Below are positions 1 to 64,000 of a DNA stretch of 64,000 nt, piece by piece. Numbering within the stretch: the stretch's first letter is position 1; every line of letters starts with the position of its first letter. Under the pieces are notes generated by a model. The model saw only the letters and a list, made by a program, of their open reading frames with translations, did no database searches and was not told the DNA's origin. A program made the position numbers and the translations under genes. Source of the stretch: Octopus vulgaris (taxonomy: Eukaryota); the NCBI GenBank assembly GCA_951406725.2, contig OX597831.1, positions 62,992,001 through 63,056,000 on the forward strand. The letters are read 5' to 3'.

Positions 1-123
1 AAGACCGATAGAATAAGTACTAGGCTTACAAGGAATAAGTCCTGGAGTCGATTAGTTTGACTAAAGGCGGTGCTCCAGCTTGGCCGTAGTCAAATGACTG
101 AAAGAAGTAAAAGAATAAAAGAA
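1..123 (+). mobile_element. SINE family A, 3' portion (cut by window edge)
   Basis: Matches the 3' end of the full copy at 1466-1915 (gatagaataagtact...ggtgctccagc...aaatgactgaaa...gtaaaaga tail). Confidence 0.85.
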
Positions 124-1465
124 TTGTCTTATATTTTTGCTGCAACTCTGAGTAATTGCTGTCACTAGTATATCAGTCTTCGCCAGTATAGTAATAACTT
201 ATCCTTGTAAGTCGTTGTTTCTTTTCAAAAGTTTAATAGTTTTCCTCACCACAATAAAGAAGATAAATAATGACTTCTCTGCGGCCTCTACTGCGGCTTT
301 TCATTATCAGAAACCACCTAGCTATAGATTGGGGATTATTCGGTGCCCTACAAAATGATGTTTCCTCTATTACAGAGAAGTAATTTGAAATATACGCACA
401 CAGCCTACATTTCGTCACTCTGAATAAGAACATAATTTCATTCGCATATAAGAAGGACTTCAGGTTTTAAGAATCCTCGGATTCTGTGTTGGAACAATAG
501 CTTTTCGCAAATTTTCTAATACATCTTCTGATTTACCGGTCTCTTAGCAAAAGTGAGGACCGTAATCTATATTGTCACGCGTCTCCAAATATTACAAACA
601 CATTTGCAAACCAGAACCTTGTCGGCAAAAAAATGATTTAGAATGGGCAAGTGAATGTAAGTGCCTCATTTGCCAACTTTCTCACTATTACGGATGTCTA
701 ATTTCATGAAATTCTTTTATTTTTCTTAATGGTTTACAGGCATTCATTGTTAAATGTATAGTTTTCCATTGCATCAACACCAATGTTACAATTCAAATAC
801 GTATATATCTCCTAAATGTACTTTCTGTAGTCACTGAGCGGCGTATGGTAAAAAAAGGTGACAGACGTAATATAAGATGTTGGAAATAAAAAGTTATTTT
901 ATATTTCAAATTTAGATTTATCGTATTAATTTCAAGTTTGAAATGTTTAAGGTAAGAGGTAACAAGCATGACATTTAAAGAAACAGCAATTTTTGTTTTT
1001 CATCAGTAAAACATCACAGCAGTAGAGCTGTAGAATGTTCCAAATGTGTCGTGATGACAAACGTTTTCTGAATCGAATCGAATATTTAACATTAGATAAT
1101 TTGGTTTCGTTGAAGAAAAATAGAATTGCATTATTGACTGAAGAACAATACCAACTGTGTAAATGTGGTGACAGTTTAAACTCTTGGGTATCGTTGAAAG
1201 ATCCAAGACATTTGATTCCGAAAATTATACATTTCAGAAAGTGTCATTTTCTTAAACTCAGCGATGGAGATATTTAAGATATAACACAAGTAAAAAGAAA
1301 ATTTATTACACCTTAATTTTCACGCTGCTCTTATCACTTATTAAACCTATTACATTAAAATGTTGGTAAACTACATTTTTTTACCTACTAGAGAGAATTA
1401 GAGAGAAATTGAATTACAAGCTTAAGCTTATTTTATGTAATTCTTGAAAGCTGGGCCTCTGTGGA

Positions 1466-1632
1466 TAGGAGTGGCTGTGTGGTAAGTAGCTTGCTAACCA
1501 ACCACATGGTTCCGGGTTCAATCCCACTGCGTGGCTTCTTGGGCAAGTGTCTTCTGCTATAGCCTCGGGCCGACCAATGCCTTGTGAGTGGATTTGGTAG
1601 ACGGAAACTGAAAGAAGCCTGTCGTATATATG

Positions 1633-1697
<65 letters not shown>

Positions 1698-1915
1698 ATT
1701 TTGTGTGTCTGTGTTTGTCCCCCTAGCATTGCTTGACAACCGATGCTGGTGTGTTTACGTCCCCGTCACTTAGCGTTTCGGCAAAAGAGACAGATAGAAT
1801 AAGTACTGGGCTTACAAAGAATAAGTCCCGGGGTCGAGTTGCTCGACTAAATGTGGTGCTCCAGCATGGCCGCAGTTAAATGACTGAAACAAGTAAAAGA
1901 GTAAAAGAGAGTAAA
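1466..1915 (+). mobile_element. tRNA-derived SINE family A, full length, with internal (TA)n(TG)n microsatellite
   Basis: A-box-like tggctgtgtggt and B-box ggttcaatccc; (gtaaaaga)n tail; at least 8 related copies in the window. Confidence 0.9.
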
Positions 1916-2749
1916 TAAGATTGTGAATTATTGTTTTGTTAGTATATATCTGCTTTAGCGCTCTACTTTACCTTTATAACACCTATCACATAGCCGATCA
2001 GTACAAATATAATCCGACGTTTCGCAATACAAACTTTGATGACGATATATTTGAACCAACTTTTAAAGTGTTAACTGGAAACACGTCTGATAAAATTTAA
2101 TTTATTTGCTGCCTAATTTATCAGTATGCTCGAGTGTTTTTTCGACACACGGTACCATTCATCATTACCATAACTACTAAAGGGAGACTGAACTTGAACA
2201 AAAGAATGGTGGTATGAGCGTTCAGTAATTTGTATTCACAAGACAGCATTACTATATCATTTTAGTAAATAGCTAGAATACAGTTAAAACACAAAGTAGT
2301 CACTTTTGAAATTATTGATGAAAGATGCAGTTAAGTAGCGACTACAGTTTTCCCGTATTTTTTGTTTCAGGAATTCACGTTAACCATGTTAAAGCAATTA
2401 TTTTCAGTTATTCTATTTTCAAAGTGGTATTTTTTTCCTCCATCTGAAACCTTCTAAATAGTGAGTCCATACACATCTGAGTTAGCTTTCCCGTCTGTAG
2501 CATTTACGTTACTCACACCTTATATTTATGTCGATCAAATATACGACATATATACGTCTCATCTCCATGTGTGTGTAAGCCATATAGGTGTCACTGTGGA
2601 CATAATATCGACAAGGTTTGACTGCACTCGCCCTCGTGACAGGATGAGTGAGGACCAAGCCTGTGGAAATAGCTCCCGGATATGGAGTGACTGATGCAAC
2701 AAATATTACTGGTTGCTCTTCACAGCGTCGCTTCTGCCACTTTTAGCTG

Positions 2750-3128
2750 AGGTGGTCCGAAAATCTTGTCACCCCCCACCACTACCATTACCGAAAAGTA
2801 CTAAGAAAAATACAGGAGCAATATAATAATATCAAACACATGTACTGGTTTTTGTGTATTCACTTTCATTGACACTGACACTGTTACACATTGAGAAGGC
2901 CTGTATGAGCACCGAGAGCTTCGTAAAATATCACACAGGACATGGCGCCGCATCACGTTGTGCCACGAAAATGATGGTATTCATACAGACCTTCTCGGTG
3001 TGTGACAGTCTCAGTGTCAATCAAAGTGAATATACTAAAACCAGTACACGTGTTTGATATTATTATATTGTCCCTCTATTGTTCTTAGTACTTTTCGGTA
3101 CGGGATGACAAGACTTTCGGACCACCCT
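2750..3128. mobile_element. Foldback MITE, Tc1/mariner-like ends
   Basis: About 150-bp imperfect inverted arms (ggtggtccgaaa...tgtatga / tcataca...tttcggaccacc) around a spacer of about 60 bp; the right end reads ...ccacccTA. Confidence 0.75.
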
Positions 3129-3522
3129 ATACCTAAAAGAGAATGTAAAGTTTGCATTTGTATTTCACTTTTGTCATTTGTTTACATATTTATGTGCGTT
3201 TCTTATACTTTGTTTTAACTTCTCTCTTAGCAAATAAAGTTAAACCCTTATTGCATTCGAACAGAAACCAAAGTTAAAGTAGGAATATCTGTCGCTTCCG
3301 TCTTTCGTTCATTTGACTATTTAACTAGGTCACCTACTTTTGACAGTATTAGAATAAGCGTGTGTGGAAATGGAAATAATTAGGTGGAGGAAACTGTAGG
3401 CAATGAGGTGCAAACAATATGACTGCTTTGGCCTGCCTCAACTCGGTTTCACACACACGAAAGTTGAATCTGGATGTATGAATAGTTTGTTTTTTTTATT
3501 AACAACGATGTAAACGCATTGT

Positions 3523-3925
3523 GGATATTTTCGGTTTGACCGGCAGTTGTTTAAAATAATTTCCACGTAACTAAACACTTTTAAACTTCGTGTACTGGTA
3601 GAATGTGTTTATTGGCTTTATTGAGAAAATTCCATAGTTTGTAAGATATTTGTTGTTGTTTTTTCTGCAATTTCTGCAATTTCAACCAATCAATGACGTC
3701 TATTGGGGTGAAAACATTCTGTGCCGTATGAATATGTCCCTCGTTTAAGAAACAGATTGGGTTTATTTCCATTACTGAAGAAAAAAATATACCCTTCCCC
3801 CCACCCCTAACCCTAACCCTAAAACAGATTGAAATGTAATAGATCGATATACTAGGGTCATAATTATGGGGGACAATTTCATATGACACCGCTAGAAAAA
3901 ACTGCCGGTCAAACCGATAGGATCC
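3523..3925. mobile_element. MITE with GG...CC termini and 8-bp TSD (Merlin-like)
   Basis: TIRs ggatattttcggtttgaccggcagtt / aactgccggtcaaaccgataggatcc; CGCATTGT duplicated at 3515-3522 and 3926-3933; second copy at 40677-41104. Confidence 0.8.
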
Positions 3926-4859
3926 CGCATTGTAAATAATAACCGCATCACATTGCAATACTGATTTTTTTCCCTGATCATCAAAGTAGCATGGACCTTA
4001 GGTAATATTTAAATGGTTAACAGACTGTGAAACCTAAGTACTGTAAGCGCAAAAAAATTAGAATGCGCTTACATGGTAATGTGGTAAAGGATTTAACACC
4101 CTAACTATATAGAGCAACGTCGATAAAAGTGGGCGGGTGTATGGAACAAATGCGTTGATTCTATATGTTCAAGTGCCCGTGGTGAGCAAAAACAATGAGA
4201 GTAACACTTGGTATGCACCAATAGGTCCAGAAGCCTTTTTATTACATTTATACATGCTTTTATATATACATATAATCACATACTAGAGAAAAATACGTAA
4301 CCTGATACGGTAGCCACACGCTTGTGTGGTGTGTGCGTGTGTGTATTTATGTATATGATTATATAGATACATACACACCAACACACACACACAAACACAT
4401 TCTTTTACTATTTTATACGTTTCAGCACTAAGGGTGTTGGCATACTGGGGCACGTATACATCTAAATACATATATAAGATTTTTTTTAAAATATATAAAC
4501 ACACGCGCACAGATACATAATGACACACGCACACGAACACAGAAATGCTCATATAAAGTGGAACAGTAAATTAGACGAAATTAAATGTTTAAATTAAATC
4601 AAAATGATTAATAAATTTGACGGTTGCCAACAACTATAGTTAATTTGCCATCTGTAATTGTTCTGGTGTTTGCTATAAATATTAATGAAAGGTATCGAAT
4701 ACTGTGTGTGCGCGCGCCCACACACAAACACAGACATACACACACTCACATACACACGCACTCACACACACACACATGCACACGCATACACACAGATGCA
4801 CACATACGTGCGTGTGTGCGGGAGTCTCTGTGTGTGTATTTGCTATGAACAGTGTCCAC

Positions 4860-5600
4860 CCATCCACCCCGGTATCCAGGGTTGGGTTTATGGATTTGGG
4901 GAAGGAAATAGATGGGGGAGGCGTAGGGAGATTCGACATTGTGGTTGGTGACAACAGTGGGAAGGGCAAAAGACGAGTAAAAATGAGGTCTCGGATGGTG
5001 CATGACACGCGCTGCTGGTAGATGGGGGTTCGATAGGAGGGCAGGAGGTGATAGAAAACTCGGTCACGAAGCTGTTGGAATGCTTTCTCCATATAAATGT
5101 CAGCATTCCACACCATTACAGCTCCAATTTTCTGAGCTAGTTTGGTAATGATGGCGACCCGAGGATGGAGGTTGCGGAGGGCTGAGAATTTGGCACGAGA
5201 GATATTTTGCACGGCAGGATCATTTCTTAAAATGAAAGCAATTGACTATGATTGCTGCATGCGTTCACAAACAAATCTAGGCTGCTAAGGCGGACTGAGA
5301 GGGCGCCCAGTTAGATGGACGACAGCTCAGAAGTCATCCTGATTGTTTTGGGGCTGTGTAGTGCCATGAAAGAAGGCGCGCAGTTTTGTGAGGCTAGGTT
5401 TGGGCTAGGTGGGGGCACGACGGAGAGAAGGGAGAATGGGTTGAGGTGGAGAAAAGGCCAGGCTGTTGGTGCCTTGCAAACTTTGGGGCAAAAGGAAAAT
5501 GTTGAGGATTCAGTTTGCTTGTCTGCTTGTAGATTATTTACTATGTGTTTTCGTGAGTGGACGGCAAGACATGCTTTGTTTCGTGTCACAAAACCACAGT
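4860..5600 (-). pseudogene. Penelope-like element reverse transcriptase N-terminal fragment (decayed)
   Basis: NISRAKFSALRNL...IITKLAQKIGAVMVWNADIYMEKAFQQLRD resembles the PLE motif NLS...IKPADKGGAVVVW...Y..EA.RQL.D; a shifted frame gives IYFLPQIHKPNPG (FYLLPKIHK motif). Confidence 0.8.
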
Positions 5601-5637
5601 GACAGGTAAGATTTCTATTTAGAGGAGCAGAGATTTG

Positions 5638-6130
5638 TCAGCATGCTTTCATGCTTGCACGAAGCTGCTCCCGATGATGGATTCGACTTTGCTCAAATAT
5701 TTGAACTGGCGAGATGAGTTGGCGCCAGGTCCTGCGTTCTAATCCTTTGTTTTCCCAGGAAGAAAGGGGAATCGTACATCGCTTCAGATTGTCTTTTAGT
5801 TTGTCTTTGAAGCCTTTCAACTGACCTTCCTGTTGGGGATTACCAATAGAGAAGTGACTTCGGAATTCGGATATCACACGTATGGCCTGATCATCTAGGC
5901 TGTATTTTATGAGGATGACATCAATACCTGATATGCTACATTTTTTAGTACTTCACTGTTATGAACATGGTCACTCGGTTTTCTGTTGCAGATAGTAGCC
6001 AGGCATCGCATATGAAAACTGTCAAGCTGGTTGATGTGTTTTCGGTACAGGGTCCAAGATTCAGCACCATAAAGCAATGTTGTCAAGACCACCGACTTAT
6101 ACGCATTGATTTTCATGTTCACGTATTTGA
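5638..6130 (-). pseudogene. RTE-clade LINE, C-terminal ORF fragment
   Basis: KINAYKSVVLTTLLYGAESWTLYRKHINQLDSFHMRCL and GQLKGFKDKLKDNLK...WENKGLERRTWR, typical of the RTE/BovB post-RT region; frameshifted. Confidence 0.85.
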
Positions 6131-6139
6131 AGCAGATAA

Positions 6140-6600
6140 AGAGAGGTGTTTCCAATGAGTCAAACTGATGAGGCCAACCCTCATCCTGAATTAGGAAACG
6201 TTCAAAGAAACCCGTTGAAGTTGCATGAAACCAAGTCAGATTTTCTTGTGATATAATCATCTTGGTACATGTTTGATTGGGTTTCGGAAGACATAGAACC
6301 CACTGATGGGAAACCTTCCTGAAGCCAAGTACATTGTACAGAATATTGGCAACTTTCTCACGGTCACACTATATGCTTATTTGATGGTTATTTGATTTAT
6401 TGTCAATTGTCTGTCGTCCATCACCACGTGGTGAACACGACCAAGGTGTTCCTTATTGGTAGCAGTTGCAGGACATCGGGTCATCTTCAGGACTTTCCCT
6501 TCCCGTCCTAAATTCAACTTCCCACATTGCACGATTCAGTAAGCTGTAGCAAGCATGTCAGGGGCAGGTTCTTGATAACAGCAAGATGTCAAATTTTGTC
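6140..6600 (-). pseudogene. mariner transposase N-terminal/central fragment
   Basis: Across frameshifts: GRESPEDDP, VVMDDRQLTINQI, LGFRKVSHQWV (WVP motif), FFERFLIQDEGWPHQFD (T.DE.W motif). Confidence 0.75.
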
Positions 6601-6788
6601 TATTTTCAAGGGAAGTAGCTACTAGTTACTTTTGCAGATTTCAGTTTGCCTGGAACGAAACAATGCAGTTATTAATAAGGATCGTTCAAATTAATGCATG
6701 CAAGATTTCACAGCTCTGGCATCACTCCTTCAGAGTCAGACTTTGAACTTTTCAACTCACTCTTGTATATATAGTCGCAGGCGACACA

Positions 6789-6827
<39 letters not shown>

Positions 6828-6875
6828 ACTCACACACACACACACACACACACAAACATATATATACACATATAA

Positions 6876-7106
6876 GGCGGCGAGCTGGCAGAAACGTAAG
6901 CACGCCGGGCGAAATGCTTAGCGGTGTTTCGTCTGTCGTTACGTTCTGAGTTCAAATTCCGCCGCGGTCGACTTTGCCTTTCATCCTTTCGGGGTCGATA
7001 AATAAAGTACCAGTTCCGTACTGGGGTCGATGTAATCGACTTAATCTGTTTGTCTGTCCTTGTTTGTCCCTTCTATGTTTAGCCCCTTGGGGGCAGTAAA
7101 GAAATA
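6876..7106 (+). mobile_element. tRNA-derived SINE family B
   Basis: ggcggcgagctggcagaa head, B-box gagttcaaattcc, central gcctttcatcctttcggggtcgataaa...agtaccag domain (resembles widely shared SINE central domains), ends aaagaaata; many copies. Confidence 0.9.
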
Positions 7107-7737
7107 TATACATATATATATATACACATATATTTTGGCGATATGATCTGTCACAGAATGTGATTGAAAACCACATTTCTATACTGCAAGGCGGAATCTC
7201 CATGACCATATACGTATGCTTGCCCATCTTATAAAAAGGGCTGGACATTGACAGCTGAAATCAATGGACGAAGATAAATGATGAGTAAGAAAGTTATTTC
7301 GAACAGTGCCTACCACTGATTTATTTCTGTCACTTCTATTAACAGAACATTCAGACATCAATATTGATGGTATCCGGGAAAAAAAGAGAATTCGTCCGGT
7401 AACGAGCGCGGATTTTTAGTCAAACCATAATTCAGCAATTGAGAATTCTGTTGTATCACTTCAAACAACTCCTGATAAATATAGATACAAACAAAATAAT
7501 AGATCTATGAGAATATAACAGAAGTTCAATATGCGCTCTACATATTTGCTATTTACTACTATTTGTTAGCTCTGAACCATCTCCCGATAGTATCTATTTG
7601 AAAAAAATATATATACATAATTTTTTTTCATACAAACTCTAAATGTCAGAATCGTTAATTTTAACAAACTGAAGGTTAAGTAATGGAGATCCTGTTACCA
7701 ATGCAGATGTGATTCCGTGCCATCACCTCTCTCTTTG

Positions 7738-7784
<47 letters not shown>

Positions 7785-7851
7785 CTCTCTATCTCTCTAT
7801 CTCTCTCTTTATCTCTCTCTCTCCTTCTCTCTCTCGCTCGCGCTCTCTCCG

Positions 7852-7904
<53 letters not shown>

Positions 7905-8406
7905 CACTCTTTCACTCTCTCACTCACGGTTATAAGTACGTATGTTCCTATGCACATACACATACATGCTGGCATACATACTTTCATTTATATATGTGTG
8001 TGTGTATGTATGTATATATGTAAGTATACATATGTATATAATTATATAAATGCATATGTTTATGTACATATGTGTTGCGTGTGCGTGTTAATGCTTGGAT
8101 ATATAGGTAGACAAAGAAAAAGAGAGAGGAAGAAGGTGTGAGAGAGATGCACATGAACTAATATTTCACCTGTGACTGCATAACGACTCACCAGGTAGTC
8201 ACTGCAATGAACTTAAGTAAATATAATTCGAACAGTAAGAATGAACTTTATAGTGACTAAATATAGATAATACGGGATAATACCACAGGTCACATAGCGG
8301 GACATCTTCGTAGATTTCAAAGAATAATCGACACGACATTCGCGTTAACACTGTAAATACCTACTCATTCATTTAGCCACACAGAACACACAAGCACACA
8401 CACATA

Positions 8407-8518
<112 letters not shown>

Positions 8519-8520
8519 CG

Positions 8521-8787
8521 TAGGAGTGGCTGTGTGGTAAGTAGCTTGTTTACCAACGACATGGTTCCGAGTTCAGTCCCACTGCGTGGCACCTTGGGCA
8601 AGTGTCTTCTACTATAGCCTCGGGCCGACCAAAGCCTTGTGAGTGGATTTGGTAGACGAAAACTTAAAGAAGCCCGTCCTATATATGTATATATATATAT
8701 ATGTGTGTGTGTACATATGTTTGTGTGTCTGAGTTTGTTCCCCCCCCCCCAACATCGCTTGACATCTGATGCTGGTGTATATGTCCC
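8521..8787 (+). mobile_element. SINE family A, 3'-truncated
   Basis: Co-linear with 1466-1765, then switches to family C-type sequence. Confidence 0.85.
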
Positions 8788-8950
8788 TTCTTTCGCCCAA
8801 CTTTCTCTCAATCTCTCTTCCTGTTTCTTGAGTAACACTGCGATGGACTGGCGTCCCGTCCAGCTGGGGGAACACATACGCGACAGAAACCAGGAAACCA
8901 GGAAACCGAGTCCATGAGCCTGGCTAGTCTTGAAATGGGCGCATAAAAAA
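8788..8950 (+). mobile_element. SINE family C body with alternative tail T3 (5'-truncated)
   Basis: caactttctctca..tcttcctgtttct shared with family C, then ctgcgatggactggcgtcccgtccag... and an A-rich end. Confidence 0.6.
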
Positions 8951-9192
8951 ATATTTATTTCTGAACTGGTTTGAGAAGAGAGTCTATAATATTCCACCTG
9001 GGTGTTTAACGTCTCTAGAGTAGCGGCCAATTAAGCCAGGATTCTATTGTTATGGGAGTGCCGGGAGCAATTTGAACTACATTGTATGAGATCTTTTAGC
9101 TAACTAATATAGATGAAATAACTATAGCCACTAATTAGGTTAGTGATTATAACCACTATGTTGGTTATATATATATACATATGTGTATATAA

Positions 9193-9228
<36 letters not shown>

Positions 9229-9277
9229 GGAAAAAATGTCAAGATAGAAAATGGTAAAATAATTTTATAAAAATCAT

Positions 9278-9316
9278 TTCAGTACCGGTTTCAGTCATTG
9301 AGACTTTTTCAACTCT
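9278..9316 (-). ncRNA. Minimal type I hammerhead ribozyme motif, U3-A8 core variant
   Basis: Minus strand: ag-UUGAAAA-AGUC ucaau GACU-GAAA-CCGG-UA-cug; palindromic stem III ACCGGU; stem I short or decayed; lies in a ~190-bp island between (TA)n tracts. Confidence 0.6.
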
Positions 9317-10606
9317 AACAATTAAATAATTAAATTTAGAAAAATTAAAAGAGAAGTTTTTTTAAAAGAATAATTGTATAGTGTGCAAATACAAGTGGCA
9401 TTTTCCCTGTTTCTGCCTCATATATATATATATATATATATATGAGACCAAAATGTACGCACGCCAATATATATATATATATATATATATAATTGTATTA
9501 GATGCAGATATGAATTGCAATAGTGTAAAAGGTGAGGATTAAAAAAACGTAAGTAAATATATAGTACTACAAATCAATAGGAAAATTACTGAGTAGAAAT
9601 AAATGAGTCAGTGGAGACTATTCTATCCCAAACAATATAATGATCCATTGTCATGGTAATGGGAGTTATTATCGCAAATATCCTACAGTTCTCCAATTCA
9701 CGGCATAAAGTCGTAAATTAAGCCGTAAAAATTCTTGCTATAGAGAGAAAGAGTGAAAGGAATTTAGCTGAATATATAGCTATTATAGAGTAAGAATCCC
9801 CGTGAAAAAGTAGTATGACTTTCAAATAAACTATCAATACTGTGAATATGGTGTGGCAGAGTTGACCCAGTTCATGAAGCGAGAGAAAGTTATAGTTTGG
9901 ATAAGGCTGTTGAATATATATGTTGCGGCAGTGTAAGAAGAGTAAGTAGAAGAAAGATCGTTGAGCAGATAGCTAGCATGTTTATAAACCGTCCTAATCA
10001 ACCTATTGTAATATGTTCGGGCGATCATGAATTACATGCATATATGCACATAATTACATAAATATGTATGTATGCATGTACACAGACAAAGACAAACAAA
10101 AGAAGTAATACATGTGCAATATATCTAATCGTTAAATTATCATTTCTGAAACTTAAAATCGAACTCATCAATCCGGTGTTATTCATTGTAACTTCTAAAG
10201 AAAATTGGTGTCGAATATAATACGGTGTATTTGGCATGGTAGATAATGAAAGAAGAAACAAAGAGTGGTGTTGTATGTAATCGATAATTTCAATATTAAA
10301 TTGATTAACTGCGTTTATAAATCAATGCTACAGTTTCGAAAATAGTTTACATAACATTTCATCAATATCCACATAAAGCTATTTCTCCATATATAGCCGC
10401 GGTAGTTATTTGGTAGTGAGTGCTATCTCCTTTCGCATTTCATATTCTTCAAAAATTTTCTGTTTATATACAGGAATAAAAAAAAAACATCATGAGACTA
10501 CATAAAGCCAAGATTAACTTCAATGCATCGCAGTCAGATACACACACTAACACACGCACACACACACACACACACGCACGCACACACACAAACACACACA
10601 CACAGA

Positions 10607-10642
<36 letters not shown>

Positions 10643-11739
10643 CATACACACACACACATACAAATTATGGGGGTTTAGTTCACGGGTGAACTAAACGATT
10701 AGGTACGCTAGGTAAGTGCTGTAACGGTAGTTATGAAGCCATTTCTAGGACGTATGTTTTCATGCATCAAAATGGTATTATTACTATAATTCATTGTGGA
10801 TTCGTTTTTCCTTTTCTTTCCTCTAATTATACAACATTCTGGAATCAGAACCTCTCAAAAGTTTTTCATATAACAGTCAACCCTACAAATGCAGCTTCAA
10901 AATCGTCTAAAAATTTCAAATTTAAAAGAATATGTACGATATAAGTCATGATATATTGTTTCTTATTTGGAAGTTGATTACTCGTATGAAATGAATTTTC
11001 TAAGAACCAAACGCTTGAGGATAACGATTCTATTTTTCATTAAGAAATCTGTCTGGCATGTCATGTACGAGTAGTTTGGATTTTATTACCACTTCATAAC
11101 ATAATACCTACGTCAAGGTAAGCGAACGAAGATTTTGTCTGTGGAAGAATTTAAAAATAGAAGCTATAGAAGTATTCATACAATCTAAACACTGGCTTTA
11201 TTACTGAAAAGGATTAACTAAATCCACTGCATGTCATTGTCTTTTATGCTGTATATCTCAGATATTATATATTTAACGAACGCAGAGAAACTTTCGTTTA
11301 CACTATTTCTAATTTTAACCTGACCTTAGGAAAACTTAGATTTATAAGAAAGAGGAAATTGTAACGTATGGTATATATTGTATTTCTAAATAAGATAATT
11401 AGAAAATGTACAACCTAAAACTAAAACCATACTGCAGGTTCTCGAGATATCTTTCCAGTTTCAATCAGATAATTAAACAAAATGTTAAACCTTGATATCA
11501 ACTCATTAAGATAGAATTAATACATGATTTATATATCGGATATCCAGTATGGAAGGTGTAACCTTCTATCTGCGAAAGGAAATTTTATGGTTATTCCTGT
11601 AATAATCTTAAATACCTAACGAAAAAGAAAAAGAATGGTGTCTTCTGCAACCCACGCTGCCTCAGTGAATTAACTAGAAGTATCTCAAGAGAAACTAATT
11701 TTAGAATGGACATTCAACAACAAAAGATTGCTACATAAG

Positions 11740-12555
11740 ATTGCTTCCCGGCGTTAAGAGTAATGAAGTTTTGAGTGGATATATCTGCTCTCTGCAGTAA
11801 AAGGGTTAAATTGGAAATATAAACAGCTGCAATGAGATAATTGTATCAACATACCTTTCAATGCTCTAGACAGAAATTTAATATACATGAAAAGGTGTTC
11901 ATGTAATGCAGAGGAGACATGAAATTAATATTTGTTATTTTCTGTTGAGAATCACTCTACGCTAGTCAATGATGATAAGCGGCTATTATCATTTTCAGAG
12001 CCTCCAGGTCAAGTGGGAAAAAGACACGCAGAGCAGAACTTGCTGAAGGTATCCGCGGGATAATTGGTAGGAGCTTAGATAGACATCAGAAGATGTCTGT
12101 CTAAGGTCACATACAGAGCTGTTAACTCAGAACAATGGGATCCAGAGATTACAACCGCTATATCGCAAACAACGGAAAGGAAAATGTGTTTCATTTTTTA
12201 CTCCTTTTGTTATTTACAGATTAAGTACTTTAAGGCAAGATGAAGAGAATTGAGGAGAGGACAGTTTATTCGCTTTTATAGGCGGCATATGTTATATAAT
12301 TACTATCTACATATGAAGTCAAAGTCAGAAGCCTCCCACAGGTTTCTGTTCAAACCAGACAGTATAATCATAATGAAGTGAGAGATAACACACATTATGG
12401 TGAGGAGAGCAACTTTAAATGATTATCGTCATACCTCGATGTATGTAGAAAAGGAGAACTTCTCTAGATACTACTTAACGAAAACATAAAAATCAAAGAA
12501 ATGTACATTTGAAATGGTTGGACGTGCCACAGTTACAATTAACAAAACTTTGGAA
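11740..12555 (+). pseudogene. Decayed Helitron PIF1-like helicase remnant
   Basis: Ordered motif remnants LLPGVKS (LLPGGRT), NALDRNL (ALDRTL) and VTINKTL (TINKSQGQTL), with many stops and frameshifts. Confidence 0.45.
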
Positions 12556-13048
12556 CTAAAATTCATACTCCACATATTCAAAGATATAGAACAACGTCGT
12601 AAGTAGATTTATTCTAAAACTTCCTTTAAATTAATATTTTCATAATATTCTTATAGATTGCTAATACATCTTACTGATAATTTTAAAAAGAAGAATTATG
12701 CAACCAAGAAGAATAGTATATGGAACATTAAAATTAAAGCACAATTAAAATTTGCATGAAAAATCGAAAGACAGGAAGCTACTTTGAATTGCATAAGAAT
12801 TATCGAGTAAAGGATATATTCACGCGTAGACATACACACATTCATACACACTTACGCACAATAAACGACTGCGTTACGCCACTCTTCTTAAGCCTCCTTT
12901 CACTCCCCGAAATAGTATGAGTATCTCTCTCAGCTGGTATATCAATTATTAAACAACGATATTTTCAAGGCCATATCGTATTTTCTTAGTATTTATTGCG
13001 TAAAAAAATATTGAAATTATTCAATCAATACAATTGCTGTGCTTGTAG

Positions 13049-13088
<40 letters not shown>

Positions 13089-13261
13089 CAATAAGGATTT
13101 TGCAACAAGTTGCTTGACCACATACCGAAAATTTTAGAAATAGCAGTCAAAGAACTACCATTTCCTTTTTCTACAAAAGATATGTCTCCACAGACAACAA
13201 TATTTGTAACTCACACAAAAAAAAGAAGAAAAATAATGAAATCAAACAGTCTTCGATCAAT

Positions 13262-13316
13262 TATGGTCATACGTTTCTGGATTAGAATCATGAGATTCAT
13301 TTCCTTCATCGACATA
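13262..13316 (-). ncRNA. Decayed type I hammerhead-like motif
   Basis: Minus: uaug-UCGAUGA-aGGA aau GAAUC ucau GAUUC uaa UCCa-GAAA-CG-UA-ugaccaua; 5' core damaged. Confidence 0.4.
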
Positions 13317-13639
13317 TTTCGATAAATAAATCTAGAAATGCTAGGAAAACTTACCTCTTATATTTCCGACCAAGCGTCATCGGAACATATAAAAGCTAAT
13401 CAGCATATCCACATTTATATAGACGAGTGAATTCGTATTTCCCTCCAAATTCTTCTACCATGTTAGTCACAAAATAGTACTGCCGAAAAAAGATTCGTAG
13501 TTTTGTCGTAGGGGAGTGAAATAATCATTACAGATATAGGGTGAAAGATAATGATTATATATATATATATACATAAGGTATTAAATATTTTATATTATTT
13601 ACATACACACATTATTTGCGTACTTAATAATTTCCCTTT

Positions 13640-13985
13640 GTAGCTATATGGTTTTAGATTCGATACCGCTGCGTGGCACATAGGGTGAACAAATGCGTTG
13701 TGAAAGAGTATGGCAGACGAAAATTGCGTGGAATCCTGTCATATATATGTATGTGTGTGTTTGTGTATGCGTCTGTGTGAGTGTGTTTGTGTGCGTGTAT
13801 GCTTGTGTTTGTCAGCCATCATTGCTTGTTAGCCAGTTTTACCGTAACATACAGGGGAGCAACAGAGACATTTGGAACATATATCAAACTAAAAAATATC
13901 TGCTGGGCATGATGCGCTTGACTGAATGCGTGAAGGTAGTGCGCCAGTAGAGCTGCAGTCCAATGACTGAAAAGACTAAGGAGAA
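13640..13985 (+). mobile_element. Old, degenerate SINE family A copy
   Basis: Remnants ttcgataccgctgcgtggcac, internal TA/TG tract and atgactgaaa end. Confidence 0.55.
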
Positions 13986-14038
13986 AAAGATATATATATA
14001 TATCTATGTATCTATGTATGTATATATGTATATATGTA

Positions 14039-14100
<62 letters not shown>

Positions 14101-14147
14101 ATACCCAATATATATGGATTTAACTAATCTGGTGGTATTCATACATA

Positions 14148-14289
14148 TCATCAGGAAGCTTCCTGATGATTTCTTTTGAATGAAACAGTTCTAGTCCTGT
14201 AGAAGCTCCTTCTATATAATAAATTAATTTACTCTGCTATGTATTGAGTACCTTATTTACTGTGGTTAACCCCGACTCAATCCGGGACC

Positions 14290-14292
<3 letters not shown>
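14148..14292 (+). mobile_element. Short (TA)n-associated element with CTGATGA...GAAAC...GTC motif and terminal hairpin (PLE-end-like)
   Basis: Homologous to 43069-43250; starts with palindrome tcatcaggaagcttcctgatga; flanked by a ~34-bp direct repeat (14114-14147, 14367-14400). Confidence 0.55.
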
Positions 14293-14370
<78 letters not shown>

Positions 14371-14509
14371 ATTTAACTAATCTGGTAGTATTCATACATA
14401 TACACAAACACATGCATATACATCTGTGCCTGTGCGTATGGAAGAAATGCATTATGCATTCTAGAAATTTTGAAACTTTTTTTAGGAGAGACATTTACGA
14501 ATTTTAAAT

Positions 14510-15010
14510 CAGTACAAAATTCTCCATCTGCTTTGTAAATGCTTCATGGATGTCCCCAAAAGTGAAGATATCCAGGATTCTTGTCACAGCGTCTTTATCT
14601 TCTCATTGTCTTCAAATCGACAGCGCCTCTCACCTCCTCACTGTGTCCTTGAATTTCTTGGGCAGCTAAAGGCAGATGCTCGGCTGATACAAGTTAATCC
14701 ATGAGTATTGTGGAGTATTACTTAAGTTACTGTACTTTTTTGCCCTGTTTAATGCAAGACTTCTTTGCAGAGCGATATTCCGAATTGTCTTCACACCCCG
14801 AGGGCATTCTACGATTAATCAGCTGTGACGATCAGTGTTTAGTAGGGTGTATTCAAAGTACTGCTGCAGCCGTTTTCTTCAATCTGAGATCTAAGAATTT
14901 TGGGCAGGTGAGCTTATTAGATATGTAGTAATGATATGGCAAGATTACAATAATCCATCACAGTTAGAACTGCATCCACTAAAAGCTTCTCAAACCATCT
15001 GGAAGGTACG
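14510..15010 (-). pseudogene. mariner transposase C-terminal remnant
   Basis: KDAVTRILDIFTFGDIHEAFTKQMENF resembles the mariner C-terminus; upstream YSPDL region badly decayed. Confidence 0.5.
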
Positions 15011-15011
15011 T

Positions 15012-15102
<91 letters not shown>

Positions 15103-17505
15103 TTGTCTGCGTGAAATTATATATTGATTATGGATATGTATATCCATGCTTGCTACTTGCGCCATAAGTCAGCAAACGACTACTATGCATTGCAAGCCCA
15201 GTGCCAAGCTTTTCCCTGGGTCCTACACGTTGAAATACCTAGATTCTAAACAAACCTACAACTGTATATCTGTGTGTGTGTGCGCGCGCGCTTGTGTGTG
15301 TGTAAAGAGGGAGAGAGAGGGAGAAAGAGAGAAGGTGAAAGAGAGAGACTGAGAGAGAAAAGAAGATATAGGAAGGGGAAAGTTATGGTTATGTCTAATT
15401 CTAGCACCATTCTTCACAATTTTCTACATCTAAGTTTTGTTAGTGAATACGCTATTCCATTATAAAATAATAGCAACCAGCCTTTCAATCGTTAATTAGC
15501 GTATATTTGATTGAAATCGATTATGGTTTAGGGCTTCAATTGAAAGTTTAGGAAGCTCCAAAAAATACAACTTTACTTAAGATATTGAATTAAAATCTGA
15601 CCAGCTGAACGGGAGCAACATGATTCGCCTTCAATTTAATGATTTTACTTTCTTCTTTGTCGTTTGTTTCAGCGCTTTATTGAATTTAGCATACTATTTA
15701 TATAAAAACTAAATGTGAAATAATGTCAAATTTTCTCCAGAATGTAAACGGAGAATATGAAATTATTTTCTGTAATCTCTTTGAATTATATTGAACAATA
15801 TAAAAGAGTAGAGACTCTTTTCATTATAGAAGAAGAATGCTTTAGAAGTAAATTCTTAATCAATTTTAAAAGTTACACGTTTAATTATTAAACATTAATA
15901 GCGTCGCATGGAACAAAGAAAATTATGCGTCGTTTCTTCTTTTCAAACAGTCATGTTAACAGGTTATAAGGATAATGAATGTTATTTAACATAATATCAT
16001 CTTTAAACAGGCTACGTTCAAAAATTTCTTTCCAACACTAAAAGGGAATATTATGAAACGTCCTCTGGCAGTTAGTTTAATTAAGAAATTTCATACTTCC
16101 TATTTTGATTCTCAGTTGGTGGAATGTTTTCATTTGGAATTAGCACAAATTATATCTAATAAGACCAAAGAATGTCCAGATGTGTCAACTTGTTTGCCAA
16201 AGATTAGATTGATTTTTCCCTCCACCACATTTCCTATTTCCAATTTTAATTAACTGTGACTTCAGGTTTCACAAAAATTCTATTCAGAAATGTATATTGA
16301 TTCTGTTAATACTCAGTTGTCGCCCCTGCCACTCTTTGGTTAAATTACATGTTGTTAAATGTTTACCTCTCACCGAAAGTTATAGTCTTTATTCATTAGT
16401 GATTTTGCTCTCCAAATTAACTTTGTTAGTGCTTATTCCATTACTATGTCCACAATTTATTGCTATACAGGCCAAGTGGGCAAATCGAGGTTCACCAAAG
16501 ATAAACTTGAAATAGTAATTACTTTTAATCCATTTTTAAAGCACTTCAACGGAAACAATTTCAATTACTTCTTTGTTGTATTTTAAAGCGACATAAGAGA
16601 CAGAGCCACTAAGGATGGTACAATGAGCCCGCTCGAGTTATTATTCATGCAAGTCAAAATTCAAACACAAGTTCAACTGGGAAAAAAACCCGTACGAAGA
16701 GTCGTTAGCAATAAAATAAATTATTGTTAAAGAGGAGAGAATTTTACGCATTTAATCAGAAAAGGGTAACAACTCCGGATATAGGCCGTTCTCATAACAC
16801 TTTTTCCATAAACCATATTCTAAATTGTATATAAGGACTTTGAAAGAATATAGACTTTTGCGAGCATTATACATGAAAGGTGTTTTCTTGGTTATTATTC
16901 AATTTTGTCTTGTGTTATTCAAAGGTGTGTTCATGTGATTAATAAATTAACTTTGTAAACAGGTAATAGAACAATCAGTGACTCAGCGCAACATCTGAAG
17001 CTTCAGCTCTGAAACAGTCTCGCGTTTACCATGAATTTGTGAGTGAAAACAGGTGCATGAACATTATGTGGAAACCCAGTCGGAAGAATGTGTTTCTCGT
17101 TGAGAGCAACTGGAACAATGAAATCTAATTAGTTATGCTGACACTTCTAAATTGTCTGATTGAAGGTCTAATGATAATTTGGCCTATGGGTTAGCGTGAG
17201 TTAAGATTTTACAGAATACATGAGATTCGGTTAGTACAGGCGCTATTGGAATTTCCTTCTAGTCTTTATATATATGGTATAAAATTAATGTGGGCAGCTA
17301 GGAGAAATATAAACTGTACAAGTAAAATATAGTCGTCACTAACTGTGACTGTATGCGCTACAAGCAAATATATTGCTAGAAATAAGAGTTATAGCTGCGT
17401 CAAAGCACATTTATATACACTGACAGGTTAGATAACTCCTTTATGTGAGAGGCAAAGCTGAAAAACTGGAGTGCACACAAACACAAACACACACATACAT
17501 ATGTA

Positions 17506-17552
<47 letters not shown>

Positions 17553-17720
17553 CATAAGGGGCATCAGCCATCTGAATGTGGCCAGGGACAGGGCAGGGTG
17601 GTGGGGGTGTTACTGATGCATTTAGCCCCAGGCGATCATCGACGTCACCAGGAGGGCTGACACCATCTCGGTGTCCTCTAGCCTGCAAAGGGAGATCATT
17701 CCTCGAAGATACGGATACTA

Positions 17721-17764
17721 CATACGGACCAGGTTTCGAGGTATTTGCCTCTTATCAACGCATG
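17721..17764 (-). ncRNA. Type I hammerhead ribozyme (U3-A8 variant); predicted GUC cleavage between 17727 and 17726
   Basis: CAUGCG-UUGAUAA-GAGG caaaua CCUC-GAAA-CCUGG-UC-CGUAUG: 6-bp stem I, 4-bp stem II, near-palindromic stem III ACCUGGU. Confidence 0.8.
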
Positions 17765-18077
17765 GTAAGCACCGTTCTCCGACGAATAACTCTCTCTACA
17801 GGCCATATATATAAGGATTTTCACAGTAAACACAGTCACTGATGTAGAAAAACCGTTCGAAAATAATAATAAATCTCTAAACGAGATATAAACAGTAACT
17901 GCTCTATAACATAAGGGGCATCAGTCATCTGAATATGGCTAGGGACAGAGCAGGGTGGTGGGGGTGTTACTGATGCATTTAGCCCCAGGCGATCATCGAC
18001 GTCACCAGGAGGGCTGACACCATCTCGGTGTCCTCTAGCCTGCAAAGGGAGATCATTCCCCGAAGATACGGATACTA

Positions 18078-18121
18078 CATACGGACCAGGTTTCGAGGTA
18101 TTTGCCTCTTACCAACGCTTG
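18078..18121 (-). ncRNA. Second copy of the hammerhead, probably inactive (A6G core change)
   Basis: Core reads UUGGUAA and stem I has a mismatch (CAAGCG vs CGUAUG). Confidence 0.7.
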
Positions 18122-18655
18122 GTAAGCACCGTTCTCCGACGAATAACTCTCTCTACAGGCCATATATATAAGGATTTTCACAGTAAACACAGTCACTGAT
18201 GTAGAAAAACCGTTCGAAAACAATAATAAATCTCTAAACGAGATATAAACAGTAACTGCTCTAAACATAAGGGGCATCAGCCATCTAAATGTGGCTAGGG
18301 ACAGGGCAGGGTGGCGGGGGTATTACTGATGCATTTAGCCCCAGGCGATCATCGACGTCACCAGGAGGGCTGACACCAACTCGGTGTCCTCTAGCCTGCA
18401 AAGGGAGATCATTCCCCGAAGATACGGGGGAAACCTGGTCCGTATGTAGTATCCGTATCTTCGAGGAATGATCTCCCTTTGCAGGCTAGAGGACACCGAG
18501 ATGGTGTCAGCCCTCCTGGTGACGTCGATGATCGCCTGGGGCTAAATGCATCAGTAACACCTCCACCACCCTGCCCTGTCCCTAGCCACATTCAGATGGC
18601 TGATGCCCCTTATGTTATAGAGCAGTTACTGTTTATATCTCGTTTAGAGATTTAT

Positions 18656-18693
<38 letters not shown>

Positions 18694-18757
18694 TATACAG
18701 GTGGGCGTGCGCGCACACACATGCATGTACTGTTGACAACTGCCATGAGGATTAAAA

Positions 18758-20012
18758 TGTCCCAAAACAATGCATACACACTTTAAATAATTGTAAAGTA
18801 GGTGTTTATCAAAATACATTACATTATCAAAATTTAGTTGAATTTACAGACGTTATATTATTGTTTTGTCAACGCCTGTTTTGACTCTGACGTTCGTTTT
18901 ACTCCAGGCACTAATAACAACGTGAAGCAATGGAATTGCAACGTTACAAAACAATCAATTTGATATTTGTGTGCATTCTCGTTCAGTGGCTGCTCACAAT
19001 TCAGTGACTGTTGCAAGTTTCGTAGCATAGATTTTTTTTTCTTTTAGGTATCCCCATAAAAAAAATATCTAGGGATGAGAGGTCTGGTGAACGTGGAATG
19101 TATTCAACGAAGCTCATTAGTCCAATCCACCATTTTGGCAAGACCTCATCAAGAAAGATCTAACATCGCGATGGTAGTGTTGGGGTATCCCTTCTTGCTG
19201 AAAATAAAAGTCTTCATCTTCAAAGTCTTCTCTAATGCTTGGTATGAGAGACTGTTGCAGCAAGTTCAAGTAAATGAAACCAGTCACGGTAGCGTCAAAA
19301 AAGAATGGTCCACTTAATCCTCTTGATGATAAGCCACACCACACTGTAAATGCTGGTAAATTAACATAATGTTCCACCTTAACATGCGGATTCTTATGTC
19401 CCCAGTTGGTGCAACTGTGGCAGTTAATTGAACAATTTAATTTGAATCTAGACTCATCACATCACACAATCTTTGTTGGAAGGTGTACATCTACACATCG
19501 TGCATGGTACCACTCTCAATATTGCAATCTTCCACTTGGATCATCGTTAATAATAGCATGGACTAATCTCGGAACGTAACTTTTCCGTTGACGACGCTTC
19601 AAAATGCGTTGAACAGACGATTTTTGAAATGTCTACTTCTCGACTCGCTTGCTGCACAGATTTTCTTGGACTTTGGTGATAAGTTTCCAGAACTGCTTCT
19701 TGCTTTGCGGAGGTTGTTGATGTTCGAGGTCTACTGGAATGCTTCTCGAGGACATTCTGAACACGTCCATCGGTTTCACACTTATCTCTAATTCGAGTGA
19801 TGGCAAGTCACGTTGATGGATCTCTTTGAAATTCCGTCCTAAAATGTCTTTGCACTTCAACTGCGTTTTCACACTTCCAGCAGCATTTTAGAATAAACTT
19901 CCTTTGTTAAAGCTTAGTCTGAGTGCCAGCATTAATGCCAATGGCTTTAATTTGGAAATATATCTTTAGTTATCAGGTGCTAAAGTTTGCATGCATTTTT
20001 TGAGATACCCTG
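18758..20012 (-). mobile_element. Tc1/mariner-superfamily DNA transposon with decayed transposase
   Basis: [27 protein letters not shown]...[20 protein letters not shown] (QQDGAPPH motif); N-terminal HTH-like remnant; TIR remnants tgtcccaaaacaatgcatacacacttt / aaagtttgcatgcattttttgagataccctg-TA. Confidence 0.85.
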
Positions 20013-20301
20013 TATATTATTTATATGTATATATATATATATGTATATATGTATAAATATACAAATATTTATATATATATACATACAGAGGGTGTATGTA
20101 TGTATGTTTCTATATATGTATATATATGAAAATATTCATACATGTATATACAAATATATGTATATATATATATATGTATGCATATATATAAATTTACATA
20201 TGCTTACATACATATCTGTGTGTATGTATGTATACATATATATGTGTGTATATAAGTATACATAGATATATAAATATATATGTATGTATGCATATGTATG
20301 C

Positions 20302-20344
<43 letters not shown>

Positions 20345-20412
20345 AGTGTGTGTGTATGCATGTGTATGTGTGTGTGTACACAAGAGTTAAGGAATGGAGT
20401 AGATAAGATCGG

Positions 20413-20504
20413 GGCTACATATATTTCATAGCGGGTGGAACCTCCGAGACTCCGAGGTGATAAATATCCAAGTGAGGTGCATACCACAGGCTACTTTTCA
20501 GGCC
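20413..20504 (-). ncRNA. Decayed type I hammerhead-like motif with long stem II insert
   Basis: Minus: GGC-CUGAAAA-GUAGC...(~57 nt)...GCUAU-GAAA-UAUAUG-UA-GCC; G8 replaced by A without a compensating change at position 3. Confidence 0.45.
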
Positions 20505-20974
20505 AAGGATATCTTGGTTATATGAAAGTCTACAGCGTCGCAAGGAAGTACATGGAAGATTCAATCAGAATGTTTAGAGAGCACAATAGGAGCAGAGAAT
20601 ATAAATGGAGAGAGAAATTAGGAATACAAGAAGGAAAAAAGAAAGACAAAACAAGGGAGCGAGAAGAATGAGCAATTTAACCAACGTCTTTCGACTGTTA
20701 GTATTCAATAAGACTCCTTTGGCTGAACCACAGAAATGTTCGAGTTTCATTCTGAACTGTCCGACGAATAAGATCGTGAAACTCTGAGGAGCAATTTTTT
20801 GATATCTTTGTGATATTTTTCCAGCTTTAATAATAATATAGTATATATAAACCTCTGTGTATATGTATATATATATATGTATATATAATATAAATAATAT
20901 ATAAATATATGCATATATACATATATATATATATATGTACATACCTACATATATATGTATATATACATGCATAT

Positions 20975-21237
20975 ATGGGTACAGGACATCAGAAAAACAT
21001 TGAACACAATGAGAAACGAAAACATAAATACAAAAACACAGAAAACGAATATTTTGGGGAACAACGAAAAAAGAAACATATACGAGACATGCAACATAAA
21101 GAATATTCCCCTTCATCAGTGGTCCCTGTTTCATCTACTCTACATTTGCCTTTCCGTTGTTTGAAAGAAAGTTCGTTTTCTATGTTTTTGTTTTTACGTT
21201 TTCGTTTCTCATTGTGTTCAACGTTTTCTGATGTCAT
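20975..21237. repeat. (TA)n-embedded repeat with ~65-bp inverted arms
   Basis: gacatcagaaaaacattgaacacaatgagaaacgaaaac... vs ...gttttcgtttctcattgtgttcaacgttttctgatgtc; the same atgggtacag head occurs at ~33215 and ~43366. Confidence 0.7.
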
Positions 21238-21257
21238 TATATATATATATATACGTA

Positions 21258-21296
<39 letters not shown>

Positions 21297-21410
21297 GCTT
21301 GTCAATAGCAGTGCTCATTAGCCACAGAGCGCACAATGTTCCTGAAGGTAGGCAATGGTCTTCCTCGGTCACGAGTGGACAGCCATCACCATATATATAT
21401 ATATATATAT

Positions 21411-21573
21411 ACAACGGGCTTCTTTCAGTTTCTGTCTACTAAATCCACTCATAAGGCCTAGATCTGCTGGGGCTATAGTAGAAGAAAATTGCTCACTATG
21501 TCACTCAGTGAGACTGAACCCGGAACCGTGTGACTGAGAAGCAAGCTTCCTAACAAACACCGCCACGCCTGCG
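21411..21573 (-). mobile_element. SINE family A, 5' half
   Basis: Reverse complement of the family A head up to the internal (TA)n. Confidence 0.75.
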
Positions 21574-22374
21574 ACTTTAAAAGTCAATGTTTCCTTCACC
21601 TTTTCAATTTTGATCAATACCTGTACACAAAATACGTTTTAAATTATTAGGCGCTGCATAATCGAGTAAAACCGGTAAAGGTGCTGCTCCAGTCTGGTCA
21701 CAGTCCAATATTCATAGAAACCAATAAAAGAACAACGTAAGTGTTCTGATTCTTTCGAAGCAAATCTATCAATCAATACTGTCAATTGCATTATACAGAT
21801 GACAATCAATTCTCGAAAGCCATTAAATCCTCTCGTGTCTAATGTTCAATACGAACAGCTAGTTTGTCATATCATAGAAACACTTTTTATCTATGATGTT
21901 CAATACGTATGCTCTAAATCATTTCTTCCATATTTTCTATTTCGAGTGTTCATTTCCAAATCTACATAAGGTCAAATCAAATGTTGCGGCTTCCTTTCTT
22001 GGAGACTGTTTATGCTCGGGTTGGCCAATGTTATGAGTTTCCAACTGACCTTCAACCTGTTGTGTTAGTATGTGTGGACGTATGAGTTCATGGCTATCTT
22101 CGAAATAAAAAAAAAGTGTATAGCAGATTACATTTATTCTAATGAAGAACCACATATACTCAAAATATATCTTGTTACCTTTCCCTACAAGATTTATGTT
22201 ATATGTGGTGAGCTACAGAATAGTTAGGGCGTCCGGTAGAATGATTGTACACTATCCTGTAGCCCTGTATACTCTGAATTCAAATCCCAATTCAGTCATC
22301 ATTGGGTTGTATATTTTCGAGGTTGATAAACAAACTACCAACCTAAGGGTCTTCATTTTCTCACCTCACACACA

Positions 22375-22431
<57 letters not shown>

Positions 22432-22812
22432 CCTCTCCCTTTATATATCACGAAGAGATCGGTAGCCTCAGTCTGACAGAGATAAGGGTTCCGCAAGGTG
22501 TACAATCAGCTATGGCTTTAACAGGAATTAAGTGTCAAAGAAAGAAATGAAAGGATGCAGCATATCAGCTTCGAGAATGACCTTACGGTGATGGCATAGA
22601 GTATAAAAGAAATTATTCCGCCCTAGAGGCTTTCATTTCAGCGGTTGACAGTATATCAACAGCTGCGCCATCTTATTGTAGGGAACTCAACATGGTCTAT
22701 CACTTTGCAAGAAATATCAACCATATTTGCCTTACTTAACTATATACACATGCACACATGCATACTCGTATATACATGTGTGTGTGTGTTTATCTATCTA
22801 TCTATCTATATA

Positions 22813-22845
<33 letters not shown>

Positions 22846-23035
22846 CACTGAGAATGTGTCTGTTTATCTTTCTGCATATGGGTATAAAAAGAGACAAAAT
22901 TCCTGAAAATGCTCAATCTGACGACTCCATTAGAGTGGACGCAAGCGCTAATTTATGATTTATAAAAACGTGATATATTAATAAATACGTGCAAATATAA
23001 ATCCATCCAGATTTCTGAGTACCTTATTTCTTCTA

Positions 23036-23066
<31 letters not shown>

Positions 23067-23092
23067 TAGAAGTTTTGGAGATGATGTTCAGG

Positions 23093-23162
<70 letters not shown>

Positions 23163-23493
23163 ATGTATATGTATATTACGGAGATGTAGCTGCGTAGAAT
23201 GTGACTTGATCTGAAATCGCGTGCGGAAACAAATAGAGTTGCAGCGTGGAAGGTGTTTATAAACCATTGAAAAACACGCAAAACCGTCAGATTCGCTTCA
23301 ACATTTAAATTTCAGTATAAATGTTGATGTGAATCTATCTATTTATCTATCTATACATCTATTTCTCTTTCTATCTATCGATCTATCTATCTATTTATCT
23401 ACCTATATATAAACATATATATATATATATACATATATGCACCTTCCACGCTGCAACTGTGTTTGTTTCAGCACACGATCTCGATCTCAGATG

Positions 23494-23539
<46 letters not shown>

Positions 23540-23714
23540 TAAATAAAAATAATATATATACATATTAATATATTTAGATAAATGTATATGTGTCTGTGTT
23601 ATACTTATGTATATATACATAAGTTCAGCAAAAATTTAGATTCAAATGAATATGGTACTTAATTTAGATGCACCAGAATTTTGTTTGGTGTTATCCATAA
23701 AAATCCATGGGGTG

Positions 23715-23756
<42 letters not shown>

Positions 23757-23876
23757 TGAGTTGGGTACAGAAATTCAGGGTGAGTACTTGATAATTGTAA
23801 CCACCTGTATATACCGTTTGGTGGTGTAGGTGGTGGAGTAAATTAATCAAAATAAAAACATGATGCCAAGGATTCA

Positions 23877-23954
23877 GCGGTACATATGTTTCGGGCCTTT
23901 ATTAGACGGATTTATAACAATGCATAATGTGTGTCTGTGGCCTTCTTCAGCCGC
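23877..23954 (-). ncRNA. Type I hammerhead ribozyme, canonical core, GUA site
   Basis: Minus: GCGG-CUGAAGA-aGGCC...GGCCc-GAAA-CAUAUG-UA-CCGC; palindromic stem III ACAUAUGU; bracketed by a 39-bp inverted repeat (23840-23878 / 23964-24002). Confidence 0.75.
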
Positions 23955-23998
23955 GCACAACGTGCTGAATCCTTGGCATCATATTTTTATTTTGATTA

Positions 23999-24032
<34 letters not shown>

Positions 24033-24098
24033 GCACACACATATACGCACACACACGCACATATATATATTTTATCAGTATTATTATTACAATTATTA

Positions 24099-24165
<67 letters not shown>

Positions 24166-24189
24166 TATTATTATTATTATCATTATTAT

Positions 24190-24735
24190 TGAGTGAGAGA
24201 GCAGTTCATGCCATCAAAGTGACACTGGAGTAAAATATACGAAGCCCAATATACCCATCATGTCTGATAAGAGTACACCAGGCACATGCATCACAACCAT
24301 ATGTGCGCGACATGGTGATCTCATATCAAGATAAACAGCACATGACCTTGCAGGTGGGGCCCAGTTAGAATTTTCTTCAGGTTGAGTAGCCCATCGGCTC
24401 ATAAGGTCCCTGAATAAGGGTTGTTTAAGGATGTTAAAAGAACCACCCATGTTTCCAAAGGTGAATTATTCAAACCCCAAAGAATCCCTCTCAACACATG
24501 GCTATGATGCTCCCTCACTACTTCTGCTCGTGATCAGAGTTACACATATCGTCAGCCTCTCAGGGACATGCTCAAATGATTAAGGTCGAACAACTGACAA
24601 GCAAATCTGTGGTATTGAGCAGAATATTTGCTGTAGCCCATCTTTTATACCAAGACAAAACAATGTACATGATAACACTTCCAATCAGTTAAGATCAAAC
24701 GCCATGAGAGTCACTGCCTGGTACTGCATCAGGGA

Positions 24736-24738
<3 letters not shown>
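24190..24738. mobile_element. Non-coding ~550-bp insertion in a (TTA)n tract (probable non-autonomous retroelement)
   Basis: Sharp boundaries with (TTA)n on both sides, no ORF, adjacent to an R4/Dong-like fragment; single copy in this window. Confidence 0.45.
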
Positions 24739-24774
<36 letters not shown>

Positions 24775-24791
24775 CATTATTATTATTGTTG

Positions 24792-24829
<38 letters not shown>

Positions 24830-24896
24830 GTCATTATTATTATTATTATTATTATCATTATTATTATTGTTGTTGTTGTTATTATTATCATTATTA

Positions 24897-24933
<37 letters not shown>

Positions 24934-24956
24934 TATTATTGTTATTATTATTATCA

Positions 24957-24988
<32 letters not shown>

Positions 24989-24989
24989 T

Positions 24990-25431
24990 TTCAGTAGTTT
25001 TATATTTATAGCGTGCTTTCACTTCACTACCGAGCGCAGCTCTGTGTGCCTTGGGTATGTGCTGTGATTTGTTGTGATGCTCTGATGGTTATTGTATGGA
25101 AAGTGTTCTGCGTAGGATGTGTGCGGTGCCTAGAAGTGCAATTTTCTGTATGTTATATATGTTTGTAAGTCCTGGTGTTTTTGTTATGTATTTGTCTGAA
25201 TATTTTTTTATCATGCCTAATGCACCTACTATGATAGGAATTGTTTCTGTTTTTAGATTCCACATTCTGGTTACCTCTATTTCCAGGTCTTTGTATTTTG
25301 AGAGTTTCTTCATTTCTTTTAGAGACACGTTGTCATCTGCCGGTATTGATGTATCAATTAGAAAGCATTTTTTTTCTTCATGATCTCTGACAACTATATC
25401 TGGTCTGTTGGCCTTAATTTCTCTATCTGTG

Positions 25432-25434
<3 letters not shown>
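24990..25434 (-). mobile_element. R4/Dong-like non-LTR retrotransposon, 5'-truncated 3' end (restriction-like endonuclease)
   Basis: TDREIKANRPDIVVRDHEEKKCFLIDTSIPADDNVSLKEMKKLSKYKDL...IPIIVGALG...QKIALLGTAHILRR; (TTA)n on both flanks. Confidence 0.85.
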
Positions 25435-25480
<46 letters not shown>

Positions 25481-25483
<3 letters not shown>

Positions 25484-25770
25484 GCCTGTGTCCGAGCAAA
25501 GCATTGCGAGTGGATTTCGTACAGAGAAGCTAAAAGATTGTCGTATATGTGTATATATTTGTGTATGTGTGTCTGTGATTGTTCCTCCACCATGCTTGAC
25601 AACCCACGTTATTGTGTTTACGTTCCCATAACTTAGCGGTTCGGCAAAACAATCCTGATAGAATAAGTGGTAGGCTAACAAAAAAATAATAAATCCTGTG
25701 TTCGATTTGTTCCACCAAAGGCAGTGCTCTAGCATGGCCGCAGTCACATGACTGAAACAAGTAAAAAAAC
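25481..25770 (+). mobile_element. SINE family A, 3' portion
   Basis: Diverged match to 1560-1900. Confidence 0.75.
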
Positions 25771-25820
25771 TAAAAGCCATGTCATTTTAATCCCGAGCAA
25801 TGCCGGGTATGTCTGCTAGC

Positions 25821-25859
<39 letters not shown>

Positions 25860-26683
25860 AAAGTAGAAGTAAAGAAGTGAAAATCTACGGATGTGCATCA
25901 ATCATAGCAGAGGTATAATCCCATATCATATGAAATAGTATTAATGATTTCCATTCAACATGAAAATGTCCTGTGATTTATGATTCTCAATTAGATAACT
26001 TCACTTGCTGGATGAATATATACTTAATTAGACCGTTCTTCTGTTTCATTTAGTCTGCTTCTTGTGTTCTGGGTTGGTAACTTCTCGTTGATTGCACCCA
26101 ATACGAGTACAACAGCTAGCAAGAGAGAATGTGAGGGAGATTTCAAATCCTATATACTCAAAGAAATTATTATACACTTACAGACACACACGCACAATCA
26201 CGACCACCCATCCACCCACAAACACAATCTTTCACATACGTATACACATATACGCTTATGTGCATGGGTGTATGTGTATGTGTGCCTGTGTGTGACTGTG
26301 TGCAAACGTGTGTTTATTATGTAAAGAATTTGGCAGGCTACTCTGCGCTTCGCCCCGATCCTGGCTGTTCATTGACGGTAGGTGAATAAGGTGCTTGCGG
26401 CTTTTGTATGACTTTATGTGTGAATGTATAATTGATCTGAAAAATATCTTCGAATGTTAATTTAAAGGTGTAGGTTCATTTAGGCTGGGAAATATCCTAC
26501 TCGTTTGTATCGTGTATCGCTATCTTAGGGTTTAATTATAGTTTATTATATTGACATTCGTATAGGTTTAATCTTTTAGAGGGAATTTAAATTTGGGGGT
26601 TGGTCTTTGTTTCGGTTTAGGTGAAAAAAGTATTAAGGGTTAAAAGTTAGAGGCATATAAAATCAACTAATATCAACTAATAT

Positions 26684-26768
26684 GCCGTTTCGGGGCCTAC
26701 CTCTCGACGGCATCAGTGAGGGGGGCCGGTGCGCATTGATGTCGTCGAGAGGTAGGCCCCGAAACGGC
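26684..26768. repeat. GC-rich 35-bp inverted repeat with 15-nt spacer
   Basis: gccgtttcggggcctacctctcgacggcatcagtg / cattgatgtcgtcgagaggtaggccccgaaacggc (2 mismatches). Confidence 0.85.
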
Positions 26769-27244
26769 GCGCATTCGCTGCTGATGACCCCATACACTTG
26801 CTGGCTTCCGGTATGCGGAGTTTTTGACTGGCGCAAGTTGTTTGCAAGACATATAAAACGTGCAAATGCTTTATGCATCCCATGATTATCGTTAACAATA
26901 GACTAGATCGGCGCCATACTTTGCTCGCATCATCTATATCAGGCCGTATTTCTCTTCAGGGCTTATCCACATAAGCGGGCGTCACTGCTTCTAGGGGTCG
27001 GGATTCTGTTGATACACAGCGATACACCACCATCTTTAGAAGAGTTGCCGCAAGATATTAACCGGGATGGAAACGTGGCCACATATTCACTTTGAAAAGC
27101 GGGTTTTGGGAGAGGGTAAAGTATTACGTGGATTTCGCTGCCATGCCAGTAAAAATATTCCCTAAGCAAGGAGTTGAACCCATCAATTTGTCGTCGTCGG
27201 ATTTTGTTGCTGTTCTTGCTTCTGCTGCTTTTGTTTGTTTGCTT

Positions 27245-27457
27245 TTTTGTTGAGCGAAGCGGTGTTCGTCCCATGTCTGTAGTGGGAGAAGTTCGAAACA
27301 TGGTCCTTTGCTATTTGTAAGACCCGCAGAAGAGAAAGCAGGTCAACTCCCGACACCGAGAACATCGATGGATGGATGAATGCGCATCCAGGCTCAGCTG
27401 TTGCATAAGAAGTCGGGGACAAGAAACATGAAGAAAGAGTGAGAGAAAGAGTACAAC
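27245..27457 (-). mobile_element. SINE family C, tail T2 (5'-truncated)
   Basis: Reverse complement of about 38870-39095. Confidence 0.8.
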
Positions 27458-27526
27458 AACAACAACAACAACAACAACAAAAACAATAATAATAATAATA
27501 ATAATAGTAATAATAATAATAATAAT

Positions 27527-27601
<75 letters not shown>

Positions 27602-28603
27602 TTATCTTTCGAATGCAGGTAAAAGGACAGCGATTTTAAGGAGTCGCCAATGATGTGGAACTTGTGCCCAAATTTGAAACCAATATTAATGCTCTATGTG
27701 ACTACCTCTGGAGCTTTTTCAGTCTCACAACATAGGGAATGCGCAATTGAAGCCGAGTCATGAGCCAGGTTATGGGGATATATATAGTATTGCAGTATAT
27801 CCCAAGGTTGGCCATTCAATACAGTGACTAACAACCTGTCAGCTTTGGGCAGCGTAACCTGACAGGTCATGTTCGATGTCGTAACCAGTGTTTAGCTATA
27901 TGCTGTATTAATTCATATTCCACTGCAGTTTACACATATTTAGTTGGCAGCAGCATTTAAGTACAAATTTTGTGCTTCAGCTATTAAATTTGTGTCATCA
28001 GCATGAGAAATAAAACAAAATGTTGATATTTATATTTTTTAATTTAATTTTGAAATATTCTAGTCAGACTATTGAGCTTAAACCAAAATTTTTTTTATAG
28101 GTGACTTTCAGTGTTTATGTGTGAGAAGGTGCATAATCTGGCCAAGAGAAGAATGAAATAGCATACCGCGTTTTATATTCCGAGTGCATTTTAGGATATA
28201 AAACAAGTTAGAGCAATTTAATCCTGTATATATATATAAGGAGAGGAAGCGTTTTGTAAGTTGATGCATTTTTAAACCTACGTGTTTAAGGTAGTGGAGA
28301 GTATAATTCAAACACAAGCAGAATCGTTTCAGTTAGAGAAACAAATAAGTAAAATGTTTGAATTCTACTTATTTATATACACTTGTGAACTGCAATAGAA
28401 GTTTATAAAGCATAAATATCAGATGAAAAAATTGGAATTGAAATCACTTTTATTGATGCTTAGAAAAAACCACTTTAAAATCCATCAACTGATGCATGGT
28501 GCAATACTTTATAAATATTTCTTATTGTATTAAGTTAATGTAATTTTTCTTTTGATGAAATGTACCAAACATTTGAATAAGGTAAAAACAATATAGCTAT
28601 ATA

Positions 28604-28839
28604 CACTAACCCCTCGCTATATCGCGGTTCACCTGTCACGCTTTACCTACCGTGGTTTATTATTTAAGCCTACGTCGATTCCTCCGTGGTGTTGTTTAGC
28701 ATTTGTGATAAAATAAATATATAAAATTATAAAAATGTTTAAAAAGAAACATGCAATATAGCACTATTTCTACTTCGCGGATTTTCACCTATCGCGGGTA
28801 TTTTAGAACGTAACACTCGCGATAGTCGAAGGATTAGTG
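28604..28839. mobile_element. Tigger/pogo-like MITE
   Basis: TA-cactaacccctcgctatatcgcg ... cgcgatagtcgaaggattagtg-TA. Confidence 0.75.
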
Positions 28840-29345
28840 TAAATCAGTTTAATGTCATATAAGTAGGTGCAAGTGAATACAGATAAAGTTTTAAAATATT
28901 GGAATTGGACTAAACTTTATACACCTGCGAATAAAACTACATAAGACAAGTGATGTAAATATTAATCTATCTGTAAAATTAAATGTACTCTCTTTCCGAG
29001 TAAACAATCTACATTCAATTGCATCAACAAATTCGGGTTTAACGTATTTTCGCAGCTATAAATCATAAATCTTTCTCAATACATACGCGATAATTTTATT
29101 TTGTAGAAATCGAGAAACAAATGGCTTAGATCAATAAGAATTAATATCATCTTACGTAATCTGAGTTGAAAATAAAATATTTTTCAGTTAAATATAACTG
29201 AAAATAAATGTATTAAAATATGTGTAGCTTAAATTGCTTTGAAATAGGCATATATCGAGCTCTTTGCTACAAACAAGCAAAAAGAATTAAATTTTGTTAC
29301 ATTTTGCAAAATGTTTAACAATTTATAGAATCTATTAATTGTTAA

Positions 29346-29493
29346 CCCTTCGGCATTCACATTATTCTGTCAAAAGTAATGCCTATTTATTCACTTTGTT
29401 TTGAATTGATTATGCCTTATTTTATAGCTTTGAGATTTGTTTATTTTCAAAATGACATTGAGGCTGAACCTAGCAATTTTCCCTGCTAAAGAG
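29346..29493. mobile_element. piggyBac-like MITE
   Basis: TTAA-cccttcggca ... tgctaaagag-TTAA. Confidence 0.6.
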
Positions 29494-29728
29494 TTAAACC
29501 TAAATTACAATCACTTGCATGTTTATATGTAACTTAGGCCGAATCAAATACATTTTATTGTCTCGTGACTGAAAAATATTCTGCTTGTATTCACTCTATA
29601 AATCCAACAGCTAGAAACAGGCTCGTAAACCCTATATGAATTATATATGTATTTTAACATACTTTTTTTTTAGTTAGACCACGTAGCACTCTGTGAATAC
29701 ATATTGTTCCAAGGTATTGAACCTATTG

Positions 29729-29955
29729 GGCGAGCTGGCAGAAACGTCAGCACAACGGGGAAATGCGTAGCCGTATTTCGTCTGCCGTTACGTTCCGAGT
29801 TCAAATTCCGCTGAGCTCGACTTTGTCTTTCATCCTTTCGAGGTCGATAAATTAAGTACTAGTTACGCATAGGGGTCGATATAATCGGCTTAATCCGTTT
29901 ATTTGTCCTTGTTTGTCCCCTCTGTGTTTAGCCCCTTGTTGGTAGTAGAGAAATA
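29729..29955 (+). mobile_element. SINE family B
   Basis: Co-linear with 6876-7106. Confidence 0.9.
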
Positions 29956-32059
29956 TATATGAATTATATATGTATTTTAACATACTTTTCTTGAGTTAAA
30001 CTACATAGCACTCTGGTATTCACCTATTGAATGCTTTCATAAAATAATGCAATAACAAACATTAAATCTCATAAAATATTTATAACATACTTCTGTGTGT
30101 GTGTGTGTGTGCATGTATGTGCGTGAGACTGTATGTGTATGTGCCTATTTGTTCGAATCTCTTGTATAATTCAAGGCATAGCACGTGAAAGAAATCAAAC
30201 AAACGGCTTCTGTTGCTATCGAATCCAGTAAGTAGTTCGACAAAACACTCGGCTCACGAACCACTCCCGTATATTTGAAGCTTGACAATAAAAACATGAG
30301 ATTCAACTAAATTTCAAAGAGAGTCTTTCTAATATTTTATCTGTTGTCTTAGGAATCTACATTAAGCTAATCTATAGTACGTCTAACACGTATATTTGAC
30401 CTACGGATTTAAGATAGCCTCTTGTAAGTTAGCTTATCTTCGATGTCGAGATTAATTGGAGAAATGTACAAGTCAGCCATGCAGTATACAAATTACTCTA
30501 AATTTGATGTTTTAATATTCCGCCCTATATTTTTCCTTTAGTATATATCTCTTTATGTTCCTGACTTCCTCTCTCTCTCTCTTTCTCCGAGTATATATAT
30601 ATATATGCTTCTTGTTTATACACCTGTCTTCGTCTTTTGTTTTTCTGTAAATATTAAATATATAGATGTGTGTGTGTATGTATGTGTAAATATATATATA
30701 TGTGTGCGTGTGTGTGTGTGTGTGTATGCATGTATGTATGTATATATGCATGTATGTACATATGTATGTATGTATGTATGCACGTATGTATGTATATATG
30801 CATGTATGTACGTATGTATGTATATATGCATGTATGTACATATGTATGTATGTATGTACATATGTATGTATGTATGTATGTAAGCATGTATGTATGTATG
30901 TATGTATGTATGTATGTATGTATGTATTTATGTATGTATGTACGTATGTATGGATTATGTATGTATGTATGTATGTATGTATGTATGTATGTATGTACGT
31001 ATGTATAAGACGAAACTTTGCTGTCTCGGAATACGCTAAACCATTGAGAGATTGACACAATAATATAAACAAAGTGGCATTTTAAAAGTAATCACTGATC
31101 TTTTGCTTCTCTTACATTTAATACATGATACTGATTAAGAATAATTATTTTCCAACACAGACATGTCAGCTTATCTTGTTTATTTTGTACGTCTATTAAA
31201 CTTAGGTTTGTTTGCAATCGTCTACATTACAGGTTATCTTCAAAATCGAATTAGAAATATGTTTGATATGTCAATCTCACTATATATATTAACTGCACGA
31301 TTTCATTTCTAACAATGAGAGGTGACCGACGTCACAGAAAGCAATTTTCTTCGTGTATTTATTCAGATAGTGGAAATATGATCAAGTTATTAAACCGTAC
31401 TCTAATTTATAACAAATCTGAAAGACTGAGCATGGTTACTCGACCTTGTATTACTGAGGTGGGGAGAGGTTAGTCAATTATGCCGACCTCAGTTACTCGT
31501 AAGTACTTATTTTATCGACCACGAAACAATGTAAGCAGAATCTGAACTCAGAGCGCAAGCCGGAATAAATGCTGCTAAATATTTGGTCCGGCGAGCTACC
31601 AACTCTTGCAGCTCACAGCCTTCGATCTCCTATAGTTAACAGCTAAATCTTCTTTATGTCACACCCTACTGTCTGAGGTTAGAGATTTTGGATAATAATA
31701 GATCAATACTGCTTGACAAAAAAAAAAAAAAACAGGATATATCCTTTAAATCGAATGTTTGCGTATACACGTATATGCTATTTCTATATTTGTGCCACGA
31801 TGTCGTAGCAACCTAGAAGCCGTTTAAATAACATTTGAACGTTTCCTTTTCCATTATTTTTTATCGGAAAAAAAAAACATCAAGTTATTTTATAGTTTTG
31901 ACTTATTGATATTTACTACTAGTATGAGGAAATAAATGATCGTAAGTAGCGAATATACTATATTAGGTAGGAAGTTCATGCAAGACCAATATCATAAATA
32001 AAGCAGTAGTAACAGTAGCAGCAGCAAAGACAGCGGCAGTGGCAGCAGCAGCAGCAGCA

Positions 32060-32305
32060 GTGGAGGTGCAATGACCCAGTGGTTAGGGCAGCGGACTCGC
32101 GGTCGGAGGATCGCGGTTTCGATTCCCAGACCGGGCGTTGTGTGTGTTTATTGAGCGAAAACACCTAAAGCTCCACGAGGATCCAGCATGGGGTGGTGGC
32201 GACCCCTGTTGTACTCTTTGGCTCCAACTTTCTCTCACTCTTTCTTCCTTTTCGGACTTCTCCCATCTTGCGAGCTCTGGAGCAAAGACTGTTCATTCGA
32301 CAGCA
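32060..32305 (+). mobile_element. tRNA-derived SINE family C with internally deleted tail T2
   Basis: gtggaggtgcaatgacccagtggttagggcagcggactcgcgg...ggtttcgattccc head; lies in a CAG/TAG-repeat context. Confidence 0.85.
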
Positions 32306-32352
32306 ATAGCAATGGCAGCAGCAGCGGCAGCAGCTGCAGCAGCAGCAGTAGC

Positions 32353-32423
<71 letters not shown>

Positions 32424-33115
32424 GTGACGAAAGAGGAGGAGGTGGTGGTGGTGGTGGTGGTGCTTTTGCTGCTGTTGTTGCTGTTGTTAAGCAACAAGGC
32501 GGGAAAGGATGATTTGGTGATGGTCTAGGGCTTAGTGGCGGGAGAACCCCAGACCTTGGGGGAAAAAAGAAACTTTGGTCGTCTTGTTGTAGTCGAGGGC
32601 TCTTCGTTGACGCGCTACACCACTGGGAAGTGGCCATCGAAGTCGATGGAAATGGAGATCTCCAGGTCCAAATTCTTGAACGGTTGTTGCTGCTGCTACT
32701 GCTGCTGTTTTCCACTAAATTGGTGCAATCCAGTCATTTCAATCGTGGAGACTATGAAACATCAATTTCATACCGGAAGTATTTTAAATCAGGAACTAAA
32801 AGAATTGACATAAATGTAAAGCATATAATCCAGTTATCCACAAATTCAAGCATACACAGGTATACCAAAACATATTATCATTTAAAACATTAGAATGGGG
32901 CTACACATTTCGAATTCCTGAATGCAGTGGAGCGAATCTATTGTCCCAAGTACATTTTAAGCCAGAGCCAAGGAATCTGAAATCAAATCTGTTGACAATC
33001 GGTGTTGGTATGTTTACGTCCCAATAACTTAACGGTTCGACAAAAGTGAACGATAGAATAAGAATCAAGCTTAATAATAAATAAATAAATACTGGGCTTA
33101 ATTCGTTCGACTAAA

Positions 33116-33146
<31 letters not shown>

Positions 33147-34300
33147 GATATAGATATATGCATATATACATATATGTGCATACCTACATATATATTTATA
33201 TATACATGCATATATGGGTACAGAACATCTAAAAAACTTGGAACACAATGAGAAACGAAAACATAAAAATAAAAACATAGAAACAAACTTTTTTGTATAT
33301 GTATGTATGTATGTATATAATGTACAAGTTTTTCAACGAAATGTTTAAATAGACTTCCTTATATTATTTTGAAGAGAGCGGGTGAAGTCTTACTTTAAAT
33401 TTTATCATTTGATCGATTTGGTGTGAAAGAGATTCGACGTCAATAGGAGACGCATTTCTAAGATTTAGAACTTAGCTTTTGTCACACGATCCTATATATT
33501 ATTCAATAGCTACCTGGTTATTGTTGTAACAGTCGATCATCGATTTGTAGAAACGAAACAGAAAAAAAATAAAATAAAATAAAATAGTAAAAACATAATT
33601 TCCATTTTATTTTAGAGTCCGCAATGAAACGATGAGTATTTCTTTACATCCACTAAATAGCTATGCTGTCCCTCTCGCTTTTATTCTCGTTTCACTGTTC
33701 GAAATCTTAAACAAAGAAAATTGCTTTTCCTTGTTGCATTTTCTAAGATTTCCTGGAAATAATTGCAATCCTAATGTATATTTTCTTTAAATTACACGTT
33801 TTATTCCTCGGCAAGATAACAAAGAGCATATAAAAATCTTCTTTCTTATTATGTATCTACCACTTAACAGGTTAAGATGAATTCGATTTCATTTTATGTC
33901 CCTTCCACATTTCTTTTATGCTGACAGTTTTACAATTATTTTTTTCCCAAATATCTCTAATATTTCAAATAAAGCCTAGAAAACTGAATTCTGCTTTTTT
34001 TTTTATTTTAGCTGATGTTGCAAACGCAATATTCCGTGGAGACTCAGATCATCAATATGCGCAATGGGCTAATATTCTAACATTGCATATCTTTTATGTG
34101 CCAAGTATATATTTTTCAAAAATATATTCAAAACGTCTTGTGAAATATGTGAGTAATGACGTACAACTGCATTCTGCATGGTAGTATTTGGTAATTTTGA
34201 CTTATATTTCAAACCTTTATACCACCTGCCTACTTAATCGTCTGTTATCTTCCCATTTGCATGAAATTTTTTGTCGCATACACACGCTCTCTCTCTCTCT

Positions 34301-34707
34301 CTCTTTACTCTTTTACTTGTTTCAGTCATTTGACTGCGGCCATGCTAGAGCACCGCCTTTAATTGAGCAACTCGACCCCGGGACTTATTCTTTTGTAAGC
34401 CCAGTACTTATTCTATCGGTCTCTTTTGCCGAACCGCTAGATAACGGGAACATAAACACACCAGAATCGGTTGTCATGCAATGCTAGGGGGACAAACACA
34501 GACACACAAACACACACACGCATATATATATATATACATATATACGACGGGCTTCTTTCAGTTTCCGTCTACCAAATCCACTCACAAGGCTTTGGTCGGC
34601 CCGAGGCTATAGTAGAAGACACACATGCTCAAGGTGCCACGCAGTGGGACTGAACCCGGGACCATGTGGTTGGTAAACAAGCTACTTACCACACAGCCAC
34701 TCCTGCG
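34301..34707 (-). mobile_element. SINE family A, full length
   Basis: Reverse complement of 1466-1915. Confidence 0.9.
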
Positions 34708-35539
34708 CTCTCCTATTTCTCTCTATCTCTCTCTGTGTATGCATACACACACACACTCACACACGCACGCACACAGAGCACACGTTTTTATTATTTGTTT
34801 GCAATTTACTTAATCTTCGGTGTATAATTATTTTAATTTTGATATTTCTATTATATGTAATTTTCTAGATGGTGTAAGGTGGCTTTTTCTAATTTTTATA
34901 TATATATATATTATATTTTGTCAAATTTGATTTAGTATTTCTAAATTGAATTTTTCCCTGTAAGTTAGGAATAATATTCCCTCAAATAATTATTATATAT
35001 ATATATGTAGTTTGGCTTCAAAACATGCAAACAGCTACCGCATAACAGACATGAAAAATTTTGACGATGCTCTTTTAAACATCTTAAAAGAAATTAGGTA
35101 TTCGGCAAAGCAGCTTCCAAAGTAAGTTGAATGAGAATTTAATATACGTAGGCAAATCAGATAAGTTGCATGCTTCTTCTGATAAACAAGAAATATACAT
35201 AGAGTAGGTGTTAGCAGATATGAAAGTCTTCTATCTATATAATGAAGAACTTGGCTCACAATATTTGTATACGGGCATCCTCGTTATCTGCTGATGAATG
35301 TGCTTTTATGGGTACAACAGAACATCATAATAAGGCGCTTGTATATAGTCGATTCTCTGAACAGATTACACTGGGAGTACATATAGTAAGAATAGAAACT
35401 AGGAAAGGAATTTTCTATGGTACAACCCAGTATTTAGCCTAGCAGTAAAAACTAATATAGCTACATCATTTTCGGCGTGGGGGGGGCATAATTCAAGGAG
35501 AAGGAGTGGTACAGTTTGGAGAGATCCGTTAGATATTCA

Positions 35540-35830
35540 GTAACATCTCCTTAGCTTACCGGATTCTGGAATGATGTATGAGCCGTACTACACTTCTTAT
35601 AAACTCTTGCAAATTAAGTTTCACTCAGCCCGGCAAAACTTTCCAAACTCCTTTAGCATAAACTCCAAACCAAGAATCCTGATTTCTACTCATTAATTCT
35701 CTCATCACTTCCATTGACCCTCTCCAATTGCTTTAACTTTGATTAGAAACTCACTACACACTCCTAATCAACCGTTCCGCTCAGTCACCTTCACTTGGAA
35801 GTGCCCACTGAACTGCTTCTCAATTACTTA
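35540..35830 (-). pseudogene. Old LINE (RTE-X-like) reverse transcriptase remnant
   Basis: FSGHFQVKVTERNG (S..F.V.VG.RQG) and KEFGKFC-like motifs with many stops. Confidence 0.35.
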
Positions 35831-36110
35831 AATAATTCCATTTCTTTTCTTAATGCTGCTCTTTGCTTTTGGTATTCAGGACACTAAGCAGGCCTTAACC
35901 TTACCAACGTTTTACTTGCTCGACTTCAACCTCAGAACGCTTATTTTCCATGGTCCTGAAATTCCTATAGACAGACATCCACGACGGATGCTTAGCAATA
36001 CCATTACGCACAGCCTACCCGAACTTATACATTCTTCATCGGATTTGTTTATTTATTATTCATAATACAAAATTTACTTAGTTACGGTTGACTCTGTTTA
36101 GTAACTTATT

Positions 36111-36492
36111 GTGGAGACGCAATGGCCCAGTGGTTAGGGCAGCGGACTCGCGGTCGTAGGATCGCGGTTTCGATTCCCAGAACGGGCATTGTGAGTGTTT
36201 ATTGAGCGAAAACACATAAAGCTTCACAAGGCTCCTGCAGGGGGTGGTGGTGAACCCTGCTGTACTCTTTCACCACAACTTTCTCTCACTCTTACTTCCT
36301 GTTTCTGTTGTACCTGTATTTCAAAGGGCCAGCCTTGTCACACTCTGTGTCACGCTGAATTTCCTCGAGAACTACGTTAAGGGTACACGTGTCTGTGGAA
36401 TGCTCAGCCACTTGCACGTTAATTCCACGAGCAAGCTGTTCCGTTGATCGTATCAGCTGGGACCCTCATCGTCGTAACCGACGGAGTGCTCC
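36111..36492 (+). mobile_element. SINE family C, full length, tail T1
   Basis: tRNA-like head with A and B boxes; TSD-like tagtaactta at 36099-36108 and 36496-36505. Confidence 0.9.
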
Positions 36493-37236
36493 TACTAGTA
36501 ACTTACTACAAATTAATTTACATTTGACTTCACTAAGAACATTGTTTTGGTAAATCTTCAGGTTTGGATCACTTTCTTCAACACTGCTCCACTAAAAACA
36601 ATACAGCTAACGGGAATATGACTGTTTAGCGTTAAAACAGTTCTTTATTTTCTATAAGAGTTAAAACTGAAATTAGCTCAATGCATCATAATTCAATATT
36701 GTCTCGGTTACTTTAATGCACAATGTTGTTAAGAAAACAAACTTCTTTATACAGATATCATATTCAAAATTGGTCGTTGTTAGCTTTAAGCTTGTATTTA
36801 CATCAAGAAAACATTACATATTGACTAACTGCCAACTGCCAAGGATTTAAATATGTTATCAAAGTTATTCTCGTAAATCTTTCGCTTGTAGAAATCAATA
36901 ATTTTCTCGTTAGATGTAGATAGACAATTATAATTCAAATCGTTTATTTATTTCGGTAGTCTTAATTACTCCATTGTAAAGCTGAAATTAAATAATTGAA
37001 TATATCGGTTTCCTATTTTGACCTCGATGTGGTTAAATTTGCAGAGTTGTCATATAATTTTGGAAACTGTTTCAAAATTTATGTGCTCAAAAACTTGTTT
37101 AAAGATGTCTAAAGATGTTTTAAAGATTTTATATCTATATTTTACATTGGCTTTCTGAAAAGAATCAGTGTATTGCTATGCTGATGAGAGAATTTAAGAG
37201 CCATCATAACTAACAATGATATACTTCCTTGTGTGG

Positions 37237-37293
<57 letters not shown>

Positions 37294-37325
37294 CATATAT
37301 TATATATATTATATATAAATATATA

Positions 37326-37361
<36 letters not shown>

Positions 37362-37551
37362 TGTATGTATGTATGTATATATGCTTGTATATAACAAATG
37401 AAATACTTTTCTCGTCGCTGGATTATATGTTTATATATGTATGTATATAATAATTATTATCTGAGGGAATAAAATCCAAACTTACAAGGAAAAAGAATTC
37501 AATTTAGAAATACTAAATCAAATTCCACACGATATAATATATATATATATA

Positions 37552-38009
37552 TAAAATATTAGAAAAAAAAAAACACCTTTTATCAATTCAAAATGAATAA
37601 TTAAATTACACCATCAAGAAAATAACATATGATAGAAAAGTTAACATTCAAATAACAATAAAAGTAAAGATTATATAAATTACAAATATAATATAATGTA
37701 TATATGCTGTTGTGTGATGCAACTATTGTAAACAGCGAAGATGTTTCCTTTCTATTGTCAATCAATCCGCAAATACACCGTAATCAACAGCGCAGAGATT
37801 GATTGACAATAGGAAGAAATATATTCGCTGTTTACTATGGTTGCATCACACAACAGCATATATACATTATATTATTTTTGTGATTTACATAATGTTTACT
37901 TTTATTGTTATTTGAACGTTAACTTTTCTATCATATGTAATTTTCTAGAAGGTGTAATTTGATTATTCATTTTGAATTGATAAAAGGTGGGGTTTTTTCT
38001 AATATTTTA
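37552..38009. repeat. Long imperfect palindrome (~210-bp arms, 29-bp spacer)
   Basis: 37552-37767 is the reverse complement of 37797-38009; further partial copies at 38621-38713 and ~34840-34995. Confidence 0.85.
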
Positions 38010-38015
38010 AATATG

Positions 38016-38051
<36 letters not shown>

Positions 38052-38721
38052 TATAGAACAAGAAATCCCACAAAGCAGAAGTGTACTTCTGAGGCCTTGG
38101 AAGGAAAGTCCTTTTAAATGGTACCGACAGTTTGTTTTTTTTGTTGTTTTTTTTAAGATCGAGAACCGCCAGACAATCACTGATCCCTGTTTGAATTTCT
38201 TTTGTGTCCATTGCATTGCCAAATAATCTGATACTCTTAGTGTTCATTGCGTTGTCTAGGTGGACTCCAAGTGTCTAAATACATCACGTCTTTATAATAA
38301 ACTGCACATTCCACAAGTGGCAAATGATTCGCGCGTGATACGCAAATGACATTTGTTGGCTGTTTGTGCTTTATGGACCGTACGAAGCATCCAACCTTTT
38401 TACGCTGGCTAAGGTCATCCAGTCCACATTCTCATGAGTAAGATAGCTGTTTCATAATAAGAAAATTAATGTATTTTTTATTATTTAAGCGATTTTATTT
38501 ATATAACCGTCCAACAAACATGTCTCGGAATTATTAATGAATGTGTTCTGTCACTTGCGAAGCCATTGACTTCCTTTCCAATTGTACATAAAGTAAATTT
38601 ATTGTAAAATCACCCACTCTTCTCTGCGCTGTTGATTACGGTTGTATTTGCGGATTGATTGACAATAGGAAGGAAAGGTTTTCGCTGTTTACTATGATTG
38701 CATCACACAACAGCAGCAGCA

Positions 38722-39097
38722 GTGGAGGCGCAATGGCCCAATGGTTAGGGCAGCAGACTCGCGGTCGGAGGATCGCGGTTTCCATTCCCAGACCGGGCGT
38801 TGTGTGTGTCTATTGAGCGAAAACACCTAAAACTCCACGAGGCTCCGGCAGGGGGTGGTGGCGACCCCTGTTGTACTCTTTCGCTCCAACTTTCTCTCAC
38901 ACTTTCTTCCCGCTTCTTGTCCCCGACTTCCTAAGCAACCGCTGAGCCTGGATGCGCATTCATCCATCCGTCGATGCTCTCTGTGTCGGTGGTTGACCTG
39001 CTTTCTCTTCTGCGGGTCTTACGAATAGCAAAGGACCTCGTTTCGGACTTCTCCCATCTTGCGAGCTCTGGGACGAAGACCGTTCGCTCAACAGCAG
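38722..39097 (+). mobile_element. SINE family C, full length, tail T2
   Basis: Same head as 36111, different 3' ~190 bp; CAG-repeat context. Confidence 0.9.
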
Positions 39098-39110
39098 GTG
39101 TAGAAGAAGA

Positions 39111-39156
<46 letters not shown>

Positions 39157-39587
39157 AAGTGAAATGTGAAATGACCCGAGAGTAGTAATTGAACGCAGGT
39201 TTATGACTCTGCTCACCAAGAACATATAATTTTGCCTTCCTTTTCGACATATGGTGGTGGTGCCTCGTAGTTCTAGAGAGACGATTCTGCAATTTCTTGC
39301 TGAACAACCTACACAAATGATTTGATTATAGTGATCAAATGTACGTGCTGTACATTAGCTCACACGCGACATTAGATTGATGTTGTCTGAACAGGTGCAC
39401 CGTGACATGTGACAGGTGACAGGTGCCATGTGACAGGTGTCGAAGTGATTGCAAAGCAACATGAGATGAAATGTTTTACTCAAGAGCACAACGCACCACC
39501 CTCTCCAGGAATTGAAACTACGACTGTGAGTGCAACACACTAATCACTACCGCGCGCCCTTTACTTTCGGAGTATATATTACTTTTA

Positions 39588-39926
39588 GTGAAGGCGCATG
39601 GCTCACTGGTTAGAGCGTCGAGCTTACGATCGTGAGGTTGTGAGCTCCAATACCGGACCGGGCTGCGTGTTATGTCCTTGAGGAAGACACTTTATTTCAC
39701 ATTGCTCCAGTTCACTCAGCTGTAGAAATGAGTTGCGACATCACAGGTGCCAAGCTGTATCGGCCCCTTTGCCTTTCCCTTGGATAACACTGGTGGCGTG
39801 GAGAGGGGAGGCCAGTATGCATGGGCGACTGCTGGTCTTCCATAAAAAACAACCTTGCCCAGACTTGTACCTGGGAGGGTAACTTTCTAGGTGCAATTCC
39901 ACGGTCAGTCATGACCGAAGGAGGTC
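39588..39926 (+). mobile_element. tRNA-derived SINE family D (CORE-like central region)
   Basis: tggctcactggttagagcg A-box head; gtccttgaggaagacacttt...cagttcactcagctgtagaaatgag central domain; 14-bp TSD atatattactttta (39574-39587, 39930-39943). Confidence 0.9.
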
Positions 39927-40676
39927 GCAATATATTACTTTTAAACGCCATAAAAATGCGTCAGAAAAGAAAGGCTTTTTTTAAATAAAACCAATTGAAA
40001 TAAACTACAACTTCAATCTTCTAACTTATGTGGAAACATTGCTTCCTGCAAAAGAAATGGATAAAAAATGGTTATAAGTTCGATTCCCCTTTATGAGTTT
40101 GATTCCCCCTTGACAGTTTTTTTTTCTTAATACTGAGAAAGAAATTGAAAACCGAACCGCTTTATTAGTTTTCTTTCTTTCCCTTTCTTTATTTCTTTCA
40201 TTTTTTTTCATTTTTCAAACTTATTAAAATCGATGGTAAATTTAATTATGGTGCTTAGAAATATTTTCGTAGTTGAATAAGTCTCATAATTCGAATAAGA
40301 AAAACAAGTGGGAATATAGTGTGTTTAGAAATAAATAGAATGTATTGCAAATATTTGCAAATGTTGCAATCATTACAAGATATTTATCATACGATGAGCT
40401 GTAAACATTTCTAGTGAAAGAATCGTGTCAAAACCCGTTCGTGCAATTTAGATATACATAAGCAATTTGTCAATAAATCAGGGCATGGTATTCACAATTC
40501 TGGATGTAATAGAAAGTAATACACTCAGAAATGTAAATATTAGGTATAAAAAGAGAAGAAAGATATAGAAAGCAGAATAAAAGTAAAATTAAATACTGTA
40601 GCAGAAATTGCTATTGATCATTGCAAAATAGTGGTTGTCTTATGACTAGGTTAAATATGTAATTATAAAAACCACC

Positions 40677-41104
40677 GGATCTTTTCGGTTTGAACGGCAG
40701 TTTTTAACATAATTTCTAGGTAACTAAAAAAAATTAAACTTCGTATATTGGTAGAATGTGTTTATAAAACTTATTTTTCTCTTGGCTTTATTGAGAAAAT
40801 TCTATAGTTTGTAAGATATTTGTTGTTTTTTCTTCAATTTCTGCAATTTCAACCAATCATTGACGTCCATTGAAGTAAATAACATTCTGTGCCGTATGAA
40901 TATGTCTCTCGTTTAAGAAACAGATTGGATTTATTTACATTTGTGAAGAAAAAACATACCCTTCCCCCACCCCTAACCCTAACACTAACTAACCCTACCC
41001 TAAAACAGATTGAAATGCAATAGATCGATACTAGGGTCATAATTATGGATGGCAATTTCATATGACACCACTAGAAAAAACTTCCGTTCAAACCGAAAAG
41101 ATCC
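40677..41104. mobile_element. Second copy of the GG...CC MITE
   Basis: TIRs ggatcttttcggtttgaacgg / ccgttcaaaccgaaaagatcc; co-linear with 3523-3925; no TSD visible. Confidence 0.85.
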
Positions 41105-42929
41105 GGCTGTTCCTGTGAAATTCAAGTACTGCTCACTTTTGCCAGCTAGCCGAGTGAACTGCAGCAACGTGAAGTAAGGTATCTTGCGAAAGGATAGAAA
41201 GTGCCACCGGTTATCGAACAAGTGACTCTACAATCGTTAACACAATACCCTAACCACTGAACCACACTCCTTCAATCAGGTTTGTTCAATGACTGTCTCT
41301 ATCTTATTACCTTAGTGAAGAGTATCCCTGTGAGAAATTAAACAAAACAGGAAGAGATAAACTCAGATTTTATGCAAGTAGAATTAGGTAATGCGATTAT
41401 TTTTAAGTAAATTAAGGAATGGGATTATTTATAAGTGAAATTATGTAATGGGATTATCGGTAAGAAAATTATTGCTATACGATTAGAGTTACATGAATTG
41501 AATAATAGAAATTTGGTTTGGACAATATTCTTGTTAATTCTGAAAGTTATTCGTTCGTAGCGGCATTTGCTGTCTCAAAAAGTTTGCGAAGAATAGGATT
41601 AGTAGTTACGTTTGTGTGGGATGTGACAAAGGAAATGGGAGTTTTCAAGAGTTAGGATAACAAAAATATTCGAATACTAACAAATGAGTGCATACATGTA
41701 AGACCACACAAACCATTTGTGTGTGTGCGTGCGCGCGCGCGTGTGTGTGTGTATGTGTGTGTGTGTGTGTGTGTTGATTCAAGAGAAATTACAGTAAAGA
41801 CGCTTTCATATATAAATAATTATGTATGTGTGTATGTCCTGGGTATAACTTGAAGCTGCATCTTGTAGTGGGGCTGTGGTGCGTGTCATCGTGGTTTTGA
41901 GGTATCGAACCACCTCTGAATCACAATTGTTCCAAGGTTTACTCTGAGCCGGAGTAGGAGCGCCCTTCAAAAACCGAGCTGTGGGTTAATTAGTGCCGCA
42001 GGGGTTTGGGTGTCGATCGATGTGAGCTGGCCGATGAAGGTTTGTTTCTTTGGCTGCGTAAATAACTGAAGCGAACCCGTGGACGTTTAACTGAAATATC
42101 TACTGCGGAACAAAAAGTTATTTGATGTTGGTTATTTATGATGAACAATATTCATAATTGCTGACTGAGAGAGAGAAAAACTATCTTGAAATTAAGGAAT
42201 ACTCTCTGTTTGATAACATTTGGTCGATCCAAATTATACGAAGTCTTCTGCGTCTGCGAAAATATCGCTGGCGACAGAGATCCGTTGACCGTCTGCGCTC
42301 TAAACTACGAAAGAAACGATTTTTATTGGAAACAAGAGGTTTTATTCTAAACATTTGAGAAAGCGATATCACGCCACAGCTTCACGCCGATTGGTCCATT
42401 TATAGATATATCACGCTAAACTGTGGTGGTAACTCGAGGGGTCTGACTGAGTATCTAGCGGTTAGGCGTCGAATCACTGCTGCACGAGTATATGAGAAGA
42501 CATTCCATTTGAGCGTAGGGGTGGTTAGATTGAATACCCTTGTTTAGTGTCAAAGCACCTAACAAAATCAAATGTGAGTGAGGGAGTTTTAGCTGTCATC
42601 ACAGTATCCTTCTCGGAGAGGATAGCCCTGAAGTAAAACTGCGGTTACAGAGGATTACTAGTCATCTCATTTCGGTATGTGACTAGAACAACTCAACCCT
42701 GATGATCAGGGGATAATGTTCTACATATAGAGTCATATTTGTTCAGAGTAAAGAATTATTTCCATGATGAGAAATTAAAAGTACGGAAGGAAGCCAATTA
42801 AAAAGAACCATTAAAATTAAGTTCCAAAAATACAGCTAAGTTGTCTTGTACTAGAGGGCGTGAGCAATAAATTCTGACTTACAATGTACAATGTATACTA
42901 CACCAAAATCTCTATCACTCTCTTTTCAA

Positions 42930-42961
<32 letters not shown>

Positions 42962-43010
42962 ATTTACTCGATAGAAATGGATGCGTGGCATTCAATCAAA
43001 CAATAATATA

Positions 43011-43068
<58 letters not shown>

Positions 43069-43072
<4 letters not shown>

Positions 43073-43245
43073 GGTCCCGGGTTGATTCGGGGTTAACCAC
43101 AGTAAATAAGGTACTCAATACATAGCAGAGTAAAATTAATTATTATATAGAAGGAGCTACAGGACTTGTTTCATTCATCTTCAGAAGCTTCCTGAAGATT
43201 TCTCTTGAATAAAACAGTTCTAGTCCTTACAACTCCTTCTATATA

Positions 43246-43250
<5 letters not shown>
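43069..43250 (-). mobile_element. (TA)n-embedded element homologous to 14148-14292, with inverted duplication
   Basis: Left part is the reverse complement of 14160-14292; right part repeats its first ~70 bp forward, pivoting on gaagcttc. Confidence 0.7.
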
Positions 43251-43314
<64 letters not shown>

Positions 43315-44097
43315 TATATATATGTATATGTACACACACACACGCATATATATATATATGCATACATGGGTACAGGGCGTCCCAAACCGTAAGCAACATG
43401 AAATTCAAAAATAAGAGAGTTGAACATATAAACAATGAGAGAAACAGATGGAAAACAGGAAAAGTAACATAAAGAACGACCCTTCCTCAGTTGTCGGCTG
43501 TCCATCTACCCTCATTTCGAGCATAGAACGACAATATGAGTCTTCGAAGTGCAGTTGCTCCCACAAACCAAAATAAAATTTGAGATTTGCGGAGGATCAA
43601 AGTTGGTAACAATAATAGGACAGTGGAGACACACAAGGAAGTCAAGCGAAAACAAACATGGAGGATCGTTAGACCAGACGAAAGTAAAACAGCGAACCCT
43701 GGAGAATTATTCTCTTTATAACAAGAGGAAAGATAGAAGTGAAAGACAGATGGGATACGTGCGGTCTCTACGACAGCCGTGATGGAAAAGAGAGATCATC
43801 ACGTGAGGAAAAGAAAGATGGAAGATGGTCACGTGTGAGCAACGAGAGAGAGAGTGTGTAAAGGAGAAAGAGGGAGAGACAATTAGACAGACAGACAGAT
43901 AGATAGAAAGTAGTGTATTTATATAACGTATGTCAACTGATCGCGACTAAAATAAGTGGAAATTAATTTCTATCTATTACTCAGCAGTATGTCTGGGACA
44001 TTACGCTTTAGACTTCACGCGTCTTTCTAAGTATGCTCATCAAACGGTGTTGTGGCGGTGATTCTACGCATAACTGCTAAATACTTGGGCAGATACC

Positions 44098-44326
44098 TAT
44101 TTCTTTACTACCCACAAGGGGCTACACAGAGAGGACAAACAAGTACAGACACACCGATTAAGTCGATTACATCAACCCCAGTGCGTAACTGGTACTTAAT
44201 TTATCGACCCCGAAAGGATGAAAGGCAAAGTCGACCTCGGCGGAATTTGAACTCAGAACGTAACGGCAGACGAAATACGGCTACGCATTTCACCCGGCGT
44301 GCTACCGTTTCTGCTAGTTTGCCGCC
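44098..44326 (-). mobile_element. SINE family B
   Basis: Full copy; 13-bp TSD ttggg(c/g)agatacc. Confidence 0.9.
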
Positions 44327-44985
44327 TTGGGGAGATACCACGTGTTGACCACCAGCAAGAATGCAAACTGTATGGGCCTTGAAATAAAAGGGGCTATACT
44401 TCAAAATAAATTGAGAGAGAATCAATAAAAGCTGACCTTGAAGTTGATCTGTTAAAATTATATGAAAATCAATGTTCCAAAAAAAAAATGGTAATTTTTA
44501 AATGATAAGTATTATTCAGCTGAAGATAGTAAAGCCATAACCTATCGAAATTGCCTTAAAATAATTATTTTGAATGAATGCAATGCATTGAAAGAGTTAT
44601 GCTATTTTATGACTCATTGCAATATCATATCAGATAAAACTGTCGAAGAAATAATTTGAGTAGGAGTTATCCAATCGAAATTGGTCTTCAAAATCGTGGA
44701 ATAAGTATTGAGAAAAATGGAACAAAAAACTAATCTATAAAATGTAACTGGCTGATTTTTTTGATAACACACTGTTGTTAAATGTTTTCTCTATAAGATG
44801 TCGTGTATTTAAGAAGAACACGAAACTGAGCAATATGCCAAAATAACAACAATATTATTGTGATCATAAGGAAGAATGGCTCATGGCTAATTTCAATAAT
44901 TAATAGAGAAGAAAACAATTGAGACAAGCAGAGAAATTATTTAAAACAACATAAGGAAGGATATTTCAAAATGATGCAGGAAGCG

Positions 44986-45279
44986 TGTAGCAGAAGCTGA
45001 CAACCTGGCCAACAACAGAGCTATACACTAACCTCTGCCGTCAGTGCATAAAACAACTGGTTATAAGAATTTCCTACGTTGTCATTTATAGACTGTAGAA
45101 AGCAGGGAATTGATCGGTGTGGTGGATTGGACAGAACAGCGAATTGGCTTTGACAGCTAGAGAGAGACAGATGCTTAGTTACTTCTAGTAAATAGTTACT
45201 TCTTTCTTCATTGTGTTCGAATAAAGAGATTTTTACTCTCAGCCGCTCTGCATCAGTAACTCAGAAAGTACCTGTTACA
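44986..45279 (+). mobile_element. Possible solo-LTR-like segment
   Basis: TGTAGCAG...CTGTTACA inverted termini and AATAAA at 45220; no TSD, and the 3' end is ambiguous because of the adjacent SINE insertion. Confidence 0.35.
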
Positions 45280-45285
45280 TGTGTG

Positions 45286-45797
45286 TGACCTCTTTCGGTC
45301 ACGAATGCTCATGGAATTCCACCTAGAAATTTACCCTCCGAGGTACAAGTCTGGGCAAGGTTGTTTATGGAAGCCCAGCAGTCGCCCACGCATACAAGCC
45401 TCCCCTCTCCACGCCACCGATGTTATCCAAGGGAAAAGCAAATGAGCCGATACAGCTTGGCACCAGTGACGTCGCAGCTCATTTATTAACATGTAAGTGG
45501 CTGAGCACTCCACAGACACGTATATCCTTAACGTAGTTCTCGAGGAGATTCAGCGTGACACAGAGTGTCGCTAGGCTGGCCCTTTGAAATACAGGTACAA
45601 CAGAAACAGGAAGAATGAGTGAGAGAAAGTTGTGGTGAAAGAGTACTGCAGGGTTCACTACCAACCCCTGCCGGAGCATCGTGGAGCTTTAGGTGTTTTC
45701 GCTCAATAAATACTCACAATGCCCGGTCTGGGAATCGAAACCGCGATCCTATGACCGCGAGTCCGCTGCCCTAACCACTGGGCCATTGCGCCTCCAC
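45286..45797 (-). mobile_element. Chimeric SINE: family C head and T1 body fused to family D 3' half
   Basis: 45797-45482 matches 36111-36423; 45481-45286 matches about 39726-39926; TGTTAC duplicated at 45273-45278 and 45801-45806. Confidence 0.85.
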
Positions 45798-46926
45798 ACA
45801 TGTTACGTCCCCGAACGAATATAATTTATTACGTCTTTCTCACAAATGTGTTCAAGCTGGACATCATGAAAAACCATGTCTAGTGCAACAAACAATGAGA
45901 ACCAATATAAATCCTGCGTCGAAATAAGTGCATTTTGCATGTGACACCGAAGTTATTGACAAACGTATAAAAACTTTGTCATTTTTACCCACTCCGTGAA
46001 AACGAGCAATATGATGTAGATGTATGCAGCCAAAATAAACAGAAAAACATTGGAGCAAAAGAAAAAGGTAGCGAGTGAAATAGACCAAGAAGAAAGCACG
46101 CAGTGAACCTCATTTAAAACACATTTTACTACACGAATATTATTCAGGTGTTCGATAATGACTTTGAGAAAATATGAACGCCAGAATATCTCACTTCTAT
46201 TTCTCCTTTAAATATATTTCTTACGTGTCTTAGTCAAAAGAAACCAAATGTTAAAGTAAACAAGACTGAAGTGAGCGTTTGAAAGAATCAATAAATAAGG
46301 AGTATATGGAAAAAGTAACAAAGTGTGGGCGAATCTTATCTTTTCATTTAGCTCTACTTCAATCAGATCTCATAGTCTGAGTTAGTTTTCCACATAGATA
46401 TCGACTTTCGTTTCTATCAGCATTTAGACACTACTTGTTACATTTCATTTTTTTCTTTTTTTTTTATACATATCACGTAATATTGATGGCCAATAAAACA
46501 ATAAATAATTAATACATCTTGAACACTCTTCTCCTTATCTTCTAACACAATGGTTACAGCATATTTTGATGCAGACAGACACTAATCTGATAATTCATTT
46601 TTTTTCTCTCTCGTTCTTAATATTGATAAATAAAAATGAAAAGTATTTCGCTAGCTTTCTATCAATATATATATATATGTATGTATATATATATATATAT
46701 TTACACATACATACGTATATATATATATATATTTATTTAAATATATATACATATACGCGTGTGTGTATGTATATATATATGTGTATATGTATGTGTATAT
46801 ATATATATATGCATACATATATATATGTATGAATGTGTGTACTTATATACATATGTATGTGAGTGTATATTCTTAGATAGATACATAGACAGCTAGATCG
46901 ATAGATAGATAGATAGACAGACAGAC

Positions 46927-46992
<66 letters not shown>

Positions 46993-47399
46993 GTAGATAG
47001 ATAGATGAATAATATGTGTATTTATGTCTGTATGTGCATATAAAATAAGTATTTGGCTACCTTTGAACAAACTAATCAGTACAAGAGTAGAGTATAATCC
47101 TGGTTTCAAATTTTGGTACAAATCCAGAAATTTTCGGGAAGTGGCTAAACCGATTGCATCGACCCCAGTGCTCAAACGGTACGCATTTTATCTGTACGGA
47201 AAGGATGAAAGGCAAAGCCGAACTCGGTGGAATTTGAACTCAGAACCTCTAGACGGACGCATGTCTTTCTAGTTATACTTCCCTAATAAGACTTTGATAC
47301 TAGAAACAACAAAAATATTTCCAACAGCAATAGAGAAGAAAAAGTTGTACTAAATGAGGAAAAACAGCCCATATTATTCTTCAGGGGGAGGAGACAGTT

Positions 47400-47745
47400 G
47401 ATTAGATCGACCCCAGTACGAAACTAGTACTTAATTTATCGACCCCGAAAGGATGAAAGGCAAAGTCGACCTCGGCGGTATTTGAACTCAGAACGTAAAG
47501 ATATACGAAATATATATTTCTTTATTGCCCACAAGGGGCTAAACATAGAGGGGACAAACAAGGACAGACAAAGGGATTAAGTCGAGTACATCGAGCCCAG
47601 TGCGAAATTGGTACTTTATTTATCGACCCCGAAAGGATGAAAGGCAAAGTCGACCTCGGCGGAATTTGAACTCAGAACGTAACGGCAGACGAAATACTGC
47701 TAAGCATTTCGCCCTGCGTGCTAACGTTTCAGCCAGCTCGCTGCC
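47400..47745 (-). mobile_element. SINE family B, head-to-tail partial dimer
   Basis: Full unit 47515-47745 joined to a second unit at cgaaata|ta|tatttc (~47512). Confidence 0.8.
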
Positions 47746-49020
47746 TATTATTAAACCAGCCCATATTACTGATTAGATAGGATGGGGATATTAGCAACGA
47801 TATTTCGCAATCGTTCCTTGTAATACAGAACAGATGTACCTGTCATACTGTGCATGGAAATTATCTGCGTGACAGAGACATGTAACTGAAGAAAATATCC
47901 CTTTATGCACGAACTATGTTCTCGATGCAATGTTGGAAAATAGGCCCATGAGATGTTTGGAGCGATATCTAATCTATCCGTAGAAGTAGGTTTTATAGGA
48001 CTGAATGTAAGGTATTTCGAGATTGTCAATAGCACAAAATAGTAGGGCGAATTAGAGCTACCATAAGGCTTGCACCACAGTACCACACCTGTGTTACGGT
48101 GAACTATACTAGTGTTGATATTACCCTTTATCATAACCTCCACTTTGGCACATTATTCATTGAAGTAACGAGAAATGACTTGTGATTGATTAGATCTATA
48201 CAGACAGGCAAATTGTTATGACACCCGAAGACCTCAGAACATTAGGGACCTGCACTCCTTAGTACGTGTGGGAGGAGGATCAATGAAACTCGTGTACGTG
48301 TCAAAGTAATAGCTATTTGAATTCATGGTGGCCGGAAAAGCTTAAAACAAAACCAAGAGGATAACAGTCGAGACAACAGCAATATGATCACACATTACAA
48401 AGCACCCAACTCGAATCACCAACGTTGGCGCCGCGAGAAGTAGCAGAAGAAATATTCTCGCCTACATCAGAAAACTAATATCAGAGGACTAATCATCTAA
48501 CCATAACTAACAATGCCATCCCATTGCAGGTGATAATGGGGTGATGGATGGATACACATCAGAGAGAGTGCTGAAGCGTAGAGAAAATGAATTTACAAAA
48601 AGATAAAACAGCGCTAAAAGGAAATGTGCACCCAGAGAGAGACCAAGATGAATGAGCGTCGAGAAGCAGAACCACTGGTATGTATTGCAAACTAATTACT
48701 GATTAGCGATCTTTCAAGATCGTAACTTTCAAGATCTCGGAAAAGATCAAGTGCAGATTTGTGAAGGACTGCGATTATGCTGAGTGTATAAGAAATAGAG
48801 TCAGTGAAAACCACGGTACAATGAAATTAACAGCTGCACTTACTATCAGGAGGACTACGGCTACTTCTCTCACGTTCCGAAACTCGAGGTTTTCACGGAT
48901 TCTTTCGGGACCCACTCGATGCCCAGTTCCTGAAAATGGACTATGTGGGAGCATTAGGGGATCGGTCTAATGGCGAAGTAATTTTTAAAACTGAAACGTA
49001 AACTGCAAGTAGACTAATCA

Positions 49021-49103
<83 letters not shown>

Positions 49104-49268
49104 ATATTCAAATATAAATTAGTCTGGCTTATAAAATATTCAAGTATAATGTTGCACGGAACAATAGCAAATTATATGTGTGTTTGTGTGTGTGTGTATG
49201 TGCGTGCGTGTGTGTGTATGTGCGTGTGTATGTGTGTGAGTGTGTATGAGTGTGTGTGAGTGTGTTCT

Positions 49269-50329
49269 TATTACTTCCGCCTTAGCGAAGGCGGGGTTAT
49301 TGTTTCAGTCGTGTATGTTTGTTTGTTTGTTTGTCCGTGAACAAGATATCTCAAGAACAGCTGGATGGATTCGGATGGAACTTTCAGGCATGTTTGGCTT
49401 CGTGACTGACACGAACTGATTAGATTTTGGGACCGATCCGGAACCGGACAAGGATTCTGGATTATTTGTTATATTTACTTTACTTTACACGAAGTCTTAG
49501 GATCTTACGGACTATCAAGTCTTTCTCTGATTATCTCCCTTGAAAGCACGCTCATGGTTTCTCCCTAAGCTATGGTGGTGTTGCTCTTTCCAAAGATTTA
49601 TTTTCGTTTCTCTATTATTAATTTTACACTCGTCTCTATCTTAATAGAAACTGATGGATAACGAAATCAAACTACATAAACAAATGTTAGCGAAACCGTT
49701 AAAAAATTAAATAACACTAACATATTCACTAACAATAATAAATTTAATTTATCCTGAACAATTTTTAGTTTTACCAATTTTGAATATACGCTCCTTTTTA
49801 TAACCTCTTACCTACTTGACAATTGCATTTCTAGCTCTGCCTTGAGGAAAGCTTTATTTCTTGGACTCACGTTTTTGTATACAACGATGTTGTTAAACCC
49901 CCGTTGACAGCACCGTATGCAGGTCCTTTCCGTTTTCTTTCACGCACGAATACATTTTTCACTATAGCCCTTAATCGTCGTACATACGTTATATCAGTTG
50001 TTAGACTAAAAAAGGTCTTCATAGAGAAAACTGTCCTGTTCCCACTGCAGACGGCACATACACATCATTAAAAACATGGCCTGCACACCACATTCATATT
50101 CTATGAATACCATTGGAATCGATCAGGTACGGATCAAGGATTCTGGGTTATTTTTCCAGTTTCTTCACTTAATTTTTGAGAGCTGTCTGCTTCATTTTTA
50201 GTATTCTTGTTTGTGAGAGCAGTCGAGGTTGTTTCAGATATTCTCATTTTGAAAATCATCTCCGGCTAAATGTTGGGAGGACGTTAGGGTTGCCTTGGCA
50301 AAGGTTTGCGCTCTCTGAGTGCTCTTGTT
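49269..50329 (+). mobile_element. Helentron-associated non-autonomous element (HINE/DINE-like)
   Basis: 5' ttacttccgcc sub-terminal motif with hairpin ccgccttagcgaaggcgg, (GTTT)n tract, 3' ggcaaaggt plus hairpin gcgctc-tct-gagtgc then cttgtt; TT context. Confidence 0.6.
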
Positions 50330-50366
50330 ATTAATATTATTATCATTATCATTATTATTATTATTA

Positions 50367-51212
50367 TTCAGTAGTTTTATTTTTTTAGCGTGCTTTCACT
50401 TCTCTACCGAGCGCAGCTCTGTGTGCCTTGGGTATGTGCTGTGATTTGTTGTGATGCTCTGATGGTTATTGTATGGAAAGTGTTCTGCGTAGGATGTGTG
50501 CGGTGCCTAGTAGTGCAATTTTCTGTATGTTATATGTGTTTGTAAATCCTGGTGTTTTTGTTATGTATTTGTCTGAATATTTTTTATCATGCCTAATGCA
50601 CCTACTATGATAGGAATTGTTTCTGTTTTTAGATTCCACATTCTAGTTACCTCTATTTCCAGATCTTTGTATTTTGAGAGTTTCTCCATTTCTTTTAGAG
50701 ACACGTTGTCATCAGCCGGTATTGATACATCAATTAGAAAGCATTTTTTTCTTCATGATCTCTGACAACTATATCTGGTCTGTTGGCCTTAATTTCTCTA
50801 TCTGTGTGTATCGGCATATGCCCAGAGTATGGTTGCTTTCTCGTTTTCTGTGACCTTTTCTAGGTGTGCCTATACCAACTTTTTTCTGTTGTTATTCCAT
50901 AATGTTGGCATAGCTTCCAATGTATGTAGGTTCCAACTCTGTCATGTCTGTGAATATATTCCTTCTTAGCCAGGACTGGGCATCCAGAGGTAATATGATT
51001 TATTGTTTCTTGTCCATCTCCACATATTCTGCAGTTACTTGTTATATTTGTTTTCATTACATGTTTTTGGTAATTTCTGGTGGGGAGGCTTTGGTCTTGA
51101 GCTGCAATTAAAAATCCCTCTGTTTCTGCTTTGAGTCCTGAGCTTCTCAACCATTGCTGGGATTTTTCTGTCTATTTCTTTTGCATTTAGTTTAGTCCAG
51201 TATTTAGGGGCT
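50367..51212 (-). mobile_element. R4/Dong-like non-LTR retrotransposon, longer 3' fragment (CCHC knuckle + REL endonuclease)
   Basis: LKAETEGFLIAAQDQSLPTRNY...CRICGDGQETINHITSGCPVLAKKEYIHRHDRV; 3' ~440 bp nearly identical to 24990-25434; 3' end abuts (TAA)n. Confidence 0.9.
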
Positions 51213-51245
51213 TTTCTTCTTCTTCTTCTTCTTCTTCTTCTTCTT

Positions 51246-51313
<68 letters not shown>

Positions 51314-51388
51314 GATTATGATTATTATTATTATTATTATCATCATCATCATCATTATCATCATCATCATCATTATTATTATTATTAT

Positions 51389-51431
<43 letters not shown>

Positions 51432-51507
51432 AGTGATGCTGGTGGTGGTAGTAGTAGTGGTGGTGGTGGTAGTAGTAGTAGTAGTGGTGGTGGTGGTGGT
51501 GGTGGTG

Positions 51508-51550
<43 letters not shown>

Positions 51551-51560
51551 CAGCAGCAGC

Positions 51561-51605
<45 letters not shown>

Positions 51606-51635
51606 TGGTTGCTTGCTTGCTTGCTTGCTTGCTTG
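51213..51635. repeat. Compound microsatellite (TTC/TTA/TCA/TAG/TGG/CAG, then GCTT)
   Basis: Directly visible. Confidence 0.95.
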
Positions 51636-52011
51636 GCGAGCGGACGTCAATCACTACTACTGCCAGATTTTTATTTTTCATAAAGCTATGGTTTTCTAGT
51701 TGGCTCAAAGTTATCTCTGGAAGATAGAGAGATAGAGACAAGTGTACTAAGCTGAAGAGACAAAGAGAAAGAGAGAGTGAGATATAGAGAGGGAGAGAGA
51801 GAGAGAGAAAGAGAGAGAGGGGAGGGAAGGAGGAAGGGAGATTGAAATGAAAGTGAAAATAATAAACACTTTACAAAGAGGAGAAACGTCACAAAATGTC
51901 AATCGCTTATTAGTTTTCTGAATAACGTATCAGTGCATTATAACTATCATTCATTTTTTTAATGTCATTTCTGTTTTATTTTCTGCTTTTACCCATGGGC
52001 GACGGATTTGG

Positions 52012-52236
52012 GACAAGGTTTTTATACGTTTGTCAATAGCTTCGGTGTCACATGCAAAATGCACTTATTTCGACGCAGGATTTATATCGGCTCTCATTGT
52101 TTGTTGCACTAGACATGGCTTTTGATGATGTCCAGCTTGGACAATTTGTGAAGAAGACGTAATAAATTATATTCGTTCGGGGACGTTACAGCTACATTCT
52201 GAGTTACTGATGCAGAGCGGCTGAGAGTAAAGATCT
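52012..52236 (-). repeat. Uninterrupted inverted copy of the sequence split by the chimeric SINE at 45.3-45.8 kb
   Basis: Its reverse complement reads continuously 45227-45278 + 45807-45980. Confidence 0.85.
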
Positions 52237-53049
52237 ATGGGATGGATTTAGTTTAGCGATATTCAGGATTTGTGAGCAAATTTTAGAAAAGTTATATAGT
52301 AAAATAGTGAAATTCTTGAGCCAATGCTCGGTGTTAGCAATGCAGTATGATATTGTTTTAGAACAGTATTCGATGTATTGTAATACACAAGAGCTAGCTA
52401 GGGCGTGAATGTTATATCAAACTAAAATGATTTCAAATTTTGTATGATATGTTTCTTTATTAGCCACACGGGGCTGCACGAAGACGGGACAGATTACGAA
52501 GTAGAACATTTCTTTTGGGGGGGGAGAGAAGAAGAAGAAAAAAAAGGAGAGGTGGGTTAGGTTTTCGATCAAAAGGGATCGTAAAAGGGAAAGAAGAAAA
52601 AAAAGGGGAAAAGTGAGAAAAATGATCAATAGGGATCATGTATCACAGTGTCATGGTGTAAAGTTTAAAAGGGGAAGCAGATAAGGTTTATCCGTGGGAG
52701 GAAAAGCCTACAGAAAGACCACGGTAACCTCGGTCAATGATGTTACATGTTACCATATTTGTTTGCAAGTAGGTAACCCTCTGTTTTAAATTTTCCGGGT
52801 TCATAGGATTATGCTCAAGGTGGCTTCGCCATTCAAACCTGACATCCTTGCTATAACAATGTATATAGTTCACAAATACATTAAGGTATTTTATTGTTCT
52901 GCTGTGTGCTGTTTAGTGACAGTCTCTACTCTATCTCCCTCTTCTCATACACACACCTATATAATATATGTGTGTGAGGAATGTGTGTGCGTGCATCTCC
53001 GGGCGTGTGTAGCATGTATGTATATATGTATGTATGTATGTATGTCTCA

Positions 53050-53440
53050 ATTTTACTTGTTTCAGTCATTTGACTGTGGCCATGCTAAAGCACCGCCTTT
53101 AGTTGAGCAAATGGACCCCAGGACTTATTCTTTGTAAGCCTAGTGCTTATTCTATCGGTCTCTTTTGCCGGGACGTAAACACACCAGTATCGGTTTTCAA
53201 GCGATGTTGGAGGGGGGGGGGACAAACACAGACACACACACATACAAACACATACAAATATATATATATACATATATACGACGGGCTTCTTTGAGTTTCC
53301 GTCTACTAATTCCACTCACAAGGCTTTTGGTCAACCCGAGGCTTTAGTAGAAGACACTTGCCCAAGTTGCCACGCAGTGGTACTGAACCCGGAACCATGT
53401 GGTTGGTAAGCAAGCTTGTTACCACACAGCCACTCCTACG
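53050..53440 (-). mobile_element. SINE family A, full length, with short inverted duplication of its 5' end
   Basis: Reverse complement of 1466-1900; cacagccactccta-cgcc-taggagtggctgtg hairpin at the head. Confidence 0.9.
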
Positions 53441-54126
53441 CCTAGGAGTGGCTGTGTATGTATATATGTATGTATGTATATGGTACATTTATTCAAAGAG
53501 TAAAACTGGGTACAAAGAAACCATGCTTCGAAGTGGTATCAATTATTATATATAAAATCTGTTCGACCCTAATTGCTATGAATTCAAAACCTATTTCACT
53601 TACCTTCTTCACTGGATTTTTTGAATCACATACACACACTCACACACACATATACACATACACATACACATATACATATCATTTAATATACACAATATTT
53701 CCTATAGTGGTATCATTAGATTCACGCTGTTTGAGACACAATAAATCCCCAGATTTATATATCATGACTTGTGCCTCGAAGCAATCCTTGTGATTCAAGT
53801 GATCAACGTGTCTGATTTTGTTTGAAAATAACGAGAAACGTTGCTGGTCAACGAGAGAAAAAGAGAAAGAAAAGTTGGAAGGAATGCAGAAGGTGGAAAG
53901 AGAAAAAGCGCAATGAAGAAAGAAAAGGCACAGAAAAGTAAAAAAAAAAAAAAAAAAAAGAAAAAAGAAAGAACAGAAAACCAAGAATTGCTTCCCTTTT
54001 TTCATCAAAATTAGAATCAATATGGATGGTGTTCAAATTAGAATTAACATAGCAGGTGGAAAATAATTCAACAGGAGAAAGGCTAAATCTGGAAACTGCA
54101 TGTTCAACCTGGGTGAGGGTGGTGTA

Positions 54127-54210
<84 letters not shown>

Positions 54211-54261
54211 ACATCGAAAAATATCTTAGGAAAAAGAACCCAGGTTCGAAATTTCCCCCAA

Positions 54262-54297
54262 GACACCTGATGAACGCTGGAGTCGAAACGTTGTGTT
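54262..54297 (+). ncRNA. Minimal type I hammerhead-like motif (stem II damaged)
   Basis: GACAC-CUGAUGA-acgcuggaguc-GAAA-CG-UU-GUGUU; 5-bp stem I, palindromic AACGUU. Confidence 0.55.
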
Positions 54298-56659
54298 AAC
54301 AACAAACAAGATGAAGACAAATATCCGACAAATGTGAATAATGTAAATAGTGGAATTAAGTAGTTCGGTGGAGTTCTTGGATATTAAACGAACATGAAGT
54401 CTTCCCTCTACACATAGACTGCATCTATTTGATCATTTATATTTACTGTGTTTTGCTCCGCAATTCTGTATTTGATTGCGTGTGTTGTGCAGTTGGAATT
54501 CACATCCCAACTTGGTTGGCCAACTTTGTGATTTCATTTTTATTCATGTGTAGGAAAGAAGACTGGTGGTTTTCATGTGTTCTTTTAAAATTACCTTCGC
54601 ATAAACCAACGTAATTTTTCGTCTGAATTTGCTTATTTTGAAGCATTGCTAAAGCTTTAGGTTAATACGCCACTGAGTTTATCAATTATGCCTGAACGAG
54701 CAAGCATTTCAGTTTTGACAATTAAAATTTGGAGTGCACTCCTGACGTGGCTTACGTGTGATAATGTCTTTCATATTGGAGTAGTAGTGCGTATTCACAG
54801 AGCGACTATTGATAATATTCTTGTATTTACCGTTAACTGCGAAATTTCTATCAAATAATGCCGCAAAATTTTGCCTATGGTTGCCTTAACGTTCAAAGTG
54901 AAAGAAAGAGCAAACAATATTATTTTCCTGGATTTTTTCAATAACACACCCAGTTTTCATATTATTAATTGAAGCCATTATTAGCCAAGGAACGGCTATT
55001 TTAGGGGTGGGGTGCATTATTGAATATTTCCTAACAAGAAGAGAGATTAGATATCATATTACTGAAATTAGCTACACGGTTTTTAAATAGCATTAAGGAT
55101 GACACGACTGTTTAAGTATAAACGTTCTTCCTTCAGCTTATGATAGGGCTTATATGAGCACCTATTTAAGTCCAGGAAAAATTTAAGAAATCAACATTTT
55201 AGAGATTAGCAGTAACAGTAATTTTGAGGTCAAAATTGATATAAGTTATATATATATATATATGATTTTTCGTACACAGACGAATGTCATGGTATGACAA
55301 CTTCCATTTCCGTGTATTTAATGTAGAGGGAGCTACTATGTCTCAGATTTCAGCATTGTCATACAATCCGATCGCGTGTGTATATCAGATGAACGAATGC
55401 ATAGATGTAAGTGTCTGCCGTCTGTGTGTGTATCTGCTGTCTGTAAATATATATATATGTATGTATGCATGTATATATGTATGTATGTATGTATTCATGT
55501 ATGTATGTGTGTATGGATGCATATATGTATGGATGGATGTATGTATGTATAAATGCATAAGTTTACGCATGTATGTATGTATACATGTATGTATGTGTGT
55601 ATGTATGCATGTATGTATGTATGCATGTATGTATATATGTATGAATGTATGTATGTATGTATGTATGTATGTATGTACGTATGTATGTATGTATTTATGT
55701 ATGAATGTATGTATGTATGTATGTACGTATGTATGTATGTATGTATGAATGTATGTATGTATGTATGTATGTATGTATGTATGTATGTATGTATGTATGT
55801 ATGTATGTATGTATGTATGTATGTATGTATGTATGTATGTATGTATGAGGCTGCAGATGTGTGTAAGATGGCCTGTGAGTAAGAGCTGGTGATTTCAGCT
55901 CATTGGTGCGTATGTGTGTCTTTACCAGGGTTCGTGTACTTTTGGCAGCGTATTTGTATCAGCCATCTATGAGTACTCGCGAGCGCGAGTATGAGTATAT
56001 ATACGTCAGCTGTGTTTGTATCAGTCGCATATATGTGTCTGTGTACGAATACTTGTGCGCTAGTGCCTGCTGTGTAGGTGTGGCTGTGCGAACGTGTTTG
56101 GGATGCATGCATGGGTGTGTGTTTGGATCATTGGTGAACGTGAATATATATACACTCAAGTATTTGTATGCATATGTATGGATATGTTCGTGTTCTCCTG
56201 GAAGCGCATGTATGTGTCCGTATGTACATATACATTTATTATTTCGGTATTTGCTTGTGCGAACAAGACAGAGATCCGGTAGTTGTGGCTGCAACAGCGT
56301 TTCTAGGAGAGACGAAATTTAGAGTGGGTTTGAAGTTTTGGTAGTATTAAGGAGGAAATGTTTTGGTGGGGTTGTTAAGATGGTAAAGAAAGGGCAGAAA
56401 ATCATGCGTACACGGGTGTATATATGTGACTGCACGTCCACGTATAGGGGAGTTGAAAGCGGATCCCGTAACCTGCGTAAGCATCGGTGGTTAGGAATCT
56501 TGTTCTTAGTTGTGGAACAGATAGTGTTCAGGTACAATCAATGTTAAGGTGGAATGTTTCTGGGTTGTTTGAGGACTGTGGATTGACATTCACCAGGAGG
56601 GTGTACCTCTGATGGCACCAATAAGATATTTCGCTTTTTTTTTGTTGCTAGATACTGCA

Positions 56660-57200
56660 GAGTAGTGGAGAATATAAAGTCTTCCATGGAGACAAAGCTA
56701 GCAATTGCGGTCTCCGTATAAGCACGGTGGGGCTCTATCCATGATGGCCAATTGAATGTTGAGGTCCGGAGGTCACGAAGTCTCGAAAGAATACGAGACG
56801 AAGAGGTGGAATTCTCTCTCCATTCCTGTATCTCAGCGTATGTATATGCTGCGTGTATCTTTTCTTGGACTCATTGGTTGTAATGCAGGTGTAGTCCTTT
56901 GTAACGCCATCGAATGCCGTGGGGGTGTCTGCAGCGCTTGCGACGCAGTATTCTCCCAGAGGTAGAGTTTCGGAGAGCACATGGGGTTTAGAGGTCGTGT
57001 GGGTGCATATTGTAGCATGCAATGTAAGAAACGATGTTGTTTAAGAAGAAGTAGCTGACCTTGACGTTATGTAGGTTGTAGAACTTACGTCCTCTGGGGA
57101 AATGTGTCTTAATTAACGATGAGAAACATCTAGTTACGTTGGTGGCCACTTCTAGGTTAAATGTAGGGTTGAAAAAGATTATTTTTCCTTTCTGGTCATC
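56660..57200 (-). pseudogene. Penelope-like element linker + GIY-YIG endonuclease fragment (decayed)
   Basis: KIIFFNPTFNLEVATNVTRCFSSLIKTHFP...NVKVSY (WFNPPF...KHFP...VKVSYS motif), KDYTCITTNESKKRYTQH (YIG.T...FK.R..H), then C*LCL. Confidence 0.85.
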
Positions 57201-57505
57201 CAGGCCAGTTTCCAGTAGCCATCGTGGGCTTCCTGCATCTCTCCATTCCGTTAACTAAGCCTGAGAAGAAATATTTCCGTAAATGAATAGGAAACTTTAA
57301 GTCTCATAGGGCCAAATCCAACTATCTTAAATAATAAATACATGTAACACCTACAGAATGTGCTAAATGCCTCTTTGTTTATCCACTCATCCCTATATAC
57401 ATACACACACACGCACATATGTATGTATATATATATGTGACCGCGAGTGTACCGTTGGCGATTTTTTCTTCCTTCTGCCCTTCTTTGCATCTTTCCTTTT
57501 CCTAT

Positions 57506-57540
57506 GTTTCTGACGAAGGGCTCCGCTGAAAACGTTAAAC
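57506..57540 (+). ncRNA. Minimal type I hammerhead-like motif
   Basis: GUUU-CUGACGA-agGGC ucc GCU-GAAAACG-UU-AAAC; within a ~200-bp island (57440-57642) between TA tracts. Confidence 0.55.
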
Positions 57541-57742
57541 CCTCCTCCTTCCCTTCTTTCCTGAGTGTCCAATAATACTATACTTGTTCCACGTCCTCGC
57601 GTTGTTGTGTTTTCTCTTTGTGTTTTCATGTTTGGATTAACTTTATATATATATATACTGTGCGCAGACCACATACATACACAGACATATAAATGCAAAA
57701 CGAAAATATACACACAAATACATGTACACATATGTATACGCA

Positions 57743-57781
<39 letters not shown>

Positions 57782-58199
57782 TATGCATTCTTATGAAGCC
57801 GAAATTTAGAAGTCACTGCCAACTTTTTCATTGGTAGGCCTTAAAGTACAGTTCATATTCTAAAAATGTTGATTAATCCTTCAGTATAATGTTAAATTGA
57901 TTTAATATATGACTTGACATATAAAGCATACGTTGATATATATTCTTATATTTATATGTATGCATGTGTTTGTATATATATATGTGTGTGTGTGTATGTA
58001 TATATTGGCTCTATTTTGTTTATATATTTATTGTTAAATTTTCGCCATCTGAAATATATGGCAGAAGTTAACATAACTGATTTATGTATGCGATGCCTTA
58101 GATGTCTTAGTAGTGTCGTTTTTAATCTGCACCACATTAAGAAATTAATAAATGAAATTTCGAATGGGAAGGGATTCATTGACGATGTTAATGAGATGT

Positions 58200-58480
58200 T
58201 GGATAACCACATGTTCTTTGTTATATGAAGACCGTTGGACATGAAAGCTAATGCTATCATAATATATAATATTCATCGATCAATAATGTATTGACACGAA
58301 TATTGATTCCATCAGAGTGAAGTTTTTAAAAGGAGCTGCATAGTTGATTGAATTTACTCAATATACTTCCTCGGAACAGTATGAATACATTCGACCTCAA
58401 TTTGAGCTTAAGACGAATGCGTATGAAGATATATATGTTTAAGCCATTTAGAATCGTCTTCCAAGTTTCTGTGAAATCCG
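58200..58480 (-). pseudogene. Possible very old MULE transposase remnant
   Basis: Weak ordered motifs ECIH (C.FH), KIQ-like and IMIALAF; heavily decayed. Confidence 0.25.
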
Positions 58481-58694
58481 TTGGGTTTTGATATTAGTTT
58501 GTGACACATTACTAGAAATGTTGCTTGTTAATTCGCTTAGACTTCAATTCCTCTATTGACGTGTCTTACTTACAGCGTGAGAGTACAGTATTTTCTTGTA
58601 GAAAGGAACATTAGAGATTGTCAAATTATTCTAGCAAACGGCTTGATTAATATATCTTCATATATATATATATATATATATATATTTCCTGTGT

Positions 58695-58771
58695 CCTTCG
58701 CAAATATAAGGACAGAGGAAATGTGTCAAAGCCGACAGGAAGCGTCGATGCTTCCTAGGGCTAAATAGCGG
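58695..58771 (+). ncRNA. Structured motif homologous to the retrozyme body (18476-18551)
   Basis: Shared CCTTYGCA-N5-RAGGACA-N9-TGTC-A(1-3)GCC-stem-CGTCGATG-stem-GGCTAAAT, with different but still pairing stems. Confidence 0.55.
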
Positions 58772-58824
58772 TGTTGTAATTCCCTTTATGGGACTGTCAG
58801 GTTATGTTGACAGTATATAACCAA

Positions 58825-58922
<98 letters not shown>

Positions 58923-59191
58923 TATGTATGTACGTACGTATTAATGGGTAAGGACATATTTCTCACGTTACAATACTCCTCAGCGCTATCTAAAACGTGT
59001 TGTATTTATAAATACTAGCTGGACCCGTGAATATTTCACCGAATTTATAGTAAACCTATTGGCGTATTCCTGAAACTTCCAAAAAGCTTGAAAGCATAAC
59101 CTGTGTTGTGTCTATATCAAAAGAAAGTCGCTCATTTGCTATTCACTGAGAAGTGAAGGAAATTGGAATACGCTAATTATTTAATGTGCTT

Positions 59192-59240
<49 letters not shown>

Positions 59241-59281
59241 ATGTATGTATGTATGCATATATATATACACACACACACATA

Positions 59282-59346
<65 letters not shown>

Positions 59347-59964
59347 CTTTATGCACAGTTTTATAGATCTAATACACAGCACTCATAAAATAAATTGTCA
59401 CTCTTACTTTTCCGTTTTTCCCATAAACGGAAAAAATTACTTCTTAAAATTCACGTGGTCATAATTTCATATCTTGAAAACAAAAATTTTATAGTAAAAA
59501 AAAATATAATTTTATATATAATGTATAGGGATCACAATTTCACGAGGTAAAAATATGGCATACTCTGAAAACCACACCAACGACAAAGCCAATACACGTT
59601 TCAGTTTGTGTACTCCTTTCAGTCTAATACTTCTTTGCAGATTCCCTCTTCTTTTCTTTTGTTTGTCAGTCTTGATAACATTAATTTGCGTGTCCTCGAG
59701 AATGCAACGTATAGCTGACCATGGCCGAATACAGGTTCAGGCAAGAAAAACTCCATTTTATCAAAATGTTTGATCTTGTGATTTATTGATATTCATTGCA
59801 TATGACAGGCGAACGAGAAATTGATTTCTTTCTAAAGTGAATGGCAAGTTTGGGATGTGCGTGCGTTGCGTGATAGGTGATATAAAAAAAATTGATTCAA
59901 TTAAAAACAAATTACTTTTCACAATGCGTTCACCATCGCCACCTCCACCGCCACCATCATCTCC

Positions 59965-59999
<35 letters not shown>

Positions 60000-60011
60000 T
60001 CCCCCTCTCTA

Positions 60012-60064
<53 letters not shown>

Positions 60065-60710
60065 GCTTTTCTCTAATTTCATTGTCAGAACATCACCCCT
60101 CTGCTAAAATTATATTCCTAACTCTCCTCTATATCACCACCTTCAACTAACTTTTTTAACCACGTAGTAAATATTACGTTCCCCCACCACTTGTCATGGA
60201 TGCCTCTCACTCCGTCTTTTCTTCACTCTCCCACCACTTTTTTTTCTCTCTCTCTTTCTGATCCACTCTTCACCTTATCCTCTTTTTCTTTCTCTTGTTT
60301 TGTCTTTCCCTTAAACTAATCCCGTGAAAACGTTACAATTACGTTCTCTGTACCTCATGACATGGACGCTTCTCTCACCCTCTTTTTCTTTTTCCCTCTT
60401 TTATTTCCCAGTCTTTTCTCTAATCATGTGGAAGCGCCACCTACGGGCTATGTCAGATAATGACAAGCAAAATTATTATAAGATTTTAACACTAACAAAC
60501 TGTGCTTATTAGACACCTGATAGTTTCTGTTAATTATGGAAAACTTAATACAATATTATAGATATATTTTAGCGTGTATTAAACAATGTGGATATGTATG
60601 CATAGGTATGTATATATGTGTGTATATATTGATATGTGTATATACATATATAAATATATCTGTATGAATGTATGTATGTATGTATATATGTATGTACTAT
60701 GCTATGTCAG

Positions 60711-61243
60711 GTCACTGTTGAGTGCTACTGGTAACATGTAACCCAGTACAACCTGTTGCATAGTCGGGCTGTCGGTGACTAAACCGGCAACCCCACCAGG
60801 CTTGCTTGGTGAGGTGGTTGTTTATTGGATACCCTGCGGGATGAAAAACAAAACCCGTCAAAGAGCAGAGGGACTCGTGAGAGTCAGCGGCCATCCAGTA
60901 AATGTCTTAAGGCTGTATCATGCGCGGGGATATAGAAATAATTGGACTGAATACCCGATCGCGCGGTTAAACCATTGGGAATGAAGGTCTCCTAGCCTTT
61001 GTTAGGGCATCCTTCTAGGTAACTGGGATAACTCCGACATAAAACCTGCGGCTCAGTGGTTACCGATGATGTTAACTTGTTCTTCTTTTCGGATTATGGC
61101 TGCTGTTGTTTAGTGAGTGGGATTGACTCAGTGCACAGCCTTTCCTCACTTAAAAAAAATCTTCTTGCACAGGCATTTCACGATAACAACATTGATTAAG
61201 CTTCGTGCAATGACCATACTCGATAACGAGGGGGCAGCCACCA
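60711..61243 (+). mobile_element. Non-coding retroelement-like insertion with (ATGT)n tail (possibly RTE-related)
   Basis: GC-richer, hairpin-rich island ending directly in (ATGT)n, with TATG repeats also on the left; family assignment is inference only. Confidence 0.4.
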
Positions 61244-61526
61244 TGTATGTATGTATGTATGTATGTATGTATGTATGTATGTGTGTGTGTATGTGTGTGT
61301 GTATGTATGTATGTATGTATGTATGTATGTATGTATGTATGTATGTATGTATGTGTGTGTATGTATGTGTGTGTGTATGTATGTATGTATGTATGTATGT
61401 ATATGTGTGTGTGTATGTATGTGTGTACAGCTTTAATTCGTTTTGGACGAATATCTAGGCGCGGGCGTGGCTCTGTAGCAAGTATTTTACCTCCGAAATA
61501 TATGGTTTTGGGTTCAGTCTCATATA

Positions 61527-61937
61527 TATTTCTTTATTGACCACAAGGGGCTAAACAGGGAGGGAATAAACAAGGACAGACAAAGGGATTAAGTCGATTA
61601 CATCGACCCAAGTGCGAAACTGGTACTTTATTTATCGACCCCGAAAGGATGAAAGGCAAAGTCGACCTCGGCGCAATTTGAACTCAGAACGTAACGTCAG
61701 ACGAAATACCTATTTCTTTACTACCCACAAGGGGCTAAATACAGAGGGGACAAACAAGGACAGACAAACGGATTAAGTTTAAGTCGATTATATCGACTCC
61801 AGTGCGAAACTGGTACTTATTTATCGACCCCGAAAGGATGAAAGGCAACGTCGACCTCGGCGCAATTTTAACTCGGAATGTAACGACAAACAAAATACCG
61901 CTAAGCATTTCCTCCGGCGCGCTAACGTGTCTGCCAG
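61527..61937 (-). mobile_element. SINE family B head-to-tail dimer inside one TSD
   Basis: Junction gacgaaatacc|tatttc at 61710/61711; cagtctcatatatat at 61515-61529 and 61935-61949. Confidence 0.85.
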
Positions 61938-62771
61938 TCTCATATATATGCGTACTCATGAAGCCACTTGCAACACACAAAGTTATTCAATCTTATTTTA
62001 ATACAAAACATTGAAAGAACAACATAGAATATTTTAATAATAGCAACATTTCACAGATAAAAATAGTCCTTATTTAACATCCAGGATTAAATTTAAATAG
62101 TACTGAAGTGAAGGAAGGAGAATGACAGCTCTTTAATTATATCTGCATATGCAACTTAAACATTAGCGTATGAAATGAAACGACTGCTCACGTACTGAGT
62201 GTGTTGGGAATATCGTTCACTTAGCTTGAAGTCATACTTAAAACTATTACATTAGATTCGTTCCACATAGAAAAATATGGAAAATTTTAAATTTATATTT
62301 CAGTTTCTGTTCAGCTTAAAGAAACATGCTGGGCAAAATTCTTGAGTGAATTGAGCATTTTTATATCCATTAGCTTACTTTTAGTATACGTACATATTGT
62401 CAGCGCAACGTAACTTTATGTTCAAGTTTGCTTTGCATTCTTGAGGTCCCGGTTCCCACCCTACTGCGTTTCCTCTTGGAGGACTGCCATTGTCTATCGC
62501 CTTTGTGCGACTCATACGTGATAAGTGAAATTGGGAAGCCCAAAGTATGTACAACTCCGTCGCGTGGGTTGCACATCTGAATCGAAAAAGCACAGCTTTG
62601 TCACAAAACTGTCAAGCTGATTCTGCCGAAGGATTTCGTTAGGGAACGCGTGCCTCTGGAACGCTCAGCAATTTATACATTGATTTATAAGCAGGTAATT
62701 TAGTTTATCGAGCAACTGAACCCTCGTTGTGAATCTACGGAGAACTACCACAAGTTACTTCCCTTGTTAAC

Positions 62772-63132
62772 TCTATATGTATAAACGGCAAAATGTCTGT
62801 GTGTGTGTCCTTTATACAAATCCACAATTTTGCAGTTAGAGGGCTCGCACTTTCTATGGTCATTTAAAACGGTTCAATGATGGTCATGCACATCTTTACA
62901 TTTCCCCAGTCACCCTGCAAAGCCATTAAAAGATCAATAGAAGTGGCTTTTTGTGAATTTTCTATCCAAAACCCAATCAAAATGCCCGAAACTTGATACG
63001 CCAATTGAATGCAAGATAGCTGTATGTGATTGGTCGGAGATTTAGACAGTACTCGCGTGTATATGCGCACGCACGAAGCTGTATATGCATGCACTACTAC
63101 TATGAACCAGTAACGCCGGGTCATAGTGCTAG
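62772..63132 (+). mobile_element. Non-autonomous Helitron
   Basis: 5' TCtata..., 3' imperfect hairpin ccagtaacgccggg followed 8 nt later by CTAG|T; no TSD. Confidence 0.65.
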
Positions 63133-63339
63133 TTAAGGTATAAATCAATATCTAAGTCATACTGCACTTCACATGATATTGTTGAATAGTGTTACATATC
63201 ATATGAGTCACAACATTTTCCTTGAACCTTCCCTTTTCAAGCAATCCCTTCGGGGTTATTTAAGTACAAACAAAATGAGACAGCGAAGCATACGTCTATC
63301 ATATAACTTTTGAGCTGTCCTTGTGTAAAGTGTGTTACT

Positions 63340-63571
63340 TATTTCTTTACTACCCATAAGGGGCTAAACACAGAGGGGACAAACAAGTATAGACAAACGG
63401 ATTAAGTCGATTACATCGACCCCAGTGTGTAACTGGTACTTGATTTATCGACCCCGAAAGGATGAAAGGTAGAGTCGACCTCGGCGGAATTTGAACTCAG
63501 AAAGGTAACGGTAGACGAAATACGGCTACGCATTTCGCCCGGCGTACTAACGTTTCTGCCAGCTCGCCGCC
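63340..63571 (-). mobile_element. SINE family B
   Basis: Full copy; perfect 18-bp TSD ttgtgtaaagtgtgttac (63321-63338, 63572-63589). Confidence 0.92.
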
Positions 63572-64000
63572 TTGTGTAAAGTGTGTTACCAATGAGCAAG
63601 ACAGCGAGCTAACCTAGCAGCTAATTCTCTGCTAACCTGGTTTTTGATTTCAGATTGAAATTAATTCATTTCACAGACGCCTTTAATGTACAGGAAGAAA
63701 AACCATAAAAAGTCGCTGAATACATTTCCTTTTCCGCGTAAATATGTGATCTTATGACTAGGTAAAAATAAATAAATGAAATATATCGAATCTTGCCACA
63801 TTAAATATATGCTGGTCGTATATATTGATAATGATGTAGACTAGACAATTGAAAAATAAAGTTATTTACTAAGAGCATACGAGTTTACAGGGAACGGGGT
63901 AGTAATTACTTTCCTTCACTCAGCGATCATTAACGTACATATAATAAAAAAAATGTAGACTAATGACTAATTATATTGCTGCAATCGGTGCAACAAAAGA

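What the first reader, a model, noticed from the sequence alone, without database searches (positions are those of the whole stretch)
58695..58771. Second, unnamed structured RNA domain shared with the retrozyme and showing covariation
Seen: this isolated island between microsatellites aligns with 18476-18551. The shared layout is CCTT(T/C)GCA, 5 nt, (G/A)AGGACA, exactly 9 nt, TGTC, AGCC, a long stem, apex CGTCGATG, and GGCTAAAT. The stems differ in sequence but still pair (GGTGA/TCGCC vs AGGAAG/CTTCCT; closing TGC/GCA vs CGC/GCG). Inference: a conserved three-way-junction motif in diverged element families. The self-complementary apex could be a dimerisation signal for the dimer-dependent HHR, an RT-recruitment signal, or a new catalytic motif. 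I could not fit it to HDV, twister or pistol consensus.
Basis: partly seen in the sequence, partly recalled or inferred. Interest (0 to 1): 0.72.

Follow-up and report, generated by a model that had tools for sequence, protein, structure and literature searches.

The report
Conserved twin hairpins in animal retrozymes
The motif is a pair of predicted RNA hairpins kept, with matched changes on both strands, by at least seven families of small protein-free jumping repeats that carry a hammerhead ribozyme motif, and it likely helps these repeats capture the copying enzyme of Penelope-type jumping genes rather than acting as a second ribozyme or a pairing signal.

Summary
The island is real but not isolated. 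It is a 5'-truncated copy of a ~353-nt type-I hammerhead retrozyme family with about 2,300 candidate copies. It shares the motif with the 357-nt family at 17548-18660 and at least five more diverged families (2,463 pattern hits versus 17 in the control). The conserved unit is two adjacent hairpins: H1, and H2 with an internal loop. Eleven of 15 pairs change on both sides, and G-U outnumbers A-C 29 to 6. The self-complementary apex exists only in families A and B. The would-be HDV cytosine is paired and not conserved. Copies end at two fixed sites downstream (161 of 170 ends), one site per arm in 39 of 42 two-armed insertions, which is the Penelope 'tail' footprint. Best reading (0.5): part of the fold that recruits a Penelope-type enzyme in trans. 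Against it: the sampled autonomous elements lack H1-H2. The class is known; I found no description of the module in print. This scan noted the same fold earlier on other DNA of this genome.

The parts
58684..58698 (-). 15-nt inverted arm of the island: reverse copy of the H1 5' strand and loop, joined through the shared CCTT; it keeps the family C that the forward arm has lost
   Evidence: sequence; family copies; it causes the long local hairpin
58695..58707 (+). remnant of the 3' strand of long helix P1, whose partner lies about 130 nt upstream in full-length copies, on the far side of the hammerhead (absent here through 5' truncation)
58711..58727 (+). hairpin H1 (6 bp, 5-nt loop starting with a near-invariant G); one pair broken in this copy
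58730..58762 (+). hairpin H2: outer AGCC/GGCT, 4x3 internal loop with conserved C and U-R-G, inner GGAAG/CTTCC, variable apex CGTCGATG (58743-58750)
58767..58776 (+). 5' strand of helix P4; its partner lies beyond end site 1 and is absent from this copy
58794..58813 (+). hairpin H5 (GYCA...TGRC), 12-20 nt upstream of end site 1
58820..58826 (+). 3' end of the island at end site 1, running into (CT)n(TA)n
17548..18427 (-). family A left arm: 2.5 tandem 357-nt units, ending at end site 1 in (TA)n; three copies of the H1-H2 module (17608-17681, 17965-18038, 18321-18394)
17722..17765 (-). type-I hammerhead of family A with U3-A8 core (TTGATAA...GAAA...GTC); approximate bounds
   Evidence: sequence; U3-A8 variant described in PMC4209133 (passages); no Rfam hit
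18428..18659 (+). family A right (inverted) arm: 3' half of the hammerhead (predicted cut after 18440), P1 3' strand, H1-H2, P4 domain and tail; ends at end site 2 in (TA)n
18492..18543 (+).
18638..18650 (+). tail hairpin TCTC-N5-GAGA, about 10 nt before end site 2; a CTC...GAG hairpin sits at the same place in all seven families and in the tail of the commonest autonomous element

Best explanation
The motif is two adjacent predicted RNA hairpins (H1, H2) in a superfamily of ~350-nt hammerhead retrozymes, and it likely forms part of the fold by which these protein-free RNAs recruit a Penelope-type RT/endonuclease in trans. Shown from sequence: family membership, covariation, strand bias of wobble pairs, position 50-59 nt (75 in family G) after the predicted hammerhead cut and about 60-125 nt before end site 1, two fixed 3' end sites, and insertion into (TA)n as two arms. 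Inferred steps: a tandem array is transcribed; the hammerhead cuts it to monomers, which may be circularised; P1 (holding the hammerhead), H1, H2, the P4 domain and small spacer hairpins meet at one multibranch junction; a PLE protein, or a host adaptor that delivers it, binds H1-H2 and the P4/tail region; it nicks both strands of a TA repeat and starts reverse transcription at site 1 on one strand and site 2 on the other. The start sites are set by H5 and the tail hairpin, so H1-H2 would be a binding or positioning module upstream of them, not the start site itself.
For: Structure. 95.5% of 375 cells are paired; 11 of 15 pairs change on both sides; 0 of 500 shuffles are as high; slid registers reach at most 56.9%. 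G-U 29 versus A-C 6 points to selection on sense-strand RNA. Families E, F, G and A5 were not in the model's training set and were found through hammerhead or PLE searches. In G, three of the six H1 pairs are swapped. H1 is also predicted from a sequence-only alignment of 9 monomers. H1 (0.77) and H2 (0.60) are as conserved as or more conserved than the hammerhead core region (0.56), against 0.43-0.44 for the P1 arms, over five families. PLE footprint. 161 of 170 3' ends in eight family groups fall in two windows 40-55 nt apart. 39 of 42 two-armed insertions use one site per arm. The intact 781-aa RT+GIY-YIG element of this genome shows the same two ends (18 and 7 of 25 ends) in (TA)n, and its 34-nt tail holds a CTC...GAG hairpin 13 nt before end 2 (0.2-0.6% of shuffles, post hoc). 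In the anole element PAc, reverse transcription starts at two internal sites that define the tail, and the minimal template (+20 to +172) lies mostly 3' of the hammerhead cut at +26 (PMC11167929, parts 1-2 of 4).
Against: The model found no H1-H2 in the terminal repeats of 42 PLE loci. Its 3 hits there are separate retrozyme copies set off by microsatellites. In the commonest autonomous family, end 1 lies only about 60-70 nt after the hammerhead cut, with no room for the module. So H1-H2 is not a copy of that element's own binding site; only 150 of 6,136 GIY-YIG candidates were scored, so another partner is not excluded. End sites track H5 and the tail hairpin, not H1-H2. Only 6 of 40 hand-picked diverse hammerhead loci carry the module, so hammerhead motifs also occur in this genome without it. 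The pair counts use a structure-fitted alignment of related families, and H1 conservation is inflated because families A-D were collected with an H1 pattern. End counts are enriched by queries that reached these ends. No binding or transposition was measured.
Confidence: 0.5

Rival explanations
1. H1-H2 binds a host factor or acts as a folding scaffold needed earlier in the life cycle (ligation to a circle, stability, transport, escape from silencing), and RT recruitment relies only on the P4/H5/tail region.
For: The module is absent from the sampled autonomous elements. The ends map to H5 and the tail. The invariant unpaired residues (G before H1, G at the start of the H1 loop, C and U-R-G in the H2 internal loop, A after H2) suit any protein site. 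Retrozyme circles are made by a host ligase and accumulate (PMC7229834, abstract and passages).
Against: The module keeps a fixed spacing to end 1 across families and is always found with the P4 domain. No host-RNA motif matched in Rfam.
Confidence: 0.27
2. H1-H2 tunes the hammerhead: it favours or blocks the active fold so that multimers are cut and monomers or circles are spared.
For: Distance from the predicted cut is conserved (50-59 nt in nine of ten references), and H1 sits at the foot of the helix that carries the ribozyme.
Against: About 45 bp of rod separate it from the core. I saw no conserved complementarity between its loops and other regions on reading the alignments.
Confidence: 0.09
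3. The self-complementary apex is a kissing-loop dimerisation signal for a dimer-dependent hammerhead.
For: The A and B apices can self-pair over 6-8 nt (-3.8 to -9.9 kcal/mol in 8 of 25 rows).
Against: The other 17 rows (C, D, E, F, G, B3) score -2.0 or weaker. The commonest A variant in my sample has CGTTGATG. Hammerhead dimers form through the palindromic loop III of the ribozyme itself (PMC4209133 and PMC6765202, passages), which most of these families have (CATG, CTAG, CCGG).
Confidence: 0.05
4. The motif is a new self-cleaving or ligating ribozyme.
For: About a dozen near-invariant positions, several unpaired; no Rfam match.
Against: No conserved pseudoknot seen. The HDV-like C in GGCUA is paired and becomes U with a compensating A in G and in one F copy. 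147 5' ends show no peak in or beside the motif (weak test, since the hammerhead site shows no peak either). The element already has a hammerhead.
Confidence: 0.04
5. The conservation is at DNA level: an internal promoter, or a piece derived from 5S rRNA or tRNA.
For: H1 is a dyad. Three of 12 representatives aligned best to the 3' half of the genome's own 5S rRNA in register.
Against: 5S similarity is at chance level (summed score p = 0.40). No Pol III B box in 10 monomers on either strand, and one near-match to an A box. Compensatory swaps and G-U bias favour RNA.
Confidence: 0.05

Closest known systems
Metazoan non-LTR retrozymes (Cervera and de la Pena 2020, PMC7229834, abstract and passages; Li, Clavereau and Pollet 2026, 10.64898/2026.07.22.740005, parts 1-3 of 5)
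   Same: Non-coding 342-362 nt monomers (mussel 350-390), type-I hammerhead in each unit, tandem arrays plus dispersed solo copies, highly self-paired predicted fold, co-occurrence with PLEs.
   Different: The parts read describe no conserved non-catalytic domain. Here seven or more families keep a colinear multibranch fold with covariation. Unlike the Xenopus case, I found no homology to a sampled PLE terminal repeat beyond the hammerhead and a small tail hairpin. Cleavage and circles are not shown here.
Internal RT start region and 'tail' of the anole Poseidon element PAc (Frangieh et al. 2024, PMC11167929, parts 1-2 of 4)
   Same: Region 3' of a hammerhead; two 3' end sites defining a tail; AT-rich targets.
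   Different: PAc's region is coding and its binding motif was only bracketed. I could not compare sequences. The tail here is 40-55 nt against 30-40, and the RNA acts in trans.
SINE modules that capture a partner LINE's enzyme (shared 3' stem-loops; the Alu domain) - recalled, one search listing only (PMC6510757)
   Same: A structured RNA module kept by a non-autonomous element and placed upstream of where copying starts.
   Different: No sequence or Rfam match to SRP/Alu, tRNA or 5S; H1-H2 was not found in the sampled autonomous elements; no conserved loop-loop pairing seen between H1 and H2.

Membership tests
Metazoan non-LTR retrozyme | type-I hammerhead in each unit | tested here: met
   core, stems I-III read in ten references; no Rfam model hit; absent from the truncated island itself
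Metazoan non-LTR retrozyme | 150-450 nt non-coding monomers in tandem and dispersed copies | tested here: met
   342-362 nt units; thousands of candidates; no ORF of 100 aa at the island
Metazoan non-LTR retrozyme | self-cleavage and circular RNA in vivo | not testable with these tools
   needs a cleavage assay and raw RNA reads
PLE-mobilised element | two 3' ends (tail), tandem plus inverted arms, microsatellite targets | tested here: met
   161 of 170 ends; 39 of 42 two-armed insertions; features as listed in PMC8557442 (passages)
PLE-mobilised element | sequence shared with the terminal repeat of an autonomous PLE | tested here: inconclusive
   H1-H2 absent from 42 PLE loci; only a U3-A8 hammerhead core and a short tail hairpin are shared; most PLE candidates not sampled
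   cognate -4.7 versus non-cognate -4.1 kcal/mol; best partner in own family 3 of 12; the rival upstream helix gives -17.3 versus -9.4 and 10 of 12
HDV-like ribozyme | conserved catalytic cytosine, unpaired in J4/2 (role from PMC6765202 passage; position recalled) | tested here: not met
   the C of GGCUA pairs in H2 and covaries G-C to A-U
HDV-like ribozyme | nested double pseudoknot (recalled) | tested here: not met
   both helices are simple covarying hairpins; no Rfam hit to E = 10
Twister, pistol, hatchet, twister-sister and other Rfam RNAs | match to the family covariance model | tested here: not met
   0 hits at E up to 10 on the island and on a full family-B unit; only palindrome-driven miRNA hits and a 17-bit snoRNA hit on family A
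Kissing-loop dimerisation signal | conserved self-complementary loop | tested here: not met
   8 of 25 rows, families A and B only
5S- or tRNA-derived SINE head | homology to 5S rRNA, or Pol III A and B boxes | tested here: not met
   (box consensus recalled)

The most novel reading that the evidence does not exclude
H1-H2 is a parasite-specific capture module, absent from the autonomous partner, that lets a circular hammerhead RNA seize a Penelope RT/endonuclease in trans, as the Alu domain does for L1. It would be the first defined cis-element for retrozyme mobilisation and a portable RNA handle for directing a PLE enzyme to a cargo RNA.
Probability: 0.3. Interest if true: 0.72.

Novelty: new variant of a known kind. 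Interest (0 to 1): 0.45.

Why it matters
That animal retrozymes borrow Penelope-type enzymes is proposed from co-occurrence and terminal-repeat homology, but what the enzyme recognises is open, even for the one PLE studied in vitro. Seven diverged families in one genome give a covariation-backed map of the whole RNA, a short list of invariant residues, two predicted start sites and an intact candidate enzyme. That makes the question directly testable with disruptive and compensatory mutants. The finding also rules out the more striking readings (new ribozyme, dimer signal) as general explanations.

Tried and rejected
Model R1 was built with a structure string off by one column; it was discarded and never searched, and R2 replaced it. 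The genome-wide R2 search returned only the 150 top-scoring copies and no new family was taken from it. The Rfam E-value scan of 12 whole loci was swamped by microsatellite hits, with 39 rows unseen; it was redone on trimmed regions. The 5S rRNA resemblance (recalled lead) was rejected against the genome's own 5S. The best-shaped one (L326) has no hammerhead upstream and reads like bacterial coding DNA. Other animal genomes could not be searched. RNAalifold on a sequence-only alignment of 9 monomers recovered H1, H5 and hammerhead stem II but not H2, P1 or P4, whose columns were misaligned. Sequencing runs: no RNA holder listed; contigs of one run guessed to be RNA covered 27 of 30 bins but cannot show expression. 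A 905-nt-period array holding the motif turned out to be a local palindromic amplification. PLE fragments near retrozyme copies (5 loci, two of them overlapping) were not contiguous with them in the four places inspected. The strong local hairpin at 58680-58727 (z = -5.6) comes from the inverted insertion arm. The supplement of PMC7229834 could not be read, so mussel retrozyme sequences were not checked for the motif; bioRxiv supplements were not available.

Full report
Observation. Their alignment scores 36, against a shuffle mean of 13.9 and a maximum of 33 in 5,000. Rfam has no match at gathering level in the window or at E up to 10 on the island. The island is not isolated: it has 2,300 first-look candidates in the 2.8-Gb genome, with the best copies 94-96% identical, and the other copy has 2,158. 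The genome looks cephalopod from a SINE at 61527-61899 that I recognise from memory; no call named it.

What the island is. Longer copies show a ~353-nt unit with an intact type-I hammerhead whose predicted cut lies 56 nt before the motif. The island is a 5'-truncated copy with a 15-nt inverted arm, and it ends at a site where many copies end. The array at 17548-18660 is a second family (A, 357 nt) with a U3-A8 core, a variant described in PMC4209133 (passages). A pattern for the motif gives 2,463 hits against 17 for the reversed control. Sampling these gave families A (with A3, A4), B, C and D. A model trained on 12 sequences from A-D then picked up E beside a PLE locus, and F, G and A5 among 40 hand-picked diverse hammerhead loci, of which 6 carried the module. 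E, F and G have 2,721, 2,430 and 955 candidates (F may overlap B). Family B is also covered over all 30 bins by contigs of three runs labelled as other organisms. Nine monomers of A-E align colinearly over their length, so these families are one diversified superfamily and the motif is its best-kept part.

Structure. Folding real monomers gives a recurring plan (not every helix forms in every single-copy fold): a long rod P1 carrying the hammerhead, then H1, H2, a P4 domain with inner hairpins including H5, a tail hairpin and spacer hairpins, around one multibranch junction. For H1-H2, 95.5% of 375 cells pair, 11 of 15 pairs change on both sides, none of 500 shuffles matches this, and slid registers reach at most 56.9% (25 distinct rows). 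The alignment is fitted to the structure and the rows are related, so this is not a probability. The informative changes are family-level: H1 GACACA/TGTGTC becomes GATGCA/TGCATC or GGTGCA/TGCACC in G; the outer H2 stem AGCC/GGCT becomes AACC/GGTT in G and AGCT/AGCT in E; the inner GG/CC becomes AG/CT in D, E and F. G-U outnumbers A-C 29 to 6, which favours sense-strand RNA over a DNA dyad. Its 5' strand prefers its own family's upstream arm (-17.3 versus -9.4 kcal/mol; best partner in own group 10 of 12), whereas the proposed partner is no better cognate than non-cognate (-4.7 versus -4.1; 3 of 12) and has zero pairing probability in 12 of 12 contexts. One representative (C3, a mutated copy) paired with neither. 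A structure-blind consensus recovered H1 and H5 but missed H2, P1 and P4 through misalignment.

Apex and catalysis. CGTCGATG is in 4 of 25 rows. Self-pairing of -3.8 kcal/mol or stronger occurs in 8 rows, all A or B; C, D, E, F, G and B3 have AGATRT, CGAAGA, CGGTGG, CGGTG or AGAAT. Published hammerhead dimers form through the palindromic loop III (PMC4209133 and PMC6765202, passages), which most of these families carry. The HDV-like GGCUAA is explained as the 3' strand of H2, with its C paired and covarying. 147 5' ends are scattered, with no peak at the motif, though the hammerhead site shows none either.

How copies are made. In eight family groups, 161 of 170 mapped 3' ends fall in two windows, 120-134 and 164-185 nt from the start of the module; read-through copies were set aside. 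The old family G was left out: of its 12 ends, 9 lie at 100-120, 1 at 134 and 2 at 167. Many loci came from queries that reached these ends, which inflates the share. Of 42 insertions with two opposite arms, 39 use one site per arm, as does the array in the window. End 1 lies 12-20 nt after H5; end 2 lies 10-26 nt after a CTC...GAG hairpin. This is the PLE tail and inverted-arm footprint (PMC8557442, passages), which in the anole element PAc reflects two internal RT start sites (PMC11167929, parts 1-2 of 4). The genome holds many intact 781-aa RT+GIY-YIG elements (Neptune-type by the zinc-finger linker, my reading). They show the same two ends (18 and 7 of 25) and a tail hairpin CTCG/CGAG 13 nt before end 2; such a hairpin arose in 0.6% of tail shuffles, and in 0.2% at a similar offset, a post hoc test. 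That family is a candidate partner, not a proven one.

What H1-H2 does. It is conserved at least as well as the hammerhead core region, lies between the cut site and end 1, and exposes invariant unpaired bases, so a binding site is the simplest reading. The corresponding stretch of PAc holds the proposed protein-binding motif. But the sampled autonomous elements lack H1-H2 and have only about 60-70 nt between cut and end 1, and the ends follow H5 and the tail. I therefore commit at 0.5 to a role in capturing or positioning the PLE enzyme in trans, directly or through an adaptor. A host-factor or scaffold role in circle formation or stability is the main rival (0.27); ribozyme tuning, dimer signal, DNA-level promoter and new ribozyme are minor.

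Novelty. The class is known (PMC7229834, abstract and passages; bioRxiv 10.64898/2026.07.22.740005, parts 1-3 of 5). Seven literature searches listed no paper whose title or abstract start describes a conserved non-catalytic domain of animal retrozymes or a cephalopod family. The library is incomplete and the supplements were not seen. Earlier notes of this scan reached a similar reading on other copies; I had recorded the two-end and RT-binding idea before opening them, and took the one-site-per-arm test from them. Verdict: real, covarying, undescribed module of a known kind of element; interest 0.45.

Noticed in passing
G000:C1, loci L173-L212: A hammerhead pattern gives 2,102 hits versus 374 in the control. 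Many of the 40 inspected look single-copy, with an intact core and stem I but no recognisable element around them; possibly old PLE ends or kept host motifs.
   Followed up: partly
L085, L092, L111-L116 (e.g. G000:C16:20836744-20839090): Young RT+GIY-YIG family with many intact 781-aa frames, a terminal repeat rich in GATTGG and TGACGTC repeats (CCAAT- and CRE-like, recalled), a minimal U3-A8 hammerhead and a 34-nt optional tail.
   Followed up: partly
L084, L118, L119: A second PLE family with a CCGAAGA hammerhead core and a different tail lacking the CTC/GAG hairpin.
   Followed up: partly
L123 = G000:C1:150060000-150066500: Four or more ~905-nt units, each a near-perfect palindrome that starts in a truncated retrozyme copy: a local fold-back amplification.
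   Followed up: partly
families A4, A5, D (L072, L180, L080): Hammerhead cores vary by family (CCGACGA, CTGACGA, TTGACGA, TTGATAA) while the rest of the fold is kept.
   Followed up: no
window 58684-58698: The island's second arm ends inside H1 at GGAAAT next to (AT)n, not at end site 2: an exception to the two-site rule, perhaps primed by microhomology.
   Followed up: partly
window 61527-61899: Two tandem 189-nt copies of an abundant SINE-like repeat (recalled as an octopus tRNA-derived SINE).
   Followed up: no
window 19117-19461 (-), 25089-25433 (-), 50860-51171 (-), 5638-6368 (-), 4682-5245 (-): Fragments that read like a Tc1/mariner transposase and LINE or PLE reverse transcriptases (recognised by eye).
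   Followed up: no
G000:C4:35207000-35335000: Cluster of 5S rRNA genes on both strands, some about 500 nt apart.
   Followed up: no
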